A DNA stretch of 64,000 bases, taken from positions 32,001 to 96,000 of IMG/VR virus record IMGVR_UViG_3300021400_001148. One strand, given 5' to 3'. Shown one piece after another: positions 1 to 64,000 of the stretch (the first letter of the stretch is position 1; every line of letters starts with the position of its first letter). This DNA is from a virus. Its lineage: Duplodnaviria > Caudoviricetes. The position numbers were made by a program, and so were the translations under genes. The notes under the pieces were generated by a model. The model was not told the origin of the DNA. It was given only the letters and a program-made list of their open reading frames with translations, and made no database searches.

Positions 1-61
1 AGAAATTGCAAGTGGGATGACAATGAGGGTAATATAAAGATAGAAGTTTTTTAGGAATAGT

Positions 62-616
62 ATGGAAAATAACAAGGAGAATACGCAGGAATGGGGTGTG
101 AATATGTACATCCTCAGAAATGTATGGCTCAAGAATTCACTTATCAGGATAAGTGAAGAAAACCGTGACGACATTATGCTTGATATCTGTCCAGAAAAGA
201 ACTTTCGGCAGTCAGGGACTCTGTTTGATGTTGAGGGGTTTAGGGTTTACCTTTATTACCGTGGTGAAGAGACACGAAAGAAAATCATGGAAAATAAGGG
301 GCTCTTTAGTGAATGGTATGATACCGATTGTTACGATTTGTCTGAGAGCAGGGTTTCCGAACTGAGGAAACGAACCTATGAAGTAAAAAAGATATTTCAG
401 AAACTGACATTACTCAACAAAGAATTCCAAAAAGCAGTATCTGAAAGTGACGAGGACTTTAAACCAAAGAAAACCTGCAGAGACTGCTGGGATAATTACC
501 ATTGCCCAATGCCGCAAGAAGGATATGACTATGACCCGGACACCTGCCCGCATAATCTCGATAGGCGATTGGCCGATAATCGTACAACACTTACATCTAT
601 TGGGGCAAGTAACTGA
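62..616 (+). CDS. hypothetical protein
   Basis: 184-aa ORF in the co-directional gene run; C-terminal Cys/His cluster (CRDC..HC..CPH). Confidence 0.65.
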   Translation: MENNKENTQEWGVNMYILRNVWLKNSLIRISEENRDDIMLDICPEKNFRQSGTLFDVEGFRVYLYYRGEETRKKIMENKGLFSEWYDTDCYDLSESRVSELRKRTYEVKKIFQKLTLLNKEFQKAVSESDEDFKPKKTCRDCWDNYHCPMPQEGYDYDPDTCPHNLDRRLADNRTTLTSIGASN

Positions 617-670
617 TACTTTGCATATGTTTGCGTTGCTAAAAGAAAAAATTGTTAAAAAAGAAAAAAA

Positions 671-931
671 ATGGAAGAGAAAAAAACCCAGAGTGAGAAG
701 TGGCTCGATGAGACTGTGGAGAAGATTCCCAAGAATGGCCCGTACAAACTGGCCTGTGCGATAATCGGGCGGAAAATGAAATACAGTGAACTGATTAAGT
801 TTATTGAACACACGAATGTAAGGAAACTCCAGGAGAAAGAACTCTTTGAGGTTGCATTGAAAGAAGCCATCTCAATATACGAGTTTAACAACGGCCGGCT
901 TCCGGATGGTGTCGATACAAAAACTCTTTAG
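671..931 (+). CDS. hypothetical protein
   Basis: ORF with A-rich upstream region; TATGTTTG (TAnnTTTG) near 626. Confidence 0.65.
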   Translation: MEEKKTQSEKWLDETVEKIPKNGPYKLACAIIGRKMKYSELIKFIEHTNVRKLQEKELFEVALKEAISIYEFNNGRLPDGVDTKTL

Positions 932-933
932 AT

Positions 934-1281
934 ATGGATACAATAATTGGAGTCATAACTTTTGTGGCGATGATTGGGATATTCGTTCTCGGTTTTTGGC
1001 TTGACGAGCAACAAGAAAAGCGTGTAGCCGAAGAATATCGGAAGAAATGTATGGAAAAATTATCTTATGTTACTTCCGTTATGGACAGTTGTACGACATC
1101 ACAACAAGCTGCGGCAGTATTCATCTGGGCGAAGAATTTGGTGTATGATGAACTGAATTTTCTTAACAGGAACGCCTCCGTAGGCTCAGCACTTCGCAAT
1201 TTTAGCGTTTCGATTGACCTAAGATATAAAATAGCCTATCTTTTTGATAATAAAATAGCGGAAATACAAAGACATGAGTAA
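934..1281 (+). CDS. N-terminally membrane-anchored hypothetical protein
   Basis: hydrophobic N-terminus IIGVITFVAMIGIFVLGFW; tightly coupled to neighbouring genes. Confidence 0.7.
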   Translation: MDTIIGVITFVAMIGIFVLGFWLDEQQEKRVAEEYRKKCMEKLSYVTSVMDSCTTSQQAAAVFIWAKNLVYDELNFLNRNASVGSALRNFSVSIDLRYKIAYLFDNKIAEIQRHE

Positions 1282-2029
1282 TGCAAGAGAACATTTTGTG
1301 CTCTTGGTGGCAGGTGATAATCCATCTTCTCGCCTGAACCAGTTTGACAAGGAACAGCACAAAGAAAAAAAGATGGTTTATAAAAAATCTGATGCAAAAG
1401 AAATTCTCGAGAAATATAAGAAGACTTATGAGGAATTCATGAAGAATCAGCCGCCGGAGGAAATAACGGATTATATCACTGACCAATACAACTATCTTTG
1501 CCAGATGTCTCCGGAGGACTTCTACACCGAGGTGACACACGATATGGAATTGGACGCCGAGGGTAACGCGTGGGTTTACGAGAATCCCAATGCGAAGTTC
1601 AGATATTATGAACCGGCCGGAAAATTTGCCAACCCTCTCATCAATAAAGATGATGAAGAGGTGTATCAGGCAATTAAATCCGATATTGCGTGGGACCAGA
1701 TACATATGTCCGAGCGTGATGTGGCCTACTATGCCCGCGTTTGGGAAATGTGTGTAGAGGGTGAAGAACCGAGAAACGAAATTGAAGAGCGGGCATACAA
1801 AAACATGAAGGAACGAAAGGTGTATTTCCTTAATTTCGAAAACAAGGAAACCTATGTCGCCAGCAACACTTCTTTTTGGGCATATGCCTTTCTCGGTCTT
1901 GATGACAAGTGGGTTGATTTTGAGGATTCTGGCTGCACACAGTTTGATTGGATGACCAGTTTCTATGATAGGTTCATCAAAGACCTGCCCGAAGATACGC
2001 TTATAACAATTTATGAGTGTGCGAGGTAA
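1274..2029 (+). CDS. hypothetical phage protein
   Basis: 251-aa ORF overlapping the upstream stop. Confidence 0.75.
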   Translation: MSNAREHFVLLVAGDNPSSRLNQFDKEQHKEKKMVYKKSDAKEILEKYKKTYEEFMKNQPPEEITDYITDQYNYLCQMSPEDFYTEVTHDMELDAEGNAWVYENPNAKFRYYEPAGKFANPLINKDDEEVYQAIKSDIAWDQIHMSERDVAYYARVWEMCVEGEEPRNEIEERAYKNMKERKVYFLNFENKETYVASNTSFWAYAFLGLDDKWVDFEDSGCTQFDWMTSFYDRFIKDLPEDTLITIYECAR

Positions 2030-2058
2030 GATTGGTGGATTTTTTGTATATTTGTAAT

Positions 2059-3141
2059 ATGGAAAAAAACGATAAGATTACATTTGCAGAGTATGTGTCG
2101 CCGGGGCATCCCGATAAGGTGGCAGATATCATTTCGCAGTACATCCTTGACCGCTACATTGAGAAAGACCCCAATGTAAGATATGCGGTTGAAGTTATGG
2201 TAAAGGGGAATCATGTTCTTTTAACCGGGGAAGTGAGCAGTTCTTGTCATTTCGATGACAATGAATACCGGAACTTCGTTCGGCAGGCTTACGAAGAAAT
2301 TGGCTACACCCACGAATATTTTTTGAAATGGGGTAAGAAAAACATCATCGACCCGTGGGACCTCAATGTAGAAATTTACATTACTGCCCAAAGTCCAGAG
2401 ATTTCCCAAGGTGTTAATGCCGGCGGGTGGGGTGACCAAGGAGTTTTCTATGGGTATGCTGATTACGGAGGTGATGTCTATCATATGCCCAAAGCTCATT
2501 CTTATGCTAAGAGCCTTTGCCATGTTCTTTACAACGAGGCAAAAAACAATGATATAGGGGGACTTGACATCAAAACGGAAATTGTGATAGAAGGGGGTGA
2601 GGTTACAAAGGTTATAGCCGCAGTTCCTTGTCGTAACGATATAGAGAAAATGTCGGTTTACAAGAACATTTCTGCGTGGTGCACACTACATGAAATAACA
2701 GGTAGCAAAATCATCCTCAACGGAACGGGAAATTACACTTCTCACGGCCCTGTTGCTGACAGTGGTGTTACCGGAAGAAAACTTGCAGTTGATTTCTACG
2801 GTGGTGGATATGCAATTGGCGGCGGGGCTGTTATTAAAGATTCAACCAAGGCTGATGTGTCCCTCAATCTTTATGCAAGGAAAATGGCTCTTGAATATGC
2901 TGCAAAATATAATGCCACTTCTGTTATAGTGTCCCTTGCTTGCTGTATTGGTTCTCCTGTGGTAGATTATTGTGTTGAGGAGGTATGTGGCAGCGTACTC
3001 GAGTCAGGGAAGAAGAGCATTACACCGGCGGAACTGAAATCTCTGTTGGACCTCGATAAGCCTATTTACACTAGTATGCATATGTTCGGGCTTTTCGGGG
3101 AATTCCAGCAAGATAAAGCGTGGGAAGAGATATATTTATAG
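2059..3141 (+). CDS. metK: S-adenosylmethionine synthetase
   Basis: EYVSPGHPDKVAD, GDQG, DIKTE, GPVADSGVTGRK and GGGA..KD.TKAD motifs; start reassigned to ATG 2059, 4 nt after TATATTTG. Confidence 0.93.
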   Translation: MEKNDKITFAEYVSPGHPDKVADIISQYILDRYIEKDPNVRYAVEVMVKGNHVLLTGEVSSSCHFDDNEYRNFVRQAYEEIGYTHEYFLKWGKKNIIDPWDLNVEIYITAQSPEISQGVNAGGWGDQGVFYGYADYGGDVYHMPKAHSYAKSLCHVLYNEAKNNDIGGLDIKTEIVIEGGEVTKVIAAVPCRNDIEKMSVYKNISAWCTLHEITGSKIILNGTGNYTSHGPVADSGVTGRKLAVDFYGGGYAIGGGAVIKDSTKADVSLNLYARKMALEYAAKYNATSVIVSLACCIGSPVVDYCVEEVCGSVLESGKKSITPAELKSLLDLDKPIYTSMHMFGLFGEFQQDKAWEEIYL

Positions 3142-3154
3142 GAAAATTTTTTTT

Positions 3155-3877
3155 ATGGACAAGAGTTTGGAATTGATGGTGAGGATGGGCGTACTTCGTC
3201 CGGAAACTGTCTATGGCTTAAGGAAAATTAATGAACTAAATCTCGGGCGAATCCAGAAACACGGGGAGAATGGGATGGTTATAGTTTCGGCAAACAGGAG
3301 TTCCATTAAGTCAGACAATCCTCAGTGTGACTTGCTGGGAGATTATATCGCCTATCTTAAAGCAGAAAACCTCACGGATACCCCGAAACGGGAGAAAGAA
3401 TGGCTTGCAGCTAGGAACAAAGCGGCCGACAAGGACCTCAAGGAAAAACTTATTGCCGGAGGTTATTCGTTCAGTCCTGTTTTTGGCGGTTATCATGGTG
3501 AGGACGGTGTCGTTGACGACTTTGAACCCTCTTACATTATCTACAACTATGACAAAAATGGGAACCCCGGAAACTTCGAAGACTTGCTTGACTTGGCAAA
3601 AAAACTCTGTGGTGAATACAAGCAGGAAAGTGTATTTGTGAAGGGCCCGGGCGACGAGCCCCCAAAATACATAAACTCCGCTGGTGAACAGATAAACAAG
3701 TCTGCAAGCAACGACATGAAATTCAATCGGAAAACGGAATACTACACTACCACTGCTAGGGACCGTTCCAATCCACAGAAATTTTCTGCCAATGTGCTGT
3801 TTGAAAGCATGTACTATCGAGTTTATGAGAGAACTGAAAAAATGGAACATTCTCAGTATGGGGAGTACATTCTCTAA
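3155..3877 (+). CDS. DUF3293-like hypothetical protein, possibly late/virion
   Basis: IVSANR...GYSFSPVFGGY...EPSYII...YKQESV pattern; TATTTAT motif upstream. Confidence 0.55.
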   Translation: MDKSLELMVRMGVLRPETVYGLRKINELNLGRIQKHGENGMVIVSANRSSIKSDNPQCDLLGDYIAYLKAENLTDTPKREKEWLAARNKAADKDLKEKLIAGGYSFSPVFGGYHGEDGVVDDFEPSYIIYNYDKNGNPGNFEDLLDLAKKLCGEYKQESVFVKGPGDEPPKYINSAGEQINKSASNDMKFNRKTEYYTTTARDRSNPQKFSANVLFESMYYRVYERTEKMEHSQYGEYIL

Positions 3878-3934
3878 TTGAATCCGCGATAAATGTCGCG
3901 GATTTTTTGTATATTTGTGAAAAGCAAAACAAGA

Positions 3935-4852
3935 ATGAATGTACTTTTAACCGGGGCGAATGGTCAACTTGGACGGGCCATTGCCGATGCCCTTCAAGTG
4001 AGTTCTGAAACAGTCCATAACAACTGGATTTTAACAACAAGGGAAGATTTGGATGTAACCGACGAAGAAACAGTCGAGAAGTACATCCTTGAGAACAAAA
4101 TCAACATCATCGTGAACTGTGCGGCTTATACCGATGTTGACAAGGCTGAGGTTGAACGGGAAAAATGTGAAGCAGTTAATTCATTGGCCCCGGGGTACCT
4201 TGCCAAGGCTGCATCAAAAAACGGAGCACTTCTTATACATTTCAGTACCGATTATGTCTATAATGGAATGACTTTCTTCCCTTACGACGAAAAGAGGCAG
4301 ACCATGCCGAGAAATTATTATGGCTTAACTAAACTGAACGGTGAAAAGGCTATTATTGACTCGGGGTGCAGTTATGTGATATTCAGGCTGCAGGGGCTGT
4401 ATTCCAAATACAAGAAAAATTTCTTCTCGACTATTCTCGAAAAAGCCAGAAGCAATGAGTTTGAAGCAGTTCCTGTCGTAGCAGACCAAATTACGGGGAT
4501 TGTGAACGCTGAAACTGTGGCAACACATCTTTTGGAAATGATTGAAGGAAACCCTTATCTTCCGGGCAGATTGACAAATCGCGGAATTTACAACTTCAGC
4601 GACCTTGGATGTGCCTCTTGGTATGATTACGCTACCTATGCAATCAACTACTGTGGTCTTGCTCCGAAACACGCGAAACCCATCACATCCAAAGAATATA
4701 AGGAAATTAAAATCGGTGCAGCGGACAGGCCCCATTACAGTGTCTTGTCAAAAAGAAAGTACCAGAAAGACTTTTATCAGCCCCTGAACCACTGGTCTTA
4801 CTCACTGAATAATTATCTAGATTTTTATATGAAGAACAATGGCTGGAATTAA
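3935..4852 (+). CDS. rmlD: dTDP-4-dehydrorhamnose reductase
   Basis: TGANGQLG, NCAAYTDVDKAE, STDYVY, YGLTK, DQ and RP.YSVLS motifs. Confidence 0.93.
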   Translation: MNVLLTGANGQLGRAIADALQVSSETVHNNWILTTREDLDVTDEETVEKYILENKINIIVNCAAYTDVDKAEVEREKCEAVNSLAPGYLAKAASKNGALLIHFSTDYVYNGMTFFPYDEKRQTMPRNYYGLTKLNGEKAIIDSGCSYVIFRLQGLYSKYKKNFFSTILEKARSNEFEAVPVVADQITGIVNAETVATHLLEMIEGNPYLPGRLTNRGIYNFSDLGCASWYDYATYAINYCGLAPKHAKPITSKEYKEIKIGAADRPHYSVLSKRKYQKDFYQPLNHWSYSLNNYLDFYMKNNGWN

Positions 4853-5783
4853 AACAATCGTACTGGCGGGTGGAAAGGCAACAAGGCTTTATCCCACCAC
4901 CCTAGGAGTAAGCAAACAGCTGCTTCCTGTATATGACAAACCCTGTATTTATTATCCGATTTCCGTTGCAATGTTGGCGGGGTCCAGGGATATTCTCATT
5001 ATAACAAATCCGGAGAACATGAGTCCGTTTAAAAGGCTTCTTGGGACGGGGTCTGAACTTGGGGTTTCTTTTTCGTACGCACCGCAACAGAAGGCAAACG
5101 GTATTGCAGAAGCGTTTTTGATTGCTGAGCAATACGGGTTCCTCAAAGAAGGCGAGCCCTGCTGTTTGATTCTTGGTGACAACATATTTCACAGCACAGG
5201 CCTCTCTTCAAAGTTAAAGGCGGCTGCAAAGTTTGCAAAATATGGAAGGGCTTCCGTCTTCGGTTTTTATGTGAACGACCCCCGGAGATACGGGGTTTGT
5301 ACTGTCGACAAGACTGCGGTAATTGGAAATGGATTCCGGCCTTGTACCGGGATTGAGGAAAAACCGGAGAACCCAAAAAGCAACTATGCGGTGGTTGGTC
5401 TTTACTTTTATCCCGGGACTGTTCTTGAGAAGGTCAAACAACTGAAGCCGTCCGCAAGGGGTGAACTTGAAATCACAGACCTCAATAACCTTTATATTGC
5501 CGACGGTGGCAACCGGCTCGGAATACATCTTCTATCAAGGGCGACCGTCTGGTTTGATGCCGGTACATTTGACAGTTTGCTTGAAGCGTCCAATTATGTA
5601 CAGGCCGTACAGAAACGTACCGGATACGAAATCGCCTGCCTTGATGAAATTGCGTATAAGAACGGGTGGATAACCAAAGAGCAACTACTTCAAAACGCAC
5701 AAGAGAATGTCGGGAACACAGAACATCGAGCATATCTTGAAAAAATATGTCTTGAAGAAGAAGGCGGTGACGACGAAGATTAA
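4839..5783 (+). CDS. rmlA: glucose-1-phosphate thymidylyltransferase
   Basis: LAGGKATRLYP, SKQLLPVYDKP, LGDNIF, EEKP, SARGELEITD and WFDAGT motifs. Confidence 0.96.
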   Translation: MAGIKTIVLAGGKATRLYPTTLGVSKQLLPVYDKPCIYYPISVAMLAGSRDILIITNPENMSPFKRLLGTGSELGVSFSYAPQQKANGIAEAFLIAEQYGFLKEGEPCCLILGDNIFHSTGLSSKLKAAAKFAKYGRASVFGFYVNDPRRYGVCTVDKTAVIGNGFRPCTGIEEKPENPKSNYAVVGLYFYPGTVLEKVKQLKPSARGELEITDLNNLYIADGGNRLGIHLLSRATVWFDAGTFDSLLEASNYVQAVQKRTGYEIACLDEIAYKNGWITKEQLLQNAQENVGNTEHRAYLEKICLEEEGGDDED

Positions 5784-5784
5784 G

Positions 5785-5817
5785 AAAAATCCCGGGGAAT
5801 TTTCCTCGGGATTTTTT
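5785..5817. terminator. bidirectional intrinsic terminator
   Basis: AAAAATCCCGGGGA-ATTT-TCCTCGGGATTTTTT between convergent genes. Confidence 0.75.
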
Positions 5818-7294
5818 AATTGTTGTTCATGTTGTAGTTCAGGTAGTTTTCCAAGTCTTTGGATGAAAAGGTGTAATACCCCCCGGATTTGTATTTCCTT
5901 AGAGCCTTTACATACAGGAGAAAATCCGTACTCCAAAGTTTTTCCTTGACCCATTGGAATATTTCCATTTGTTTGCGAATGTCTCCATCCTGCCCGTCGA
6001 CGGGAAGTATGTAAAGCCCTCCGTAGACACCTGTTCCCTCAGTAGCAATTGTGATTTTCGGTTTTGTCTGGGGAGAAATGAGCGATGAGACCGGTAGTTT
6101 CCATTTGTAAGTATCGTTAATGGCTTGTGTTCTGCCGAAGGCATACCAATGTTCGGTTGTTGCTCTGGATTCCAGTTTCTCACGGTTTTCCGAAAGCCAC
6201 CCATAAACCTCAGGACTCTGCTGGCTCAGTTCGTCTTCAGGAACCAGTTTTCCGTATGCATTGTAGGGGTAGATGATGTACTTGTGTTCTCCCGTAGATG
6301 ATTTTATAACTCCTCTCAGATGCCTCCCGATGTTTCGGCCGTCTTTGGGTGTATAAATGAAAACATTGTCTGCCAGTGTTGCAAACCCATTTTTCACTAT
6401 AAATTCCTTTTCACAGTCAGGACACTGCCAATTGGTAATATTCTTCAACAAGTCAATCGTTTCCGGTGAAGCAAAATAAAATTTTCCATTTATGGTCACA
6501 TCATCATAATCGAATGACCGGTGCCAACCCGATGTTGAAAATTCAATCCTTCTTGTGAACGAGTCTTTTATGAAATGGCAAATTGCAACATATGCCGTTA
6601 CATTTTCGAAAATTTGTCGATGACCATAGTCATAGACTGAAACCAAGTTTTTATTTTCGAGGATGTATTCTCTCAGCGGTCTTCCGGCTACGGAAGTAAA
6701 CCAAGATGAAGGGGATATATAAACCATATGTCCGTTTTCGTTAAGCATTCTGAACCCGAGTTCATAGAATGCGAGATACAAATCAGTCATACCCCCCTGC
6801 GTGAATTTATAGTCTTTTATGCTGTCTAAAGTAATGTCGTGCACCCTGACATATGGCGGGTTTCCGATTAGATAATCTATTTTTCCGTCATAATCGTGGC
6901 ATGAAAGAGCATCACAATTGCGTATATCCCACACAATTGGGCCAAACTTGTACCTGCCTTCATCAAAATGCCAACTAACAAGTTGATTCAGCCACGAAAC
7001 ACATTTTTTGCACGATTCTTCATTAGTTTCAATTCCGTGCACACAATTTTCCAACCACCACTTAAGGTCAGCATCCTCACGGGGGGTTCTGTGGAATCTA
7101 TGTTCTTGGAAGACCCTGTTCAGTATGCATACAAGCATGTTTCCGGTTCCACAACTGTTGTCCATAATATGTTTGTGGTTCCTCACCAAGGATTCATACG
7201 AAAAAAGTGGGTCAAGGTCAAACATAGTATCGCACATTTTTTCAATGACCGGTGTCGGGGTGTATATCTCCCCGGTTTTCTTTTTCTTAGCCAT
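5816..7294 (-). CDS. N6-adenine DNA methyltransferase (gamma class, Eco57I/TaqI-like)
   Basis: GEIYTP, DNSCGTGNML (motif I), GNPPYV (motif IV), DLYLAFYE; own TATATTTG promoter at 7309-7316 on the minus strand. Confidence 0.9.
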   Translation of the reverse strand: MAKKKKTGEIYTPTPVIEKMCDTMFDLDPLFSYESLVRNHKHIMDNSCGTGNMLVCILNRVFQEHRFHRTPREDADLKWWLENCVHGIETNEESCKKCVSWLNQLVSWHFDEGRYKFGPIVWDIRNCDALSCHDYDGKIDYLIGNPPYVRVHDITLDSIKDYKFTQGGMTDLYLAFYELGFRMLNENGHMVYISPSSWFTSVAGRPLREYILENKNLVSVYDYGHRQIFENVTAYVAICHFIKDSFTRRIEFSTSGWHRSFDYDDVTINGKFYFASPETIDLLKNITNWQCPDCEKEFIVKNGFATLADNVFIYTPKDGRNIGRHLRGVIKSSTGEHKYIIYPYNAYGKLVPEDELSQQSPEVYGWLSENREKLESRATTEHWYAFGRTQAINDTYKWKLPVSSLISPQTKPKITIATEGTGVYGGLYILPVDGQDGDIRKQMEIFQWVKEKLWSTDFLLYVKALRKYKSGGYYTFSSKDLENYLNYNMNNN

Positions 7295-7360
7295 TACAAT
7301 ATTTTTCACAAATATACAAAAAAACTTGGGGATATTTATTTTATAATAAATGCTTTTTCA

Positions 7361-10300
7361 ATGGCAGAAATCACCGGAAAGACATTCAATTACAATAAAA
7401 CGGAACTCACCGTCAAGTTTCCACAAAACACCGGGACCACGGAAAATGTATATTCCGTACAGGTCAGCGGTACAGCCGTGGACGGTGTGACTCGTGTCTT
7501 ATCCAACACGGCCACAGTCCACCAGAATCCAAATGGGGCAATCTGGTTCAGCCCATCGGCATATTCCGGAGAAAGCGCTGGCGGAAATGCTGTTGTTGAG
7601 ATTTTTTTAGAAAATGTTGACGGCAGCACTTTACAGGTAACAGCGTGGGATGGGGCGTTTATCGTCAACCCCCATATTGAAAATGGGCAGATTCTTTTTT
7701 ATTTACGAGAAAACACCACTGCGGTTGGCCGTGGAGGCACTATAACAGTTTCCGGCTTTGACATAAATGGTGAAAGTATTGAATCTTCTCTTGAAATTGA
7801 ACAGGCTGCGGGGTTACCGGTTTCCATAAAAGTTTTGCCGGAAGAAACAGAGACTACATTCAGTGCGACCGAAGTCTTGTTCGGTATACAGATACTCAAT
7901 GGTAGCGTGGAATCTGGAACCATAGGCCTCGCCGCCCACTCGAGTAATGTCACAGAAAACAATCTGACGGTTTCCCAAGACGGGGCTACACTTGCAATTC
8001 CTGAAAACCAGAGTTACATCTCCCAAAACAAGTACACATTCAAAGTAAGTGCAATAACCACAAGTAACGAATATGTTGAGTCTAACGAGGCGGTTGTCCT
8101 ACAAAACCCAAGAACCACCAGCGGAACCTTGAGACTTACGGCCAGTTCTCGTGAAATATCATACTCTGCGAGAACCGCAACATTCAGGGTTGTCTCCGAG
8201 GGAATAGATAACATTGATGCTTGTGACGGACTTGGAACAATATCGGATGACATTCTGACGATTACTTTTCCGGCAAATGTTTCTTACACTGAAGAAATTT
8301 TTCTCAACGCCTGTGTTTCCGGCATTACTTCCAATGGCACAGTTGTAAGGGCTTATTCAATGGTGAAGCAGAGGAAGTGCCCCGGGCTTTTTCTCGGTGT
8401 TTCATCTGAAGACGCAAGACAACGGATGACTGATTTTGAACCGCAAGGCACCCCCTTTCAAATAGAGGCCCCGTGGTATACAACGTCTACGCTTCTTTGT
8501 TTTCTTTCGCCGAACCTGACAAATATAGGAATAAGTTCATTATCAGAGGGCGTTACAGCAGAAATCTTCAATGTTTCTGGGACTGTTTCTGTAACATTCC
8601 CACAGAATCTTGACGAATCTGGCATATCTGAACGAGTTCTTGTTGTCAGCGGCAAGACATCCGACGGGGGTGCTATCACTAAAACCTGTAAAATTATACA
8701 GGACGCTATGGCCGGTGGAAGAATAATCCTCGGCCTTCAGGGAAGCATTGAAACTACAGAAACCGATGTAGATTCATTGCCCCATACAATAAACCTTGAA
8801 TATCAGACCACAGGCGTTACAAATCTCGAAATCTCGTCTGCCACAAGACCAATTGGCATTGAAATATCGAAAGCCTTTTCCGGGGACAATGGAGTGACAA
8901 TAAATATTGGTGAAAACAGGTCGTATACACAGAACTGTTTTTATGAGGTGGTCGTCAAAGGAACCAACGGAAATGGTGATGAGGTAGTATCCAATGTGTT
9001 TACCATTGTTCAAGGACAAAAGGTAATTCCACCGGCAAGGATATTTTTCAATCTCGAAGGGTGTGACGGCACTGGTGAATGTGAATCTGATGTTGAGGAT
9101 TATTCCACCGGTGCAGCATATTCATATACATCTGAAAATATTAGCGAAGGTTCGCTCGAGGTGTTTTTCGACGAAGGAAGTGCAGACGATGCAACACTGT
9201 CTTTTGATTCGGAAAACGTATATATAAATTTTGATGGATACCCTGACGAAGACAAAACATATCATATTATCCTTAAAGGGTATGATTTGTCAGGGCAAAA
9301 TGAGATTGTGTGTCTTTCACCACTCACGGTTGTGCACCATGCAATGTCAATCCCTGTGTTGGAAGCAACCTTTGAAGGCGGCACGAGCGGAGAAATCGGC
9401 GTGGAGGTTGTTGCGAATTGTGACGAAACGGAGGCCATTCTAATCATAAGAGGCGAAAACCTCGATTTCTCTTACCTTCCAACCCTTTCAGGCCAGCGGT
9501 GCTCGTTTAGTGTCGGCCAATGGGAAAACCGGGTTTGCCAATGCACTGTTTCCTATCCCGAAAACGAAAATTACAGGGATGATACTCACGAATATGATGA
9601 ATACCATATAACCCTTTCAGCCGTTGCGTTGAATGGGGCTGCAGTTTCTTACGAAAAGGACATCGTAATAAAACAAAACCGTTGTAAAACCCCGCCGTCT
9701 GTTAACCTCACCCTTTCCAGAATAAACGGGGAAAACGTTCCCAGTGGCTCAACAATACCATATGATGCTGATAACATTACTTGGAAAATCACAACCTCTT
9801 ACATTCAATCCGGAACAGTTGAAATAACACTCCCGGAATCTGGCTCATTCATAAAAGATGTTGAGGAAGTCGTCAATGGCGAAGAAGAACTATGGGAAGG
9901 AGAGGCGTTGTCCAATCTCTACAAGAAGGAAAAACTTTGGAAGGTTTCATCTTCCCCGGAAACCACTCATATAACTGACACTGGAACGACACATATAGAG
10001 CAGAACAGTGGCACGACAACGAATATAGTGTCGATATCCGGAAACGGAATATCCTATTCAGCGGTTACTGCTTCTGTAATTGTCACAGCAGTCACATATG
10101 ACAGCGTCGTTGTTTATGCTCCGGGAGCCGGCGGTGAAGTGGTCCTCGAATATGGGCAGGGTATTGTGAACCCAACAATTGTCACTGGTGGTACCATCGG
10201 CTGCTGTACAGGAATTTCTTTGGACTCTGCCAATAGAAAAGTCATTGCAAGATTCACAGAAAACACTGGAAACACCGAATCGTCGCCTATTACAGTAAAG

Positions 10301-11119
10301 TTGAAAGATGGCGAAATTGAGACGAATACCCTGAACATTGTACAGGAGGAGCCCCCATATATACCACCATCCCTTCAGATAACGCTGGACAAGGTCAGTA
10401 CGGTTATGTATTCCGACAGTCTCATAGCAAGGGAAACTGCTGTAGCGTATTGGAAAGTGCAATATACCGGAATGCGGGAAGGAACCGTCGGTGCTGATTT
10501 GCAATCATCCACAAACATCGTGGCTGCTAACGGGACGAACCAGAGTGTCTCAGGTGAATTTACGCTCGTGACATCACTGCCCGGCGCAAACCCTCTAAGA
10601 ACCAACAGGGAAATAACCCCTGTCATTACCGGAACCAGCATATATTCAGATGATGTTACCGCAACCACATCTGAGAGTCAGGTGGGGATTATTGATATAA
10701 AATTGTTTTCACCGGCCAATGTGCGGGCGGAGGGTGATATCATATATTTGAGTGTTGCAACCACCAATGTTGAGATTGACAGTGTTGTATGCGACGATGA
10801 GGGAATACAGGATGCAATTGCTTACGTTTCCGGCACATCTTCAACCTCTGGCGTTGGGGTTACGATTTACAGTATTAATGTTCCATCAAATCTTTCCTGT
10901 TGGACCGACGAGGAGGCCATTTCGGCGGAGCAATATGAAATGACTGTATTCAAAGAGGGATATATCCCGTCAAAATTCGTGATTGAGTGCGGGGTGGATA
11001 AAGAAGTGAATATGTCCACACCGAAGGGACTCAGGGTCTTCACAGTTACGGTTTCCGGGCACGACGCGGCGGAGAATTCTTACATTGACTATGTGGTGAT
11101 TGTACAGAGACACACTTGA
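7361..11119 (+). CDS. large acidic Ig/BACON-like repeat protein, putative virion surface or tail protein
   Basis: repeated beta-rich units (FP.N...R...V.VSG...G..V.SN...V.Q); start reassigned to 7361 because the upstream extension overlaps the methyltransferase antisense; TATTTAT motif upstream. Confidence 0.7.
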   Translation: MAEITGKTFNYNKTELTVKFPQNTGTTENVYSVQVSGTAVDGVTRVLSNTATVHQNPNGAIWFSPSAYSGESAGGNAVVEIFLENVDGSTLQVTAWDGAFIVNPHIENGQILFYLRENTTAVGRGGTITVSGFDINGESIESSLEIEQAAGLPVSIKVLPEETETTFSATEVLFGIQILNGSVESGTIGLAAHSSNVTENNLTVSQDGATLAIPENQSYISQNKYTFKVSAITTSNEYVESNEAVVLQNPRTTSGTLRLTASSREISYSARTATFRVVSEGIDNIDACDGLGTISDDILTITFPANVSYTEEIFLNACVSGITSNGTVVRAYSMVKQRKCPGLFLGVSSEDARQRMTDFEPQGTPFQIEAPWYTTSTLLCFLSPNLTNIGISSLSEGVTAEIFNVSGTVSVTFPQNLDESGISERVLVVSGKTSDGGAITKTCKIIQDAMAGGRIILGLQGSIETTETDVDSLPHTINLEYQTTGVTNLEISSATRPIGIEISKAFSGDNGVTINIGENRSYTQNCFYEVVVKGTNGNGDEVVSNVFTIVQGQKVIPPARIFFNLEGCDGTGECESDVEDYSTGAAYSYTSENISEGSLEVFFDEGSADDATLSFDSENVYINFDGYPDEDKTYHIILKGYDLSGQNEIVCLSPLTVVHHAMSIPVLEATFEGGTSGEIGVEVVANCDETEAILIIRGENLDFSYLPTLSGQRCSFSVGQWENRVCQCTVSYPENENYRDDTHEYDEYHITLSAVALNGAAVSYEKDIVIKQNRCKTPPSVNLTLSRINGENVPSGSTIPYDADNITWKITTSYIQSGTVEITLPESGSFIKDVEEVVNGEEELWEGEALSNLYKKEKLWKVSSSPETTHITDTGTTHIEQNSGTTTNIVSISGNGISYSAVTASVIVTAVTYDSVVVYAPGAGGEVVLEYGQGIVNPTIVTGGTIGCCTGISLDSANRKVIARFTENTGNTESSPITVKLKDGEIETNTLNIVQEEPPYIPPSLQITLDKVSTVMYSDSLIARETAVAYWKVQYTGMREGTVGADLQSSTNIVAANGTNQSVSGEFTLVTSLPGANPLRTNREITPVITGTSIYSDDVTATTSESQVGIIDIKLFSPANVRAEGDIIYLSVATTNVEIDSVVCDDEGIQDAIAYVSGTSSTSGVGVTIYSINVPSNLSCWTDEEAISAEQYEMTVFKEGYIPSKFVIECGVDKEVNMSTPKGLRVFTVTVSGHDAAENSYIDYVVIVQRHT

Positions 11120-11154
11120 CATACTCCCACGAATTCATTCGTGGAGTATGCCAA
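11116..11154. repeat. imperfect palindrome resembling an IS200/IS605 end
   Basis: TTGACATACTCCCACGAA-TTCA-TTCGTGGAGTATGCCAA. Confidence 0.5.
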
Positions 11155-11314
11155 TAAGAAATAATCGTCTAATATATGACAACATTAAGCGTCAGTAAAA
11201 GTGGATATAATACCAGTAGTGTAACAATAAATTAATAAGAAATAATCGTCTAATATATGACAACATTAAGCGTCAGTAAAAGTGGATATAATACCAGTAG
11301 TGTAACAATAAATT
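11153..11314 (+). repeat. perfect 81-bp tandem duplication of a translation-initiation region and first 19 codons
   Basis: 11153-11233 is identical to 11234-11314. Confidence 0.95.
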
Positions 11315-12597
11315 GCGGCGAGAGCTATTCGGTTTGCCTGTCTACGGGCTCAAAGACTGGAGTCACTGGTGTGAGTGTGCCTTCGGAGATTACTCTGTGC
11401 ACTTGTGGCAGTACTGCGTCCGTTTCGGTGTCCGCACTTCCTTCAGGTGCCACGGTTACCGGCTGGACAGTCACCAATGTTGATGGCGTTGACTCTGTCC
11501 TTTCACAGGGTAAGATTACTGTTTCCAACACCGCACAAGGAACGAGTGGAGACTTGATAACAATAACTGGTTCCAAGGTTGGTTTGGCTAAAGTGTCTGT
11601 AATAGCGAGGGATGATAATGGAACTTCCACAACTGGAGAGTTTACGGTTCTCATTACTACAGCCGAATCTGAAACCAACACGAAGATAGGTAGTAGAGGA
11701 TGGTTTAACCAATACAGGTTGCCGATGTTTAATGAAACAGACCTTACCAAATGTCCTACCAAGGAAGAGATTGTTGCTGCAGCACAAAGAGGGAACCTCG
11801 GCACAAATGCCGTCCTGACAATATCTGGCGATTGTGCAAACAACCAGTGTGTCAAGGAGGTGGTTGTAACTGTTACCCCTCCCCAGAGATATAGTTTCGC
11901 AGGATTAGAGATTGCTCCAGGCCCGTTGTATTACAATGGCAGTTCTTATGAGGTTAAGGACAGTTGGAACTACGATTCTTACAATTCCGTATACGGAAAG
12001 GCAGCGGGAAGTTATTATTTCAGTTTCATTGAGATGGGCCAGTTGTTTGAAAAGGCGGGCTTTTCCGCTTCCGACGGCAATATCGAAAACCTCCTCGACC
12101 CTCTGGACGGCTGGAGACTACCTACACAGGCCGAATGGGAGGCGATTACCATGAACACTTCGGTCCGTGATGGTTCTACTGTGAACGGTAGTGCAGGCAA
12201 GCATTATGCGATGATTCAACTCACCGGGGTGACACACGCCAGTTCTTCCACACCGAACGGACTGCTGTTATTCCCTGACGGAAAGACCATCACCGGCAAG
12301 ACCCTGTCCGGAATGGACAATTTTACACAGACCACCGGCGTGACACTGTCCGAGCTGAACGCGTATCTTGCTCAGGGTTGTGTATTCTTGCCGGGCTCCG
12401 GCACATACGAACCTGATGATATCCATACATACCTTCCCCCTTGGCAAAAAGGTGGTTACGACGGCTTCTATCGTTGCTCGACTGAGGAGTCAAGCAATAA
12501 CGGTTACGAACTGTATTTCACTGACGCCTACTCGTTCACAGATTTGACTAGAGATAAGACCATTACCTACAGTTCCATACGTCTTGTTCGAGAATAG
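11257..12597 (+). CDS. Ig-like plus C-terminal Fib_succ_major/C-type-lectin-like protein, putative receptor-binding protein
   Basis: Ser/Thr/Val-rich Ig-like N-terminal half; GWRLPTQAEW, VFLPGSG, G.Y..ST and terminal SIRLVRE. Confidence 0.7.
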   Translation: MTTLSVSKSGYNTSSVTINCGESYSVCLSTGSKTGVTGVSVPSEITLCTCGSTASVSVSALPSGATVTGWTVTNVDGVDSVLSQGKITVSNTAQGTSGDLITITGSKVGLAKVSVIARDDNGTSTTGEFTVLITTAESETNTKIGSRGWFNQYRLPMFNETDLTKCPTKEEIVAAAQRGNLGTNAVLTISGDCANNQCVKEVVVTVTPPQRYSFAGLEIAPGPLYYNGSSYEVKDSWNYDSYNSVYGKAAGSYYFSFIEMGQLFEKAGFSASDGNIENLLDPLDGWRLPTQAEWEAITMNTSVRDGSTVNGSAGKHYAMIQLTGVTHASSSTPNGLLLFPDGKTITGKTLSGMDNFTQTTGVTLSELNAYLAQGCVFLPGSGTYEPDDIHTYLPPWQKGGYDGFYRCSTEESSNNGYELYFTDAYSFTDLTRDKTITYSSIRLVRE

Positions 12598-12616
12598 ATT
12601 GGTATGCTTTTTGTAG

Positions 12617-12663
12617 AATTATTCGTAGAAAGTTTGTATATTTGCAAACAACTACGAATAATT
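12617..12663 (+). promoter_or_regulatory. dnaK promoter inside an inverted repeat
   Basis: AATTATTCGTAG..GTTTG-TATATTTG-CAAAC..CTACGAATAATT. Confidence 0.6.
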
Positions 12664-12682
12664 TTTTTTAAACTATTATAGT

Positions 12683-14509
12683 ATGAGTAAAAAAGCGATT
12701 GGAATTGACTTAGGCACAGGTAATTCTTGTGTTGCAGTCATGGAGGGCGGAAAACCCACGGTAATCATTAACGACGAGGGAAACAGAACTACGCCTTCGG
12801 TTATTGGTTTTGGAAAGGACGGCGAGATTAAAGTTGGCTCATCAGCAAAGAGACAGGCGGTCACAAACCCCACCAACACAGTCTCTTTTATAAAGAGGTT
12901 TATGGGCGAGAAATTTGACAATGTTTCATATGATGTGGAGCGTGCGGCTTATAAAGTAGTTAACAAAAACGGGTCGCCTCGCGTTGATATAAACGGAAAA
13001 CTCTATTCACCAGAGGAGATTAGTGCAATTATTCTCCAGAAGATGAAGAAGACTGCAGAAGATTATCTTGGGGAAGATATTAAGGACGCTGTCATTACTT
13101 GCCCCGCATACTATGACAATGAGGCAAGGAAAGCGGTGGAAAATGCCGGTAAGATTGCGGGTTTGAATGTCCTCAGAATCATCAATGAGCCTACCGCCGC
13201 AGCTCTTGCTTATGGTGTTGGCAAGGATAAAAAGGGTGGAAAGGTTGTGGTATATGATTTTGGCTCAGGAACAATCGACATCTCAGTACTTGATATCAGT
13301 GATGACAATGTGTTCGAGGTCCTTTCAACAAACGGTGACACCCATCTTGGAGGTGAAGATTTTGACAATGCAATAATCAACTGGCTGGCTGATGGCTTCA
13401 AAAAAGAGCATGGTGTTGACCTCAGGAAAGACCCTATGGCAGCACAGCGTTTGAAAGAGGCTGCTGAGAAGGCTAAAATTGAGTTGTCTTCACAGGTAAG
13501 CACCGAAATAAACCTCCCTTATATTACAGCAATTGAAAACCAGCCGATACACCTTGTAAAGACATTGACAAGAAGCACATTCGAAAACATTGCAGACGAT
13601 ATCTTCAAGAAGGCTATTGCTCCGGCACAGAAGGCTCTTGACCTAGCGAAACTCACAAAGAAAGACATTACCAATGTTATTTTGGTCGGCGGTTCAACAA
13701 GAATCCCTAAGGTTCAGGAGATTGTTAAGGACTTCTTCGGAATAGACCCGGACAAGAGTGTGAACCCTGACGAGGCTGTAGCTATTGGCGCTGCAATACA
13801 AGCGGGGGTTCTTACCGGGGACAGTAACACTGATGTACTGCTGCTTGATGTGCTGCCTATGAACATTGGTGTTGAAACGCTTGGTGAGGTGTTCACAACC
13901 TTGGTTGAAGCCAACACTACGATTCCGGCCAAAAAATCACAAGTTTTTTCCACCGCGGTCGATAATCAACCTAGTATTCAAGTCAATATTGCACAGGGCA
14001 TGAGGCCGATGTTCAAGGACAACAAACTCCTTGGTTCCTTCTTCCTTGATGGTATTGCACCTGCACCAAGGGGAGTTCCTCAGATTGAAGTTACAGTAGA
14101 TGTGGATGCTAATGGAATTATGACTGTCAGTGCTCAGGACAAGGCCACCGGCAAAGAGCAGCACATCCGTATCGAAGCCAATTCATCACTTTCAGAAGAG
14201 GAAATAAAACAAATGAAGGCCGAGGCCGAGGCGAATGAGGAGGCCGATAAAAAGCGTATTGAGGAAATCAACGCCCTGAACAATGCGGACGCCCTTGTTT
14301 TTCAAGTAGAGAAAGCAATGAAAGAGTTTGGGGACAAACTAACTGACGAACAGAAAAACCTTGTTACCCCGGTTCTTGAAGAAATTAAGTCTGCCGTCAA
14401 GGAAAAAAGAGCGGAGGATGCTACTGCCAAGGTTGACGAACTGAATAAACTCTGGCAGCCAATCATCACTTCTTTGTATCAGTCCACGGCGGAAACCAAG
14501 TCTGAATAA
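12683..14509 (+). CDS. dnaK: Hsp70 chaperone DnaK
   Basis: [41 protein letters not shown] and [10 protein letters not shown] motifs. Confidence 0.98.
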
Positions 14510-14513
14510 AAAC

Positions 14514-14541
14514 AAACCCCCACTTCACAGCGGGGGTTTTT
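14514..14541 (+). terminator. intrinsic terminator after dnaK
   Basis: AAACCCCC...GGGGGTTTTT hairpin. Confidence 0.65.
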
Positions 14542-14653
14542 CAGTTGCATTGTGAAAGAACAACAAAAAAGCAATGCAACCATTTCTAAATAGGTTTCTC
14601 GTTTCGGAAAGTTTTTGTATATTTGCCAAAAATAAGAATCAAATTCAAATGTT

Positions 14654-15304
14654 TTGACAAAATCAAACAGAAAAGAAGATACCCGTCTCGAAAAATTGGT
14701 GAACGAGTATCTTGACAAGAAACTATTCAACAGAGAAGACAGTTATTTTAAGAAAGTTGAATGGGTAAACGACCAGCAGCGGCAGATTTCCGGAATTGAC
14801 ATAATCCTTACATCACCGGAACTAGGAATAGAAAATGGTTTGGTGGATATAAAGTCAGCAGTTAAATATTCCAATACATATCTCTCCACATATGCTCTCG
14901 AATGCAGTTCAAAAGACCGTCGCGGCGTAGAGAAAATCGGGTGGCTCATTGATGATGACAAAACCACGCAGTATTACCTACTTCTTTACCCGCGTAGTCA
15001 AAAATATTATACGGAGATGCAGACTGTGGACGATATTGAGTATATTGAGTATTATCTCGTTGAAAGAAAGAAAATCCTAAATTACCTTGAGTCCAAAGGT
15101 TATGGGAAACAGCGGATACTTGAGGTGGTGGACGGTTTGCGAAAAGATTTCGGATATATGTCTGGTGAAAAGGGTTTGAATGAGGATAGTACCGACCCCA
15201 ACTTCAGGTTTTACCTTACCGGATATCTTGCTGAACAGCCGATTAATGTTGTCATCAAACGGAATGTCTATGACAGAATAAGCATTTTACACGACAGAAT
15301 TTGA
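14654..15304 (+). CDS. putative PD-(D/E)xK nuclease-fold protein
   Basis: Q..GID...VDIK...ALE pattern; start uncertain (TTG). Confidence 0.5.
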   Translation: MTKSNRKEDTRLEKLVNEYLDKKLFNREDSYFKKVEWVNDQQRQISGIDIILTSPELGIENGLVDIKSAVKYSNTYLSTYALECSSKDRRGVEKIGWLIDDDKTTQYYLLLYPRSQKYYTEMQTVDDIEYIEYYLVERKKILNYLESKGYGKQRILEVVDGLRKDFGYMSGEKGLNEDSTDPNFRFYLTGYLAEQPINVVIKRNVYDRISILHDRI

Positions 15305-15305
15305 T

Positions 15306-15506
15306 ATGGAAGACACTACTGGAAGATGGAAGTTCATTGAACTCACCGACGGAACTATTGTTAATTCCTATGACATTATACTTTTGAATGTCGATACTGG
15401 CGAGGATGGTGAAAAGGCGTACAAACTGTACCTTCGGGGAAAAAAGATGACACTTGCCCTCACCAAAGATGATTACGACATCATTAGGAATTTTCTCTGT
15501 GGTTAA
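15306..15506 (+). CDS. hypothetical protein
   Basis: 66-aa ORF coupled to the previous stop. Confidence 0.65.
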   Translation: MEDTTGRWKFIELTDGTIVNSYDIILLNVDTGEDGEKAYKLYLRGKKMTLALTKDDYDIIRNFLCG

Positions 15507-15553
15507 TGCGCCGGAAATGGAAAAGAGAAAGATATTTTAATTATATTTGCAGC

Positions 15554-15949
15554 ATGGAAAAACACGAGGGAAAATATTATATTCATGTCGAGTACACAAC
15601 TGGAGACTCATTCGGTAGTCAGGAAACCTATGAAGATGTGGACTACGGTTGGAATGATTTTGAAATTGCGGCGATAAACGCCAAGGCAATGGCTCAGCAC
15701 GCGAGAATATATGAGGAATCAGAATACAGCACAAAGGAAAAAACTGAAAACAAGTGTCGCGGACACTGGTGGTTGGCTAAGCCTGAGAACAATTACAGTA
15801 TAATCGACGAAAGGATTTATCTTACACTCGATAATGGGGACAAAGTTCTCTATCGCTGCCCTTGGTGTGGGTATTTTGAGCGGTTTCACAGTGCTGAAGT
15901 CAGAATAAATGAAAAACAATGCAAATTCACGAAATATGACAATTGTTGA
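15554..15949 (+). CDS. hypothetical phage protein
   Basis: Y.TGDSFGS...W.GYFER pattern; ATG 4 nt after TATATTTG. Confidence 0.75.
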   Translation: MEKHEGKYYIHVEYTTGDSFGSQETYEDVDYGWNDFEIAAINAKAMAQHARIYEESEYSTKEKTENKCRGHWWLAKPENNYSIIDERIYLTLDNGDKVLYRCPWCGYFERFHSAEVRINEKQCKFTKYDNC

Positions 15950-16562
15950 TAATTTTGGAAAAATAAGTGAGTGTCTGCAGTTTGCAGAAGACCTTACACC
16001 GGATAAGGCTGGTGATTGGTTCTATATGATTCAGATTATGACCAGAACCAAGGACACCGGCGAACGCCCGCACATCTATCGGACCTATTTTTGCGAGTCA
16101 AGGAATTACCTTAAAACCCACGAGGAAGAAATCAAGTTCCTCTGTGAGAAGTTCAATGCAAGGGCATATATTGCGGTTAATCCCTCTTCTTACAAAACTT
16201 GTGCAATCAAGATGTTCAAGGAGCTGGCTGACATCATTGACAATGAATCTTACAAGAAAATTCTTTCTCTTCCGGAGACCTGCGCGGGTAAATATACCTG
16301 CGGCGGGGAAAACAAGAAGTGGATTGTTGACCTTGACAATATCAAGACGGAAGAAAACGCCAAACCTTACATTGAGGAGATTCAGAAGGTATACGATGAA
16401 GGCCGTAGTAGGGGTAATGGTATTACTTGGATTCCGACGGTTAATGGCTCCCACCTTCTTGTGAGCCCCTTTGATATGCGTGAGTTCAAGAAGAGATTTC
16501 CTACGATTGAAATTCATAAGGATAACCCCACAATACTTTATTATGGTAAGGCCGATGTTTAA
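15936..16562 (+). CDS. putative primase-polymerase (AEP)-fold protein
   Basis: RAYI, KWIVDLD (DxD) and IPTVNGSHLL (T..G.H) motifs. Confidence 0.5.
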   Translation: MTIVDNFGKISECLQFAEDLTPDKAGDWFYMIQIMTRTKDTGERPHIYRTYFCESRNYLKTHEEEIKFLCEKFNARAYIAVNPSSYKTCAIKMFKELADIIDNESYKKILSLPETCAGKYTCGGENKKWIVDLDNIKTEENAKPYIEEIQKVYDEGRSRGNGITWIPTVNGSHLLVSPFDMREFKKRFPTIEIHKDNPTILYYGKADV

Positions 16563-16594
16563 AGAATTTTTGTATATTTGCGAAAAGAATTTTT

Positions 16595-16903
16595 ATGTAT
16601 AATCTCAGTGTTTTGACTGGTTTGGATAAAAGAGCCGATGGGTACCAGTCCCCCTTGAAGAAAATGTGTCTTAATTGTGTGTCTTGCACATTGTCACAGG
16701 ATGATGGCCCTGTATCCTGCATTAATCCAACAGTTTTGGAAGCCGGAAAAAAGAAGGTTCTTGAATCGCTTGATGGTCAGGACTTCGTTGTCGGAAATGT
16801 GGAAATTAAGGCAATGACACTTAAGGACCCCACGAAAAAGTGCAAGCAGTATGCGGTAAACCGTGCCGTTATTGATGATGAATTGAATGAAATTTTTGGC
16901 TAG
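16595..16903 (+). CDS. Cys-containing hypothetical protein
   Basis: CLNCVSC...C...C; own promoter at 16573. Confidence 0.7.
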   Translation: MYNLSVLTGLDKRADGYQSPLKKMCLNCVSCTLSQDDGPVSCINPTVLEAGKKKVLESLDGQDFVVGNVEIKAMTLKDPTKKCKQYAVNRAVIDDELNEIFG

Positions 16904-16905
16904 TC

Positions 16906-17649
16906 ATGAGTACATATGTAACAAGATTCATTGAAATCAGGAAAGACAATAAGTGGCAACTTCTTGACTGGACGACAAAGGTTAGGAATCACGAAGACAG
17001 TGACTTTGTGAAACCACACAGTGTGCTCCTGAACGGTGAATTGGTAGTAACGGAAAACTCAATAACCGACTGTGGGCTGGGTGTAAGGGATTACCTTCGC
17101 GATGTCTGGGGGTATATTGGCACCAAGTTTAAAAATCGCGGGGTTCCGGCGGACGCATCCAACGAACTTAAAGAAGCATTCGCTGAGCATACTAAGCCCG
17201 GCGAGAGTGGAACTTCGTACACTTACAACCACTCTTATTACACACTTGACGAAATGGAAAAACTTCTCGAGAGGCTTACTGACCTCGGATGGGAAAGTAT
17301 TGAAAGAGAAGTGAAAGCCGTCAAGAAAAGTGAACTCAATGAAAAACTTGATAAAGTCCTTGAAAATCAGGCAGCCTATGGTGAAACTTTGAAAAATTCG
17401 ACAATAGATTCAGTAAAAACCTATGTTGAAACAACGGCTAAAAACAAACCAAGGAAAAACACAGATGGCAAAGACACCAATTCGGAAGACGGTCTGATAT
17501 TTCTTCATGATACCTATTTTGAGGTTATTGATGACATCTGTGGAGTCAAGAAGGAAGTAGACCTCGTTTCTTCGGTAGTGAATGGGCTTCTGGATTCCTC
17601 TTACCCGAGTTGCGACATTAGAGTGACATTTTATTTTGATAATATATGA
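16906..17649 (+). CDS. hypothetical phage protein
   Basis: RG.P.DAS, HSY.TL.E and terminal R..F.FDN pattern. Confidence 0.75.
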   Translation: MSTYVTRFIEIRKDNKWQLLDWTTKVRNHEDSDFVKPHSVLLNGELVVTENSITDCGLGVRDYLRDVWGYIGTKFKNRGVPADASNELKEAFAEHTKPGESGTSYTYNHSYYTLDEMEKLLERLTDLGWESIEREVKAVKKSELNEKLDKVLENQAAYGETLKNSTIDSVKTYVETTAKNKPRKNTDGKDTNSEDGLIFLHDTYFEVIDDICGVKKEVDLVSSVVNGLLDSSYPSCDIRVTFYFDNI

Positions 17650-17843
17650 GTACAGAAACCAAGACAAGTGTGGTGAGCGGTATTAGTTTTACCCAGTTGC
17701 TCACAATTGTTTTTATTGTATTAAAACTCCTTGGGAAAATCACTTGGAGTTGGTGGTGGGTTTTGTCCCCGCTTTGGATACCGATTGCCATTGCGATTGT
17801 CGTTATGGTGATTTGGGGGGTTATATTGGCGTTAATATCTTAA
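17646..17843 (+). CDS. small membrane protein
   Basis: LLTIVFIVLKL.G.I.WSWWWVLSPLW, a common phage small membrane-protein pattern. Confidence 0.8.
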   Translation: MSTETKTSVVSGISFTQLLTIVFIVLKLLGKITWSWWWVLSPLWIPIAIAIVVMVIWGVILALIS

Positions 17844-17846
17844 AAT

Positions 17847-18932
17847 ATGGATAAAAAGAAACAAAATTTTAAAAGTGAGATGAGTTTAAAGGCTCGGGGT
17901 GGACGAATAAAAATGTCTAATCTCCAGTCCCCCGCACCGTCGTTTTCAACCGAGGAGATGGACGTGGTAGAAGAAGAAAAACCTGCGGTGACTGATGTTT
18001 GGAATGATGCGATTCCGGGCGATGAGAGTTGTACGAAGGGTCCGGACACCAATTTTACAGTTTCACAATGGTCTTCTGTTGACGGTTGCATCATCCCCGT
18101 TTCCAATACAATGGACAGGCTGGAGAAGGGATACTACTCCATTAACTTTTCCAACCAACTTGGCATGTATTTCACTAAGGAAAAAATCGAACTAAACAAG
18201 TTGTATCGTTTGCCCAACAATGCAACAGACCTTATACTTAATGACATTTCCAAATTCTGGACATTGGAGGAGACATATAAGAAGTACCATAGGGTTTTCA
18301 GAAGAAATTATCTTCTTTATTCTGCACCGGGAACCGGTAAGACAAGCCTCATCAATCTTATGTGTGAAGAACTTATCAATGTTTATAACGGTATTGTCTT
18401 TTCACTTTCCACGGAAGCTCAGATTGAGTCATTTCCTGAGGCGGTAAGGCGAATCAGGAAAATTGAGCCCGACCGCAAGATTATTGCCATCATCGAAGAT
18501 ATCGACACTTTCGCACAAGGTTCTTCAAGGCTCAACACGCTTATTCTTAATATCCTTGACGGAAACCTCAAACTCAGCGGAATTGTGACCATCGCCACAA
18601 CCAACCACATCGAATATCTCGAGGACCGTTATACCAACAGGCCCTCTCGTTTTGACAGGGTTGTGGAGTTCCCTCTTCCTAATGCTGAGAGCCGAAAGAT
18701 GTTCATTGAGAAAACAGTTCTTCCGGAAGACCTCAAGAAGATTAATATTGACGAATGGGTGGCTAAGACCGAAGGGTTTACAATCGACCATATCAACGAA
18801 CTCATTCTTCTATTCTTTGTCTTTGGGCATACTGAGGAAGAGTCGTTTGAGACTTTGTTCGCAATGACCAAAAGCAAGGGAGCCCTCACGAATAAGACCA
18901 GCGTAACAAAACGAGACCTTGGCTTCTCATGA
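17847..18932 (+). CDS. AAA+ ATPase
   Basis: Walker A (SAPGTGKT), Walker B (IIEDID), TTN and NRPSRFD. Confidence 0.92.
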   Translation: MDKKKQNFKSEMSLKARGGRIKMSNLQSPAPSFSTEEMDVVEEEKPAVTDVWNDAIPGDESCTKGPDTNFTVSQWSSVDGCIIPVSNTMDRLEKGYYSINFSNQLGMYFTKEKIELNKLYRLPNNATDLILNDISKFWTLEETYKKYHRVFRRNYLLYSAPGTGKTSLINLMCEELINVYNGIVFSLSTEAQIESFPEAVRRIRKIEPDRKIIAIIEDIDTFAQGSSRLNTLILNILDGNLKLSGIVTIATTNHIEYLEDRYTNRPSRFDRVVEFPLPNAESRKMFIEKTVLPEDLKKINIDEWVAKTEGFTIDHINELILLFFVFGHTEEESFETLFAMTKSKGALTNKTSVTKRDLGFS

Positions 18933-19327
18933 TGAACGAATTTCTTTCTCGAGACTACCCCTCCTCTATTGAAAAGTGGAGGCGTCTTGGGCTTTTAGAA
19001 GACCTGCGAGGGTCAATCGAGGTAAGTGTTGCCGAAAACTTAGAACGGATGTCCTTGTATTTGGGAGATTTGGAGGGGAAGGATGTGTATGTAATGGGGT
19101 ACAACTTAAGTTTTAGTATTTTTCCAGCTATACGAAGAATATGCTCACAAAATGTTGATTATCAAATAGAAGAACCGGAAAAGTTTTTCAACTACTACAA
19201 GGAGTGGTTTCGCGAACGCATCGAGTCATTCGAAAAAATGCCCAATATTGACCCCGAGGCACAAGCGGTATATATGTTTTGCGAACATACGCTGAAGATT
19301 TTAAGAAAATGCGCCGAGAGTGAATAA
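18929..19327 (+). CDS. hypothetical protein resembling the N-terminus of T4-type major capsid proteins
   Basis: EKW..LGLLE.L...VA..LE...FPAIRRI. Confidence 0.45.
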   Translation: MMNEFLSRDYPSSIEKWRRLGLLEDLRGSIEVSVAENLERMSLYLGDLEGKDVYVMGYNLSFSIFPAIRRICSQNVDYQIEEPEKFFNYYKEWFRERIESFEKMPNIDPEAQAVYMFCEHTLKILRKCAESE

Positions 19328-19356
19328 CTCTCGGACTTTTTTTGTATATTTGTAAT

Positions 19357-19968
19357 ATGAAAAACGAGTTTTGTACAAAAATAGAACATCCGGAAAAAAC
19401 CTATCTGATTTCCGACACACATTTTTGGCATACAAATATTCTAAAATATTGTAGCCGGCCATTCGCTTCTGTAGAGGAGATGAATGCAGCCCTTATTGAG
19501 AACTGGAACAATGTTGTTGGTCCGGATGACCACATTTACAGTCTCGGGGATTTCTGTTTTGGTAATGTAGAAAAATGGAATTCAGTCCTCGCTCCTGGTG
19601 TATTGAACGGCCACATTCATCTTGTCCTCGGAAACCATGACCCCGAGAGGCTTTACCGTGACGGTGTTATGCGGGAAAGGTTCGATGAAATCTGTTTCCA
19701 AAAGTACCTTTTGGCCGATGGATGGGGAATATACCTCAATCACTTTCCCTTCCTCGAGTTCTCCAATAATTTCGACCACCATGTATGTCAGGCTTATGGC
19801 CATGTACACAGTGGTCCCAACAATGTCGGGGCTCTCACCAATGAAAGGCTGAAGATGGTGCAATGGAATCAGTACGATGTGGGTGCTGATAACAATAATT
19901 ATGGACCGATTTCGGTTTTGGAATTTTTGAACATAATTAAAGAAAGAAGGGAAGCGTATGGAAAATAA
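19357..19968 (+). CDS. calcineurin-like metallophosphoesterase
   Basis: SDTHFWH, LGDF, GNHD, NHFP and GHVH motifs. Confidence 0.92.
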   Translation: MKNEFCTKIEHPEKTYLISDTHFWHTNILKYCSRPFASVEEMNAALIENWNNVVGPDDHIYSLGDFCFGNVEKWNSVLAPGVLNGHIHLVLGNHDPERLYRDGVMRERFDEICFQKYLLADGWGIYLNHFPFLEFSNNFDHHVCQAYGHVHSGPNNVGALTNERLKMVQWNQYDVGADNNNYGPISVLEFLNIIKERREAYGK

Positions 19969-20473
19969 AGTTTGGGTTGTTGAACTTTCTGAGGGAGAGT
20001 ATGAAATGTACAGAACTTGGATTCATGGTATCTACACATCCGAAGAACAGGCTGTTGAGGCCGCAAAGGCTGTTGACGAGGCCAACAAAAATGCGGTTAA
20101 AGAATTCGAGTCGCTTCCCTTTGTTATGGAAGACGAGTATGGCAATCCCTTGAACATGGCTCAGTTGATTTGTGGCGGTAGTGGAATTGAGGGGGATGAG
20201 TATGAGTTTGGTGCGGTGGTTTACAATTATAAAAATTCCGATGCAGACACCGCGGGAATGTATACTGCCATTGACGACCACATGGCAATCAAGAAATCTT
20301 TCCTTGAAAAATACAACATCTCAAAGGACGAAGCGGAGCATTACATTAATTTGCACTATTTGTATAATCACAATCGTTATGACTCACCCGGAATGGCAAG
20401 AATTCTTTCATACAACCTCAACGAAAGTGGCAAAGCGGGTATAGAACATCCGATATATAATGGGAGGAAATGA
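19958..20473 (+). CDS. hypothetical protein
   Basis: 171-aa coupled ORF. Confidence 0.7.
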   Translation: MENKVWVVELSEGEYEMYRTWIHGIYTSEEQAVEAAKAVDEANKNAVKEFESLPFVMEDEYGNPLNMAQLICGGSGIEGDEYEFGAVVYNYKNSDADTAGMYTAIDDHMAIKKSFLEKYNISKDEAEHYINLHYLYNHNRYDSPGMARILSYNLNESGKAGIEHPIYNGRK

Positions 20474-20624
20474 TATACCTGTTGGCTAAAAAATGAACAA
20501 ATATGACATAATACAATATTATTTTAGGAATTTTGCGCGTCGGTGTGCGCGTGTATTGCTCGGAAAATCAATAAGATAGAACGAGAAGGTTGTAAATCCT
20601 TGTTGGGTAGCCAACAGGTATATC
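20472..20624. repeat. perfect 17-bp inverted repeats flanking 119 bp
   Basis: GATATACCTGTTGGCTA (20472-20488) and TAGCCAACAGGTATATC (20608-20624). Confidence 0.9.
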
Positions 20625-20665
20625 GTTCCCTAATGGGATTAATAATCCAATAAACGAAAAATAAT

Positions 20666-21235
20666 ATGGGAAAGAAAATTTTAGTAGTCGTTGATGTACA
20701 GAACGATTTTGTAACAGGAAGCCTCGGGTCCAAGGATGCTCAGGCTGCAATCCCCAAAATTGTTGAACGCATTTCAAGGGCTGATTACGACGCCCTCTAT
20801 TTTACCAGAGACACCCACTATGATAATTATCTGGAAACTAATGAGGGAAAGAAACTCCCCGTGAAGCACTGCATATTGAACACTTGGGGATGGAACATAT
20901 GCGATGAGGTTATGGCTGCGGCGAACAAGGTCCAGGTATCTCACCCGTACATCCTCCAGCACATCATTGACAAACCGACTTTTGGAAGCGAGATTATGGC
21001 CAACGACATTTGGCAGTACCTTGCCATTGCCACGGAAACTTCGGACCAGTCGGAGGTTGAACTCCTTGGTTTCTGCACGGACATTTGTGTTGTGTCCAAT
21101 GCCCTCCTTGTTAAGGCGGCAGTGTTTGAAAGGGCTGAGGTGACGGTCAACTCGGAATGTTGTGCCGGCGTAACACCCGAACTTCACGAGGCTGCACTCA
21201 ATGTAATGAAAAGTTGTCAAATAAACATCATTTAA
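20666..21235 (+). CDS. pncA: nicotinamidase/isochorismatase-family cysteine hydrolase
   Basis: VVDVQNDF, RDTH, P.HC, DK.TFGS and GFCTDICV motifs. Confidence 0.85.
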   Translation: MGKKILVVVDVQNDFVTGSLGSKDAQAAIPKIVERISRADYDALYFTRDTHYDNYLETNEGKKLPVKHCILNTWGWNICDEVMAAANKVQVSHPYILQHIIDKPTFGSEIMANDIWQYLAIATETSDQSEVELLGFCTDICVVSNALLVKAAVFERAEVTVNSECCAGVTPELHEAALNVMKSCQINII

Positions 21236-21236
21236 T

Positions 21237-21476
21237 ATGAAAGCAAATAAACTTAAGGGCCTTGCCCGCCACGGCTGCAAGAAGATTATGCAGACAATCA
21301 CACTGTCCAAGACAGCAACGAACACCAATCAGAAACTCACAAAGACTATTATCCATAGTCGTAACTTCAATAAACATGGATACAGGACTCTGGCTGAAAT
21401 GGTTTATGAAAGTTATGCCGATTACCTCAAGAGACGGAACGCCCTTCCTGCACCTGATACAACAGAACTTGCATAG
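21237..21476 (+). CDS. small basic hypothetical protein
   Basis: fills the gap between pncA and the Prs-like gene with 1-2 nt spacing. Confidence 0.6.
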   Translation: MKANKLKGLARHGCKKIMQTITLSKTATNTNQKLTKTIIHSRNFNKHGYRTLAEMVYESYADYLKRRNALPAPDTTELA

Positions 21477-21478
21477 GT

Positions 21479-22348
21479 ATGATTGAAATCAGGACGGCTT
21501 TTACAACCATTCCGTATAAACTTATCAACTACCCCGACGGTACACAGAAGATAGACTTCGAGAATGACTTCCGTTCTTACGCCGGGGTGGAAGATTTGTT
21601 CCTTGTATGGAAAGGTTATCGTGGTGACGAAGAATTAGTCACACTCATTTATCTCACGAGGCACATCCAGAACGAGTGGCATTTGAACCCGGGGTTGTAT
21701 CTCCCATATGTTCCGAATGCGAGGATGGACAGGGTAAAAGATGAGGTCTATGAGGTCTTCACCCTCAAATATTTTACCGAGATTATCAATTCACTGAACT
21801 TCAAGTTCGTGCAAGTTCTTGACCCTCACTCCAATGTGACATCTGCCCTGCTTGACAAGGTCAAGTCAGTATCCCCTTACGGGTTTATCAGTAACGCAAT
21901 CGACCATATCAAAAATGTGAAAGGGGCGAATAAAGTTTTTCTTTATTTCCCAGACGAAGGTGCTGAAAAGAGATATTCGGAACTCTTTAGGGAATCTGAC
22001 TATCTTGTCGGGCACAAGAAACGCAACTGGCGTACCGGGGAGATTGAGGGGCTCACCATTACTGGGAAAAACGGCCAGAACTACACCATTCCCGAAGATG
22101 CAAGCGTGCTGATGGTGGATGACATCATTTCATATGGCGGTACTCTTTCGCATAGTGCTTATGTATTGAAAGAAATGGGATTCTCTCACATTTACGCTTA
22201 TGCAACACATGTGGAAGACAGCGTCCTTGATAAAGATAAGGGAACGCTTTGGAAAGATGTTGAAAATGGTTTGGTTGATATGATTTTTACGACCGACAGC
22301 CTTTTCAGTAAAAAGAACTACCTAATCAATGTCTCGAAATGTAGTTAA
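21479..22348 (+). CDS. ribose-phosphate pyrophosphokinase-like protein (Adps-like)
   Basis: YPDG, LPYVPNARMDR, DPHS, FPDEGA..RY, K.R, VDDIISYGGT and ATH motifs. Confidence 0.88.
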   Translation: MIEIRTAFTTIPYKLINYPDGTQKIDFENDFRSYAGVEDLFLVWKGYRGDEELVTLIYLTRHIQNEWHLNPGLYLPYVPNARMDRVKDEVYEVFTLKYFTEIINSLNFKFVQVLDPHSNVTSALLDKVKSVSPYGFISNAIDHIKNVKGANKVFLYFPDEGAEKRYSELFRESDYLVGHKKRNWRTGEIEGLTITGKNGQNYTIPEDASVLMVDDIISYGGTLSHSAYVLKEMGFSHIYAYATHVEDSVLDKDKGTLWKDVENGLVDMIFTTDSLFSKKNYLINVSKCS

Positions 22349-22396
22349 TTGCGCCGGGGCAGTAATTGCTCCGGTTCTTTTTTGTATATTTGCAAT

Positions 22397-22723
22397 ATGA
22401 AGAAATTTTTATGTATTGTATTAGGATTGATAATTGTGTCTGCTTGCCAATTTACATCCAGAGAACGCAATTATCGTTGTGAAATTGTTTACAAAATCTA
22501 TTATCCCGGGGAAACGGTGATGTGTAAACGAACATTTATGGGGCATGAAACGGCTCGCTATTATCTTGATTCGTCACGTGGCACCAATTACCTTTGGGTT
22601 GAATTTGTCAACCAGCCGGAGCGTATTCCCAGACTCAGTGACATCGACGAATGTATTCTTTCAACCACAGCCCCAGTAAGGGTAATATCCTTTAACAAAG
22701 AAAAAATAAATGATGGAAATTAA
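22397..22723 (+). CDS. putative lipoprotein
   Basis: MKKFLCIVLGLIIVSAC lipobox-like signal; own promoter. Confidence 0.7.
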   Translation: MKKFLCIVLGLIIVSACQFTSRERNYRCEIVYKIYYPGETVMCKRTFMGHETARYYLDSSRGTNYLWVEFVNQPERIPRLSDIDECILSTTAPVRVISFNKEKINDGN

Positions 22724-24299
22724 TCCCCTTCTTTTAATTGATTTTTACAAAGCGGTTCACGGAACGATGATTCCGCAGAACATGGTAAAAAGTGTAAGTT
22801 ACTATACACCCCGCAGGTCCCGCGTTGAGAGATGGGACCAGGTTGTGTTTTACGGTCTGCAGGCTTTCTGTAAGACTTGGCTAATTGACTACTTCAATGC
22901 CAACTTCTTCCAGAAAAAGAGGGAAGATGTGGTTGAAGAGTATCGTCGTGTACTTGACAATTCTTTTGGAAAGGGAATATACAATCTTGAAAGGGTGGGG
23001 CATCTCCATGATTTGGGATATCTGCCAGTTGAGATTGTGGCACTTCCCGAGGGAACAAAGGTGGACATGGGCGTGCCTATTTTCGGTATCACCAATACCC
23101 ACCCCGATTTTGCGTGGCTTCCACAGGCGTTGGAAAGTCTTATTTCAGCCGAGTTGTGGTACCCTATGATTTGTGCTACTGTGGGTAATACATACAGGGA
23201 GGTTGTCAATAAGTATTATGATGAGACTTGTGACGATGATGCCCCAAGGCGCAGGGCACTCGGTAATTTCGATTTTCGTGGCGATGACGGACTCGATGCA
23301 TCATTGAAAGCCGCAGGCGGATGGCTTCTTTCTTTTGTCAACACCGCGACTGTCCCGGCGATACCTTATATGGAAAAGATGTACAATTGTGACTGTGAGA
23401 AGGATGAAGTTGGCTTTGGTGCGGTCTCTACTGAACATTTTGTGATGTGTTCCAACAGTGCGTATGACACCAAGCATAATCCGGATTACGAGTATGCAGA
23501 TATCGACCCTCGTCGGGAGAGAGTCTTCTTGAAAAAACTTCTGACTGAACTTTATCCTCACACCTCGTTCAGTTGTGTATGCGATAGTTACGATTATTGG
23601 AATGTGGTGAAAAACATCCTTCCGACCCTTAAGGAGGAGATTCTTGCTCACGACGGTTGTTTCCTTGTCCGTGGAGACTCGGGGGACTGTGTAAAGGTTG
23701 TTACTGAAACGGTTTTTGAACTTTGGAAGATTTTCGGCGGAACAGTGAACTCCAAGGGATACAAGGTTCTGGACCCTCATGTAAAGGCACTTTATGGGGA
23801 TAGTATAACTGTTCAGCGTGCAGGTCAGATTTATCAAATCCTCAAGGACAATGGGTTTGCCGCCCAGAATGTAAGTCTTGGTGTTGGTAGTTTTAGTATG
23901 CATTGTATTGAAGAAGTAGTTGAAAAAGATTTGGGCTTAGGCTATACATTAAAAGAAACAGTTCTTTCACCTTTTACTAGAGACACTTTTTCAAGCGCCA
24001 TCAAAAGCGTTTACGCTGAATTCAGGAATGAGGACGGAACCATTGACAAAGTTCCGATTTACAAAGACCCCAAAACTGACCGCGAAAGTGGATTTTCCTT
24101 CAAGAAAAGCCAGAAGGGGTGCTGTGAGGTCTTCTGGCGGGACAAATGGAACCAACGACTTGCATATACTGACGGACTAACTTGGGATGAGGCACATAAT
24201 GATAGTAATTTTCTTCAGCCAGTGTTCCGTGATGGCGTCCTTCTCAGGGAAACAACCCTGAAAGAAATAAGGGTGAGACTCAATAATGGGGAGTTTTAA
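22710..24299 (+). CDS. nicotinamide phosphoribosyltransferase-like protein (NAMPT/Namat-like)
   Basis: DFYK..H, DF.FRG, TEH.VM, DSYDYW, VRGDSGD, YGDSIT, GVGSF, TRDT and KKSQKG motifs. Confidence 0.92.
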   Translation: MMEINPLLLIDFYKAVHGTMIPQNMVKSVSYYTPRRSRVERWDQVVFYGLQAFCKTWLIDYFNANFFQKKREDVVEEYRRVLDNSFGKGIYNLERVGHLHDLGYLPVEIVALPEGTKVDMGVPIFGITNTHPDFAWLPQALESLISAELWYPMICATVGNTYREVVNKYYDETCDDDAPRRRALGNFDFRGDDGLDASLKAAGGWLLSFVNTATVPAIPYMEKMYNCDCEKDEVGFGAVSTEHFVMCSNSAYDTKHNPDYEYADIDPRRERVFLKKLLTELYPHTSFSCVCDSYDYWNVVKNILPTLKEEILAHDGCFLVRGDSGDCVKVVTETVFELWKIFGGTVNSKGYKVLDPHVKALYGDSITVQRAGQIYQILKDNGFAAQNVSLGVGSFSMHCIEEVVEKDLGLGYTLKETVLSPFTRDTFSSAIKSVYAEFRNEDGTIDKVPIYKDPKTDRESGFSFKKSQKGCCEVFWRDKWNQRLAYTDGLTWDEAHNDSNFLQPVFRDGVLLRETTLKEIRVRLNNGEF

Positions 24300-24372
24300 T
24301 ATCGAAGGTTCCCCTAACTTAAGTATATTTCCGGAAGGCAGGAAATATTGTGGAGACTAATTATTATATATT

Positions 24373-25098
24373 ATGGCAAAAATTGTTAGTTTGTATGGTG
24401 GTCTTGGCGGCCTTGAGTTTGGCTTTAAAAGGGCTGGCTTTGATGTGGTTTGTGGAAACGAAGTGGATGAAACTATCAGAAATATTTTTGTGAGTAATTT
24501 CCCGGGGTCCTTCTGCTACAATAGCAATCTCGATGGTGTATGCACCTGCGGTTTCAAACACAGGAATCCACTGGGGATTGTCGGGCAAATTCGTGATGAG
24601 CACGACCGCGGGCATTTTTCAAGGATTCTTGCAGCAACGAAGCCGGCATTTTTCGTGGCTGTGGCAGATGGTGGCCTTGTTGATACAAACAGGAATGACG
24701 AACTGACTAAGATAACAGACGACCTCGGGTCTAAGGGTTATGATATCTTTGTTGAATGGATGGACGAATATGATTACGGCTCTCAGTTCAGTAAATCCTA
24801 TACTTACATTGTCGGATTCACACAAGAATCAGAGGTCCAGAACTTTGTCTTTCCCGAAAAAACCGTAGTCAGAGACAGTGGCCCCAATGCTTATGCTGTT
24901 GACCCCGTTACGCTTCCATCGTCCCAACTTCTTGAGGAGAAGGGTCTTGCACCAGAATACAACCTCTTTGGTCATGAGAATGAACCGGCGGTGAATCAAG
25001 CAATTATCGACACTATCTCCCCCAATGTTGGAGAGGCCCTCGCAAGAGCGATATCCAAAGTCAAGGTTACAGTAATGAAAAAAATCGGAGAGTTCTAG
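24373..25098 (+). CDS. degenerate C5-cytosine methyltransferase homolog
   Basis: motif I-like SLYGGLGGLEFGF..AGF..V..NE.D and a motif X-like C-terminus are present; PC, ENV and QxRxR are absent. Confidence 0.7.
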   Translation: MAKIVSLYGGLGGLEFGFKRAGFDVVCGNEVDETIRNIFVSNFPGSFCYNSNLDGVCTCGFKHRNPLGIVGQIRDEHDRGHFSRILAATKPAFFVAVADGGLVDTNRNDELTKITDDLGSKGYDIFVEWMDEYDYGSQFSKSYTYIVGFTQESEVQNFVFPEKTVVRDSGPNAYAVDPVTLPSSQLLEEKGLAPEYNLFGHENEPAVNQAIIDTISPNVGEALARAISKVKVTVMKKIGEF

Positions 25099-25102
25099 AC
25101 CA

Positions 25103-25627
25103 ATGGAAGGCGATTTTCGCAAAATAGTTTTTTTGGATATCGACGGTGTAGTCAATCATGAGCGATGGTATAACGAAACCAAAGGCCGCTCCGGTGACTT
25201 CGACCCCCGGGCAATAGAACTCCTCAATCAACTGGAAGACATTGGTGCAGAAGTTGTAATAAGTTCTTCTTGGGGAGAGAGTGGTATTAAACCACTTCAG
25301 GATGTTGGTCTCAAACTCCCGATAATTGGTTGTACGGAGCACTATTATCAGGATTGGTTGTGTAGAGGTAATGAAATAGAGAAATGGTTGGTAACTAATC
25401 TTGGTGGTATGTGCACAAAATATGGTTGTGACAGAGACACTGGAGAGCCATATTACAGAAAACATTATAATGAAGAAGACACTGATTATGAATATGTTAT
25501 CTTTGACGATGATACTGACATGCTTCTCGGGCAGAAGGACAACTTCATTCAAACCAACAGGGAAACTGGTATAACACAGGAGGATATTGACAAGGCTGTT
25601 CAAATTCTCACTCGTGTTCAAAAATAA
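25103..25627 (+). CDS. HAD-family phosphatase (RNA-repair-associated type)
   Basis: FLDIDGV, VISSSW, RG.EI..WL and YVIFDDD.DM motifs. Confidence 0.85.
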   Translation: MEGDFRKIVFLDIDGVVNHERWYNETKGRSGDFDPRAIELLNQLEDIGAEVVISSSWGESGIKPLQDVGLKLPIIGCTEHYYQDWLCRGNEIEKWLVTNLGGMCTKYGCDRDTGEPYYRKHYNEEDTDYEYVIFDDDTDMLLGQKDNFIQTNRETGITQEDIDKAVQILTRVQK

Positions 25628-25652
25628 TGAACAAACAGCAAATAATGAACAT

Positions 25653-25817
25653 ATGGCTTTCTTTTTACTTTTGTATTTTTATTTGTCTATTGGGCTAAAC
25701 CTTGGTTGGCAATGGCGAAATGCATTTCTCTATAGATGGGTGCCATCTTGGAGTTTGGTTTTTCTTTGGCCCTTCTGGCTTATTGATTTCGGAGTAACTT
25801 TCTCGAAAATTTCTTAG
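25653..25817 (+). CDS. small membrane protein
   Basis: two hydrophobic stretches; LWPF. Confidence 0.5.
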   Translation: MAFFLLLYFYLSIGLNLGWQWRNAFLYRWVPSWSLVFLWPFWLIDFGVTFSKIS

Positions 25818-25879
25818 GCAAATCCCCGCTAATTGCGGGGATTTTTGTATATTTGTCATATGAAGGAAGCGGAATAACG

Positions 25880-26677
25880 ATGAAAAAAAATAAAAAACAA
25901 TCAAGCCAATCAATGTTATCAAAAACAATAAACGAGTGCATAAAGGAACTCCACGAAAATATTGCCAATGGAATGGACGAGTATGCTGACGGCGACTTTT
26001 ACGATGTTGTCCATCAAGTATATCCGATTAATCTAACGGAAGGGCTGATTGATACATATCCGGCAGAACTTGTGGTTAAAACCATTGGAAATTTATATAA
26101 TCTCTATCCAGTGGTCGAAAATAACGCATTGGGGGTAATAAAAATAAAGGAAAAATCTAATAAAGAAACTGTAATAGATATTGTTCTCTACAGTTACGAT
26201 GAAAAAACGGCCACGGGTATTAGAAAACATTTCCTTAAATATGGGTATTTCTTGAGCCTTGAGGATGTTCCCGCTGTCGGAAAAAGTGCACGACTCAGAT
26301 TTGAGAAAAGGTTCGGGGACCGTTTTACAAAGAAAAACATTAAAACAAAGACCACTACACTTTACCATGTTGCTCCGGCCAAGTCAGTGGAAAAAATATT
26401 AAGGCAGGGTTTAACACCACGGCAAGAACGGACATACAACAACTCAAAGGAAAACGGTGATATGGAAAAGGTATATCTATACCTAGAGCATCCAGACGCT
26501 TCTGATTTAACCTATTTCCAGTGGCGGTTTGGTGATATTGCAATTTTTGAAATAGATGTGGATAAGCTCCAAGACAATATCAGTTTCTTCTACGACCCAA
26601 GACTGAACAAAGCGATGTTCACATACGAACCAATAACGCCACAAGCAATAAAATTAGAACAAATCATTAAAAAATGA
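25880..26677 (+). CDS. protein with a C-terminal ADP-ribosyltransferase/Tpt1-like domain
   Basis: LYHV......IL..GL.P...VYL...FEID......F.DP......T...I.P.AI pattern. Confidence 0.55.
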   Translation: MKKNKKQSSQSMLSKTINECIKELHENIANGMDEYADGDFYDVVHQVYPINLTEGLIDTYPAELVVKTIGNLYNLYPVVENNALGVIKIKEKSNKETVIDIVLYSYDEKTATGIRKHFLKYGYFLSLEDVPAVGKSARLRFEKRFGDRFTKKNIKTKTTTLYHVAPAKSVEKILRQGLTPRQERTYNNSKENGDMEKVYLYLEHPDASDLTYFQWRFGDIAIFEIDVDKLQDNISFFYDPRLNKAMFTYEPITPQAIKLEQIIKK

Positions 26678-27642
26678 ATTTAATAAGACCAAGTTACGAA
26701 ATAATTGAGCAGGGCATGGGACTGCAGGGAGTCTATGATATCATAGAAAACGCCGGGAAAACTTCGTATAAAAGCCCAGTCAAGGGTGGTGATGATGCAA
26801 AAAAATTCGTAGAGACTCGTTCCAATGAAAAACATGGTGCGGTTCTAGAATTCGGCACTGTTTACCTTGGTTTCGAGGATGCGGTGACCATCTTGCCGTC
26901 ACAACAAGCATACATTGATGAAGCGGTCGCTTTTTATGAGAAAAACAAGTTCTCGGTTGTCAACGCTGTTCCCGGAATCGGATGGTTCGTCACTACGAAT
27001 TTCCGCGTCATTGTTGAGAATCACCGAGAGGAAGATTTACTTTACCTCTATTGTAACAATCACCCATCAGGGCATCATGAAAAGCGATACTGCGTAAGGT
27101 TCACTCTCGACAGGTTTACCGGCGAGGAATTCCTTCGTCACCGTGTGTTCTCCTTCTGCAGGGAAAGTACGAGATACTGCAACTATTCGAAGGACAAGTT
27201 CAATAACAACATTACATTCGTAATACCCCCGTGGATTGGAAAGGAAGACCTTGCTGAAGGTGAAAATATACAATACTGGGATGGTGATTGGGTTGATATG
27301 AATGAAATGAAAATCATCGCTTCCGACCGTTCATCGAAGGTCTCCCACTGGCTTAATGCAGTTGCAAGAAGCGAAATGGATTACATGGAACTTGTGTCCG
27401 GCCATGGAGAAGAAAAGGCGTGGACACCGCAAATGGCCAGAACAATTCTGCCGTGCGCCATCAAGTCACCACTTGCAATGTGTGGTTTTGCCCACGACTG
27501 GATTCACTTTTTCCACTTGAGGGTGTTCGGAACCACTGGAGCCCCCCACCCACAGGCAAAGGAACTGGCAGAGCCACTTATGAACGAGTTTATTAAAAGG
27601 GGATACTTAACAGAAGAAGAAATTAAAGCTAAAATAGTATGA
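26674..27642 (+). CDS. thyX: FAD-dependent thymidylate synthase
   Basis: RHRVFSFCRESTRY, AR.ILP, HFF.LR and AHP-like (APHPQ) motifs. Confidence 0.92.
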   Translation: MNLIRPSYEIIEQGMGLQGVYDIIENAGKTSYKSPVKGGDDAKKFVETRSNEKHGAVLEFGTVYLGFEDAVTILPSQQAYIDEAVAFYEKNKFSVVNAVPGIGWFVTTNFRVIVENHREEDLLYLYCNNHPSGHHEKRYCVRFTLDRFTGEEFLRHRVFSFCRESTRYCNYSKDKFNNNITFVIPPWIGKEDLAEGENIQYWDGDWVDMNEMKIIASDRSSKVSHWLNAVARSEMDYMELVSGHGEEKAWTPQMARTILPCAIKSPLAMCGFAHDWIHFFHLRVFGTTGAPHPQAKELAEPLMNEFIKRGYLTEEEIKAKIV

Positions 27643-27938
27643 AACAAAAGTTATTTTTTGTAGTGTATGTGGATGTTTCCCGTATTGCCATTGAAGACAC
27701 TGCGGGATACATTAATAATGTGGCAAAATCTCTTTGCCCCAGTCCAAGAGAGGATGCTGAGTTCTATTTTATTCCAAACACACAGGGGGAAAGTAAAATC
27801 GAATGTCTTAACCCCGTAAGAGTTTCCGATGATGAGTATGCGGAAGTTGAAAAAAATGTGAGGGAGATGAGCCAGAAGGTTAATGAGTGTCTTGCCGGTT
27901 TGCGCCAGAAAGGCAAGTGTGAAACTAAAAATGGTTAA
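27639..27938 (+). CDS. hypothetical protein
   Basis: ORF overlapping the thyX stop. Confidence 0.7.
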   Translation: MKQKLFFVVYVDVSRIAIEDTAGYINNVAKSLCPSPREDAEFYFIPNTQGESKIECLNPVRVSDDEYAEVEKNVREMSQKVNECLAGLRQKGKCETKNG

Positions 27939-27944
27939 TTTTGT

Positions 27945-28118
27945 ATGTCAAAGGAAGAGTTCAGACAAAATGCAGCCATTTCGGCATTGCAAGGTGTGAT
28001 TGAGGCCAAATATGGCGTCGCTCTTGAAGTAGACACCGACCTCGCTGCCGACATGGCAATACGACTGGCCAACAGTTTAACAGAAAAATATTTTAACAAT
28101 GAAAAGTTACAAGGGTAA
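27945..28118 (+). CDS. small hypothetical protein (not in the ORF track)
   Basis: MSKEEFRQNAAISALQG...AADMAIRLANSL; matches the common phage A..A[ML]QG...A..A...A..L pattern. Confidence 0.65.
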   Translation: MSKEEFRQNAAISALQGVIEAKYGVALEVDTDLAADMAIRLANSLTEKYFNNEKLQG

Positions 28119-28542
28119 TATTGTACCGGAAGAAGGTACTGTTTTTGTTTTCGGGTCTAATCCAGAAGGCCGTCACGGCGCCGGTTCCGCTGCTGTAGCG
28201 GTCAAGCAGTTCGGTGCAAAATATGGACAGGGCGAAGGGCTGCAGGGCAATGCATACGCACTTCCCACAACGGAACTCAGGTGGCAGATGCGTGACAAGT
28301 ATTCGAGATATTCAATGAGCCGGGATACTATTGTCGAGAACATCAAACGAATGTACGATTGTGCCCGTCAGAACCCGGACAAAAAATTCAAGGTGGCTTA
28401 CAGGAACCAGCCGGATGAGGTCACACTTTGCGGGTATGCAGGGAAGGACCTTATGGGTATGTTCAAAGAGGCAAAGGGCGATGGTGAATACCCCGAGAAT
28501 ATTTATTTCTCCGAAGAGTGGGTTAACTCCGGGTTACTTTAA
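28099..28542 (+). CDS. conserved phage protein, possibly macrodomain-like
   Basis: VFVFGSN..GRHGAG.A...FGA.YG.GEG.QG..YALPT. Confidence 0.7.
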   Translation: MKSYKGNIVPEEGTVFVFGSNPEGRHGAGSAAVAVKQFGAKYGQGEGLQGNAYALPTTELRWQMRDKYSRYSMSRDTIVENIKRMYDCARQNPDKKFKVAYRNQPDEVTLCGYAGKDLMGMFKEAKGDGEYPENIYFSEEWVNSGLL

Positions 28543-29336
28543 GATTTGGAAGCAATCCAGCGTTTGATGCCATTCAAATGAATTTTTGTTATGGCTTCTC
28601 GCCCTTCGTCGGAGAGGAGCCATTCGCATTCTTCTTTGTTCGTATAGAACATATTCTCAGTAAGAATGGCCGGGCAGTTGGTTTTGACAAGGACAGTAAA
28701 ATTTGCTTCGTAGTCCGGGCCGTCATTTCCTGCCGGCTGGTTTTTTCCATTACGGACCTTTTTACCCATTGTAGGAAGGACTTTTTTGGCTTCTTCCCAG
28801 AACATTGTTGCGACAGCGTCTGATTTGGTGTTACCCACACAAGTGTAAACCTCCCAACCGTTAGGTGTTGTCCACTCAGCACCATTCCCGTATGCATTGG
28901 CGTGAACTGAAATGAAAAGGCAGTTGGTTACACCATATTTGTCACAAAAGGCGTTGGCTCTCGCAGCACGCTTTGAGAGTGCAATGTCGGTGTCTATCTC
29001 CGGAACAAGTATTTCATAATGAATGCCCTCAGCATCCAGAAGACGCGAAAGCCTTGCCACGATGTCCCTGTTGAATTCATACTCGAAGAGTTGGGTGCCA
29101 TCTTCGAGTTTGGGGCTTCTTTTACCGGCAGTTGATGATGCATGTCCGTTATCGAGAAGAACCACAAGGTCCCTGTTGGCAACACTTCCGTAGTGAGCAG
29201 ACTCCTCTTCTTCCAGTTCTTGAAATGTTTCAGCGTCGTCCGTTACAATTTCCTGCTGTTCAACGGATATAATCTCCTCATTTTCTGTTACCTCTGCATA
29301 TTCCGATTTTTCACTTTTCTTTTTCAGCCAGCACAT
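28539..29336 (-). CDS. N-acetylmuramoyl-L-alanine amidase (Amidase_3), putative endolysin
   Basis: LDNGH, E.EFN, L..RA..AN, SVHANA and PAILTEN.F motifs; acidic N-terminal extension. Confidence 0.92.
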   Translation of the reverse strand: MCWLKKKSEKSEYAEVTENEEIISVEQQEIVTDDAETFQELEEEESAHYGSVANRDLVVLLDNGHASSTAGKRSPKLEDGTQLFEYEFNRDIVARLSRLLDAEGIHYEILVPEIDTDIALSKRAARANAFCDKYGVTNCLFISVHANAYGNGAEWTTPNGWEVYTCVGNTKSDAVATMFWEEAKKVLPTMGKKVRNGKNQPAGNDGPDYEANFTVLVKTNCPAILTENMFYTNKEECEWLLSDEGREAITKIHLNGIKRWIASKS

Positions 29337-29443
29337 AAATTCTTTTTTCTATAAATAGATGCAGGCAAAACAATTGCGCCGAGGTTATCAAACTTTACTT
29401 TTTTTGCTGTATTTTTGTGATGAGAATTAAAAAAATATAAATT

Positions 29444-29731
29444 ATGAGCATTTTTTGGATTTTTGTGATTTCATTCATTTGTGGTATTGTAAGTTCTATC
29501 GGCTTCAAGATATTTGCCGACAGTGTTACTGAGAAGTCTGAGGATAAGCGGTTCATCGCGTGGCTTTTCATTACTCTTGCTTCTATTGTGATGATGATTG
29601 TGTATGCTGATATTTTTACTTCCCCACTCGAAAAGAAACTGAAAACTTTGGAGGAAACTATCCAGAGTATTCAAAAGGATGAAACTCTCCAGAGTATTCA
29701 AAACGAAAAAGAAGAAACACTATACCTTTAA
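29444..29731 (+). CDS. two-TM membrane protein
   Basis: two hydrophobic helices; C-terminal 9-aa duplication ETIQSIQKD/ETLQSIQNE. Confidence 0.7.
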   Translation: MSIFWIFVISFICGIVSSIGFKIFADSVTEKSEDKRFIAWLFITLASIVMMIVYADIFTSPLEKKLKTLEETIQSIQKDETLQSIQNEKEETLYL

Positions 29732-29804
29732 ACCCATTGAAAGGTTAGTTTTACATTTTCCACATATTTATGATATGTGGAATAATTTTTTAATATAACC
29801 CATA

Positions 29805-30323
29805 ATGAGACTTACAGAAGAAGACCTTGTATATTTGGTAAACAGAACAGTTTCCCTACTGAAAGAGGATGTTAAAGTCAGTGAAGATTTCTGGCAGACA
29901 CTTGATGGTTCGGCGGCCGGCTATGAGAAAACCGAAGTGAAAACCGAAGACATGCCTAACGATGACAGTGATTCGGATGCGGAAGAAATCACAGATACCG
30001 AGTCTGGGAATGTGAGCGAACCCGAACATAAGGAAAACAATGCCCCGGTTGATGATGCGGACGATTCGGCAACGGATGTTGTGGGCACCGATGACAACGA
30101 TTCAGCACAAACCAAGAGTACAACCGGAAGTCAACTTGGGCAGGGCGGTGACCCGTTCAGTCAGAAGATAGGTGACAGTTCCTCAGAGAGCGACAATGGG
30201 GAAAGTACTGACACCAAAAACGACGGTTGGGGCAGTTCGGAAAAACTTGACAGTGTTGTCGGAGGGGTTATTGACAATTTCAAAAAAGAAGTCAATGAGG
30301 CCCGCAGGCACCAAAGACAATAA
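29805..30323 (+). CDS. highly acidic low-complexity protein, possibly an internal head protein
   Basis: MRLTEEDLVYLVNRTVSLLKE leader; Asp/Ser/Thr-rich body; TATTTAT upstream. Confidence 0.7.
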   Translation: MRLTEEDLVYLVNRTVSLLKEDVKVSEDFWQTLDGSAAGYEKTEVKTEDMPNDDSDSDAEEITDTESGNVSEPEHKENNAPVDDADDSATDVVGTDDNDSAQTKSTTGSQLGQGGDPFSQKIGDSSSESDNGESTDTKNDGWGSSEKLDSVVGGVIDNFKKEVNEARRHQRQ

Positions 30324-30324
30324 G

Positions 30325-30360
30325 AAAAATCCCTCGGAGTTCTCTGGGGGATTTCTTTTT
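30325..30360. terminator. bidirectional terminator
   Basis: AAAAATCCCTCGGAG..CTCTGGGGGATTTCTTTTT between convergent genes. Confidence 0.65.
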
Positions 30361-30856
30361 AAGGGAGGAAAATTAACACCACTAGAAGCAGTACTGCAAT
30401 CATCAGGGTATCAAACTGTTTTCTCTCAGTGTTTTTCATTGTATTATAATAGGTTTCCTCATAATCGTGGAAAATACTGATTCTGTATTCCCTCTGCCAG
30501 TCCTTCTTAATACATTCAAGACTATGTGAAATATTATTTGTTTTCAGAAAAACATAGTTCAACAGACTTACTACGAAGTTGTAAATTGCAATGGCCCATA
30601 CGAACAGATTTGCCAACGGAGTCCACGGGGCAACAGGAACCATCCCGAATAAAATCAAGACAATACCATACAAAGCAATGCCGGCATCAGACAGCCCACA
30701 TAAAATATCAGATTTTACGAGCCTGTCCCTGAATGCCGTCGGTGCACCGCGATGGGACGGTATTACCATAAAATCCTTAGCCGCAGTGTATCCAAAAATC
30801 AGGAAATGAAGCCCGCCGAGCAGTAGAAATACACAACCTATTATTGTCTCTATCAT
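30359..30856 (-). CDS. multi-pass membrane protein
   Basis: about 4 hydrophobic segments; promoter at 30872-30879 (-). Confidence 0.75.
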   Translation of the reverse strand: MIETIIGCVFLLLGGLHFLIFGYTAAKDFMVIPSHRGAPTAFRDRLVKSDILCGLSDAGIALYGIVLILFGMVPVAPWTPLANLFVWAIAIYNFVVSLLNYVFLKTNNISHSLECIKKDWQREYRISIFHDYEETYYNTMKNTERKQFDTLMIAVLLLVVLIFLP

Positions 30857-30883
30857 AAAGTTTTCTTTTGGCAAATATACAAA

Positions 30884-30912
30884 AAAATCCCCGGCATTGA
30901 AAGCCGGGGATA
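30884..30912 (-). terminator. intrinsic terminator abutting the next promoter
   Basis: ATCCCCGGC-ATTGAAA-GCCGGGGAT with an A-run on the plus strand. Confidence 0.7.
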
Positions 30913-30925
30913 AACAACAAGGGAA

Positions 30926-31408
30926 TCACTTGTTGAGTTGGTTTTCGTAGACATAGGCAATAATCGCAATGGCCTCGGAGATTGAAATCTTGTTGTCGTC
31001 GGCGAGGGCTTTTGCGAGAAGAGTTGAAAGAGTTGCCCAAGTGGTTGCGCTGAGGCTCTCCGGAAGGAGTTTGATGGCCTCCTGTGCGGCGACAATCTTT
31101 TCCGCAAGCGTAGCCTTTTCAGCAACATTGGATGCAAGATTGAGAGAATCGATGATGATAGGAAGATTTTTTTCCAGCCATTTCCTTACGGCAGGTACAT
31201 ATTTCGCACCGTATTTGGTATCAACAGTTCTAAGAATTGTCTCTACGATGTCCGCAGCCGCAGATTCGTTGAAGTCTTTGATGGTGTTTATTACGCTGAT
31301 AGCAATGGGGGCGTATTTCACCACGAAATCATCGACCTTTGATGATGTACTTTTAAACCAAGTCACAATCTTGGACCACAGGTTTTTGATTGTTTCAATG
31401 AATTTCAT
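30926..31408 (-). CDS. amphipathic hypothetical late protein
   Basis: starts MKFIETIKNLW; TATTTAT motif 16 nt upstream. Confidence 0.7.
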   Translation of the reverse strand: MKFIETIKNLWSKIVTWFKSTSSKVDDFVVKYAPIAISVINTIKDFNESAAADIVETILRTVDTKYGAKYVPAVRKWLEKNLPIIIDSLNLASNVAEKATLAEKIVAAQEAIKLLPESLSATTWATLSTLLAKALADDNKISISEAIAIIAYVYENQLNK

Positions 31409-31490
31409 AATAATGCATTTTCTTATAAATATTGCGCCCAGCCGGTTAGTTTTTCCCATCCTTTTTGTATATTTGCGAAAACAAAGAGAA

Positions 31491-32186
31491 ATGGAAGATT
31501 GCAGCAAGTACATTTTCATTTGGAAAAACGATTTCTTCCGAATGACCGACTACTTTTTCGATAAGAAAAAGAAGATATTCTATGACCTCACCAATATTAA
31601 GACTGGTGAGGAATATTCGGATGTGCCTCAGGATGAAGTTGTAATATATAAGGGTGTGTATTCCGTGGATGGTTTGAAAGATTTGCCGTCCCCAGACTTT
31701 CTTTTTTTCTGGAGACCTTTTAATTTCGGAAAGAGAATCGGCCCCGGGGTGTTTTCTCAGTGGTATGTTTCACCGTTTGTTATTGATGGCATAACATACG
31801 ATACAGCCGAAAGGTATATGATGGCACAGAAGGCAAAATATTTCAACGACATTGATGTATTCCATCAGATTATGTCTGCTGAAACTGCTGCCGAGTGTAA
31901 AATACTTGGGAAAAAAGTGAAAAATTTTGTTGAGGACAAGTGGGATGAGGTGAAAGGTGCTATTATATTCAATGCCAACATCGCTAAGTTCTCCCAAAAC
32001 AAAGTTCTTAGAAAATATCTTCTTGCAACCAAAGACACCGTTCTTGCCGAGGCTTCCCCGTTTGACAGGGTATATGGAATTGGAATGCTGGCAGATTCAG
32101 ATGCAAGGATTTGGTCCAATTGGAAGGGGCAAAATCTTCTTGGCTTTGTGCTGATGGAGGTCCGTGATTATCTGAGGAAAAAATGA
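31491..32186 (+). CDS. NADAR (YbiA/RibX-like) family protein
   Basis: FSQWY, AE.YMMAQKA..F.D, K.LG..V, AKFSQN, LAEASP.D...GIG and G.NLLG..LM.VR motifs; start reassigned. Confidence 0.92.
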   Translation: MEDCSKYIFIWKNDFFRMTDYFFDKKKKIFYDLTNIKTGEEYSDVPQDEVVIYKGVYSVDGLKDLPSPDFLFFWRPFNFGKRIGPGVFSQWYVSPFVIDGITYDTAERYMMAQKAKYFNDIDVFHQIMSAETAAECKILGKKVKNFVEDKWDEVKGAIIFNANIAKFSQNKVLRKYLLATKDTVLAEASPFDRVYGIGMLADSDARIWSNWKGQNLLGFVLMEVRDYLRKK

Positions 32187-32389
32187 GAGAGGATTCGCCA
32201 AAAATAGATGACTGGTTCGTATATAACCGACAACTCCGTAGGGCTGGTGTTTCTTTGGGATGGGAGGAATATGACAGGAATTTTTATTATGCTCACGGAT
32301 ACAGGGACGGCCCGCCACCAGATTGTCTTTTAATGAAATACAATGGCGTGTTAACGCGAGTCATTAAGATGGATGAGTTTGGCTTGTAG
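32183..32389 (+). CDS. hypothetical protein
   Basis: ATGA-coupled ORF. Confidence 0.55.
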   Translation: MREDSPKIDDWFVYNRQLRRAGVSLGWEEYDRNFYYAHGYRDGPPPDCLLMKYNGVLTRVIKMDEFGL

Positions 32390-32473
32390 TCTTGCGCCTG
32401 GAATCAAGACATTTGTGAAAGTATTTGTATATTTGTAAAAAGAAACGAGAAACTTAATTTAAAACAAAATTTT

Positions 32474-32899
32474 ATGAAGCGTTTTGCAGACATCAAGAAG
32501 GGAGACTCAGTCTACCTTATTTTCATCAACAAGGCCAATGGCTTCGGCGAAAACATCTACGAGTACAAGGTTAAGAACATCCACGCAACCTACCGCGACC
32601 GTTTCGGTGAGAAGGGCAAGATGGTGAACATGGCTGGTACCTATACCCTTGAGAATCCTCGTCACCGCTCAAGGTATCTCAGGAATCTCGAACTTTCTTT
32701 CGGTCCCGGTAGCCAGTTCGACACAAAGATGACCGAAAGGTCTAAGTTCATGGCCTTCACCACCGAGGACGAGGCTTCCTCTTTCTTCTCACGTTGGGTG
32801 GATGACCGTGTCAACGCCCTCAATGCTGAAATCAAGCGACTCCACAAGCGTGACGAGAAGAAATGCGTCCGCAAGTACAAGGGTGAAGATAATGCTTGA
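32474..32899 (+). CDS. hypothetical protein
   Basis: own promoter; C-ending codon bias; N-terminus F..IK.GD resembles 44918. Confidence 0.75.
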   Translation: MKRFADIKKGDSVYLIFINKANGFGENIYEYKVKNIHATYRDRFGEKGKMVNMAGTYTLENPRHRSRYLRNLELSFGPGSQFDTKMTERSKFMAFTTEDEASSFFSRWVDDRVNALNAEIKRLHKRDEKKCVRKYKGEDNA

Positions 32900-33074
32900 G
32901 TTTTCTTTTTATGTGGTTTTAATACCACTTTTTATTGTTTTTTATTTGTCAATCGACTGGCCTCGGCATCAACCGGAAAACAGGTGGCTCCGGGGCCTTT
33001 CAAAAATTTTTTTGGGAATTGTTTGGCCCGTTTCAAATATCGTGTTTTTGTTTCACCTTTTAATGAGAGATTAG
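32892..33074 (+). CDS. small membrane protein
   Basis: two hydrophobic stretches; VWP. Confidence 0.55.
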   Translation: MLEFSFYVVLIPLFIVFYLSIDWPRHQPENRWLRGLSKIFLGIVWPVSNIVFLFHLLMRD

Positions 33075-33076
33075 GA

Positions 33077-33226
33077 ATGGCAAAGTACAAAGTTGAACTT
33101 AAAATGGTCTACTATGTAGACAATGTGGTAGACAAATATGATGCAATAGATGCAGCATATGGAAAACTTCTTGCCGGCGAAGAGGCTTTCCAGAAGGAAT
33201 GCAAAAGTGAACTAATTTCAGAATAG
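33077..33226 (+). CDS. small hypothetical protein
   Basis: MAKYKVELK..., coupled on both sides. Confidence 0.6.
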   Translation: MAKYKVELKMVYYVDNVVDKYDAIDAAYGKLLAGEEAFQKECKSELISE

Positions 33227-33228
33227 GT

Positions 33229-34059
33229 ATGGATAAATATGGAGAAATACTCCTTCTTGGTCCCTGTAGGCTGAAGTGTTTTTATTGCCTCGGCCGCGAG
33301 ATGAAAAAAGCGGCCAAGATTTCTTGCCTTGGAAAGCACTTCACTGAGTGGCCAAACTTCAATGTTTTCATACAAACCCTTTTGGATGAGGGCATCGACA
33401 AGGTTTACATTTCATCTGTGAATACAGACCCGCTTCTTTACGGATATATCAGTGAATTAATCGACTTTCTTAATACAAAGTTTAAGTATGTCGGTATTCG
33501 TATTAATGCGGCAATGCTCAATATAACAAAATATAGTCTGCTTGATAAACTCACGGAAGAAATATCAATCTCCTTAAATTCTAACCGTATTGGAAGGAGT
33601 CTTAGGATAGCGGGGCCCGCAGCCGGTCAGGAATGGCGGAATCTTTGTGAATACCTCGACACCAAACCTGGAGAAAAGCATACTATCAGGTTAAGTATAG
33701 TTGTAAACCGGCATAATGAGGATTGCATTCCGGAAATACTTGGATTTATCAGGGATAAATACTCAAAGCAAGTACAATATGTACAACTGAGAAAAGTTTA
33801 CAAATACAAAGACAAACGGCATACAAAGGAAGATTGGGAAGCATTTGAAAATACGAAGCGATGGCTTGAAGACAACAGTAGTTCTCAGGATGGATTCTAC
33901 GAATCACGAGTCTTTTCCTTCGGTGGGCTTAAAGTCTCGCTTTGGGAGGATGTTTTCTCACCGAACAGCGTTAAATCATTGAACTATTTTCCGACGGGGT
34001 TAATATCGAGAAACCATCTGCTTGTTCCCGCTTTTGAAAATGAAGAAATCTCGGACTAG
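33229..34059 (+). CDS. radical SAM protein
   Basis: CxxxCxxC motif (CRLKCFYC); TDPLLY; ISLNS. Confidence 0.8.
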   Translation: MDKYGEILLLGPCRLKCFYCLGREMKKAAKISCLGKHFTEWPNFNVFIQTLLDEGIDKVYISSVNTDPLLYGYISELIDFLNTKFKYVGIRINAAMLNITKYSLLDKLTEEISISLNSNRIGRSLRIAGPAAGQEWRNLCEYLDTKPGEKHTIRLSIVVNRHNEDCIPEILGFIRDKYSKQVQYVQLRKVYKYKDKRHTKEDWEAFENTKRWLEDNSSSQDGFYESRVFSFGGLKVSLWEDVFSPNSVKSLNYFPTGLISRNHLLVPAFENEEISD

Positions 34060-34077
34060 TCTCCGGGGTTTCTTTTT
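34045..34077 (+). terminator. intrinsic terminator
   Basis: GAAATCTCGGA..TCCGGGGTTTCTTTTT. Confidence 0.55.
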
Positions 34078-34139
34078 AGTTGTGTATCATATAGGCAGTC
34101 GCATTATTGTGACTTTTTTTTGTATATTTGCAACGCGGG

Positions 34140-34188
34140 ATTCATCCCAATGACTAAAGCCGTGAGTTTTTTCCCGTAATTATCATAA
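34140..34188 (-). mobile_element. possible degenerate IS200/IS605 end remnant
   Basis: ATTCATCCCAATGACTAAAGCCGTGAGTTTTTTCCC: imperfect hairpin around CTAAAG; no tnpA or tnpB nearby. Confidence 0.35.
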
Positions 34189-34208
34189 AAAAAAAACAAG
34201 GAATTAAT

Positions 34209-34982
34209 ATGGAGCCAATAAAACTTTTGAGAGGTGATGCGTGCGAGGAATTGAGATACATCAAAGACGAGTCCGTTGATTTGGTGGTGACGAGTCCGCC
34301 ATATGATAACTTGAGGAAATACAACGGTGCTGGCGATTCTTGGAACCACGAAAAGTTTGAATGCATTGCGCAGCAACTTGCCCGAGTCCTTAAAAAAGGC
34401 GGCGTGATAGTGTGGGTTGTAAATGATAAGACCGAAAAGGGGTCAAAAACTGGCACTTCTTTCCGCCAGGCACTTTATTTTAAAGATGTGTGTGGTCTGA
34501 ACATCAATGATGTTATGATATGGAATTTGACCAACCCTATGCCACAGGTGAAGCAGCCACGATATTCCCATAAGTTTGAGTATATGTTTGTTTTCTCAAA
34601 AGGTGCACCGAAAACATTCAACCCTATCATGAGGAAAACAAAATCTGGAGGAAAACTTTATGATTCAACGGCCAAGAATATGGGCGGAGAAAGCGGGCGT
34701 CATAAACTTACTTATACAATAAATTCCGAGGCTGTTGATTACAATATTTGGGATATAGCCGTTGCACAGAACAAAACACCACATCCTGCGGTTTTTCCCT
34801 ATGAGATACCATACCGCCACATCAAATCGTGGTCTAACGAGGGTGATGTCGTCCTCGACCCGTTTATGGGGAGTGGGACGACCGGATTGGCTGCGATGGA
34901 CCTCAATCGTAAATTTATTGGTATAGAAATTAATGAGGATTACTTCACTTTAGCAGAAAACAGAATCACCGCATACAGATGA
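34209..34982 (+). CDS. beta-class N4-C/N6-A DNA methyltransferase
   Basis: VTSPPY, HPAVFP and VLDPFMGSGTT motifs. Confidence 0.93.
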   Translation: MEPIKLLRGDACEELRYIKDESVDLVVTSPPYDNLRKYNGAGDSWNHEKFECIAQQLARVLKKGGVIVWVVNDKTEKGSKTGTSFRQALYFKDVCGLNINDVMIWNLTNPMPQVKQPRYSHKFEYMFVFSKGAPKTFNPIMRKTKSGGKLYDSTAKNMGGESGRHKLTYTINSEAVDYNIWDIAVAQNKTPHPAVFPYEIPYRHIKSWSNEGDVVLDPFMGSGTTGLAAMDLNRKFIGIEINEDYFTLAENRITAYR

Positions 34983-35779
34983 AAACTGAGGAAATGGAAA
35001 AAATAGAGAAGTTTTACACTGAAGTCTATAATGAGGATAATCGCCTTAGAAATTCTACTGATAGGAGACATCAAGTAGAGGCAATTACTAAAAATTGTTT
35101 GCTGAACAGTGTAATAACCCCTGGTGACTGCGTTGCTGAAATCGGGGCCGGGAAAGGTTTTTGGGTTGGAAAACTTCTTGATATGGGGTGTTCTGTGAAA
35201 GCCTTCGACCTTGTTGAAGAACATGTAAGCATACTTAATGAAAGATTTAGGGGGCATCCGCGTTTTCTTGGCGCCAAAGTTTTGAACATTGCGGAACGAC
35301 CTTCCTGCGATGGGAAAAAATATGATGCTGTACTATTGTCCGGCCCGCTTTACCACCTCAAAGGCGACACTGACCGTATAAATGCCATTAAAAATGCAAG
35401 TAGGATGGTACTTTCCATGGGATGGCTTCTCATAGATTATTTAAGTCCTGCCAATGCTGCGTTGGAGTATATTCTTTCAGACGAAAAATCACCGAATACC
35501 TTCTGTCTTGACAAACCGAAAGAAGAAAACTTGTTTTCTTATTGCGAACCAGAAGAAATGGATTGGCTCTTGGATAAAAGCGTTAAAAATAAAATGTTTG
35601 TGTCACACCACCCCCTTGACGGAATGTCACGACTTTTCAGCGAACGCCTTGAGCGGCTTTCAGAATCTTCTTGGAAAGACTATCTCGCTTTATTGTGGGA
35701 AAAGGCGAGTCATCCGGTCACTGGGAAAGAGCTCTGCCACTGGAGTGAACATAACCTCGTGAAAATGCAAATTTTATGA
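34979..35779 (+). CDS. class I SAM-dependent methyltransferase
   Basis: EIGAGKG, FDL and YDAVLLSGPLYHL motifs. Confidence 0.88.
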   Translation: MKTEEMEKIEKFYTEVYNEDNRLRNSTDRRHQVEAITKNCLLNSVITPGDCVAEIGAGKGFWVGKLLDMGCSVKAFDLVEEHVSILNERFRGHPRFLGAKVLNIAERPSCDGKKYDAVLLSGPLYHLKGDTDRINAIKNASRMVLSMGWLLIDYLSPANAALEYILSDEKSPNTFCLDKPKEENLFSYCEPEEMDWLLDKSVKNKMFVSHHPLDGMSRLFSERLERLSESSWKDYLALLWEKASHPVTGKELCHWSEHNLVKMQIL

Positions 35780-36078
35780 GTGAAGAAAAAAACTACAGCC
35801 GAATTAAACTTTGGATACTTAAGGCATTTTTAAACACCCGTGGATATTTGAGATACCTGAGACTTAAAAAGAATGTATCTTATTTTGGTGGAAGGAATAA
35901 CCGGCACGGGGTGTATATGGGGAAGAGAACCTTCTATGAGACATTCAATGTTACCGGGCCGGGATATTGCTATTGGGATTCGAAACCAATAGAATATAAG
36001 TTGTGGGAACTTGGAATGTGGAAATGGAAACGCGTTGGCAGTAGCAAGTTGCGCCGTACAAAACGGTGGACGAAATAG
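35776..36078 (+). CDS. basic hypothetical protein
   Basis: ATGA-coupled ORF. Confidence 0.55.
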   Translation: MSEEKNYSRIKLWILKAFLNTRGYLRYLRLKKNVSYFGGRNNRHGVYMGKRTFYETFNVTGPGYCYWDSKPIEYKLWELGMWKWKRVGSSKLRRTKRWTK

Positions 36079-36096
36079 TTTTTGTATATTTGCCAT

Positions 36097-36603
36097 ATGA
36101 AAAAAATTCTTTTTATATTGATAACTCTAATGGCTGTGTCGTGTGTCAAAAACATACCCGACAACAACTCATGCCCTACCCCCGTCTTCCATTTTCTTGA
36201 AGAAGGGGAATACACGCTTATTGGTGGTGTAAAAACGAGGTATTCATTGTCCTTTTCCGGCAGCCCGACTGACGGTTATAATTGGGTTACGGAGTATAGT
36301 AGGGAAAAGGAGCCCGACCGGTTCTGGACAGTTCTCAATTACAACGATATTCCGACACTTAAAAAGAACTTTAGTGAACTGAATTATGTTGTAATGAATA
36401 TGGTCTTTGTTGAGGGGTGGAAGATTTCTGTCTATGACAATACTGGAAAAGCATTTGATTTTACACTGAGTCAAAAATACTGTGTTGATGGTGAGCGAAT
36501 TCTTGTACTTGCATCAGAGCAAAAAACAATTGAAATTCCACACACCTTCATTGCCAAGGCCAATTTTTACATTGAAGAATACATTAAAAACAGCAAACTA
36601 TGA
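36097..36603 (+). CDS. putative lipoprotein
   Basis: MKKILFILITLMAVSC lipobox. Confidence 0.75.
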   Translation: MKKILFILITLMAVSCVKNIPDNNSCPTPVFHFLEEGEYTLIGGVKTRYSLSFSGSPTDGYNWVTEYSREKEPDRFWTVLNYNDIPTLKKNFSELNYVVMNMVFVEGWKISVYDNTGKAFDFTLSQKYCVDGERILVLASEQKTIEIPHTFIAKANFYIEEYIKNSKL

Positions 36604-37139
36604 ATATAGCATTGGTAGCCCACGATGGGCGTAAAAATGAATTACTAGAGTGGGTTGAATATAATTTGGAAGAGTTGAAAAACCATAATTTATTTGCAAC
36701 AGGTACAACTGGAAAGTTAATAAAATCTATTTCAAAAGAATACATATTAAATGATTATACTCCAACACCACGAGATTATGATGATTATGATGGTAGATAT
36801 GGTTCTACTTATGAAGTACCACATTGGCCAACATATCCTTTAGCAGATAAAGTAACATGTCTTTTGAGCGGTCCACTTGGTGGTGACCAACAGATTGGTG
36901 CAATGATAGCAGAAGGAAAAATTGATGTTCTTATTTTCTTCTGTGATAATCTTATTATGCAAGGTCATCAAAATGATGTATCAGCACTTACAAGACTGGC
37001 TTCGCTTTACAATATAGCGTTTGCAACGAATAGGACTACAGCGGATATGATATTAACATCTCCTTTGCTGAACGATAAAAATTACAAGCGGATTTTGCCA
37101 CCGGCAATAGAAACATATCAAAACAGACAGATTATATGA
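36600..37139 (+). CDS. mgsA: methylglyoxal synthase
   Basis: IALVAHD..K, ATGTTG, SGPLGGDQQIGA, H..DV.AL.R and ATN..TAD motifs. Confidence 0.93.
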   Translation: MNIALVAHDGRKNELLEWVEYNLEELKNHNLFATGTTGKLIKSISKEYILNDYTPTPRDYDDYDGRYGSTYEVPHWPTYPLADKVTCLLSGPLGGDQQIGAMIAEGKIDVLIFFCDNLIMQGHQNDVSALTRLASLYNIAFATNRTTADMILTSPLLNDKNYKRILPPAIETYQNRQII

Positions 37140-37396
37140 CAGGAATCGATTTAATTTCCCAAGAACGGGACGAACAAATTTACAAGCACGGCTACACAGT
37201 AACCAAAGACCTCCAGTACAAAAAAGACGAACTTATCTATGGGGCGTATGCTTATTTAACTGCTGCGTTGAGCGGTGAAGGCATTCATTACTGGCCGTTT
37301 AATCCTGAATCTTTTAAAGAGGGGGACAGAGTTAGTTGCCTTAAAAAAGCCGGTGCATTCATTGCGGCGGAGTTGGACAGACTCTTGGCTAATTGA
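37136..37396 (+). CDS. conserved phage hypothetical protein
   Basis: I..ER..Q...G...D.....EL...A...WP...L.KAGA.I.AE.DRL pattern. Confidence 0.75.
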   Translation: MTGIDLISQERDEQIYKHGYTVTKDLQYKKDELIYGAYAYLTAALSGEGIHYWPFNPESFKEGDRVSCLKKAGAFIAAELDRLLAN

Positions 37397-37443
37397 TTGC
37401 ACCATTCATTACATTTAAATACAATTTTAACGTAATCAAAAAC

Positions 37444-37866
37444 ATGTGTTTAGTAGTCGACAACAAATTTCATCCCACCGGCAAACCATTAACTGCAGGT
37501 GAAAACATCATAGTGGGAAAAGTACTAGCCATCTCTTATACGGGTAGATATTTAACCCCTTACCGTTTTAAAGAGGTTCGTTTTCACAATGATGAATGCA
37601 AACTTAAAAAGGTGTCACTAGGCGTGAAAACCGAATATTTTATGGAGGCTTTCGCTTCTTCTCCCAAGTTGTTTTTTGAAGTTGAGGAAGGCTATCATGC
37701 TTACACTTCCTTACCAATTGCACGGAATTTTGTAAGACACAGCGCTAATGGGAATACTTGGAAAATTTTCGAGGCATATATTCCGAAGGGGGCAGAATAT
37801 TATGTTGGAGTGGCGGGGGATATTGTTTCCTCGGAAATGGTAATCACTAACAAAATGATAAATTAA
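37444..37866 (+). CDS. Met-Cys family paralog 1
   Basis: MCL...K...TPY...EEGYHAY...AYIPKG.EYYVG..GDIVS. Confidence 0.85.
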   Translation: MCLVVDNKFHPTGKPLTAGENIIVGKVLAISYTGRYLTPYRFKEVRFHNDECKLKKVSLGVKTEYFMEAFASSPKLFFEVEEGYHAYTSLPIARNFVRHSANGNTWKIFEAYIPKGAEYYVGVAGDIVSSEMVITNKMIN

Positions 37867-37867
37867 A

Positions 37868-38311
37868 ATGTGTTTAGTAATAAATAAAAAGTTTCACAAA
37901 TCATGGCTGTTTTCCAGACCAAAGCCGCTTGTTGCTAAAACCAATATACCAGTGTTCAAAATATTGTTACCAATTCGTAATTTATACATTACACCATTTC
38001 AAAGAGCACGTGTATTTTTTGATGCCGACGGTGTTGCGGAAGGTAAAAAGACTGCTTTAGGCTTACAGCATCGACGATTTGAGGGTGAGAGCTGGTGGGA
38101 AGTGAATGAAGGATATCATAGTTACACGAATTCTATTGATGGAAAAGCAGCACTTGTAGATACACCGAGCGGTTCAATCTTCAATGCTGTAATCCCAAAG
38201 GGAAGCCTATACTATATTGGGGAAAACGGGGATGTGGTTTCTGACCAATTAGTGATATTGTCGCATCAGTACAACGGCGAAGGATATGATTTTTACAATT
38301 ACTCTAAATAA
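37868..38311 (+). CDS. Met-Cys family paralog 2
   Basis: MCL...FK...TPF...NEGYHSY...AVIPKG.LYYIG..GDVVS. Confidence 0.85.
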   Translation: MCLVINKKFHKSWLFSRPKPLVAKTNIPVFKILLPIRNLYITPFQRARVFFDADGVAEGKKTALGLQHRRFEGESWWEVNEGYHSYTNSIDGKAALVDTPSGSIFNAVIPKGSLYYIGENGDVVSDQLVILSHQYNGEGYDFYNYSK

Positions 38312-38317
38312 AAACGC

Positions 38318-38605
38318 ATGACTGATTACGAACTTTACGAACCGCACATTGAAAAGGCGGCATCCGAATACGCCGAAAACATTTGCAGAGAGGCAAACCT
38401 TTCAAAGTTTACTTGCCCAGGAGTTGATTACGCGTGCCGTAATATGGCTTTGCGACTATTATTAGATGGAATCGCGAAGCCCGACGATATTCTTGCTTTT
38501 CTTAATAGGAACAGCGGGCGATACAAAGGAAAATATATGGATTTTTGGTGGAATGTTAATAATAAATATAGGGATTATGTGCTTGACAATAAAATCCAAA
38601 AGTGA
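38318..38605 (+). CDS. hypothetical protein
   Basis: 95-aa ORF between paralogs. Confidence 0.6.
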   Translation: MTDYELYEPHIEKAASEYAENICREANLSKFTCPGVDYACRNMALRLLLDGIAKPDDILAFLNRNSGRYKGKYMDFWWNVNNKYRDYVLDNKIQK

Positions 38606-39014
38606 AATGCAGCCTGAGCCAAAGGTTGCTGAAAAAGACATTAATGTGTATAAAGTACTTAGAAGGGAATTCCGGCTGGGAAAATCAAAGTTCATAACTC
38701 CATACATGGGTCTCAAAATAAATTTCAGTGACGGAAAATGGGTGGGAGATGTGGACACTTTGTACCCACTCGAAAGCAGTGAATATGATATGAGATGGGA
38801 AGTACATACCGGGCTTCACGCATACAAGACTAAAGTGGCTGCGCAAGCAGATGTTAGGAATAGTGAGATGTATTCTAATATATTTTTTCCTCATTGCAAC
38901 GATTACGAAATGGTCATATGCAAAGCCTACATACCAAAAGGTGCCCGCTATTACATTGGAACAAAGGATGACATTGTGTCCGATAGACTAGTAGTTGAAA
39001 ATGTTACTGTTTAA
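38577..39014 (+). CDS. Met-Cys family paralog 3
   Basis: MCL...YK...TPY...GLHAY...AYIPKG.RYYIG..DDIVS. Confidence 0.85.
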   Translation: MCLTIKSKSEMQPEPKVAEKDINVYKVLRREFRLGKSKFITPYMGLKINFSDGKWVGDVDTLYPLESSEYDMRWEVHTGLHAYKTKVAAQADVRNSEMYSNIFFPHCNDYEMVICKAYIPKGARYYIGTKDDIVSDRLVVENVTV

Positions 39015-39063
39015 CGGAACTTTGGTAAATCCTTGCTGGTAAAACCCATTAATCCAAGCAATT

Positions 39064-39513
39064 ATGTGTCTAACAATTAACAAAAAATTTCACAAGTCGT
39101 GTTTCGTTTTGAAACCAAAACCTTTTATTGCTAAAAGCAATATACTGGTGTATAAGCTCCTAGAGTATAAAGATGGCAGATACAAAACACCTTATCAGAA
39201 AGCTCCAATATGGTTTAGTGGCGGCAAATGGGAGGGCTGGCAAACGATGTTTGGTATGTCATATTGTGCCGTTAGTGGCTTTAACTGGGAAGTGGATGAA
39301 GGTTTTCACAGTTATTGGACTGAAACCGCAATAAGTGATATCCAAAAAGCTGGTAGGGAGATTTTTTATGCCGTGATTCCAGAGGGGAGCAATTATTACA
39401 TTGGGACATATGGAGATGTTGTTTCAGACAGGTTGGTAATACTGAACCATGAATACAACGGCAAAGAATATTCTTTTAAGAATTGCAAGAAGATGGAAAT
39501 CGTAAAGAAATAG
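39064..39513 (+). CDS. Met-Cys family paralog 4
   Basis: MCL...YK...TPY...EGFHSY...AVIPEG.NYYIG..GDVVS. Confidence 0.85.
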   Translation: MCLTINKKFHKSCFVLKPKPFIAKSNILVYKLLEYKDGRYKTPYQKAPIWFSGGKWEGWQTMFGMSYCAVSGFNWEVDEGFHSYWTETAISDIQKAGREIFYAVIPEGSNYYIGTYGDVVSDRLVILNHEYNGKEYSFKNCKKMEIVKK

Positions 39514-39519
39514 AGATTT

Positions 39520-39987
39520 ATGTGTCTTAGAATTAGCAGTCCCCCAATGGTGGCGAAGAATGATTTTGTGATTTTTAAAGAACTACTGAATACAAATAAC
39601 GAACACACATGGACTCCGTATCAATTTATGGGTGTCACTTTTTTTGACGGAGAAGCAGTACTAGGGAGTGACCTCAGAAGGGTAGGAAATACAGTTACAT
39701 GTGGTATCCACGCATTCAGGACTATAAAAAAGACATCAGGCTTTCGTCTATCCAAAAGAAATAATCGATGGAGCCGGCTGGACAATTTGCATATCGCCGT
39801 TATTCCAAAAGGTACGAAATACTATGTTGGAGCAAACAATGACATTGTCGCGGAATTTATGATTGTTTTTAATTACCTTGAGGATTTTATCGAAAGCAAG
39901 TATTATGATAAAGTCCGTGGGACATGGTATACCACACCTATAAAAAAAATTAAAGAAATTGTGGAAAGAGAAGTTGCCAGAGATTAA
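39520..39987 (+). CDS. Met-Cys family paralog 5
   Basis: MCL...FK...TPY...GIHAF...AVIPKG.KYYVG..NDIVA. Confidence 0.85.
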   Translation: MCLRISSPPMVAKNDFVIFKELLNTNNEHTWTPYQFMGVTFFDGEAVLGSDLRRVGNTVTCGIHAFRTIKKTSGFRLSKRNNRWSRLDNLHIAVIPKGTKYYVGANNDIVAEFMIVFNYLEDFIESKYYDKVRGTWYTTPIKKIKEIVEREVARD

Positions 39988-39992
39988 AATCA

Positions 39993-40085
39993 ACAATTTT
40001 ACCCAGAAAACGGTTTGAATATCGACAATTTTACCCAGAAAACAGTTTGAATATCGACAATTTTACCCAGAAAACAGTTTGAATA
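39993..40085 (+). repeat. 32-bp tandem repeat, about 2.9 copies
   Basis: unit ACAATTTTACCCAGAAAACRGTTTGAATATCG at 39993, 40025 and 40057. Confidence 0.95.
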
Positions 40086-40093
40086 AACTAGGT

Positions 40094-40759
40094 ATGGAAA
40101 CTAAACTTTCAGCCACACTAATAAACAAGAAATCTCTTTTCATTATGGAAAGGGGTTCTGTCGTTTATGGGACTAATCATGAAGACAGCGATATTGACCT
40201 GATTGCCGTACTTCCGGATGAATATGGGTTGTTGATTGATGAAGTGATTAAAGTGTGTCGTTCAGAAAAATCTCACGGTGTTTGTGAGTTTCTTGATGGA
40301 AATACAGACTATGCTGTGATGACGGAATCCACTTGGAAGAGATTATTGAAAGACCATAATGTTATGGCAATAGAAGCCATCTACACACCGTGGAAGCACT
40401 TAAAAAGGGGAATTGTTTATATGATAGACACGAGGAGAAATTTCACTCTTGTCTTTTCCAAACTAAGAGAATCTTTTTCGAGAACAGCATCCAATTCGTG
40501 GGTAAAGGCGAAAAAGAAAATTGAGGTTGAGAGTGATTTGAAATCAGCACAAAAGTCTCTTTTCCATTCACTGAGAATATTAAATTTCGCCAAACAATTA
40601 TGCAAGTACCGCGATATTGTTAATTTTAGTGCAGCCAATGGATATTATGACGAAATTTTGGCGACAGAACCCAAAACATGGGAAAAATATGAAGAAAATT
40701 TTAAGAAAGAATACAACAAATTGCATTCTGATTTAAGGTCTCTTGCGCCTAAAAATTAG
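40094..40759 (+). CDS. Pol-beta superfamily nucleotidyltransferase (RlaP-like)
   Basis: GS.VYGT....SDID motif; helical C-terminus with KSLFHSLR. Confidence 0.8.
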   Translation: METKLSATLINKKSLFIMERGSVVYGTNHEDSDIDLIAVLPDEYGLLIDEVIKVCRSEKSHGVCEFLDGNTDYAVMTESTWKRLLKDHNVMAIEAIYTPWKHLKRGIVYMIDTRRNFTLVFSKLRESFSRTASNSWVKAKKKIEVESDLKSAQKSLFHSLRILNFAKQLCKYRDIVNFSAANGYYDEILATEPKTWEKYEENFKKEYNKLHSDLRSLAPKN

Positions 40760-40803
40760 AGATTTAGAAGAAAACATGTATATTTGTAAAAAATAGGAAT
40801 AAT

Positions 40804-41709
40804 ATGGAAAAGAAAACTCAGACTTACACTAAAATCAACACCTTGTACCGTCGCTATGTAAACCTTAAGAACTACGATTTGCCGAACAAGGCGTGGATGG
40901 TATTCCAAAATAAGATAATCCTTGGCAGTTACTCTGATGATTATATGGGGTATATTAAGGATTTGAAATTCGACTGCTTCAGTAAAGTGGACGGCACGAA
41001 CAGTAAAATCGTTTACTTCCCCTCTACAGGCGAGTGTTTCTGTGGTGGTAAGACTGATAATGCTGATATTGTCGGTACTGGCCAGAAGGCATTCCTTGAT
41101 GAGATTATTGAAAGGATTAAGCCTATTCTTGCGGAGATTTTCCCTAAGGAGAGTGCTAAGTTCGCTCCTATGATGAATGATAAGAATCAGATAAAATATC
41201 TCAACAAGGATTTTTACGGAGAGGAAGTCGTTCCAGAAAAGAATGACATTTATGCTGTAATGGTTGAAGAAGTCCCTGTTTACATTTATGGTGAGTTCTT
41301 TGGTAAGAAGATTCAGGCCGGCGGAAACTATGATAAGGAGAAGAATCGTTTCTCTATCTTCGATATTTGTCAGCAGGGTTGGTGGGTTCCCATCGATATG
41401 CTGAATGATTATGCACAAAAGCTCGGGCTTGATGTTGTTCCATATATCGGACAGATGACCATTCCCGAGGCAGAAACCATGGTTAAAGTCGGATTTAAAA
41501 CAAGGGTTCCGAATGTCGCAAATCCAGACTACCTTGAGGAAGGCATAGTTGCCCGTCCGGTAGTTCCAATTAAAGACCCTCGCGGAAAACGGATTATTGT
41601 TAAAATTAAAACATGTGACTACCGAGAACTTCAAGATGCGATTTGTAAAGTGGGGATTGATGAGTATGAGAAGTTCAATGCGTGGTACAAAGAAAATGTT
41701 GAATCGTAA
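40804..41709 (+). CDS. RNA ligase, Rnl2-like
   Basis: KVDGTN, YGEFFG.KIQ, FDI, EEGIVARP and KIK motifs. Confidence 0.82.
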   Translation: MEKKTQTYTKINTLYRRYVNLKNYDLPNKAWMVFQNKIILGSYSDDYMGYIKDLKFDCFSKVDGTNSKIVYFPSTGECFCGGKTDNADIVGTGQKAFLDEIIERIKPILAEIFPKESAKFAPMMNDKNQIKYLNKDFYGEEVVPEKNDIYAVMVEEVPVYIYGEFFGKKIQAGGNYDKEKNRFSIFDICQQGWWVPIDMLNDYAQKLGLDVVPYIGQMTIPEAETMVKVGFKTRVPNVANPDYLEEGIVARPVVPIKDPRGKRIIVKIKTCDYRELQDAICKVGIDEYEKFNAWYKENVES

Positions 41710-42764
41710 TGGCTAGACTTACCAACATACCACTTATAGAAAAGATGATTTCAGAGGGATACATCACAGTGCAGAAGCATCCCTCTGAAGACATTTATAT
41801 TTACAAGTATTCCAAAGTTTGTGCGATTGCACATATGTGGAATGAAGCCACGTTGCAGTGCCGCGGAGTTATTACCGACAAGGACTACAATGTGCTTTCC
41901 CGCCCGTTTTCAAAATTCTTCAATTTAGAAGAGATAGAAGATGCTTCTATAATCCCGATGGGCGAGGCTACTGCATACGAGAAAATTGATGGTTCACTGG
42001 GTATCACCTATTGGATTGATGATGTTCCGTATCTTGCTACAATGGGTTCATTTACATCTGAGCAGGCAATTCACGGCACCAAGATTCTTCACAGTGAAAA
42101 ATACCGCAAACTGTGGGATTTCATGCGTACCAACCGTGGTTTCACTTTCCTATTTGAGATAGTGTACCCGGAAAACAGGGTAGTGGTGAATTATGGTGAG
42201 ACAGATGATATATTTCTTCTTGCAATCATCAACAATGCACACCCCGAAAATGAAATACCAATTGAACTCTATTCAAAGTATTTCCAGACACCGAAGTGCT
42301 ACGGCACATTTAAAAATTGGATTAATCTTCGTGAGGAGTTTGACGGCACTGGAAGGGAGGGGTTTGTGCTTAAATTTGAAAACGGATTCAGATTGAAGCT
42401 GAAATATAAGGATTATTTTCAAAATCATTTCCTGCGGACATATCTGACAAAGAAATCTATTTTTGATTTCTTTGAAGATGGCCGCCTCGACGAACTATAC
42501 AATCTCACTAATGATTTCGAGGAAGAAGACAAAATAATGGTGAAGTCCTACATTGAAGGATTTGAAAAAAGGCTCGAAGAGATTGAATCTGAGGCCAAGT
42601 CAGAGTATCGTGAATTTGAAACGGATAAGGAAGCGGCAGAGTATTTTAAAACTTGTAAGTGGCGGGCGATTCTTTTTGCAATGAGGAAGGGTAAACCGTA
42701 CAGGGAACTTATGATGAAGGTGCTTAGAGATGAAATTAAAAAGGAAACAAATGCGATTAGTTAA
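41709..42764 (+). CDS. RNA ligase, T4 Rnl1-like
   Basis: CRG, RPF.KFFN, EKIDGSL, FEI.YP.NRVVV.Y, EGFV and KLK..Y motifs. Confidence 0.9.
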   Translation: MARLTNIPLIEKMISEGYITVQKHPSEDIYIYKYSKVCAIAHMWNEATLQCRGVITDKDYNVLSRPFSKFFNLEEIEDASIIPMGEATAYEKIDGSLGITYWIDDVPYLATMGSFTSEQAIHGTKILHSEKYRKLWDFMRTNRGFTFLFEIVYPENRVVVNYGETDDIFLLAIINNAHPENEIPIELYSKYFQTPKCYGTFKNWINLREEFDGTGREGFVLKFENGFRLKLKYKDYFQNHFLRTYLTKKSIFDFFEDGRLDELYNLTNDFEEEDKIMVKSYIEGFEKRLEEIESEAKSEYREFETDKEAAEYFKTCKWRAILFAMRKGKPYRELMMKVLRDEIKKETNAIS

Positions 42765-42865
42765 TTATACTGGAAAGTCATGTTTTCCTTCCGGAAGAAA
42801 TTGCGCCTGAAAAGTTGTGAACCTGAAAATTTTTCTTATATTTGCAATATAAAAACACAAGTGAC

Positions 42866-43291
42866 ATGTGCCAATACAACAACACAATTTCAGTAAGCAA
42901 TCAGCCGAGGAAAGTTTACAAGGTACTCCTCCGTCAATTTCGTGGGAACAAATTGCGATATGTTTCCCCCATTGCCAAAATGGAATATCCACTCAATACA
43001 GTGGTTGAAATTGGAACAACAAGGGAGCCTTGTAATCCCGTCCCCCATCAGATAACTAACGGCTTCATTCATGTTTTTCAAAACTTCATTGACGCAAAAG
43101 AATACATTGGGGAACTTAGAGATTGGGATTATTATTTTCACCTAGTTGGAAAGTTAATAATTGTTGAGTGTTCAATACCAAGCAACACACGGTGTTATGA
43201 TGGGATAACAAGCCTGTCATATGAACACCCCAAGCACCCCTCTGTTGCAACACGGGTTTTAGAAATTGGGAGCGTAATTTACGAAGGCTAA
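42866..43291 (+). CDS. Met-Cys family paralog 6 (divergent)
   Basis: MCQ...VYK...SPI...GFIHVF...CSIPSNT..Y.G. Confidence 0.65.
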   Translation: MCQYNNTISVSNQPRKVYKVLLRQFRGNKLRYVSPIAKMEYPLNTVVEIGTTREPCNPVPHQITNGFIHVFQNFIDAKEYIGELRDWDYYFHLVGKLIIVECSIPSNTRCYDGITSLSYEHPKHPSVATRVLEIGSVIYEG

Positions 43292-43302
43292 AACAGAAAC
43301 TT

Positions 43303-44146
43303 ATGGAAAAAGAAGAACTACTGAGGCACGCACGAGCATTACATGAGTGTAGCCTAACCCCTGAAGATTTGAAAACCGCACTAGAGCAGAAATTCCCCGA
43401 ACTCAAGGAGAGTGAGGATGAGAGGATAAGGAAAGAATTATGGGAGTATTTCCATAATTTACAGTTAAGTAGTGATTGTGATTTTTCTCCATCGTTGACT
43501 ATTGATGATATTCTTGCCTACCTCGAAAGGCAGAAAGAGCGGAAGCCAGCAGAAAGTATATCGCAACTGACTGTTCAAGGCAAAGGTGTTTATAAAATCT
43601 GTCCTCGTTGTAAAGAGCGTATGGTGAGGGACGATAGTAAGGTTTATACCTCTATGCCACCACAATATGGCTATGAATGCCCTAAGTGTGGAGAGATGGA
43701 ATTTGATACGGTTATGTACGATAGTCCTGAAATGGAAGAGCAGAAGTCCACTGAGTGGAGTGAGGAGGATGAGAAGATGCTCATTGGAGTAATTGATACT
43801 ATCAAAGATGCCATTGCTGAATGTGATTGTGATGATGTTGGTGCCAGAGCAATGCTTATCTACGAAAAAGAATTGAACTGGCTTGAAAACCGTTTCAAAT
43901 CCCTCCACCCCCAGCCCGGCACTGTGCCCGTAGAAACTGCCACCAAATTTGGTGACATTGAGTATAAACGTGGAGTAAAAGACGGAATACAGAGCGAAAA
44001 AAAGCCATCATTGGAAGCCGAGCGAGGAGCAGATGGATGCACTGAGAAGGGTGGCCTATAGGATGGGCAATTCCTGTTTCGGAAAAACCTGGGCAAATGA
44101 TGAAAATCTACACAGCCTATATGTTGCACTTGAAAAAATGATATGA
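43303..44146 (+). pseudogene. modular linker/cassette protein, frameshifted near 44000-44007
   Basis: linkers A, B, C and D are in frame; linker E (HWKPSEEQM) and a family-typical end lie in the +1 frame, ending at 44146. Confidence 0.75.
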
Positions 44147-44149
44147 GAT

Positions 44150-44671
44150 ATGGAATACATTGATGCAGATAAGTTGAAAGCCGAGATAGAACGGCTTGAT
44201 GAGGAATATAGGACGCTTCGTGTAAACGGAACCATAGAACAAGCAAAGGCGGCCGATTTAGTTGTACATGTGATTCACGGCCTTTCTAATTTCATTCGCT
44301 GTTTCCAGCAGGAGCAGCCGGATTTCAATGATGTTGACCCGAAGCGCCTTGTCCACTCGCATTACACTAAAGTGCGTGAAACAAAGACAGGAAGAGTGTT
44401 TTGGGCCGAGTATTCCATCGAGGCGGCCGAATGGTATGAGGCTGGTACTGGAAAGGCTTACTCCATTTCCGATGTGGAGATTGTAAAGGAGCAACTGGAG
44501 ATGGATTTGGAGAAATTCACCGAAAAGATAAAGACTTTCCAAGGAAGATATAAGCATCCCGAAATTGTATCAATAAAAGGTGCTATGGCATTTATGGCAA
44601 GGATGTTCTATCAGTATCCTAATGTAGCAAGACAGTGGTATGATAGTCTTCCAAAAGCAACAATGGATTAA
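44150..44671 (+). CDS. modular linker/cassette protein (G-H-H)
   Basis: YIDADKL...QQEQP...EQLEMDLEK. Confidence 0.8.
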   Translation: MEYIDADKLKAEIERLDEEYRTLRVNGTIEQAKAADLVVHVIHGLSNFIRCFQQEQPDFNDVDPKRLVHSHYTKVRETKTGRVFWAEYSIEAAEWYEAGTGKAYSISDVEIVKEQLEMDLEKFTEKIKTFQGRYKHPEIVSIKGAMAFMARMFYQYPNVARQWYDSLPKATMD

Positions 44672-44683
44672 CTCAAGAGTATT

Positions 44684-44914
44684 ATGGTAACAAAAAAGCA
44701 AATATTAAAGGCACAGGAAGCGGCTATTGATGCAGAAGTAAGCCTTAACGCGGCACTGGGACACCTTGCGGCTCTTGCCAGTGAGGTTCTCGGAAAAGAA
44801 GTTGTGGCTGATTTATGTGGAGGCGACGAAATAGAATTTCGTTCGGTTGACAACTCGGGAGTTGCCGATGCCTTTGATACAATATTGATTGAAGACATTT
44901 TAAGGCTGCTTTAA
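44684..44914 (+). CDS. hypothetical protein
   Basis: 76-aa ORF in the gene run. Confidence 0.7.
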   Translation: MVTKKQILKAQEAAIDAEVSLNAALGHLAALASEVLGKEVVADLCGGDEIEFRSVDNSGVADAFDTILIEDILRLL

Positions 44915-44917
44915 ATT

Positions 44918-45253
44918 ATGGCAAAAACATTTTCGGAACTGAAAATAGGAGACCAGTTGTGGATATGGTGGCTTGACACCCTCCTACAAACAACTGTTAA
45001 GGACGTAAAGATTCCAGTCAAGTCTATTAATGGGGAATATCTTTATTTGCAAATTGAGACGGAGAAGGGGAGTTTTACCGCCTTTTCTGATGTCATGAAA
45101 TGTTCAGCCTTTGTCTACGGTACTGACGGATTGGAACACAAGATTATCGGAACATCCAAAGAAGCGGTACGCGACACGCTAAAGGAAAGCCTTGAATTCA
45201 AGAAAAAAGAGATAGAAATGAAAACAGAGTTGTGGCTCAAAAATTTTGATTAG
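44918..45253 (+). CDS. hypothetical protein
   Basis: F.ELKIGD N-terminus similar to 32474. Confidence 0.7.
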   Translation: MAKTFSELKIGDQLWIWWLDTLLQTTVKDVKIPVKSINGEYLYLQIETEKGSFTAFSDVMKCSAFVYGTDGLEHKIIGTSKEAVRDTLKESLEFKKKEIEMKTELWLKNFD

Positions 45254-45255
45254 AA

Positions 45256-45765
45256 ATGTGTCTGTTTGTACATAATAACAATCCCATACCGTTAGTGGCT
45301 GAGAGGGATATCGAAGTTAAGAAAGTATTAGTCTCTGTGTTTAAAACCGTGGAGAACCACTGGCGCATAGGATGGAAACAGCAATACGAGACACCGTTTA
45401 CCAACACTCCTGTAGTTTTTGTTGACGGCAAAAGTGTGATGGAAGCCAAGTATCTGACCGGCGATGTGACTTATTTCGGTGATTCTAACCCCGTTAAGAA
45501 TGTGAATTTTTCGCTTCTCACTGAATCAGACAGAGAGAGAATACGCCCTGAGACGATTCAATGGGTGGATGTTTATCAAGGGATACATGCTTACATTGAC
45601 AGGGAGACTGTGCTCCGTGAGAGTTCATGGTTTTCGTCAACGGTGCGTGAGAACTACCAAATTTTTGATGCGGTAATACCGAAGGGTACCAAATATTTCC
45701 TTGGGACTGCGGGCGATGTTGTTTCTGAAAAACTAATTGTCTTCTACAACCGTGATTCTCTCTAA
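45256..45765 (+). CDS. Met-Cys family paralog 7
   Basis: MCL...KK...TPF...QGIHAY...AVIPKGTKYFLG..GDVVS. Confidence 0.85.
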   Translation: MCLFVHNNNPIPLVAERDIEVKKVLVSVFKTVENHWRIGWKQQYETPFTNTPVVFVDGKSVMEAKYLTGDVTYFGDSNPVKNVNFSLLTESDRERIRPETIQWVDVYQGIHAYIDRETVLRESSWFSSTVRENYQIFDAVIPKGTKYFLGTAGDVVSEKLIVFYNRDSL

Positions 45766-45785
45766 AAATTTTGTATATTTGCAAT

Positions 45786-46505
45786 ATGAGAATAGATTTT
45801 ACACTAAAAGATTATTTAAAGCATCCTCGGAGGAAGGTTATAACCGGAGCCGGTGAACCGGTGAGGATAATCTGCGTGGATAAACCCGGGGAGTATCCTG
45901 TGGTGTTTTACGAAACTGAAGTATCTCACCCGATGCCGCTCGTTGCCAATGAGAAGGGGATGAACCCCTCCGATATGAAACAGTTATATTTCTTTGCTCC
46001 GGACCCGAAATTCAAGACCGGAGACTTCATTACCAGAGTCGGTTTTTCCGACAGGCGTGTTGTTGGTGTTGACAAATCGCAGATGATTTACGAGACAGTC
46101 AATGAACAGGACGTCACCAACCCCCTTCCTTTTGAAGAACAGGACAACTGGACTTTGGTGGAACTTACCGAATGGGAGAAATCTATTGTGCCGCTTCTTG
46201 GTAATAAATGCCCCCGCGTCTGCGATTTGAAGGCCACGGCTGTAAAACTCCTCAAGGCTCTGAATGCAAAACCGGACTATCCCCGTCCGGAGTCTGTGCA
46301 GGACGAACGGGACGAAGAAGAAGGCCTGTCAAAGAACTTGCTTGATTTACCAGAGTGGCATAAAGTGGGATACCTCGGGAGCGAGTTGAAGAATTTTTCC
46401 CTTGACGGAGAAGAACCCGACCTCTGGCTTTATCACGGCGGGTACAGAATCAGGGTCAAGGATTTGGTGGAAAAACTCCCCGGTAGAAACAAACTCGATA
46501 GATAG
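45786..46505 (+). CDS. hypothetical protein, related to 53156
   Basis: KV.T..G.PVRIIC.D, ELT.WEK, DLP.W and DL..KLP are shared with 53156. Confidence 0.75.
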   Translation: MRIDFTLKDYLKHPRRKVITGAGEPVRIICVDKPGEYPVVFYETEVSHPMPLVANEKGMNPSDMKQLYFFAPDPKFKTGDFITRVGFSDRRVVGVDKSQMIYETVNEQDVTNPLPFEEQDNWTLVELTEWEKSIVPLLGNKCPRVCDLKATAVKLLKALNAKPDYPRPESVQDERDEEEGLSKNLLDLPEWHKVGYLGSELKNFSLDGEEPDLWLYHGGYRIRVKDLVEKLPGRNKLDR

Positions 46506-46509
46506 AAAT

Positions 46510-46743
46510 ATGGTAACATTTTTTTTCGCAATTTTGGCGGTGTATATCATCACAGTGCCTATCCTTGGTGTATTGTACGGGGATAGGGACATTACCATCA
46601 GTTTCTGGTCGATACTCTCCCTGATTCTGCCGGTCGTCAACACTATTGTCCTTTTTTATATTTTAATCAAGAACCCCGGTAAAAGGAAACACTTAGGGAA
46701 AGGCTTGAGGACGTTCTTAAACGAACTGAATGGAGGGTGGTAG
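46510..46743 (+). CDS. small two-TM membrane protein
   Basis: two hydrophobic helices. Confidence 0.65.
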   Translation: MVTFFFAILAVYIITVPILGVLYGDRDITISFWSILSLILPVVNTIVLFYILIKNPGKRKHLGKGLRTFLNELNGGW

Positions 46744-48864
46744 ATGGAAGTACTGGAAGGGAAGATACAGAACATTGTCTTTCGCAACGAGGAAGATGGC
46801 TTTACCATACTTAAAACGGACAATGACACTGTTGTAACCTGCAAAGGAATGATAAATCCTGTGCGGGGTGTGGCTTATACATTCTCAGGTGGATGGGGAA
46901 GGGATAAGTGGGGTACAAAATTCATCGCAGAAACTGCCGAGGAGAGTATACCCCAAAAACCAATTGATATCATCAATTACCTTTCATCAGGATTGGTGAA
47001 AAACATTGGCCCGGTTTATGCGAGGGCCATTGTGGAATATTTCGGGGCGGAAACATTCAAAGTTCTTGACAGTAAGTCAAAAGAACTGTTAAAAGTGAAA
47101 GGGATAGGCAAGGGCCGGGCGGAATCAATATGGAAATCGTGGGCCGAGCACAAGAACATCCGTGAACTCGTTTCATTTCTTCACGACTTGGAACTACCGG
47201 TCAGTTTCGCCGTCAAAGTGTACCGCCGTTATGGAAACTCAGCAATCGAAGACATAAAGGAGGACCCTTACAGACTTCTTGAGGAAATGGATGGCGTAGG
47301 CTTTGAGAAAGTTGACGCCCTCGCATTAAGGCTAGGTATAGAGCCAACAAATACCCGGAGGTGTGAGGCGGGTGTGATGTACATTCTTTCTGGGCGTGCA
47401 GAGGCCGGGGACACATACTGTGAAAAACAGCATCTTTTTCAATGGGTCTCGGAACTTCTGGGTGTGAGTCATGATGTTATTGCCCCGGTCATTTCAGAAA
47501 TGTGTGACAAACGTACATTGGTAGACGATGGTGAGGAAAGAATATTCAAGTCTTCCTTATGGTATGCCGAACAAAGGGTTGCAACAAAAATAAGGAAAAT
47601 ACTTGCCGAATGCACAATTGGGGTTTCCTGTAATATAGATACGATTCAGAAAGTAACCGGCTTGGAGTATGATGATGTTCAAAAAAATGGAATAAAAACC
47701 GTCCTCAATTCCGGCGTGTCAGTGGTGACTGGAGGACCGGGCACCGGAAAAACGACAATTCTCAAGGCTGTAATAGAGGCGTTGAAATCTGCCCATTATA
47801 AAATAGCCGCAGCAGCACCAACAGGAAAGGCCGCAAAGAGGATAAAAGAAGTCACTGGCGTTGAGGCCAGCACAATCCATCGGCTTCTCGGATATATTCC
47901 GGGGGAAGAAGATTATGAATACAACAACAGTAACTTTCTTCATTATGATGCCATCATATTGGATGAAGCCAGTATGATAAACATCCAACTTATGGATGTG
48001 CTTCTTGACGCCGTTTCTCCAACAACAAAACTTATTATCGTCGGGGATGTGGACCAGTTACCCCCAATTGGGCCCGGCAATGTTCTCTCAGACATCATTG
48101 CTTCCGGGGTGGTACCCACTGTTAAACTTACAAAAATCTACCGTCAGGCCGAGGGTTCGGACATCATAGTGAACGCTCACAGAATAAATTCCGGACAAAT
48201 GCCGGCTGTTCTCAATTCAAAACCCGGGACTGATTTCTTTTTTATTGAAAGTTCTCCAGCAACAACCCCGGAGATGATAGCGGATTTACTTGAAAAACGT
48301 CTTCCAGCGAAATATGATGTTCCTTCGGCTGACATACAAGTAATATGCCCCAAAAAAGCAGGTACCTGTGGAATAAATAACCTTAACAAGGTACTGCAGA
48401 GGAGACTTAATCCTACTGGGATACAGATAACTTTTGGTGACACCGTTTTCCGTATTGGTGACAGGATAATGCAGACAAAGAACAACTATGACAAGAATGT
48501 TTTCAATGGAGAAACTGGCATTATAACATCCATTGACCCAATGGAAAAAATCATAACCTCCGATTTTGACGGTCGCACAGTACAATATATGCCGGGAGAT
48601 TTCAATGAAATAGTTTTGTGCTACGCGATGACAATTCACAAGTCTCAAGGTTCGGAATTCCCTATTGTCATAATTCCAATTTTCATTGAAGCATATAACA
48701 TGTTGGAAAGGAATCTGTTGTACACGGCTGTAACCAGGGCGAAGAATATTTGTCTTATTGTTGGAATGAAAGAAATGATAAGAAAGGCTGTTGAAACGGT
48801 CACATCGGTAAGGAGAAACACTAATTTGAAAGAGAAACTTATGGGTGGTCGCCCCCACGAATAA
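46744..48864 (+). CDS. recD2: RecD2-family SF1B DNA helicase
   Basis: HhH N-terminus; GGPGTGKTT, APTGKAA, TIHRLL, DEASM, GDVDQLP, IHKSQGSEF and YTAVTRA motifs. Confidence 0.95.
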   Translation: MEVLEGKIQNIVFRNEEDGFTILKTDNDTVVTCKGMINPVRGVAYTFSGGWGRDKWGTKFIAETAEESIPQKPIDIINYLSSGLVKNIGPVYARAIVEYFGAETFKVLDSKSKELLKVKGIGKGRAESIWKSWAEHKNIRELVSFLHDLELPVSFAVKVYRRYGNSAIEDIKEDPYRLLEEMDGVGFEKVDALALRLGIEPTNTRRCEAGVMYILSGRAEAGDTYCEKQHLFQWVSELLGVSHDVIAPVISEMCDKRTLVDDGEERIFKSSLWYAEQRVATKIRKILAECTIGVSCNIDTIQKVTGLEYDDVQKNGIKTVLNSGVSVVTGGPGTGKTTILKAVIEALKSAHYKIAAAAPTGKAAKRIKEVTGVEASTIHRLLGYIPGEEDYEYNNSNFLHYDAIILDEASMINIQLMDVLLDAVSPTTKLIIVGDVDQLPPIGPGNVLSDIIASGVVPTVKLTKIYRQAEGSDIIVNAHRINSGQMPAVLNSKPGTDFFFIESSPATTPEMIADLLEKRLPAKYDVPSADIQVICPKKAGTCGINNLNKVLQRRLNPTGIQITFGDTVFRIGDRIMQTKNNYDKNVFNGETGIITSIDPMEKIITSDFDGRTVQYMPGDFNEIVLCYAMTIHKSQGSEFPIVIIPIFIEAYNMLERNLLYTAVTRAKNICLIVGMKEMIRKAVETVTSVRRNTNLKEKLMGGRPHE

Positions 48865-48944
48865 ACCCATTAATGCGCCTGAATTGGAAAACTCTCTTTC
48901 GAAATTTGTATATTTGCAATGCGGAATTCAAAAAAAAAAACAAT

Positions 48945-49652
48945 ATGACACGAAAAGACTTACAGGAAAGGTACAATATCATTGGCCACAATAAGGATGT
49001 GTCCCTTTACAGAAAGAGAGGTGAATATACATACGGTATCGGATATTGTGGAAACATTTCCCTGAAAAACGGTAAGGCAATATTCAACGGTGCTCAATAT
49101 ACACAAATTGAAAGCCTCGATGAAGCACTGCGCAAGTGGGAGAAGTCTTTGCCATATCCGGTTGACACATATAATCCCCTCATGCGTGAATCCGCAAGAA
49201 TCGAACAAAGGGTCACCTGGTATCTTACTGATAAAATGGGATTTAAACATCCAAGAGAAAATTGGAAAGATGAATACATAAAAAACATCGGGCCGAATTG
49301 TAGATTAAAATTTACACTTGAAAGGAGCCGGGATGATTTTGATGATATAAAAATCCAGATTGTTTCAGAATATGGTGGTGCCTTTTTCAGGTATGAGTTT
49401 GATAACGCCGAATCAGGAATAGCGGCGATTTCAACAATTATCAAAGAAAGTGTCTTGCAGATGGCGGCAGATATGGTTGACTGCCTGTCCGTTTGCCCGG
49501 ATGTGGAAGTTCCGAACATTGAGTCATATGTTAAAACGAACGAAAATATTTTCGGGTTTAAGGAGGTAAGTTTTAAAGATATGATGATTTCCCTGCTCGA
49601 GAAAGAGCTTGAAAAACTCAAAAACGAGAAACAACCAAAAACCAACGACTAA
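48945..49652 (+). CDS. hypothetical protein
   Basis: ORF downstream of a TGCGCC-type promoter. Confidence 0.75.
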   Translation: MTRKDLQERYNIIGHNKDVSLYRKRGEYTYGIGYCGNISLKNGKAIFNGAQYTQIESLDEALRKWEKSLPYPVDTYNPLMRESARIEQRVTWYLTDKMGFKHPRENWKDEYIKNIGPNCRLKFTLERSRDDFDDIKIQIVSEYGGAFFRYEFDNAESGIAAISTIIKESVLQMAADMVDCLSVCPDVEVPNIESYVKTNENIFGFKEVSFKDMMISLLEKELEKLKNEKQPKTND

Positions 49653-49665
49653 ATTATTAACAACC

Positions 49666-50442
49666 ATGGATAAGACAATAGAAATTCCCGAGAATAAGAC
49701 AATAGAAATTCCCGAAGGCTATGAGGCCAGAATAGAGGGTAACAAGGTTATCCTCATGCAAATAGAGAGCGAGGATGAGAGGATAAGGAAGGAGTTGGTA
49801 TCTTTCATCCAGAAGGAAAAAGAGTATATGGAGTCTAAGGTAAAGCCGGAAAACAGCCCAAGACTTATGTTTCTTATAGATACTCTTGCCTACCTCGAAA
49901 GGCAGAAAGATAAAATGACTGCGGAAGAATATGAAAAATCGGAACCATTCCAACTGAAGTTAAAAACCCAATATGTTAACGGGTATCAGGATGGATTAAC
50001 ACAGAAGCAGAAGCCTGCAGATAATAGTGTGTACCCTCCGTCGCTTGAAGAAGCAATACAGCTTTACTATGGCACTTACGGAAATGGTAAAGGTGGATTT
50101 GACCACATCTCACTTCCTAAATTCCAAGATATTGTCAAGACCTTTGTGAAGGACTATGGCCAGAAGTTCACAGAGTGGAGCGATAAAGATAGGGAGTTCA
50201 TCAAGGATTTATGTAATCTTTTAGCAGCAATAGCAAAAAATAATTATGTGGGCTGTTATTATGCACCAGAACTGATAAATAAAATCCGCTCCCTTCGCCC
50301 TCAGCCTCACTGGAAGCCAAGTGAAGAGCAGATAGACCATTTGGCATACGCTTATACGCAACTAAAATTACAGAAGTGCTATGCACCTCATGTGTACGAA
50401 ACACTTGGTTCACTTTACGACGACCTTAAAAAACAACTTTAG
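49666..50442 (+). CDS. modular linker/cassette protein (A-B-C-C-D-E-F)
   Basis: ESEDERIRK, LAYLERQK, EWSDKD, SLRPQPHWKPSEEQ, SLYDDLKK; N-terminal 24-bp tandem duplication (KTIEIPE x2). Confidence 0.82.
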   Translation: MDKTIEIPENKTIEIPEGYEARIEGNKVILMQIESEDERIRKELVSFIQKEKEYMESKVKPENSPRLMFLIDTLAYLERQKDKMTAEEYEKSEPFQLKLKTQYVNGYQDGLTQKQKPADNSVYPPSLEEAIQLYYGTYGNGKGGFDHISLPKFQDIVKTFVKDYGQKFTEWSDKDREFIKDLCNLLAAIAKNNYVGCYYAPELINKIRSLRPQPHWKPSEEQIDHLAYAYTQLKLQKCYAPHVYETLGSLYDDLKKQL

Positions 50443-50445
50443 TCT

Positions 50446-50656
50446 ATGGATATTTTTTTTTAATTATGGTCAATACGGAAAGAGTAGATTTATGCTTGCC
50501 GTTCATGAAAAAATAATCGGTGGCGGTTCTCGTTGCATTTGGAAGACTACCTGCAAATGGCCGGAGGGCACACCTATGAAGGTTCTTGAAGACAAGTTAA
50601 GGGCAAAAGCAAATAAACATGGATATTTTGAAACAACATATTGGACACTACATTGA
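50446..50656 (+). pseudogene. small ORF interrupted in a T9 run
   Basis: ATG GAT ATT TTT TTT TAA; removing one T gives MDIFFNYGQ...TLH*. Confidence 0.45.
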
Positions 50657-51128
50657 CGCAGACAAACTGATTGCACTTATAGATGCAAAACTTGAAGATT
50701 TGGGATTGAGTGGTTCTGTTTGGGTTGGAAGAAGTGTTCTCCAAGATTTAAAAAATAATATAATTACTTCTCTCCAGCAGGAGATGCTGGAAACATCAAA
50801 TAATTTGGTAGATGTCGACGCAGTAAGGGATGATTTTATGACGGAAGTCTATCGTGTACTTGATGCTGACCCCACAAATGATAGAGCGAATGCAATAATT
50901 AACGCATTTGATTCTTTGCCGACAATCTCTCAGGAACAGCCGGAGGTGGATTTGGAGAAAATAGAAAAAGCATCATACAAAGTCTTTCCTGCCAAGAAAA
51001 AACTTGGCGTCGAAAAAATCAAATACCCCAATCGAGAAGATGAAAACTTTTCCAAACGAGAAATATGGAAAGATGGTGTTATATGGGCAATATACAGCCT
51101 GAACAGAAATGTAAGAAAGGAGGATTAA
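50619..51128 (+). CDS. modular linker/cassette protein (G-H-H-I)
   Basis: YIDADKLIA, SLQQEM, QEQPEVDLEK, NVRKED. Confidence 0.75.
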   Translation: MDILKQHIGHYIDADKLIALIDAKLEDLGLSGSVWVGRSVLQDLKNNIITSLQQEMLETSNNLVDVDAVRDDFMTEVYRVLDADPTNDRANAIINAFDSLPTISQEQPEVDLEKIEKASYKVFPAKKKLGVEKIKYPNREDENFSKREIWKDGVIWAIYSLNRNVRKED

Positions 51129-51133
51129 GGTAT

Positions 51134-51301
51134 ATGCAATGGAAAGAATTAAAATGGTATAAGGCAGATAAGGATTATTCTTTTTCCTTTGTTAGATGCC
51201 TTGTTATTGCTAAAAATGGAAATGTAGTAATAAGAAACAATGCTAAAAAAGGTGAGCACTATATTCCACTGCCAATCATAGAAGATTTACCAAAAGATTA
51301 A
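51134..51301 (+). CDS. small hypothetical cassette gene
   Basis: lies between two I-type repeats; its stop codon is the repeat TAA. Confidence 0.6.
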   Translation: MQWKELKWYKADKDYSFSFVRCLVIAKNGNVVIRNNAKKGEHYIPLPIIEDLPKD

Positions 51302-51322
51302 CGCAAGAAAGGAGGCAACCAA

Positions 51323-51535
51323 ATGAGTTGGTATTTGATTGTATTGTTGATTATATTCTACATAGTAATGTGGATTATTACAACTATTGCTTTTGCACGA
51401 TGGGCAAAAAGTTCTGATTCGGGATGGCTTATAATAGGAGCAATATGGCCTTTAACTTTTATATGTATTCCTTTAGTAGCAGTGATTCTGTTTGTTGACA
51501 AGATTGCCAATAAGTACGGTTATAAGGAGAAATAA
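51323..51535 (+). CDS. small two-TM membrane protein
   Basis: hydrophobic; IWP. Confidence 0.7.
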   Translation: MSWYLIVLLIIFYIVMWIITTIAFARWAKSSDSGWLIIGAIWPLTFICIPLVAVILFVDKIANKYGYKEK

Positions 51536-51537
51536 CT

Positions 51538-51732
51538 ATGCAAGTTAAAATAGATTTTTCAGAAGATTGCAAAGCAAACAATTATAGTCTAGAGAGACCT
51601 GGCACCTATGCAATTTATGTTCGTAAAAACTGCTTCCATAAATGGAAACAAATACAATCATATGCAGATGTTTCACTTGCACTCTATGAGTTTCGCAAAC
51701 TAAAAGAGGCGGCACATGCGATTGAGCTCTAA
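51538..51732 (+). CDS. small hypothetical protein
   Basis: its stop codon is the TAA of the I-type repeat at 51730. Confidence 0.6.
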   Translation: MQVKIDFSEDCKANNYSLERPGTYAIYVRKNCFHKWKQIQSYADVSLALYEFRKLKEAAHAIEL

Positions 51733-51752
51733 CGTAAGAAAGGAAAAATAAC

Positions 51753-51968
51753 ATGAAAGCACCAGAAAAAGTTTATATTGATGACTTGGCTGTTGTCAAT
51801 GATTGTGCCACGAAAATATCGTTAAAACAACTTCCAAACTTTTCCGAATATATCCGCAAGGACGCTCTGCTGGAGTGGGCGAAAACGGAGAGGGCAAAGT
51901 GCTCCAATGAAACTCATCCGTATGCACAATTTATGAATGTCGTTATTAACAAACTCAACTCAAAGTAA
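51753..51968 (+). CDS. hypothetical phage protein
   Basis: MKAPEKVY...EYIRKDALLEW pattern. Confidence 0.7.
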   Translation: MKAPEKVYIDDLAVVNDCATKISLKQLPNFSEYIRKDALLEWAKTERAKCSNETHPYAQFMNVVINKLNSK

Positions 51969-51969
51969 T

Positions 51970-52758
51970 ATGACAAAAATTAAAATCCAAATAAAGAACC
52001 GCTGGACGGGTTCTATCCTGTTCGAGTATGAGAAGGAGAACAACACTATTAAGGATACCATTACAGAAGCGGTTAAGAGATGTGCAAACCTCCGTGATGC
52101 AGACCTTCGTTATGCAAACCTCAGTGGTGCAATTCTCAATGGTGTAGACCTCATGAGTGCAGACCTCTGTTATTCAGACCTCAGTGGTGCAAAACTCAGG
52201 TATTCAGACCTCAGTTACACAGACCTCCGTGGCGCAGACCTCAGTGATGCAGACATCAGTAGCACACATCTCCGTAGCGCATTCCTCCGTGGTGCAAAAC
52301 TCCGTGGCACAGACCTTAATGATGCAGACCTCGTTGGTGCAGACCTCGTTGGCGCAGACCTCAGTGACACAGACCTCCGTACCACAGACATCCGTGGTGC
52401 AAAACTCCGTGGCGTAAAAGGAAGCCCCTATGCCCCCCTCGCCTGCCCCTCTGATGGAGCATTCGTAGGCTGGAAGAAAGCCGAGGACAAGCTAATTAAG
52501 TTGCTCATTCCCGAAGATGCAAAGCGAAGCTCTGCAACCACGCAGAAGTGTCGCTGCAGTAAAGCACAGGTGCTTGAAATCACCGACCTTGACGGAACAA
52601 ACCCTGTGACTGAACTGAAACATGATGCTTATGACCATATCACTACTTACAAGGTTGGAGAAATAGTGTTCCCAGATAGTTTCGATGAGAATAGATGGAA
52701 TGAGTGTTCTCATGGAATTCACTTCTTTATCAACAAACAAGACGCAATAGACTATTAA
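51970..52758 (+). CDS. pentapeptide-repeat protein with DUF5758-like C-terminus
   Basis: A[DN]L.. repeats (15-bp DNA units, about 52084-52413); KL.IPEDAKRSSAT..KCRC.KA, FDENRWNECS.GIHFF. Confidence 0.9.
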   Translation: MTKIKIQIKNRWTGSILFEYEKENNTIKDTITEAVKRCANLRDADLRYANLSGAILNGVDLMSADLCYSDLSGAKLRYSDLSYTDLRGADLSDADISSTHLRSAFLRGAKLRGTDLNDADLVGADLVGADLSDTDLRTTDIRGAKLRGVKGSPYAPLACPSDGAFVGWKKAEDKLIKLLIPEDAKRSSATTQKCRCSKAQVLEITDLDGTNPVTELKHDAYDHITTYKVGEIVFPDSFDENRWNECSHGIHFFINKQDAIDY

Positions 52759-53159
52759 TGGTACACGCAAAAGAATTAATGCTTGGTGACTGGGTAAAGA
52801 AAGGAAATTTATTCGGTCGAGTGCTCGATATCGAGCAAAGGGAAAAATATGCCATTGTTGGCGTGGAGTTCGAGAGTGGGTATGATGTTTATGATGAAGA
52901 CGAATTAGACCCAGTTCCCCTCACACCCGAAATCTTGGAGAAAAACGGGTTTGGTTTCACCCGAAGCGACAATACGGATTCGGTGTGGAATGGTTGGTGG
53001 ATTTATAAGGGGCTTGAGTTGGCAACAGCATGTCTCGATAGAGAAGGGAATTGGCCTTGCTTCATTAACATATATGATTCAAACATAAAGTGTGAATATG
53101 TTCACCAACTCCAGCACGCATTAAAAATTGCTAAAATCGAAAAAGAAATTGAAATATGA
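52758..53159 (+). CDS. hypothetical phage protein
   Basis: ELMLGDWV, P.PLTPEILEKNGF, YVHQLQHAL pattern. Confidence 0.8.
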   Translation: MVHAKELMLGDWVKKGNLFGRVLDIEQREKYAIVGVEFESGYDVYDEDELDPVPLTPEILEKNGFGFTRSDNTDSVWNGWWIYKGLELATACLDREGNWPCFINIYDSNIKCEYVHQLQHALKIAKIEKEIEI

Positions 53160-53800
53160 GAATACCTTTTGATATTAAGTACCGTCCGCAAATTGAAAGT
53201 AGAGAATATAAGGTAGAAACAAGAGATGGAAAGCCTACCAGAATTGTTTGTTGGGACATGGATAGCTACAACCCTATTGTTGCATTGGTAGCAAATTATC
53301 CAAACTATGATGGAAGCCTTAGTGAGCATATTTTTTCATATAGCATGGATGGACATTATAGTGCTACATGCTCCAGCGATGAAGACCTTTTTATTGTCAC
53401 GCCGGAGCCGGAAATGACGGCGTTTGAGAAAAAAGTTTACGCGTATTGCGATGGTAAAACCGTAGGCGAAGAACTAATAAAAAGAATTGCTAAAGAACTC
53501 CTTGACTATGCAAGAAAAGAACTTGAGCCAGAAGTATTAGAAAGACTTGAAGTTGCTTATAAGAATCAAGATGAGGTTGTTTATGAGAACGGGAAAAGAG
53601 ATGGCCAAGCCGAAGCCTTGAAGGACTTGCCGAGGTGGATGAAATGGGATACCAATAAAATATTTGATGATTCCAGATATGTTCTTATTCATACTACTGA
53701 TTTTAATATTTCGTCTGATATGCTCTTATACGACACTATTACAAAACGTGCAATTTTCGTTTCAGACCTTAAGAAACTTCCCGGTTTTAAGGAGGATTGA
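53156..53800 (+). CDS. hypothetical phage protein
   Basis: PFDIKYRPQIE..EYKVETRDG...RIVCWD; related to 45786. Confidence 0.8.
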   Translation: MRIPFDIKYRPQIESREYKVETRDGKPTRIVCWDMDSYNPIVALVANYPNYDGSLSEHIFSYSMDGHYSATCSSDEDLFIVTPEPEMTAFEKKVYAYCDGKTVGEELIKRIAKELLDYARKELEPEVLERLEVAYKNQDEVVYENGKRDGQAEALKDLPRWMKWDTNKIFDDSRYVLIHTTDFNISSDMLLYDTITKRAIFVSDLKKLPGFKED

Positions 53801-54054
53801 ATATGCCAGCAATAGTAGGACATGATTATTCGTGGTGGGTTGATTACTCGTGGTCTTATGAGGTATTTGACGAGGAAAGCCATTCTTGGGTTTCAGAGCA
53901 TAGCTTTGAGGGTGAACGATTTGCCTGCCGGAAAAAAGACATCAAGAAAGAGGCGAAGGAACGAATTAAGGAGTGGGAACTTTGTGGAGTGCAATACAGA
54001 AATCTCAAAGTTCATATTGATGATTGCTATATGACAACCGCTTGCGAATGTTAA
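53797..54054 (+). CDS. hypothetical protein
   Basis: coupled ORF; start may be 53803. Confidence 0.6.
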   Translation: MNMPAIVGHDYSWWVDYSWSYEVFDEESHSWVSEHSFEGERFACRKKDIKKEAKERIKEWELCGVQYRNLKVHIDDCYMTTACEC

Positions 54055-54067
54055 AAGGAGGACAGCC

Positions 54068-54373
54068 ATGAGTAAAAGAGCAGAGGCTGCTGCCATGGAA
54101 GCCTATCCGCCAATATACACTACGGTCAAAAGGCATGCGAAAAGGGTTCAAAGTGAAAGAATAGATACACACCAGCCAGCGAGAGCTATATTTCAGCAGG
54201 GCTATGAGAAGGCCGAGAAAGACACGATAGAAAGAGCTGTTTCTTGGTTAATTAAAAATGCGGATTATTACATAGGCAGCATGGAGGTCAGTAGGTGCTT
54301 ACCAATTAAATATCATGTCTCATGCGCTTGCTGGGCTGACCTTAAAGCATTTATAGAGGAAGACAATGGATAG
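54068..54373 (+). CDS. hypothetical phage protein
   Basis: SKRAE.AA..AYP...GYE.AEKD. Confidence 0.75.
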   Translation: MSKRAEAAAMEAYPPIYTTVKRHAKRVQSERIDTHQPARAIFQQGYEKAEKDTIERAVSWLIKNADYYIGSMEVSRCLPIKYHVSCACWADLKAFIEEDNG

Positions 54374-54662
54374 AGCAGCAAAGGTAGCCTTAAAGATGTA
54401 CCCTCTCGACAAATTCGATGGAGAAATCGGTGATTCCATGAGAGCCGCGTGTTTCGTCGGTTATGCGCAAGCGATGTATGACCTTACACTGACTTGGGAG
54501 GATGTGAAGAATCTTGACCATTTGCTGCACGATGCCGACTTTGAAAACGGCAGGGCTGAGTCTTTGGGAAAGGAGATTCTCTTTGATGGTGATGAGGGAT
54601 TCTACGGAGAGGTTTTGAAACGCTTTAACGAACAGAGAAAGAAAGAATTAATTAATGGATAA
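54366..54662 (+). CDS. hypothetical phage protein, related to 54068
   Basis: RA..VAL..YP...GY.QA..DL.LTWED...EVLKRFN. Confidence 0.75.
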   Translation: MDRAAKVALKMYPLDKFDGEIGDSMRAACFVGYAQAMYDLTLTWEDVKNLDHLLHDADFENGRAESLGKEILFDGDEGFYGEVLKRFNEQRKKELING

Positions 54663-54831
54663 GAAACAAAAACATACTGATAGAGAATTGTTGGAAATGT
54701 TAGTTGAAGCCATTGATTATTCGTTTCTAAAAACCAATGGTGAATACGACAAAGCACTGACATATCCAGTCATTGACAAAGTGCGATACATTAAAAATCA
54801 AATTGGGGCTGAAAAGTTTTTCGGAGTTTAA
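54655..54831 (+). CDS. small hypothetical protein (not in the ORF track)
   Basis: 58-aa ORF MDKKQKHTDRELLEML... fills the gap. Confidence 0.55.
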   Translation: MDKKQKHTDRELLEMLVEAIDYSFLKTNGEYDKALTYPVIDKVRYIKNQIGAEKFFGV

Positions 54832-54865
54832 AACTTCTTTTGCCACGAACGAAAATTAAATTACT

Positions 54866-55177
54866 ATGCTTATACCAATTTTTATCCATATAAAAGAAAA
54901 ATCTGACGAGGAGATTCGCGAGGAAATGGCTCGTGAAGCTAAATGGCGTAAAATGATAGAGGAGGATGATGCACGGCGGCGTGCTCGTGAGCGTGAAGAA
55001 AAGGAGAAAGAAGAATACGAAAAAGAAAAGAGAAAAAGAGTAATCAGCGAAGAATACGAACAACTCAGGTATAGGGATGAGTGGGAAACACTCATCTTAC
55101 CTGAAGGGTGGAGCATCTTTGGGCAAAGATGTTTCAGTCCCATATCATTGTTTTATGAGGGTGAAATGCCCGTTTAA
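54866..55177 (+). CDS. charged coiled-coil protein
   Basis: E/R/K-rich helix. Confidence 0.65.
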   Translation: MLIPIFIHIKEKSDEEIREEMAREAKWRKMIEEDDARRRAREREEKEKEEYEKEKRKRVISEEYEQLRYRDEWETLILPEGWSIFGQRCFSPISLFYEGEMPV

Positions 55178-55188
55178 AAATTTTCGCC

Positions 55189-55587
55189 ATGGACAAGAAA
55201 GTAAAAAACTTTGTTGAAGAATACAACAAGAGAATAGATTGGAATAAGGACATCCGCGACAGCCTTAATCTTGATTTCATTCCAATTCACACGGATATAA
55301 TCAAGAGTTACCTCACCACAAAAAAATTGGATAAGGAAGAATATGATTTGGAAAATGCCTTGTTTTATACCTATGATGATGGGTTAATGGAACTGCAGGT
55401 TTTCAACAAAACATATTATGATAGACATTACTTTTGGGTTCGGCCATATGAAACGGACGCTGAGAATTCATACAAAACGGAGACGATTGAATATATTAAG
55501 GGGGCAATTAACAAACGTTTGGAAGAGTTGCAACCATTCATTGCTGAAGAAAAGGAATTGTTAAAAATTAAAGAAAAGCTGTCATGA
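55189..55587 (+). CDS. hypothetical protein
   Basis: 132-aa ORF. Confidence 0.7.
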   Translation: MDKKVKNFVEEYNKRIDWNKDIRDSLNLDFIPIHTDIIKSYLTTKKLDKEEYDLENALFYTYDDGLMELQVFNKTYYDRHYFWVRPYETDAENSYKTETIEYIKGAINKRLEELQPFIAEEKELLKIKEKLS

Positions 55588-55841
55588 CAAAAGAAGAAAT
55601 GGTAAATGCTTACTACACAAATGGTGATGGTGGGCGAAATTATGAAGAAGCACAGAAACTAATCAAAGAAGCAATGGAGAATGGGGAACCATATGTCTAT
55701 CTCCCTGGCAAAAATGGTAGTAGGGGTGAGTTCATTTGGGCAGCAACAGAAGAAACGATTGCGAGGCTTCGTAAAGATGGCTTTGACATTGATAAAGTAT
55801 GGGACCCGTGGGAATATTGGTCGGTTGAATGGGGGTATTAG
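55584..55841 (+). CDS. hypothetical protein
   Basis: ATGA-coupled ORF. Confidence 0.7.
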   Translation: MTKEEMVNAYYTNGDGGRNYEEAQKLIKEAMENGEPYVYLPGKNGSRGEFIWAATEETIARLRKDGFDIDKVWDPWEYWSVEWGY

Positions 55842-55843
55842 TT

Positions 55844-56305
55844 ATGACACTGGAAGAAAAACAACTGCTACTTAAAGACCTTTGTGCAAGGTTGCCGTAT
55901 GGAGTAATCGTTGACTACAAGGAAAATGAATTTGAGGTTCCACATTGGAAAATAACCACCATTTACCCAGAAACATTGAGTGGGTGGATTGGCTATGACA
56001 AGAAAGTCGGGGCAGGTTCTGAAAGCGGTAGCAGACCTTTTAACATTGGGGAAGTCAAACCATATCTTCGCCCAATGTCAAGTATGAGTGAAAAAGAAAA
56101 AGATGAACTTGCACTTATTGGAGATAAAGATTTTCAATCTGTTAGGGAATGGTATAATGCCGAATACATGAATGAAACTGGCACTCCTTGTCCAGTTACT
56201 TCCGGAAAAGTAGATTACTGTAATAAAAATCACCTTGACTATCGTGGTCTTATCACTATGGGCCTTGCTCTTGAAGCACCTAAGGGAATGTATAAAACTC
56301 AATAG
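55844..56305 (+). CDS. hypothetical phage protein
   Basis: LLLKDLCARLPYGV, KPYLRPMSSM, DYRGLI..GLALEAP.GMY. Confidence 0.8.
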   Translation: MTLEEKQLLLKDLCARLPYGVIVDYKENEFEVPHWKITTIYPETLSGWIGYDKKVGAGSESGSRPFNIGEVKPYLRPMSSMSEKEKDELALIGDKDFQSVREWYNAEYMNETGTPCPVTSGKVDYCNKNHLDYRGLITMGLALEAPKGMYKTQ

Positions 56306-56308
56306 AAC

Positions 56309-56548
56309 ATGAAGAAATTTATTTTTATCACATTGATGGCTGCCGCCTTATGCTCATGCGATAATGTAGTTGAAAAAATGACTCCGGGAACTCCAGAGTC
56401 ATTGATTTCAGACACAAAATTAGTTGAGTTGACTTTTGAAGGATATTCACATCAGTTCGTCTACAATCACTCATATATTGGAGCCGGTGTATATGATGTT
56501 GAAATCGTGCATTGGCCAAGTTGTAAGTATTGCCAAGAGAATAAATAA
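56309..56548 (+). CDS. putative lipoprotein
   Basis: MKKFIFITLMAAALCSC; C-terminal H.P.C..C. Confidence 0.75.
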   Translation: MKKFIFITLMAAALCSCDNVVEKMTPGTPESLISDTKLVELTFEGYSHQFVYNHSYIGAGVYDVEIVHWPSCKYCQENK

Positions 56549-63948: not shown

Positions 63949-64000
63949 ATCGTTTCCTCCTTTAATTTGTGGAGCTTCCGCCCTCGTGATTTGATATTTT

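Follow-up and report, generated by a model that had tools for sequence, protein, structure and literature searches.

The locus lies in a 64,000-nucleotide stretch of viral DNA, here called the window (positions 32,001 to 96,000 of IMG/VR record IMGVR_UViG_3300021400_001148), which is part of the complete 354,809-bp (~355-kb) genome, with direct terminal repeats, of a rumen jumbo phage. All five open reading frames (ORFs) reported by a first-pass annotation of the window were recovered where it had placed them, and all are on the plus strand (Table 1). The Prs-like and NAMPT-fold genes share a strand, with a single small ORF in the 361 nt that separate them, and a terminator-like hairpin is predicted directly 3′ of the Adps-like stop codon. 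Gaps of only 1 to 2 nt separate the 79-aa ORF from pncA on one side and from the Adps-like gene on the other; the ORF had no match in Pfam or PHROG and only a sub-threshold match in NCBIfam (NF047380, 19.3 bits; cut-off 80). The lipoprotein-like ORF carries a signal peptide and lipobox in its translation (MKKFLCIVLGLIIVSAC), shares its last 14 nt with the beginning of the Namat-like gene, and had no match in Pfam, NCBIfam, or PHROG. Homologues of either ORF were absent from 21 related loci. We conclude that, judged by sequence comparison, the 79-aa and lipoprotein-like ORFs are lineage-specific insertions outside the conserved module. Another gene of the phage, 6.7 kb downstream, codes for a NADAR-domain protein.

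Table 1. Features of the locus, in window coordinates
Feature	Position	Strand	Length and basis
PncA-like nicotinamidase	20666..21235	+	189 aa; PF00857 7e-19
ORF of unknown function	21237..21476	+	79 aa; no family match
Adps-like Prs homologue	21479..22348	+	289 aa; TIGR01251 69 bits
Terminator-like GC-rich hairpin followed by T run	22353..22375	+	Consensus scan; predicted only
Lipoprotein-like ORF	22397..22723	+	Signal peptide and lipobox VSAC
Namat-like NAMPT-fold transferase, nicotinate-type (proposed)	22710..24299	+	529 aa; phrog_448 1e-148
Codons N211-T212-A213	23340..23348	+	Alignment to Namat and human NAMPT
Codon S240	23427..23429	+	Replaces Namat nicotinamide-pocket residue Ala242
Selectivity-clamp helix region GSFSMHC...PFTRD	23886..23984	+	Motif definition in PMC12774641

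Alignment of the PncA-like protein to P. horikoshii PncA indicated that the catalytic triad (D10, K103, and C141) and the metal (zinc) ligands (D49, H51, and H68) are all kept. The closest solved relatives are nicotinamidases (1ILW/1IM5, 6KUA, 2H0R, and 3PL1), in which the catalytic and zinc residues align, and the protein matched phrog_19305 (2.5e-32). The protein missed the curated NCBIfam equivalog level (NF008623, 18 bits versus a cut-off of 174). We conclude that the PncA-like protein is a divergent nicotinamidase, a placement that rests on PF00857 and its PDB relatives and from which activity is inferred.

Depleting NAD+ is one of the major ways in which bacteria fight phages, and the phage answers to it in the literature that we found are NARP1, NARP2, and NARP3. 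NARP1, composed of Adps and Namat, is known from phages SPbetaL1, Bas63, FADO, and ICP1 and from Paenibacillus foliorum (bioRxiv 10.1101/2024.02.11.579819; PMC12774641; PMC13586617). Residues R82, H117, D159, K180, D214, and D215 of the Prs-like protein align to R87, H121, D161, K185, D212, and D213 of ICP1 Adps. Moreover, the end of the protein coincides with that of ICP1 Adps, such that it is shorter than E. coli Prs and the C-terminal helices of PRPS are lost. On TIGR01251 (cut-off 113 bits) the window protein scored 69 bits, compared with 98 to 106 for validated Adps and 169 to 175 for housekeeping Prs. A tree of 104 rows placed seven housekeeping Prs proteins, including those of module-bearing Clostridia genomes, on one side of a branch with a support value of 97, and the window protein, canonical Adps, and module Prs-like proteins on the other. 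PHROG membership was rejected as a test for Adps because phrog_619 matches E. coli Prs (9e-57) just as well as the window protein (4e-55), and ICP1 Adps Phe92 and PP-loop Asp216 were rejected as markers because they are unconserved even in the validated Adps of SPbetaL1. A PDB sequence search with the Prs-like protein found no Adps structure, the best match being a Sulfolobus PRPP synthase (6e-10). We conclude that the Prs-like protein groups by sequence with phage Adps and not with housekeeping Prs; its enzyme activity is inferred.

The best PDB matches of the transferase were 9W5W/9W5X (9e-98, 331 bits), the residue numbering of which agrees with that of SPbetaL1 Namat in PMC12774641; human NAMPT matched at ~1e-36. 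Residues D11, Y13, F187, R190, H243, R321, and D323 of the catalytic core are kept, and in a tree rooted on KVP40 Nampt, the only Nampt used as outgroup, the transferase was nested in the Namat clade. Its only NCBIfam match was NF006629 (397 bits), the name of which ("nicotinate phosphoribosyltransferase") was rejected as evidence about the base, as validated Namat (594 bits) and KVP40 Nampt (508 bits) are matched too. The first-pass annotation had called the two genes a NARP1-like pair, and the claim is supported by phylogeny against Adps, Namat, and Prs: the Prs-like protein on the Adps side and the NAMPT-like protein within Namat, both with NARP1-type enzymes.

The window transferase departs from Namat in its pocket region: A213 replaces Asp215 (Asp219 of human NAMPT), S240 replaces Ala242, N211 replaces an almost invariant Gly (Namat Gly213), and His187 is replaced by Gly. 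Namat D215 and A242 contact nicotinamide in the crystal structure. The position of Namat 215 was Asp or Glu in 84/84 canonical rows and Ala, Ser, or Val in 46/46 variant rows (Ser in 14 of them), and the position of Namat 242 was Ala in 84/84 canonical rows and Ser in 45/46 variant rows. When every column of the alignment was ranked without bias, these same two positions came out as the top class discriminators. The remaining five residues of the pocket did not vary, nor did the catalytic His or the ribose and phosphate contacts. Moreover, the Ala/Ser proteins formed one clade (support 99; 93 in the 130-row tree, where it contained no Asp member). Mutation of Namat D215 to Ala lowers NAD+ formation ~8-fold (PMC12774641), and D219S of human NAMPT is reported to switch substrate affinity and D219A to be inactive (Khan et al. 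2006, as cited in the available passages of PMC4919578 and PMC7096376). The altered nicotinamide pocket suggests that NAD+ is rebuilt via nicotinic acid, an enzyme activity that is inferred.

In the clamp loop, the length of which equals that of SPbetaL1 Namat, the stacking Arg is kept (R38; R40 in SPbetaL1), and a clamp Arg or Lys was present in 42/46 variant rows. The first clamp aromatic (F395) and the TRD are also kept. A 22-aa insertion, however, splits the 11-residue Namat clamp motif into GSFSMHC and PFTRD, and the second clamp aromatic (Namat Y396) aligns to Cys. The clamp consensus, GSX-phi-X-phi-X-phi-TRD, calls for an aromatic at both position 3 and position 7; the window protein, with Phe at the former and Cys at the latter, does not fit it. 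Because the motif is interrupted and its second aromatic is Cys, adenine recognition in the window subclade is uncertain as predicted from sequence. The basal Ala/Ser members Phass-1, L085, L104, and L087 keep a canonical-type 11-residue clamp ([GS/GA]Y[TS][YF]QYxTRD) and are already in modules of PncA, Adps-like, transferase, and NadE genes. Genomic context was also sought for the Ala-type, canonical-clamp proteins P0017, P0022, and P0046; no close copy turned up when viral and metagenome contigs were scanned with P0022 and P0017, and the group of Phass-1, L085, and L087 was used in place of the three.

The company kept by the transferase differed between the two pocket classes. Among 103 Ala/Ser loci of phages and gut or rumen Clostridia, PncA was encoded at 94, an Adps-like protein at 101, and NadE at 89, whereas neither PncA nor NadE was encoded at any of 75 Asp/Glu loci. 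Loci were counted as distinct sequences with enough flank, and the counts are phylogenetically non-independent, the pocket switch being one event on the tree; furthermore, 80 viral loci were gathered via PncA itself. The order PncA, Prs-like, NAMPT-like is repeated in dozens of phage contigs and in 68/80 bacterial loci, and thus the gene set is no chance neighbourhood. One locus first taken to lack a Prs-like gene (L018) was rejected as such, as a decayed C-terminal Prs-like fragment lies downstream. We conclude that the module normally has four genes, including NadE.

Chromosomal copies of the module occur in Ruminococcus, Konateibacter, Lachnospiraceae, and Oscillospiraceae, and an NrtR regulator (Nudix plus winged helix) adjoins it in 53/80 loci. 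Konateibacter and R. albus 8 encode canonical PncB (687 to 697 bits on NF006695) and housekeeping Prs in addition to the module, which is therefore not their ordinary Preiss-Handler set. Among 16 related phage records, 13, including complete genomes and Phass-1, lack an NMN/NaMN adenylyltransferase; 12 of these have no CTP_transf_like gene, and the sole hit in the remaining one (G001) is CoaD. The other three encode a weak NadM-like adenylyltransferase, in one case within the module itself, flanked by the Adps-like and transferase genes. Some complete phages have a lone Ala-type transferase without PncA or an Adps-like gene.

The window phage lacks part of this set. No NMNAT, NadR, or NadE was found in the complete 354.8-kb genome: PF01467 and PF02540 had zero matches, and the search for NadR returned AAA_28 only as an 18-bit P-loop match. 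The absence of NMN adenylyltransferase and NadE that the first-pass annotation had noted for the window thus extends, by a search for both, to the entire 354,809 bp, and an NMNAT elsewhere in the genome, which it had named as grounds for refutation, did not turn up. A single NUDIX domain is encoded, fused to a HAD/NT5C-like domain. The Adpp-type extension of NARP1, a Macro-domain phosphatase, was ruled out, as a Macro domain is absent from the genome. NadE was present in all five relatives checked. We conclude that the phage is an exception to the usual four-gene module in being without NadE.

We lean, with no great margin of confidence, toward reading the locus as a nicotinate-type (deamidated) NARP1, in which all steps and enzyme activities are inferred. 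A defence NADase would split NAD+ into ADP-ribose and nicotinamide, and the phage PncA would convert the nicotinamide to nicotinic acid. The Adps-like enzyme would pyrophosphorylate ADP-ribose with ATP to give ADPR-PP, and the Namat-like transferase, having lost the amide-reading Asp and gained Ser and Asn or Lys in the pocket for the base, would join nicotinate and ADPR-PP into deamido-NAD (NaAD). Finally, an NAD synthetase would amidate NaAD to NAD+; most relatives would use their own NadE, and the window phage, being without one, would have to leave the final step to host NadE. Two proposals had been made for a nicotinamidase at such a locus: a nicotinate/NaAD route is the better supported, by the change of Asp to Ala and the linkage to PncA and NadE, and there is no need to invoke another substrate for the hydrolase. 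No paper was found that describes the nicotinate-type variant or its route, and the reaction of nicotinic acid with ADPR-PP to NaAD is undescribed. A wider claim, which we consider as apt to fail as to hold, is that the Ala/Ser relatives of Namat catalyse nicotinate plus ADPR-PP to NaAD plus PPi and, with PncA, an Adps-type kinase, and NadE as partners, form a further route of NAD+ reconstitution: an ADP-ribose-regulated (NrtR) operon in gut and rumen Clostridia, widespread in large phages, and stripped in the window phage, where host NadE would act last. Counting against the nicotinate-type reading are the split clamp motif, the NadM-like genes, the lone Ala-type transferases, the missing NadE, and the acceptance of PRPP by Namat in vitro (PMC12774641).

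The main rival, a serious one that we nevertheless consider unlikely, is a Preiss-Handler-like salvage in which the Prs-like protein would make PRPP, the Ala-type transferase would make NaMN as a nicotinate phosphoribosyltransferase, and a host or NadM-like adenylyltransferase and NadE would finish. The base-pocket switch and the linkage to PncA and NadE fit this salvage equally well, but in the tree the Prs-like gene groups with Adps and not with Prs, and Adps-like genes accompany nearly all Ala/Ser loci even where housekeeping Prs and canonical PncB exist. Retention of PRPP activity by Namat in vitro and the insertion that breaks the window clamp helix both favor PRPP; against it, the adenine clamp is complete in basal Ala/Ser members, and conservation extends to the clamp Arg and the first aromatic. 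The NadM-like gene of three relatives, once within the module, fits a NaMN branch, and some Ala-type transferases occur where there is no Adps-like gene, yet an NMN/NaMN adenylyltransferase is absent from most related phages and from this one, while NadE is found in most relatives.

Were the locus an ordinary NARP1 with the nicotinamidase as an unrelated or competing neighbour, for instance one feeding host salvage, an active nicotinamidase would remove the substrate, and the clade-wide switch at both pocket positions would have to be reconciled with the crippled nicotinamide use of Namat D215A and, as far as the available citing passages report, NAMPT D219A. PncA and NadE are, moreover, tied to the Ala/Ser loci and found at no Asp/Glu locus. 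We hold this explanation to be very improbable, even though the two adjacent genes are homologues of Adps and Namat and the NadE that the phage lacks would not be required if nicotinamide were used directly. A metabolic rather than anti-defence role, which we regard as improbable, would make the locus an ADP-ribose and nicotinamide recycling operon of Clostridia carried as auxiliary metabolic genes, which may supply NAD+ to NAD+-using phage enzymes by either the nicotinate-type NARP1 or the Preiss-Handler-like chemistry. The chromosomal copies, the NrtR neighbour, and the downstream NADAR-domain protein agree with such a role; canonical NARP1 has, however, been shown to counter host defence (bioRxiv 10.1101/2024.02.11.579819), many large phages carry the module, and the two roles are not exclusive.

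If the nicotinate-type NARP1 is true, it would extend NAD biochemistry by a new enzyme reaction, would explain why a relative of Namat regularly keeps company with a nicotinamidase and an NAD synthetase, and would show that abundant Clostridia of the gut and rumen use NARP1-type chemistry as a cellular recycling pathway under regulation. The two-position specificity rule (Asp/Ala versus Ala-or-Ser/Ser) could be used in annotation and in Namat and NAMPT engineering, and the phage without NadE is a natural test of the share of the pathway left to the host.

The locus resembles NARP1 in its neighbouring Prs-like and NAMPT-fold pair, the key residues of Adps, the catalytic core of Namat, the clamp Arg and first aromatic, and the absence of NMNAT from the genome. 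It differs from NARP1 in the changes of Asp215 to Ala, Ala242 to Ser, Gly213 to Asn, and His187 to Gly, in the 22-aa clamp insertion, and in a module that includes a nicotinamidase, joined by NadE in most relatives, with a predicted product of NaAD and not NAD+. Like NARP2 (Nampt and Nmnat) of Vibrio phage KVP40, it encodes a NAMPT-fold enzyme of a large phage for NAD+ supply. The adenylyltransferase is absent from the window phage genome, however, the transferase scored 331 bits against Namat and 146 bits against KVP40 Nampt, and the KVP40 enzyme has Asp in the pocket and GGGLLQQLDRD at the clamp site; KVP40 has no isochorismatase-family gene. Deamidation by PncA first and amidation by NadE last are shared with the Preiss-Handler pathway or pyridine nucleotide cycle (PncA, PncB, NadD, and NadE), but the transferase is of the Nampt/Namat family and not PncB, and the module has a dedicated Adps-type Prs paralogue and no NadD; NadD and NadE are both absent from the window phage. 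The available passages on NrtR-regulated operons (Rodionov et al. 2008, PMC2330246) likewise describe an NrtR neighbour and a second prs paralogue tied to a nadV-family gene, but they list prs-nadV and pncA-pncB(-nadD-nadE) separately and contain neither an operon of pncA, prs, nadV-like, and nadE genes nor the pocket switch. Finally, the Asp219 mutants of human NAMPT affect the same pocket position; so far as the passages citing them indicate, those mutants are engineered and PRPP using, whereas the change in phages and Clostridia is natural, clade-wide, and accompanied by A242S and G213K/N.

The phage genome is complete (354,809 bp with direct terminal repeats, of which the window is bases 32001-96000), and five + strand ORFs lie head to tail at window positions 20666-24299, the gene set that the first-pass annotation had described on one strand. 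Solved nicotinamidases were the best alignment partners of the PncA-like protein. Its catalytic triad (D10, K103, C141) and metal ligands (D49, H51, H68), of the Asp-Lys-Cys and Asp-His-His types respectively, are kept, as expected of an intact nicotinamidase. That annotation would have been refuted by an NMN adenylyltransferase encoded elsewhere and had proposed a whole-genome search for nadE; no CTP_transf_like adenylyltransferase, NadR, NAD synthase or Macro domain was found in the whole phage genome, and the refutation did not materialize. With the five ORFs present, the catalytic residues kept and these genes absent genome-wide, the observation is therefore confirmed.

Coordinates of the module, its surroundings and features of related loci (window positions unless marked)
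Feature	Position	Strand	Remarks
Isochorismatase-family protein (PncA-like)	20666-21235	+	first ORF of five; PF00857, 7e-19
79-aa ORF	21237-21476	+	second of five
Prs-like protein	21479-22348	+	third of five
ORF with signal peptide and lipobox	22397-22723	+	fourth of five
NAMPT-fold protein (transferase)	22710-24299	+	fifth of five
Calcineurin-like metallophosphatase	19342-19968		module flank
Long inverted repeat	20474-20624		inside 192-nt gap 5′ of pncA; ATATACCTGTTGGCTA ... TAGCCAACAGGTATAT; arms ~120 nt apart
Partial C5-methylase-like ORF	24373-25098		module flank; Pfam match covers only middle of domain
HAD_SAK_2 phosphatase-like protein	25103-25627		module flank
ORF	25853-26677		no Pfam match
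ThyX	26674-27642		module flank
405-aa NADAR protein	30969-32186		C-terminal NADAR domain (PF08719, 1e-46); 250-aa N-terminal part without assignment
342-aa protein with NUDIX domain	genome 15404-15799 (locus L001 1492-2520)		outside window
Histidine-phosphatase gene	locus L186 9283-9834		R. flavefaciens FD-1; His_Phos_1, 8e-47
NadM-like gene	locus L010 5457-5885 (G016:C1:75751-76179)		complete 139.7-kb phage; 50 bits on NF002243, below cut-off
Decayed Prs-like gene	locus L018 7467-8038		C-terminal half alone in frame; stops upstream

In NARP1, Adps converts ADPR to ADPR-PP, which Namat joins to nicotinamide to give NAD+. PHROG membership did not separate Adps from Prs and was rejected as a test for Adps. 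TIGR01251, a curated Prs model, gave 69 bits for the window Prs-like protein, 73-105 for the copies in bacterial modules and 106 and 98 for the validated Adps of SPbetaL1 and ICP1, all below the cut-off of 113 bits, whereas housekeeping Prs of module-bearing Clostridia genomes scored 169-175. The phylogeny proposed earlier as a check was run, and in a 104-row tree a branch with SH-aLRT 97 had seven housekeeping Prs (that of E. coli and six from module-bearing Clostridia) on one side and all canonical Adps and all module Prs-like proteins, that of the window included, on the other. Moreover, alignment indicated that the window protein has all six key residues of ICP1 Adps named in the structure paper (R87, H121, D161, K185, D212 and D213; PMC13586617), and a K-x-R-x-x-x-T-G-x-I hairpin is present in it but not in E. 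coli Prs. We conclude that the Prs-like protein is, as predicted from sequence, of the Adps kind.

The closest solved relatives of the transferase were 9W5W and 9W5X (9e-98), the residue numbering of which agrees with the SPbetaL1 Namat of PMC12774641; human NAMPT (~1e-36) and KVP40 Nampt (146 bits) matched less well. Window Ala213 aligns to Namat Asp215, the hydrogen-bond partner of the nicotinamide amide and the equivalent of human NAMPT Asp219. The D215A substitution lowers Namat output about 8-fold (PMC12774641), and two reviews (PMC4919578, PMC7096376) credit Khan et al. 2006 with the finding that Asp219 defines NAMPT specificity and list D219S as a substrate-affinity switch and D219A as inactive. 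When every column of a 130-row alignment was ranked by its separation of Asp-type from non-Asp rows, the top columns were D215 (Asp/Glu in 84/84 versus Ala 31, Ser 14 and Val 1 in the 46 non-Asp rows) and A242 (Ala in 84/84 versus Ser in 45/46), both of which contact nicotinamide in the crystal. Next came H187, G213 (to Lys/Asn), S239, V304 and V240, which are sequence neighbors of F189, D215, A242 and R306. No change between types is seen in the catalytic His, the five remaining pocket residues or the ribose and phosphate contacts, and the Arg (window R38) and first aromatic (window F395) of the adenine-recognizing clamp are kept; thus, the change is focused on the carboxamide-facing part of the pocket. 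We conclude that the NAMPT-fold protein is, on alignment evidence, a Namat relative with an altered base pocket, and that this pocket is probably of the nicotinate type.

The pocket switch is linked to PncA and NadE. When viral contigs were scanned with the window transferase, 21 loci were found, with Ala in 20/20 close relatives and, in most, PncA and a Prs-like gene upstream. From a viral scan with PncA, 80 of 156 loci were collected; these carry PncA by construction, 47/80 have both other genes downstream, and their transferases have Ser or Ala in 48/48. A one-genome-per-species prokaryote scan gave 80 loci (45-74% identity, all but one at least 58%), mostly from gut or rumen Clostridia (Ruminococcus albus, R. 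flavefaciens, Konateibacter, Lachnospiraceae, Oscillospiraceae), with Ala in 80/80 and the order PncA, Prs-like, transferase in 68/80. The gene 3′ of the Konateibacter transferase is an NH3-type NAD synthetase (PF02540, 4e-53); NadE homologues lie 3′ of the transferase in 66/80 bacterial and 61 viral loci, including Phass-1, and an NrtR regulator (NUDIX plus NrtR_WHD) adjoins 53/80 bacterial loci. By contrast, 80 canonical Namat control loci had Asp (79) or Glu (1), the canonical clamp motif in 80/80, Adps in 70 and neither PncA nor NadE in any. Among distinct sequences with enough flank, PncA, Adps-like and NadE genes accompanied 94, 101 and 89 of 103 Ala/Ser-type loci versus 0, 72 and 0 of 75 Asp/Glu-type loci. 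These are clade-level counts rather than independent events, because one change of state suffices on the tree. In the phage isolate collection, 2016 records have Namat/Nampt homologues and 14 have PncA-like genes.

Three bacterial loci, L186 among them, carry a histidine-phosphatase gene between transferase and NadE; its product may act on ADPR or NaAD in a phosphorylated form. Contigs binned as Candidatus Saccharibacteria (L119-L121) have Ala-type transferase and Adps-like genes (64-67% identity), no PncA and a NadE-like gene only 31-33% identical; possible explanations for this occurrence are a binning artefact, phage DNA and genuine transfer.

The weakest step of the reading is the donor, which would be ADPR-PP, giving NaAD, or PRPP, giving NaMN. 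ADPR-PP is favored by the nesting of the Ala/Ser clade in Namat, not Nampt, in a transferase tree with KVP40 Nampt as its sole outgroup. In a second tree, with representatives drawn from a 1.84-billion-protein library, all 46/46 non-Asp proteins form one clade, the basal branches of which (including Phass-1, L085, L104 and L087, with PncA, Adps-like, transferase and NadE genes) retain a canonical-type 11-residue clamp motif. The clamp insertion came later, in the nested clade containing the window protein, so the adenine clamp was still intact in the enzyme in which the base switch arose. ADPR-PP is further favored by near-constant retention of the Adps-type gene, also in Konateibacter and R. 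albus 8, although each already encodes a separate Prs and a bona fide PncB (NF006695, 687-697 bits). Moreover, 13/16 related phage records, including three complete IMG/VR genomes and Phass-1, lack any NMN/NaMN adenylyltransferase (12 have no CTP_transf_like gene, and the only match in G001 is CoaD).

Against ADPR-PP, 22 residues interrupt the window clamp motif, Cys takes the place of the second clamp aromatic, PRPP is a substrate of Namat in vitro (PMC12774641), two complete phages (L019, L021) have an Ala-type transferase alone, and 3/16 related phages have a weak NadM-like gene. In L010 this gene sits inside the module, with the Adps-like gene on one side and the Ala-type transferase gene on the other, which hints at a NaMN branch; in the other two phages it is outside. 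A dual-donor transferase is possible. In L018, to which L019 and L021 are related, a PncA and Ala-type transferase pair is followed downstream by a decayed Prs-like gene.

The window module is loosened: two small ORFs, unconserved in relatives, are inserted, and a terminator-like hairpin directly follows the Adps-like gene. NadE is present in 5/5 relatives checked, including the closest, a 393-kb jumbo phage, but not in this phage's genome; if the product is NaAD, the final step would be left to host NadE. The inverted repeat 5′ of pncA may be an invertible element or have a regulatory role. The NADAR protein lies 6.7 kb downstream of the module, and the sole NUDIX domain of the genome is N-terminal to an HAD/5′(3′)-deoxyribonucleotidase (NT5C)-like part.

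The first-pass reading gains support: the NARP1-like pair, with the Prs-like protein on the Adps side and the transferase best matched by Namat structures, and the variant nicotinate/NaAD route, from that placement, the pocket switch and the PncA/NadE linkage. For the full route via ADPR-PP and NaAD, which is predicted without activity data, we lean only slightly in favor. Our literature search found no paper tying NARP1, Adps or Namat to nicotinamidase, NadE, nicotinate or NaAD. As far as the passages found of Rodionov et al. 2008 (PMC2330246) extend, the operon of this module is distinct from the NrtR operons there, and the operons described include prs-nadV and pncA-pncB(-nadD-nadE).
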